Of a DNA stretch of 10,520 nt, positions 1 to 10,520 are shown in pieces. A program made the position numbers and the translations under genes. Position 1 is the stretch's first letter, and each line of letters begins with the position of its first letter. The stretch lies in contig CAXGWI010000127.1 in the NCBI GenBank assembly GCA_964013405.1, positions 1 through 10,520 on the forward strand, given 5' to 3'. The DNA comes from an uncultured Myxococcales bacterium (GTDB lineage Bacteria; Myxococcota; UBA4151). The notes beneath the pieces were generated by a model. The model saw only the letters and a list, made by a program, of their open reading frames with translations, ran no database searches and was not told where the DNA came from.

Positions 1-1
1 C

Positions 2-448
2 CCCAAACTTTGCCAGCTGGATTCGAATGCGAGCTCGAAAAAAGAGGTCATTCGAGCCATTGCGAATCGCTTCGTTGAAACCCATGGCGGGAGTCGGGCC
101 GAGCTCGAAGAAGCCTTTTGGTATCGAGAGCGTCAGCAGACGACCTATTTGGGTGGCGGTATTGGTCTGCCCTGGGCCAGCGCTTCTGGGATGGAGGAGA
201 CTCGCTTAGGGGTCATGCGGCTTGAGACCCCCTTGAGGGTGCCGGATCAAAAGGATGAGATGGCCGATTTGTTCCTATTCACGGTGGGGCCGGCACCGGA
301 CCACCATGTCCATGAGGCCCTGATCGAGGCCTTGCGCTTAGAGATCAATGAAACCGACTTGGCGGCGCGATTGCGAAAGGCTGAGGATGTGGGTGAGGTT
401 CGTCGGATCCTTGAGGAGTGCGCCCAGCTGATCGGGCAACGTGCCTGA
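2..448 (+). CDS. PTS EIIA type-2 (mannitol/fructose/Ntr-like) domain protein, 5'-truncated; phospho-His replaced by Trp; possibly the C-terminal domain of a larger protein
   Basis: The frame of the listed 149..448 ORF is open back to base 2: PKLCQLDSNASSKKEVIRAIANRFVETHGGSRAELEEAFWYRERQQTTYLGGGIGLPWAS...RLETPLRVPDQKDEMADLFLFTVGP...LAARLRKAEDVGEVRRIL. This matches the EIIA pattern 'SK.E.I.....RE...T..G.GIA.PH' and its C-terminal 'L..A....E...IL' helix. Confidence 0.8.
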   Translation, partial: PKLCQLDSNASSKKEVIRAIANRFVETHGGSRAELEEAFWYRERQQTTYLGGGIGLPWASASGMEETRLGVMRLETPLRVPDQKDEMADLFLFTVGPAPDHHVHEALIEALRLEINETDLAARLRKAEDVGEVRRILEECAQLIGQRA

Positions 449-1262
449 ACTCCCGGAGGTTGAGACCTGCCGGGCCGCGTTGGCCCCGCTCTTAAGCCAG
501 GCCCGGGTGGGTGTCTTTCAACGCAGCGACAAAGACTTGCGCTTTCCCTGGCCGGCGCCCGAGGACCTCAAGCGGCTCGAGGGGCGGCGGATCGAGGGGG
601 TTCGACGGCGGGGAAAATACCTCATCATCTCCATGGGGGATCATCATCTCCTCGTTCACCTTGGCATGAGCGGGCAGGTATTTTTTGGTGCGAGCAGCGA
701 GCCTTGGCTGCCCCACGAGCACTGGCGCTTGCGGGTCGACGACCAGTTACTGCGCTATCGAGACCCCCGTCGGTTTGGATTTTTACAACTCTATATAGGC
801 CCCCGGCCCGAAGCCCACGAGCGGCTTGTTCACCTCGGGCCAGAACCCCTCTGCCAAGACAGCTTCAACACAAGCTATCTTCACTCGGTCTGTAGGGGCT
901 CTAAACGCCCGATCAAATCCTTGATTATGGACGGGACCGTGGTGGTGGGCGTGGGGAACATCTATGCCAGTGAAGCCTTGTATCGGGCCGGCATCCAGCC
1001 CTTTAGGAGAGCCGGCGCGATTGCGACCCATCGGCTCGATGGCCTTGTCGTGGGGATTCGAGCGGTCTTGGAAGCGGCGATCGCCGCGGGGGGCACGACC
1101 CTCAAAGACTTCCAGAATGTGGAGGGCAACCCAGGGTACTTTCGCCGAGAGCTCGCGGTGTACGGCCGCGCCGGCGCCCCCTGTCGGCGCTGCCCAGGGA
1201 CCATTCGCCAACGAACCCTGAGCAGCCGGGCAACTTATTGGTGCCCGAACTGCCAGCGCTGA
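441..1262 (+). CDS. mutM: Formamidopyrimidine-DNA glycosylase / AP lyase (Fpg)
   Basis: N-terminal catalytic PELPEVE, RRGKYL, HLGMSG, DPRRFG, LGPEP, H2TH motif GVGNIYASE and C-terminal zinc finger CRRC...CPNCQ. The GTG start overlaps the upstream ORF by 8 bp (GTGCCTGA). Confidence 0.97.
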   Translation: MPELPEVETCRAALAPLLSQARVGVFQRSDKDLRFPWPAPEDLKRLEGRRIEGVRRRGKYLIISMGDHHLLVHLGMSGQVFFGASSEPWLPHEHWRLRVDDQLLRYRDPRRFGFLQLYIGPRPEAHERLVHLGPEPLCQDSFNTSYLHSVCRGSKRPIKSLIMDGTVVVGVGNIYASEALYRAGIQPFRRAGAIATHRLDGLVVGIRAVLEAAIAAGGTTLKDFQNVEGNPGYFRRELAVYGRAGAPCRRCPGTIRQRTLSSRATYWCPNCQR

Positions 1263-1273
1263 GCCCGGCTCAG
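1259..1273. repeat. Perfect 15-bp palindrome CTGAGCC-C-GGCTCAG containing both convergent stop codons
   Basis: Read directly. The mutM TGA (1260-1262) and the minus-strand TGA (1272-1270) are symmetric parts of the two arms. No U-tract on either side. Confidence 0.75.
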
Positions 1274-1362
1274 GCCGTCCGGCGCCGCCGCAAGCCAAAC
1301 ATCGCGAGGAAGCACAGCAAGCCAAGGGCTGAGCCCGCATCCAATTGGTCGCAGGCACAACC
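1270..1362 (-). other. MYXO-CTERM-like C-terminal sorting signal (GCACDQLDAGSALGLLCFLAMFGLRRRRTA)
   Basis: G-C-x-C motif, short spacer, transmembrane segment and Arg cluster at the extreme C-terminus, preceded by Pro-rich DAG linkers. Confidence 0.85.
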
Positions 1363-4300
1363 GGCACCCGGTGCCGTGGGCGGAGCCAAGGGTCCGGCAT
1401 CGGGGGCATCGCCGCGAATACAAATACGGACCGCTGGGCGGATCTCGGCGCAGGTCAACTGATAGCCACTGGGGCAATCAGCCACCGTGTTACATTCTTG
1501 GGTGCAATAGGGCTCGGAGTCATCGGTATTGCAAATCAGCCCACCACCACAGTCGAGATCATTCTGACACTCGCCCGCCGGACCCGCATCCACTGGGCCC
1601 GGTCCCGCATCGGGCCGAATCGGGCCGAGGTCTGTCCAGGCTCGGAGTTTGTATTCCGGGACGGTTTGACCGTCGGCGCTGCGAACGACGATGGCGTAGG
1701 TGCCTTCCTGCAGCGGTAGCGTGGTCCCATTGCCGTTGGCGCCATCGAGGGCGATGTCGAGCAGGTTGACTGGACCCGCATCCCCCGTCGGTTCATTGTC
1801 GATGACTTGCACATCGAGAGCGCCAGCCAGGCCGAGGAGCCCCACATTCAGCACATCTTCACGGACGAGGGTGAACTTGACGAAGTCGACGTCGTCCGGG
1901 TGGTGAATATTGTGAACCTGCGCATGGTTGGCATCGAAGTTGTCGGCGATAAAGCTCCCTGTGGCCCAGTCATTGTCCTCTTCATAGACGTCTGGCTCAA
2001 GCCCGACCAGGCCGTGCCCGGCCCGCAGGAGGAGGGTGATGCAGTTGTTATCCTCATCGGTTTCATCCACCTGATCGCCCGCATCGGCGCAGAGGGTAAT
2101 CACCTGATCATTGCTGGTGGCCTGGAGGACGTTCCCGGGGGATGTGCAGGTGGCTGAGCGATGGAAGCGGCTATCCAGTGCGCGCACGTTGCAGGTGCTA
2201 AAGATCTCCCCATCGGCTCGCATTTCTAAGCTGGTCGCATCCACCTGGGCATCGCCGGTGTACATGACCTGAACCCGGAGCGTGACGAAGTCATCGGTCT
2301 GGGGAAGATCTGGTGAGATTCGTGGCGCCCGTAGCCAAAGGTCATTCTGGTCTGGAATGGGGTTACCCACCTCGAATTCCATCTCGGCACAGTTGTCTTC
2401 CTCATCGGTTTCCTCGACCGCGTTGTCTGGATCCACACAGGCCCGCAGGCGGTGGGACCCTTCTTCGGCGATGGGTGTCATCTCGACACTGTTACAGTAG
2501 TGGCTCCGCCCGGGCGTGAGGGCAGGCACATCACAGGCGCTGTCTTCCACATCGTTGACACTGAGTTGGATGGTGGTCGGCGTCGAGTTGATGTTGCCCT
2601 GGTTCACCACTGCAATGCGGGTGGAGAACTCGGCATCGGGCTCGGGCCGCTCGGGCGAGACCGATAGGTTCTGCAACAGGTAGTTATGTTGGACGCCGCC
2701 CTCGAGGACTTCGGTCTCGAGGCTGATGGTATAGGCCACGGCCCGTTGTTCATCCCGACTAAAGAAGCGGACATAGAAGACACCCGCATCCACCGGGCCA
2801 TAGACGATTTCTGCATCGCCTCGGGAGGTGGAGGCCGCGATTTCTTGACCTCCCTCGCTCATCAATTCGGCATCGACGTCGACACCGACGCCACCGGCCG
2901 TGATGGTCATCGTCCCCGCATCGGCCAGGTTGATCACCACCCAGTCGCTGTCATCGGGCCGGTGGAAGCTGTGGACCTGGTCTTCGTCGGCAATCAGCTC
3001 CGTGGCGTTCTCCGCATCGTTGTCAGGTTCGTATTCGTCGCCACCCCAGACCATGCGCTCGAGGCTGCTGCAGTTGTCGTTCTCGTCCCGTTCATCGACG
3101 AGCCCATCGGGATCGACGCAGACCTGCAGCGCCCGTTCACCGGCGATCATCCCGCCGGGGACGGCCACTTCGCATTCGTGGCTCGCGCCGCTCTCCAACT
3201 CGGGCACCGCACATTCGCCCCGGGTTTCGTCGTCGATGGACAAGCGAGCGAGGCTTGCTTCGCTGACACCCGCATCATTGGCGTTGCTGACGGTGAAGGT
3301 CGTGGTGAAGGCTTCTCCAGCCTCTGGTTCGTTTGGCACGAGGGCAAAGCCGCCCACGGAGAGGTTGGGTGGCCGGTCGGCCAGGCGAATGGCACTCAAG
3401 CTTAAGCGGTAGCGTTCCGCCGCTGCACCCCGGGCCCGACTGACCCGAGCGTAATAGGTCCCCGGCTGGAGCTCGGTGATGATGCGGCTGAAGGGGGACA
3501 CACCGCCATTGTCATTTTGCGCCAACTGCTGGCCATCCGCGTCTTGAAGCACGAGGCGGGTGTCATAGGAGTCCCCCTCTTCAACGGGCAGCGTGGCGAT
3601 GGTGACCTCCGATGCCTCGTTGATGAAGAAGCGGACGAAATCTTGATCGTCGTTATTGTGAAGATTGTGGTCCTGAGATTCACCGGCGTTAATGATCGTG
3701 GCCGTTGCCCGGTCGTTGTCCGGTTCGTATTCATCGACATTCTCAATGGTGAATGTCACCTCAGAGCAGTTGTTGTCTTCGTCGATCTCCACCACCTCCT
3801 CGTTGCCATCGGCGCAGACGGCCACGGTGTGGTCACCCCCTTCAAAGCGGAGCCCATTGACCATGCATACACCCACAGCGTTGCCTGCGAGGGGAGTCAC
3901 CTGACAGTTACCCAGTACCTCTTCTCCCTCGGAAAGGGTCACGGTGGAGCCGGCAGCAGCATCGGTGGTGCCATTGAAGACGAGGACCACGAACTGGGTA
4001 TCTCGATCCCGAATCGGCTCTGCCGGATTGAGCAGGACGTTTTGCACCTGGAGGTCGGGGCCGTTGTAGATGGTCACATCGGTGCAGTTGTTTTCTTCGC
4101 TTCGTTCGTCGATCTCGTCGTCAATATCGGCGCAGAAGCGCACTTGGTGACGCCCAGCCGGCGGGGGATCTTGGTCTTCGAAACTGCATTCCGCAGCGCC
4201 GTCGGCGGCCAGTACTTCAACTTCGCATCGAGCGAGAAGTTGGTCATCCAAGTAGAGCCCGGCCTGGGTGACCGGTGTGTCCGGGTTGAAGCGATTGCGT

Positions 4301-6102
4301 ACGGTAGCCGTAGCGCTCCAGCGCACGTCTGCACCGGGATTTGGGGGGTCTAGGACCAAGTCGCGGACCACCATGTCGTAACCGAGCGCCAGGTTCCGTA
4401 CCGCACAGTTGTTCTCTTCGTTGAGCTCTTCCACTGCCTCTGCTGAATCGGCGCAGACTTGGATGTCCGAGCGACCATTCGGGAGCCCTTCGAGATCCTG
4501 CCAAGCGCAGTCGTGGGTTTCTCCCAGGCCGAGCTCTGGGACATCGCAGGTTCCGAGCACCTCATCCCCTCGGCGAAGGGACGCGGTGCTGGCGGCAGCG
4601 GCGTCGTTGTTGGTGTTGACGATGGTGGCGCTGGCACCCCAGACATCGCCCACATCGGGGGAGACTGGGTCCAGGGTGAGCCCCTGGGCTTGGAGGTCGG
4701 GCCCCAGGTTCACAGCCAAGGTTCGGCAGTTGTCGTTTTCATCGTTTTCGAGGACCGCATTGTCCGTATCGGCGCAGACCTCGATGGTATGAGCGCCGAT
4801 GTCCAAGCCAGCGAGCTCCGGCCAACTACAGCTGTGGTTCCGGCCGGGCTCTAGGGCGGGTACGGCACAATCTGCCTGGGCTTCATCGTTGATTCGAAGC
4901 TGGGCCACCAGCTCCGGGGCGTTGGCATTATGGTTGTTGCGTACGGCTGCCGTCAGACCCCAGGTCTGGCCCACCAGGGGTTGGGGATCCATCGTCACCT
5001 CCCCAAGGCCGATGGCGCCGGTGACCATCCGGAGGCTCAGGATGTAGCGCATCTGCGCGTTGTTCCCGAACTCCTCAGTTCGGATGAAGTAGGTGCCGGC
5101 GGCCACGTTGTTGCGGGTGAGGATCGGATGGCCGAAGCCAAAGCCCGCCTGGGTAATCAGTTGCTGGTTTTCGCCGAAGAGCTGGATTCGGCTGTCGCTA
5201 TCGTCGGCGACGACCGGGCGAGTTTGGATGACAAGGTTGGCTTGTCGGTCGAGGGTGAAACGGAAGTAGTCGATATCCTGACCGTTGTTGTGGGTGGTCA
5301 GGACCAAGTCGTCGCCATGGTTGATTTCCGCGGCCTCATCGAAGGTGTTGTTGGGCTCGTAGGCGTCGGGGTCGCCGGCAACGAGGGGTGGTGCGAGGAA
5401 CTCCGCACAATTATCATCCTCATTGAGCTCTCCCACCGCAAAGCCGGCGTCGGCGCAGACTCGGGCCAGGTGGTAGCCCGGAGGCAAGGGGGGCAGATTG
5501 CTCCAGCGGCAGGTGTGGCTCCCATTCCCTGCGAGGGGCGGGACGTTGCAGGGAGCTAGGTTATCACCGGCCACTTGGAGGCTGGCGCTGGTGCTATCCA
5601 CAGGTCCAGCGTTGGCATTGATGATGTCGATGGCCAGTCCCCAGGTTTGGCCGGGCTGGGGGGCCGGACCGAATTCCGGTGTCCCCACTCGCAACTCGCC
5701 CTCGATGAGATTTACTCGCAGGTTGTAGCTGATGTTCGCGTTGTTCCCGAACTCGTCGACCTTCAAATAGTAGGTTCCGGGCGCCATCGTGTCCCGCTGG
5801 ATTCGGCTGAACAGGCCAGCGCCGCCATCATCGTTGTACTCGATCTGAGCTTGGTTCTCGCCGTAGAGCCACAGCCGGGAATCCCCGGCCTGGCCAAAGG
5901 TCTCGATAACGACGGGGCCGGCCACTTCCACATCGAAGGTGTAGTAGTCGACGTCGGCACCATTACCATGGATCGTCGCCGCCAAGGGCTGGCCGGGCGT
6001 GATGGGTGAAGCGGTGTCGAAACTGTTGTTCGGCTCATGGGCGTCTTGGGCTTGGGCGAGACCGCCGAGCAAAAGGACCATCGCTGCAGAGAGCTTTTTC
6101 AT
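1270..6102 (-). CDS. Large secreted, surface-anchored multidomain protein (~1610 aa): signal peptide, 5 PPC-like and 8 CARDB-like domains, Cys-rich module, MYXO-CTERM-type sorting tail
   Basis: Signal peptide MKKLSAAMVLLLGGLAQA, with AGGAG 8 nt before the ATG at 6102 (preferred to the GTG at 6111, which lies inside the SD). Five D-x-[YH]-E-x-[ND]-N...D-x-D-[YFW]...G-[TV]-[YF] modules (PPC-like). Eight modules ending C-[AV]-D...E..E.[ND]-N-C (CARDB-like). C-terminus GCAC, hydrophobic helix, RRRR. Confidence 0.9.
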   Translation of the reverse strand: MKKLSAAMVLLLGGLAQAQDAHEPNNSFDTASPITPGQPLAATIHGNGADVDYYTFDVEVAGPVVIETFGQAGDSRLWLYGENQAQIEYNDDGGAGLFSRIQRDTMAPGTYYLKVDEFGNNANISYNLRVNLIEGELRVGTPEFGPAPQPGQTWGLAIDIINANAGPVDSTSASLQVAGDNLAPCNVPPLAGNGSHTCRWSNLPPLPPGYHLARVCADAGFAVGELNEDDNCAEFLAPPLVAGDPDAYEPNNTFDEAAEINHGDDLVLTTHNNGQDIDYFRFTLDRQANLVIQTRPVVADDSDSRIQLFGENQQLITQAGFGFGHPILTRNNVAAGTYFIRTEEFGNNAQMRYILSLRMVTGAIGLGEVTMDPQPLVGQTWGLTAAVRNNHNANAPELVAQLRINDEAQADCAVPALEPGRNHSCSWPELAGLDIGAHTIEVCADTDNAVLENDENDNCRTLAVNLGPDLQAQGLTLDPVSPDVGDVWGASATIVNTNNDAAAASTASLRRGDEVLGTCDVPELGLGETHDCAWQDLEGLPNGRSDIQVCADSAEAVEELNEENNCAVRNLALGYDMVVRDLVLDPPNPGADVRWSATATVRNRFNPDTPVTQAGLYLDDQLLARCEVEVLAADGAAECSFEDQDPPPAGRHQVRFCADIDDEIDERSEENNCTDVTIYNGPDLQVQNVLLNPAEPIRDRDTQFVVLVFNGTTDAAAGSTVTLSEGEEVLGNCQVTPLAGNAVGVCMVNGLRFEGGDHTVAVCADGNEEVVEIDEDNNCSEVTFTIENVDEYEPDNDRATATIINAGESQDHNLHNNDDQDFVRFFINEASEVTIATLPVEEGDSYDTRLVLQDADGQQLAQNDNGGVSPFSRIITELQPGTYYARVSRARGAAAERYRLSLSAIRLADRPPNLSVGGFALVPNEPEAGEAFTTTFTVSNANDAGVSEASLARLSIDDETRGECAVPELESGASHECEVAVPGGMIAGERALQVCVDPDGLVDERDENDNCSSLERMVWGGDEYEPDNDAENATELIADEDQVHSFHRPDDSDWVVINLADAGTMTITAGGVGVDVDAELMSEGGQEIAASTSRGDAEIVYGPVDAGVFYVRFFSRDEQRAVAYTISLETEVLEGGVQHNYLLQNLSVSPERPEPDAEFSTRIAVVNQGNINSTPTTIQLSVNDVEDSACDVPALTPGRSHYCNSVEMTPIAEEGSHRLRACVDPDNAVEETDEEDNCAEMEFEVGNPIPDQNDLWLRAPRISPDLPQTDDFVTLRVQVMYTGDAQVDATSLEMRADGEIFSTCNVRALDSRFHRSATCTSPGNVLQATSNDQVITLCADAGDQVDETDEDNNCITLLLRAGHGLVGLEPDVYEEDNDWATGSFIADNFDANHAQVHNIHHPDDVDFVKFTLVREDVLNVGLLGLAGALDVQVIDNEPTGDAGPVNLLDIALDGANGNGTTLPLQEGTYAIVVRSADGQTVPEYKLRAWTDLGPIRPDAGPGPVDAGPAGECQNDLDCGGGLICNTDDSEPYCTQECNTVADCPSGYQLTCAEIRPAVRICIRGDAPDAGPLAPPTAPGAGCACDQLDAGSALGLLCFLAMFGLRRRRTA

Positions 6103-6110
6103 GCTCATCA

Positions 6111-6127
6111 CTCCTGTTTAACAGGAG
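6111..6127. promoter_or_regulatory. Perfect 17-bp palindrome CTCCTGTT-T-AACAGGAG covering the Shine-Dalgarno of the giant gene (candidate operator or RBS-occluding hairpin)
   Basis: 8-bp arms with a 1-bp centre. On the minus-strand mRNA it reads CUCCUGUUAAACAGGAG, whose 3' AGGAG is the SD. The palindrome is certain; its function is inferred. Confidence 0.6.
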
Positions 6128-6130
6128 GGG

Positions 6131-6158
6131 ATTAAACCCACTTTGCCGGGCGGCGCAA
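6131..6158 (-). promoter_or_regulatory. Putative sigma70-type promoter for the giant gene (TTGCGC-N16-TTTAAT)
   Basis: Minus strand: -35 TTGCGC at 6158-6153, 16-nt spacer, -10 TTTAAT at 6136-6131 (5/6 match to TATAAT) in an AT-rich patch of a GC-rich sequence. Confidence 0.4.
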
Positions 6159-6160
6159 CG

Positions 6161-6177
6161 CACAAGCTAAGCTTGTG
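6161..6177. repeat. Perfect 17-bp palindrome CACAAGCT-A-AGCTTGTG overlapping the acyltransferase stop codon
   Basis: 8-bp arms with a 1-bp centre, read directly. It lies immediately upstream of the putative -35 box. Confidence 0.6.
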
Positions 6178-6895
6178 GTGGACTTTTAAGGCTCTGGGCG
6201 ACGCAATCTGCGGCCCGATCTTTGAGTTCGAGCCGGTCTCCTTTACCCAGACCCTGGGTCTGCAAAGGGGGCAGGAAGCGCAAAGTGACCTCACCACCTG
6301 CTCGCGGCAGCAGTTGGTTGGGTGGCCAGCAATCACTGGTTCCGATGACAGCGATCGGCTGGACCGGCACTTGGGCGGCGACCGCCAGCGCGAAGGCGCC
6401 CATACGCCAGGGCAGAGGCGGCGCGTCTGGTAAGGAGCGGGTCCCTTCCGGGAAGAAGAGTACCTTCGCGTTGGAGTTGCGCACCTGCTCCTCCGCCTGG
6501 AGCACCGCAGAGCGCCCAGAGCGTCGGCTGGAGCGGCGTACGAAGATGTGACCAACGCTCCACATACCGATACTGATGGGGACCAGGGCCATCAGCTCCA
6601 TCTTGGCGATAAAGCGTACATCGCCTCGAAGCGCACTTATCAGGACGAAGATATCCAGATTACTGCGGTGGTTGGCCACCACGATACATGGGCCTTCGGG
6701 GAGGCGGTCTCGATCCTCGATACGAAGCCGGACTCCAAAGAGCCAGACGGTGATCCTTGCCCAGACCCGTTGGATGGTCAGTTGGGAGCGGTTACCACGC
6801 CCGCCCAGTGGCAGTGCGAGGAGGCAGAGCATCGTGGCGAGGGCGCCACCGAAGAAAGCCCACAGCAGGGCGACAAACCCGCGCAGCCAAGCCAT
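6167..6895 (-). CDS. plsC: 1-acyl-sn-glycerol-3-phosphate (lysophospholipid) acyltransferase, PlsC family
   Basis: Catalytic NHRSNLD (NHx4D), FIAKMEL, GHIFVRR, FFPEGTRS, GAFALA, VPVQPI and an N-terminal hydrophobic helix. An in-frame TAG directly before the ATG means the start cannot lie further upstream. Confidence 0.92.
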   Translation of the reverse strand: MAWLRGFVALLWAFFGGALATMLCLLALPLGGRGNRSQLTIQRVWARITVWLFGVRLRIEDRDRLPEGPCIVVANHRSNLDIFVLISALRGDVRFIAKMELMALVPISIGMWSVGHIFVRRSSRRSGRSAVLQAEEQVRNSNAKVLFFPEGTRSLPDAPPLPWRMGAFALAVAAQVPVQPIAVIGTSDCWPPNQLLPRAGGEVTLRFLPPLQTQGLGKGDRLELKDRAADCVAQSLKSPPQA

Positions 6896-6951
6896 CTAAG
6901 TGTGATCAGCAGTGGCCCATGGAGGGGCTGACCAAGGTGCCAACGAGGGCA

Positions 6952-7344
6952 CTAGTCGAATTTGCCTTCGCGGCCGAAGTAGGGGGCGTCATGGGGATTT
7001 TCCCCTTTGATGTGGGCCAGCAGGTATTGACGGAGCCGGCGCTCATCGCCAGGGGCAAAGCGCTGGAATCCACAGCCGGACATGAAGTTGCCGTTGTCTT
7101 CCTTGCGGACCCAAATGACCTGCCCACGAATCTTGAGCAGATCCACTTCCCGACCTCGGGGGATGTAGATGAGTACATGAACGGGCTCGCCAGGGACGAG
7201 TTCAGCGTCTGAGGAAAACATGACGCCTTTGGCTGAGAGATTATGAGCTCTCGTGTGAAGGCTGCCCGTCTCGGTCTCAACTTCCAGACGAAGATCCACA
7301 CGAACCCGAGCAAAGCGCTTTCGAAGTTTTTTCGACTGGGTCAC
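6952..7344 (-). CDS. Stand-alone PilZ domain protein (candidate c-di-GMP receptor), ~130 aa
   Basis: RxxxR motif in RKRFAR, [DN]xSxxG motif as NLSAKG, followed by beta-barrel-like strands (VHVLIYIP...IRGQVIWVR...GCGF). The GTG at 7344, with GAGG 9 nt upstream, is preferred to the ORF-finder start at 7383. Confidence 0.88.
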   Translation of the reverse strand: MTQSKKLRKRFARVRVDLRLEVETETGSLHTRAHNLSAKGVMFSSDAELVPGEPVHVLIYIPRGREVDLLKIRGQVIWVRKEDNGNFMSGCGFQRFAPGDERRLRQYLLAHIKGENPHDAPYFGREGKFD

Positions 7345-7360
7345 TGTGATGATCCTCGAC

Positions 7361-7396
7361 CTTTGCGGGCGCCTGCTTATCACAAGCCTCGCAAAG
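7361..7396 (-). other. Imperfect stem-loop between the oxidoreductase and PilZ genes
   Basis: Outer arms CTTTGCG (7361-7367) and CGCAAAG (7390-7396), inner GCTT-N5-AAGC. There is no U-tract, so it is not a classical intrinsic terminator. Confidence 0.35.
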
Positions 7397-7404
7397 CCCC
7401 AAGA

Positions 7405-9444
7405 TCACGGCAGCCGGTCAGCCACCATCTCCGCCAAGTCGACGACTTCGAGTTCATCGGCAACACCGAGTTCCCGTGTGCCATCCCCGATCATCGTCAT
7501 GCAGAACGGACAACCGACGGCCACGGTGGCCGCGCCCGTGGCTTGAGCCTCTTTGGTCCGGTCCTGATTGACTCGGGTGCCCAGGTGCTCCTCCATCCAC
7601 ATCCGGCCGCCGCCGGCACCACAACAAAACCCTCGGTCCTTGTTGCGCTCCATTTCGACGACGTTGGCACCCAACTGGGTCAGGAGGGTCCGCGGGCTCT
7701 CAGTGATGCCATTGTAACGGGCGAGGTAACAGGAGTCGTGATAGGTCACAGTTCCTGCGTCGCTATCGTTGAGGGTCAAAGCACCAGTACGGACCAGGTT
7801 CTCGACGAAATCGATATGGTGGTGGATCTCCATGGGTTGGTAGCCCTCGAGATCAGGATAGTCGTTGTTGAAGGTGTTGAGACAGTGGGGGCAGGTGGTG
7901 ATGACCTTTTTGACCCCGTAAGTTTTGAAGGTCTCAAGGAGGGTGCCAGCCAGTTCAACGAAAAGGTACTCTTGGCCTAAGCGGCGGGCCGTCTCCCCGT
8001 TACAACTCTCAGCCTTACCGAGCACGGCAAAGTTGATCTGCGCATGGCGCAGCAGTTTGACCATGGCCAAGGTGGTCTTTTTCGCCCGGTCATCAAAGGA
8101 GCCGGCGCAGCCCACGTAGTAGAGGTACTCGTAGTCTGGGTTGGTCTCGACCGTCGGGATGTCTAGGCCTTCCGCCCAATCAAAGCGCATGTTGGCGCCC
8201 ATTCCCCAGGGGTTGGCATTATTTTCTAGGCCTCGAAAGACCGCGCCCAGCTCTTCGGGGTGCTCTCCCTCCATCATGGTGAGATGACGTCTCATCTCGA
8301 GGATTTTGGGGACATGACGGATGCCCACCGGGCATTCTTCCATGCAGGCACCGCAGGTCGTACAACTCCACAGTTCATCCACGTGTACAGAGCCAGAACC
8401 ATCGGCAGCGATGAGGGGTTTGATGACTTCAGGAGCGCCATCTCTGCCCGCCTGGGCCCACGCAACGAGATTGACCTCGTTGGCATAGAGGTTGTCCTTC
8501 ATATCGTGGACGATTTTGGCCGGGTCGAGGGGTTTGCCCGTGCTGTTCGCAGGACAAACCACAGTGCAGCGGTTGCACTCGGCACAGGCAAAGCTGTCGA
8601 GCAAATCGCTGGCCCGAAACTGTTCCACTCGACCGACGCCAAACTCTTCTTCGACCTCAAAGTCGATCTTTGGCAGGCTTCGCCCCATGTCACGGGGGCG
8701 AAAGAAGAAGTTCGGGGCCGCACCAAGCAAGTGCAGGTGCTTCGAGAACGGGAGGTAGTTGAGGAACACCATGATGGTGATGAAGTGGATCCACCAAAAG
8801 ACAGGGGACCACGTTTCCGCTGCTGCCGTCGTGTAGAGGCCAGCGACGATTGCGGTGAGAGGCCGTCCTTGGGTCCAGCCATTCTCAGCCACACCAAAGG
8901 TGCCATGACCAGCCGCCATTTCCGCTGCTTGGTGTCCGCCAAGGCTGATCATCAGGACTGCAATAAAGGCGATGATCAGTTCAGCATCGAGACTTCGTTT
9001 CTTTAGACGCGGTAGGATACCGCGCAAAAACCATCGCCGGAAAATGGCGATAGCGCAGGCAAGACCGACGCCCCAGATGGCCAGTTCCTGGGAGGCCCAA
9101 TAGATGAGCATTAAGGTGCTCTTTGCGGGAACACCCAGGATCATTGCGTAGGTGAAGGGTTCACCATTGGGCTTGTAAACACCGGCAAGGATAAACTCGA
9201 GCAGGCCCACCTGAATCAGCAAAAAGCCGTAAAAGAAGGCCATGTGAAGGATGCCTGCGCCGGGCTCCCGAAGTAACTTCAACTGCCCCAAGACATAGAC
9301 GAGAACATCGTTAATTCGATCGCCTAAACCCTGGAGCGTAAAGTCGTTCTTGCCCAGGAGGATCAGGCGAACCAATCGCCCCCCATTACGGGCAAATGCC
9401 AGTGAACTGACAACGAGGATCGTCGGGACAAGCCAGCTTTGCAT
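7405..9444 (-). CDS. Membrane-bound Fe-S oxidoreductase of the FadF/EtfD/EMO type (ETF:menaquinone oxidoreductase, HdrDE-like): cytochrome b-like TM region, two [4Fe-4S] motifs, two CCG domains
   Basis: N-terminal TM helices with candidate heme ligands (GILHMAFF; WWIHFITIMVFLNYLPFSKHLH). Ferredoxin motifs CAECNRCTVVCP and CTTCGACMEECP. CCG domains YVGC...ESCNG...CPHC and YHDSC...FCCGAGGG...CPFC. Starts 6 bp downstream of etfA. Confidence 0.92.
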   Translation of the reverse strand: MQSWLVPTILVVSSLAFARNGGRLVRLILLGKNDFTLQGLGDRINDVLVYVLGQLKLLREPGAGILHMAFFYGFLLIQVGLLEFILAGVYKPNGEPFTYAMILGVPAKSTLMLIYWASQELAIWGVGLACAIAIFRRWFLRGILPRLKKRSLDAELIIAFIAVLMISLGGHQAAEMAAGHGTFGVAENGWTQGRPLTAIVAGLYTTAAAETWSPVFWWIHFITIMVFLNYLPFSKHLHLLGAAPNFFFRPRDMGRSLPKIDFEVEEEFGVGRVEQFRASDLLDSFACAECNRCTVVCPANSTGKPLDPAKIVHDMKDNLYANEVNLVAWAQAGRDGAPEVIKPLIAADGSGSVHVDELWSCTTCGACMEECPVGIRHVPKILEMRRHLTMMEGEHPEELGAVFRGLENNANPWGMGANMRFDWAEGLDIPTVETNPDYEYLYYVGCAGSFDDRAKKTTLAMVKLLRHAQINFAVLGKAESCNGETARRLGQEYLFVELAGTLLETFKTYGVKKVITTCPHCLNTFNNDYPDLEGYQPMEIHHHIDFVENLVRTGALTLNDSDAGTVTYHDSCYLARYNGITESPRTLLTQLGANVVEMERNKDRGFCCGAGGGRMWMEEHLGTRVNQDRTKEAQATGAATVAVGCPFCMTMIGDGTRELGVADELEVVDLAEMVADRLP

Positions 9445-9450
9445 GGCCTG

Positions 9451-10518
9451 CTAACCCACCTTTAAGCCCGCCCCAGCGATCTTTTCGATCAATTCTGGGC
9501 AGGCTTGGTGGAGATCCGCCACCAAGCCATAATCGGCCACTTGAAAGATAGGCGCTTCCGGGTCCTTATTGATGGCGACGATGGTTTTTGAACCCTTCAT
9601 CCCGGCGACGTGCTGAATGGCACCCGAGATTCCACAAGCGATATAGAGTTTGGGGGCGACGGTTTTTCCTGTCTGACCCACCTGCCAGTCGTTGGGAACC
9701 CAGTTTGCGTCGACGACAGCTCGACTGGCACCGACGGCACCTCCCAGGCTGTCAGCAAGGTTTTCCACCGGGCTGAAATCAAAGCCGGTTTCTGCGTCAG
9801 CGACACCGCACCCGCGACCGCCCGAAACCACAACATCGGCATCACCAAGGCTGGGGCGGGCACTGACCGTCCCCGAGAACTCGACGAAGCGGGTCTTCGT
9901 GCTGGGTGCTTGGAAGGCGAGGCTTGAGGTCGGACCCTCACCCGGTGCGACCGGGTCGAAGGCTGTGGGTTGAATGGTCAGAGCAAGGCGCGCTCCCTGA
10001 GCCTCCACCGTGGCGATTGCGCTGCCCGCCCAGAGGGCTCGGGTGAAGCGTCGCGGGCCTTCGACCGAGAGGGCTTCGGTCACCATACCCGCGCCGATCG
10101 CTTCTGCGACCCGGGGAAGATAATCTCGAGCCACCGAGCTGGCCGGTGCGACGAGGATGCTCGCCTGACTGGCTGAAGCCGCGGTGAGGGCTGCCGCAAC
10201 ATACAACTCGGCCACAGGCTGTTCGAAGGCACTGTCGGTGATGGTGTGGACGGCATGCACGCCGTCGACAGCCGCCTGCGCCGCGCTTTGCGTGTCTGAG
10301 CCGATGCAGCAGACGTGGAGTTCAACCCCGGCAGCCTGTGCTAATTGGACGGCCGCTGCGAGGGTGGAGCGGGCTGCACCATTGAGTTGCTCACCAGAAA
10401 CCTCGAGGAGCGCCAGGACGTTCGGTCCATCGCCGCCGACTGCAGCTGCTGCAGCTGGTTCCTCCGCAGCTGGTTCCTCCGCAGCTGGTTCCTCCGCAGC
10501 TGGTTCCTCCGCAGCTGG
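9451..10518 (-). CDS. etfA: Electron transfer flavoprotein alpha subunit, 5'-truncated, with an in-frame N-terminal (EEPAA)n extension (possible fusion protein)
   Basis: FAD-binding motifs VVVSGGRG, GASRAVVD, QVGQTGKTVAPKLYIACGISGAIQHVAGM, AINKDPEAPIFQVADYGLVADL. The frame stays open upstream of the listed 10260 start: ...PAAEEPAAAAAVGGDGPNVLALLEVSGEQLNGAARSTLAAAVQLAQAAGVELHVCCIG..., which is the typical first strand and helix of EtfA. Confidence 0.93.
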   Translation of the reverse strand, partial: PAAEEPAAEEPAAEEPAAEEPAAAAAVGGDGPNVLALLEVSGEQLNGAARSTLAAAVQLAQAAGVELHVCCIGSDTQSAAQAAVDGVHAVHTITDSAFEQPVAELYVAAALTAASASQASILVAPASSVARDYLPRVAEAIGAGMVTEALSVEGPRRFTRALWAGSAIATVEAQGARLALTIQPTAFDPVAPGEGPTSSLAFQAPSTKTRFVEFSGTVSARPSLGDADVVVSGGRGCGVADAETGFDFSPVENLADSLGGAVGASRAVVDANWVPNDWQVGQTGKTVAPKLYIACGISGAIQHVAGMKGSKTIVAINKDPEAPIFQVADYGLVADLHQACPELIEKIAGAGLKVG

Positions 10519-10520
10519 TT
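10451..10520. repeat. Perfect 15-bp tandem repeat (GCAGCTGGTTCCTCC)n, 4 full copies plus 10 bp, running off the window; encodes (EEPAA)n on the minus strand
   Basis: Identical units start at 10451, 10466, 10481, 10496 and 10511 (partial). Confidence 0.97.

Follow-up and report, generated by a model that had tools for sequence, protein, structure and literature searches.

The question raised by this locus is what a long protein made of PPC-like and CARDB-like modules, with no recognizable enzyme domain, does for its host. The gene (1270..6102) lies on the minus strand of the window, which is the whole 10,520-nt stretch of DNA that was analyzed.

Gene and distribution

Read from 6102 to 1270, the gene is an intact open reading frame with orthologs and a 1610-aa product (P0001). 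Its ATG at 6102 is preceded by GGAG at a distance of 8 nt, and the sister-species protein has the same MKK start. Between the two species dN is 0.074 while synonymous sites are saturated (pS 0.77), which rules out a chance open reading frame. The product is acidic (D+E 17%, K+R 5%). The original prediction described it as giant, which suits its 1610 aa only in relative terms, as it is the 17th longest open reading frame in the genome.

The upstream region (6111..6177, minus strand) contains putative control elements: a conserved promoter-like TTGC...GG(G)T motif, a CACAAGC/GCTTGTG inverted repeat and a short hairpin over the Shine-Dalgarno sequence. A scan of 6050-6400 for sigma-70 consensus promoters and terminators found none. 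In one RNA-library run, at least five short contigs fell within the gene at 99-100% identity, with DNA carry-over possible; the run was picked up via the gene itself and is therefore no proof of transcription. The neighbors are etfA, an Fe-S oxidoreductase, PilZ, an acyltransferase and, as the next gene downstream, a convergent mutM. With these neighbors, an operon partner for the PPC/CARDB gene was rejected.

The gene is present in all six genomes of its marine Myxococcota class, where it is single-copy and syntenic and sits among housekeeping genes. There was no full-length match in 295 other genomes of the phylum. The host class is small and uncultured and has small genomes, and the genome studied here has flagellins (8 matches) and four PilT over the cut-off.

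Module order and folds

The chain consists of a signal peptide, 13 modules (P1-P5 and C1-C8) in the order PPC-CARDB-PPC-CARDB×4-PPC-CARDB-PPC-CARDB×2-PPC, a Cys8 module and a Cys-TM-Arg tail. This is exactly the order first proposed, and motifs along the chain bear it out: five D-x-[YH]-E-x-[DN]-N module starts at residues 20, 246, 790, 1022 and 1371, and eight C-x-D...E-x-x-E-x-[ND]-N-C module ends in a motif scan.

All features are on the minus strand. The predicted Sec signal peptide (residues 1-18, 6049..6102), read by eye, ends between AQA and QD and has no lipobox. P1 (residues 20-132, 5707..6045) is the PPC-like, collagenase-CBD-like tip, assigned by sequence (PF04151 29.6 bits; ColH s3 E 2.7e-11). 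It is followed by C1 (5374..5706), a CARDB module with four Cys (PF07705 31 bits). P1 and C1 form an extra PPC-CARDB pair particular to this genus, and C1 as a separate unit is missing from six aligned orthologs of 1390-1400 aa. P2 (5023..5373), a second tip-type copy, is 44% identical to P1, and its model matches the ColG CBD at Z 13.9. The four tandem CARDB modules C2-C5 (3742..5022) have four Cys and 44-51 bits (PF07705) each, and the C4 and C5 models match 3idu and 2l0d at Z 14.0 and 14.1. P3 (3388..3741) is an internal PPC-like module with an E-x-D / H-x-x-H / D-x-D motif; its model matches ColH s3 (3jqw) at Z 13.9 and rmsd 2.2 Å over 110 residues, and in the ESM Atlas it falls in PPC clusters (0.95). 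C6 (3046..3387) scores 54 bits with PF07705, and its model matches 2l0d at Z 13.8. P4 (2695..3045), which also has H-x-x-H, gave no Pfam match when scanned singly; it shares 32% identity with P3 (E 1e-12), and in fold its model resembles ColG s3b (1nqd) at Z 14.4 and rmsd 2.0 Å over 105 residues. C7-C8 (2008..2694) score 62 and 41 bits with PF07705, and C7 matches 3idu at Z 13.3. P5 (1633..2007), with H-x-x-H and a DAG loop, is probably PPC-like, judging from a PF04151 score under the cut-off (17.8 bits), its motif and an all-beta model. A PDAGP linker and the Cys8 module (residues 1510-1563) at 1414..1632 lead to the MYXO-CTERM-type tail (1270..1365).

Modules were scanned singly against Pfam cut-offs of 22.7 bits for PF07705 and 25.9 bits for PF04151. 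The expected families were recovered for all eight CARDB modules (31-62 bits) and for P1, but P2 (19 bits), P3 (24.8) and P5 were under the cut-off and P4 was unmatched. P2, P3 and P4 are placed in the PPC/collagenase-CBD superfamily by fold instead, with models that match clostridial CBDs at Z 13.5-14.4 and rmsd 2.0-2.4 Å. C4-C7 have the CARDB Ig-like fold (2l0d/3idu, Z 13.3-14.1). Thus, the matched modules fit collagenase binding domains or CARDB, as had been predicted, P2-P4 and C4-C7 by models and P1 by sequence; the fold search barely probed C8, P5 and the Cys8 module. The best CARDB matches are archaeal cell-surface modules, MA_4588 (2l0d) and PF1109 (3idu), which have the acidic C-terminal loop in common with ours, but the modules here mostly carry four Cys and alternate with PPC modules. 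The 3idu structure is titled "in complex with di-metal ions"; our models carry no ions. The models cover 11 of the 13 modules (P1 and C1 lie outside), are all-beta and contain no helical domain. Both multi-domain models have low pTM (0.40 and 0.43) and therefore do not predict rod shape or rigidity; Foldseek matched them to generic tandem beta-sandwich proteins only, at a query-normalized TM-score of at most 0.24.

In trees, modules cluster by chain position, so the module order has been stable. Repeat homogenization or an assembly artefact was rejected, since the modules are 18-44% identical to one another and cluster by position. In 58/58 module copies the C-terminal CARDB loop has the same D, E, E and N, but the motif is a generic one, shared by 671 of 760 CARDB copies from unrelated proteins, and so says little specific. 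Four Cys occur in 54/58 copies of the family, versus at least four in 42/760 unrelated ones. Cys1 and Cys2 are missing jointly in 4/58 copies and never one alone, which fits a disulfide pair.

No peptidase or other catalytic domain was found with Pfam, NCBIfam, the motif scan, module tiling or the fold search, and the 1610-aa protein contains no HExxH or subtilase motif. The claim that there is no room for a peptidase was upheld: module-derived profiles, which are circular as homology evidence but valid for this purpose, tile 94% of the chain and leave a largest gap of 44 residues. A hidden catalytic domain was rejected by the same lines of evidence, within the reach of the models and fold search given above, and the label "subtilase family serine protease" that JGI gives to two relatives found no support in this analysis. 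The protein thus stands apart from PPC-containing peptidases (S8, M4, M9, M36), having no peptidase in the chain.

The lack of a peptidase had been taken as the sign of an unusual system, which the survey contradicts. None of the 18 other PPC-like open reading frames in the genome has a Pfam peptidase domain, and among 149 top matches there are 66 non-family proteins in which PPC and/or CARDB modules span at least 70% of the chain. Uncharacterized metagenome arrays such as P0022 (PPC×11, nine of the 11 with H-x-x-H), P0122 (PPC×20), P0009 (CARDB×14) and P0134 have the same tandem modules, often with no catalytic domain; P0085 alternates PPC and CARDB and adds an M10 peptidase. None of the seven non-family matches with both module types shares the order, the Cys8 module or the tail. 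The same genome encodes a longer all-Ig protein (2557 aa) with a MYXO-CTERM-type tail. No whole-protein NCBIfam family matches the 1610-aa protein, and there was no paper on this architecture among the literature matches listed; CARDB was absent from the one supplement searched. The module order is undescribed, but sorted, enzyme-free beta-sandwich stalks of this general kind are common, and only the former part of the proposal of an undescribed system stands.

Tip, internal modules and predicted surface sorting

The original prediction had five binding modules. The hot-spot residues of the clostridial collagen-binding class are aromatic, Tyr970/994/996 in ColG and Tyr962 in ColH (PMC4356367). 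Sequence alignment, in which the Tyr970 equivalent is set by spacing only, gives three sites that correspond to the tyrosines of the collagenase binding face. Two aromatics persist at these sites in seven of eight tip modules, and none in 22 of 24 internal copies (P3-P5). No module has all three aromatics of the clostridial collagen-binding class; at most two are present. At the site of ColH Tyr962, P1 has Asp and no tip module has an aromatic residue, so ColH-type collagen binding is not expected. In both sequence and fold, the PPC-like modules match the collagenase CBDs (ColH/ColG s3/s3a/s3b; 3jqw, 1nqd, 5iku) best, and the acidic N-terminal E-x-N/D-N and D-x-D motifs align. Here the modules are N-terminal and within a chain that has no M9 peptidase.

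The E and D-x-D are invariant in 34/34 PPC copies, and the E-x-D / H-x-x-H / D-x-D motif is invariant in 24/24 internal copies. P1, P2 and the tip PPCs of the short orthologs form one branch (support 99/97), with the internal modules on separate branches. Because P3-P5 lack the binding-face aromatics, a single ligand-binding tip on a stalk fits better than five binders. In this genus, the sequences fit better a candidate tip of two related N-terminal modules, of which P2 is partly degenerate. In each of the four genus-g2 pairs, the tip changes faster than any other module (dN 0.29-0.46, versus 0.16-0.24 for the whole mature chain). In genus g1 the tip is 90-95% identical between species and no more variable than other modules.

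The linker and Cys8 module are the best-conserved region (57-63% between genera, 98% within). The Cys8 module has weak relatives in 17 of 145 other genomes of the phylum, a TIGR04201 score of 19.1 bits (cut-off 25) and a model much under pLDDT 50; PDB sequences gave nothing significant (best E 0.19). The tail, GAGCAC-DQLDAG-SALGLLCFLAMFGL-RRRRTA, consists of a Cys motif, an uncharged TM stretch and an Arg cluster (RRRR). This is the MYXO-CTERM layout, a C-terminal Cys motif (often two), an uncharged TM stretch with no Pro and an Arg cluster, for which the defining paper calls for lineage-specific models (10.1101/2023.06.07.544157). The tail itself has no TIGR03901 match at E<=1 to 10, but six of nine orthologs pass the TIGR03901 cut-off. 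A genome-specific tail model built with the target tail held out, searched among 14,569 ORF tails and with two seeds that are probably spurious ORFs, recovered it at E 0.013, 1e-4 and 0.0024 in three rounds. The predicted MYXO-CTERM is thus retained as MYXO-CTERM-type, by orthology and not by its own score.

The genome encodes a cognate sorting enzyme, a myxosortase (NF040914, 113.9 bits), and the myxosortase core is over the cut-off in five of six family genomes. GspD, the T2SS marker, is over the cut-off at 454.9 bits. The signal peptide (by eye), myxosortase and T2SS expected for MYXO-CTERM proteins are therefore all present. Of about 28 MYXO-CTERM-type proteins in the genome, 20 were scanned and eight carry a peptidase domain. 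The description as a secreted, non-catalytic, acidic beta-sandwich stalk, likely surface-anchored, agrees with the conserved acidic Ca2+-type motifs and the cognate myxosortase.

Proposed function of the protein and alternatives

We consider that there is about an even chance that this 13-module beta-sandwich protein is a non-catalytic, likely surface-anchored adhesin, stiffened by Ca2+ and disulfides, whose N-terminal tip binds an outside ligand. The chain would be exported by Sec, two disulfides would form per CARDB module and four in the Cys8 module, the Cys-TM-Arg tail would be lipidated and cut by myxosortase, and the T2SS would carry the protein to the outer surface, where it may be located. 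Seawater Ca2+ may occupy the acidic motifs at the PPC starts as well as the E-x-x-E-x-N-N loops of CARDB, keeping the chain extended as a rod of an estimated ~50 nm (13 modules × ~4 nm). Linker-bound Ca2+ is reported to stiffen the extenders of adhesins whose ligand-binding domains lie at the distal end (PMC7493085), and EGTA to block ColG CBD binding to collagen (PMC6168687). The tip PPC, doubled in this genus, may hold on to a surface rich in protein, for instance that of a particle, gel or prey cell, with P3-P5 acting as structural joints and not binding heads. Such a tether would keep the swimming cell beside its food while separately anchored surface peptidases digest it, placing binding module and enzyme on different polypeptides. 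Points against this reading include the non-aromatic Tyr962 site, the g1 tip that varies no more than other modules, the generic CARDB loop motif, the low pTM and the tail's score under TIGR03901. In addition, keeping one module order throughout the class is a tighter constraint than mere spacing calls for.

The protein may work like the extenders of RTX/Bap adhesins, which Ca2+ bound at or near domain junctions stiffens and which are also acidic tandem beta-sandwiches with a distal module kept away from the cell; Pseudoalteromonas tunicata BapP, at 1,600 aa, is of similar size (PMC7493085, PMC12153261). The domain families here are different, with no RTX family match in the protein and no T1SS genes in the window, and a Sec-type N-terminus and C-terminal TM tail are present instead. 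Since the sorting tail anchors the C-terminus, the free end is N-terminal, unlike in RTX/Bap adhesins, which have RTX repeats, leave through a T1SS and are retained by an N-terminal module.

Binding by all five PPC-like modules, the multivalent adhesin originally predicted, is unlikely, given that 22 of 24 internal copies lack binding-face aromatics and that the internal modules carry another motif than the tip and sit on separate branches. All five do have a CBD-like fold or sequence, the invariant R886 and R889 on the P3 binding-face strand could bind acidic polymers, and PPC domains can bind collagen in other ways and without Ca2+ (PMC6168687). A role in a surface layer that gives structure or protection (as a spacer, a coat or an anti-grazing brush) and seeks no ligand has a similarly small chance of being correct. 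It would agree with a single-copy core gene among housekeeping genes in 6/6 class genomes and with a very acidic, disulfide-rich product, and a two-PPC FibA fragment is a dominant spore-coat protein of Myxococcus xanthus (PMC3236237). The tip is systematically unlike the stalk, though, and the codons do not follow the pattern of ribosomal-protein genes (48th percentile in a log-likelihood ratio with 13 reference ORFs), which speaks weakly against a major coat protein; CAI is at the 88th percentile but confounded by GC3.

The invariant internal motif could also mean that P3-P5 bind a transition metal, making the stalk metal-capturing or cryptically catalytic. Among 591 unrelated PPC-like domains, H-x-x-H goes with E-x-D (24/66) and not with E-x-N (2/162), but only 6 of 55 proteins supply the H-x-x-H domains, which makes the counts non-independent. 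CorA, a copper-binding surface protein, is among the lower-ranked fold matches, at a Z (9.1) well under the CBD matches, and the histidines occupy ColH Gly and Glu positions next to the Ca2+ loop, which they may do no more than pack. We think this very unlikely. A broader version, in which P3-P5 would be an unrecognized His-pair PPC subtype with a transition metal replacing the Ca2+ site, so that this class-defining protein of a swimming marine myxobacterium would be a trace-metal-harvesting tether or have a cryptic metal-dependent activity, and in which the subtype would also account for many of the PPC arrays that lack enzymes in other phyla, is quite unlikely. We give very little weight to a scaffoldin-like recruiter of secreted enzymes or PPC proteins, or to PPC modules that inhibit foreign hydrolases like PliG. 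The modules are fixed and position-specific, the genome has eighteen other PPC-like proteins and several surface peptidases, and PliG has the same fold (Z 10.2-11.3); against this, PliG ranks under the CBDs, the peptidases bear their own anchors and the conserved neighborhood has no partner gene. A kin-recognition receptor with a polymorphic tip, like the outer-membrane-exchange receptor TraA of M. xanthus, the MYXO-CTERM prototype, is highly improbable. TraA likewise has a signal peptide, N-terminal head, repeat stalk, Cys-rich membrane-proximal module and Cys-TM-Arg tail (PMC11980579, PMC3325183), myxosortase and GspD are in this genome, and the tip diverges fastest between g2 species. However, the stalk here is PPC plus CARDB with no TIGR04201 repeat run, the protein has no PA14 or TIGR04566 match, and no traB lies next to the gene, which has a convergent mutM downstream. 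The within-species tip polymorphism is also missing: 0/113 P1 residues differ among six sister-species sequences, and 0-8/118 tip residues among near-identical g2 sequences. The TraA N-terminal family had no match in the genome, but control genomes gave none either.

The adhesin reading defines no new kind of system, as this genome alone has several sorted enzyme-free beta-sandwich stalks. If it is true, the protein would serve as a surface marker of this uncultured class of marine Myxococcota with small genomes and would offer a concrete hypothesis of how they attach. PPC modules would then fall into two types, one at the tip that varies and one inside the chain that is conserved and has the His pair.

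Gene, start site and distribution

The ORF encodes 1610 residues on the minus strand (6102..1270), and the window spans the entire contig C127 of a 3.9 Mb host genome that is 94% complete. A GGAG lies 8 nt ahead of the ATG, and the sister-species protein has the identical start site. The two proteins are 89% identical with a dN of 0.074 and saturated synonymous sites; therefore, by sequence comparison, the gene is real and conserved. Over the Shine-Dalgarno sequence lies a 7-bp hairpin (6111-6127); on a comparison of two sequences, window and sister species, the latter retains six pairs, two via G-U changes, and no such hairpin was seen in g2, the other genus of this marine class. A TT..GC.TTGC...GG(G)T motif upstream (6131-6177, minus strand) is present in 6/6 genomes (the window and the ortholog contigs L004-L008); it has -35/-10-like spacing, yet a sigma-70 scan was negative. 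Genus g1, to which the window genome belongs, has an extra CACAAGC-N3-GCTTGTG inverted repeat at the stop of the upstream acyltransferase gene. Database protein P0010, in which this acyltransferase is fused to the N-terminus of the studied gene and some stretches are garbled, is likely a frameshift artefact.

Full-length orthologs were found in all six genomes of the class, which in the collection used comprises one family and two genera. Elsewhere in the phylum, a search of 295 further genomes gave top hits of 58-70 bits that spanned one or two modules, and 16 of the 295 matched at E<=1e-15 (two candidates scored per genome). Near-identical contigs occur in runs labelled marine metagenome. 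The order etfA, Fe-S oxidoreductase, PilZ, acyltransferase, studied gene and convergent mutM is conserved in 6/6 genomes, and no likely partner was seen among these neighbours. The gap to mutM is 7 nt (1260-1272), and in all four g2 genomes the stop codons overlap. At the window start, 2-448 encodes a PTS EIIA-like domain, which in the sister species forms the end of an ORF of 894 codons (G001 L023:5487-8168); here the ORF extends onto contig C21, and g2 has a different gene there. At the other end, PAAEE tandem repeats in the EtfA reading frame (10440-10520) likely caused the assembly break.

Modules and two types of PPC-like domain

Motif positions, Pfam and module alignments agree on the order SP-P1-C1-P2-C2-C3-C4-C5-P3-C6-P4-C7-C8-P5-linker-Cys8-linker-tail (P, PPC-like; C, CARDB), as originally predicted. 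The further claim that modules fill the protein and leave no peptidase domain also held, since Pfam, NCBIfam and motif scans found no peptidase family or motif and the longest stretch outside any module is 44 residues. Scanned singly, 8/8 CARDB modules exceeded the Pfam cut-off; among the PPC-like modules P1 alone did so, P2, P3 and P5 fell under it and P4 had no match. AlphaFold2 models of P2-C5 (pLDDT 85, pTM 0.43) and P3-Cys8 (pLDDT 78.7, pTM 0.40, much of Cys8 below pLDDT 50) are all-beta. In VIA-align, which barely probed C8, P5 and Cys8, P2, P3 and P4 match the collagen-binding domains (CBDs) of ColG/ColH (Z 13.5-14.4, rmsd 2.0-2.4 Å) and C4-C7 match the CARDB structures 2l0d and 3idu (Z 13.3-14.1). 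The acidic C-terminal loop of the CARDB modules is invariant in 58/58 copies. Their first two cysteines are lost only as a pair (4/58), which fits two disulfides per module. The eight-cysteine Cys8 module has weak relatives in 17/145 other phylum genomes and within one matrixin-like protein of the window's own genome.

By their residues, the PPC-like modules fall into two types, tip-type and His-pair internal. ColH Tyr962, a binding-pocket residue (PMC4356367), corresponds to Asp in P1 by the P1-ColH alignment. At the three positions that we equate with ColG Tyr970/994/996 (Tyr970 on the basis of spacing), 7/8 tip modules carry two aromatics and P2 of g1 carries one; 22/24 copies of P3-P5 carry none. 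All 24 copies of P3-P5 carry D-x-x-E-x-D ... H-x-x-H ... D-x-D. Among 591 unrelated PPC-like domains, the His pair accompanies E-x-D in 24/66 and seldom E-x-N (2/162), although these His-pair domains derive from just 6/55 proteins. In each of the four g2 pairs compared, the tip evolves faster than any other module; g1 does not show this, and no within-species polymorphism of the tip was seen. A single N-terminal PPC-CARDB pair is present in six orthologs of about 1390-1400 aa, against two in g1. Since the tip PPCs of these short orthologs group with P1 and P2 on one well-supported branch (99/97) of an unrooted tree, the additional pair probably arose by duplication of the tip, at least on its PPC side; alternatively, a pair may have been lost in the short forms.

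Probable anchoring and comparison with other proteins

The C-terminal tail shows the three-part MYXO-CTERM layout (defined in 10.1101/2023.06.07.544157 and PMC11980579). The predicted MYXO-CTERM assignment stands on this layout and on the orthologs, 6/9 of which exceed the TIGR03901 cut-off (P0002, P0003 and L038 fall short), but the protein's own tail does not match TIGR03901. A model of the genome's other tails, two seeds of which are probably spurious, found the tail among 14,569 ORF ends (E 0.013, 1e-4 and 0.0024). A search for the cognate sorting enzyme found a myxosortase core domain in the window genome (113.9 bits) and in 5/6 family genomes overall, and GspD is also present in the window genome. 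Together, these data suggest that the protein is likely anchored at the surface.

The family profile matches 17,674 clusters at E<=0.001, a ranking that favours repeat arrays and may include partial ORFs. The best 149 (P0003 excluded) comprise 48 with PPC only, 91 with CARDB only and 10 with both; 70 have at least 70% PPC/CARDB coverage, four of these being fragments of the studied family. Seven non-family proteins among these 149 combine both domains, and none has the studied module order, Cys8 module or tail. Five of the seven were scanned: an M10 peptidase was present in one and an FGE-sulfatase domain in another, and the remaining three gave no Pfam match to a catalytic family. The studied gene is the sole CARDB gene found in its genome. 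None of the 18 other PPC-like ORFs there has a Pfam peptidase domain. With such arrays common, the protein is less unusual than originally predicted; the observation itself was confirmed, and its interpretation was borne out only in part. No curated whole-protein family matches the architecture, and no paper on it appeared among the best-ranked literature results. The module architecture is new and the general kind of protein familiar.

The 18 PPC-like proteins (L065-L082) lie on contigs C126, C43, C167 (two genes), C31, C27, C182 and others. Several hold four PPC-like modules in tandem, frequently with DUF4215 Cys-rich repeats, LDL-receptor A or C-type lectin domains. L065 (G000:C14:11809-19473) is 2555 codons long, with a single His-pair PPC module and nearly no Pfam annotation; it ranks third among 2300 genes for ribosomal-like codon usage and is a better candidate than the studied gene for an abundant surface protein. 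L048 (G000:C3:53641-61311; 2557 aa) pairs cadherin-like/PKD Ig repeats with a MYXO-CTERM-type tail, and no catalytic family was matched in it by Pfam. Of about 28 MYXO-CTERM-type proteins in the genome, 20 were scanned; eight have peptidases and four, L048 among them, are Ig/PKD/cadherin arrays with no catalytic family.

Possible role

We infer the surface location, metal binding, rigidity and ligand of the protein. The reading we favour, with roughly even confidence, is a Ca2+-stiffened tether that binds protein-rich particle or prey surfaces by its tip, with P3-P5 as joints. Sec would export the protein, disulfides would lock it, and myxosortase with the T2SS would anchor it via the tail. 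The stiffening Ca2+ would come from seawater. Calcium-rigidified adhesin extenders (PMC7493085, PMC12153261) are a precedent for a stiff tether, CBD binding is Ca2+-dependent (PMC6168687), and TraA (PMC3325183) is a precedent for the head-stalk-anchor layout.

Multivalent ligand binding, by contrast with this single-tip reading, is unlikely. A structural or protective coat, for which FibA Protein C (PMC3236237) is a precedent, is equally improbable; the gene ranks at the 48th percentile for codon usage, which is weak evidence that the protein is not highly abundant. The His-pair modules could hold a transition-metal site, which we consider very doubtful. A role as enzyme scaffold or inhibitor seems just as poor a prospect, even though PliG and other regulatory domains share the PPC fold (PMC12664993). 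Kin recognition is the most improbable explanation.

Returning to the tether, the window genome has eight flagellin N-terminal matches over the cut-off and four PilT, together on contigs C116, C7, C9 and C15, and it encodes its own anchored peptidases; given these genes, the tether would keep food close to the cell's enzymes. The most readily testable new point of this protein is that its PPC modules divide into a tip type and a His-pair type.
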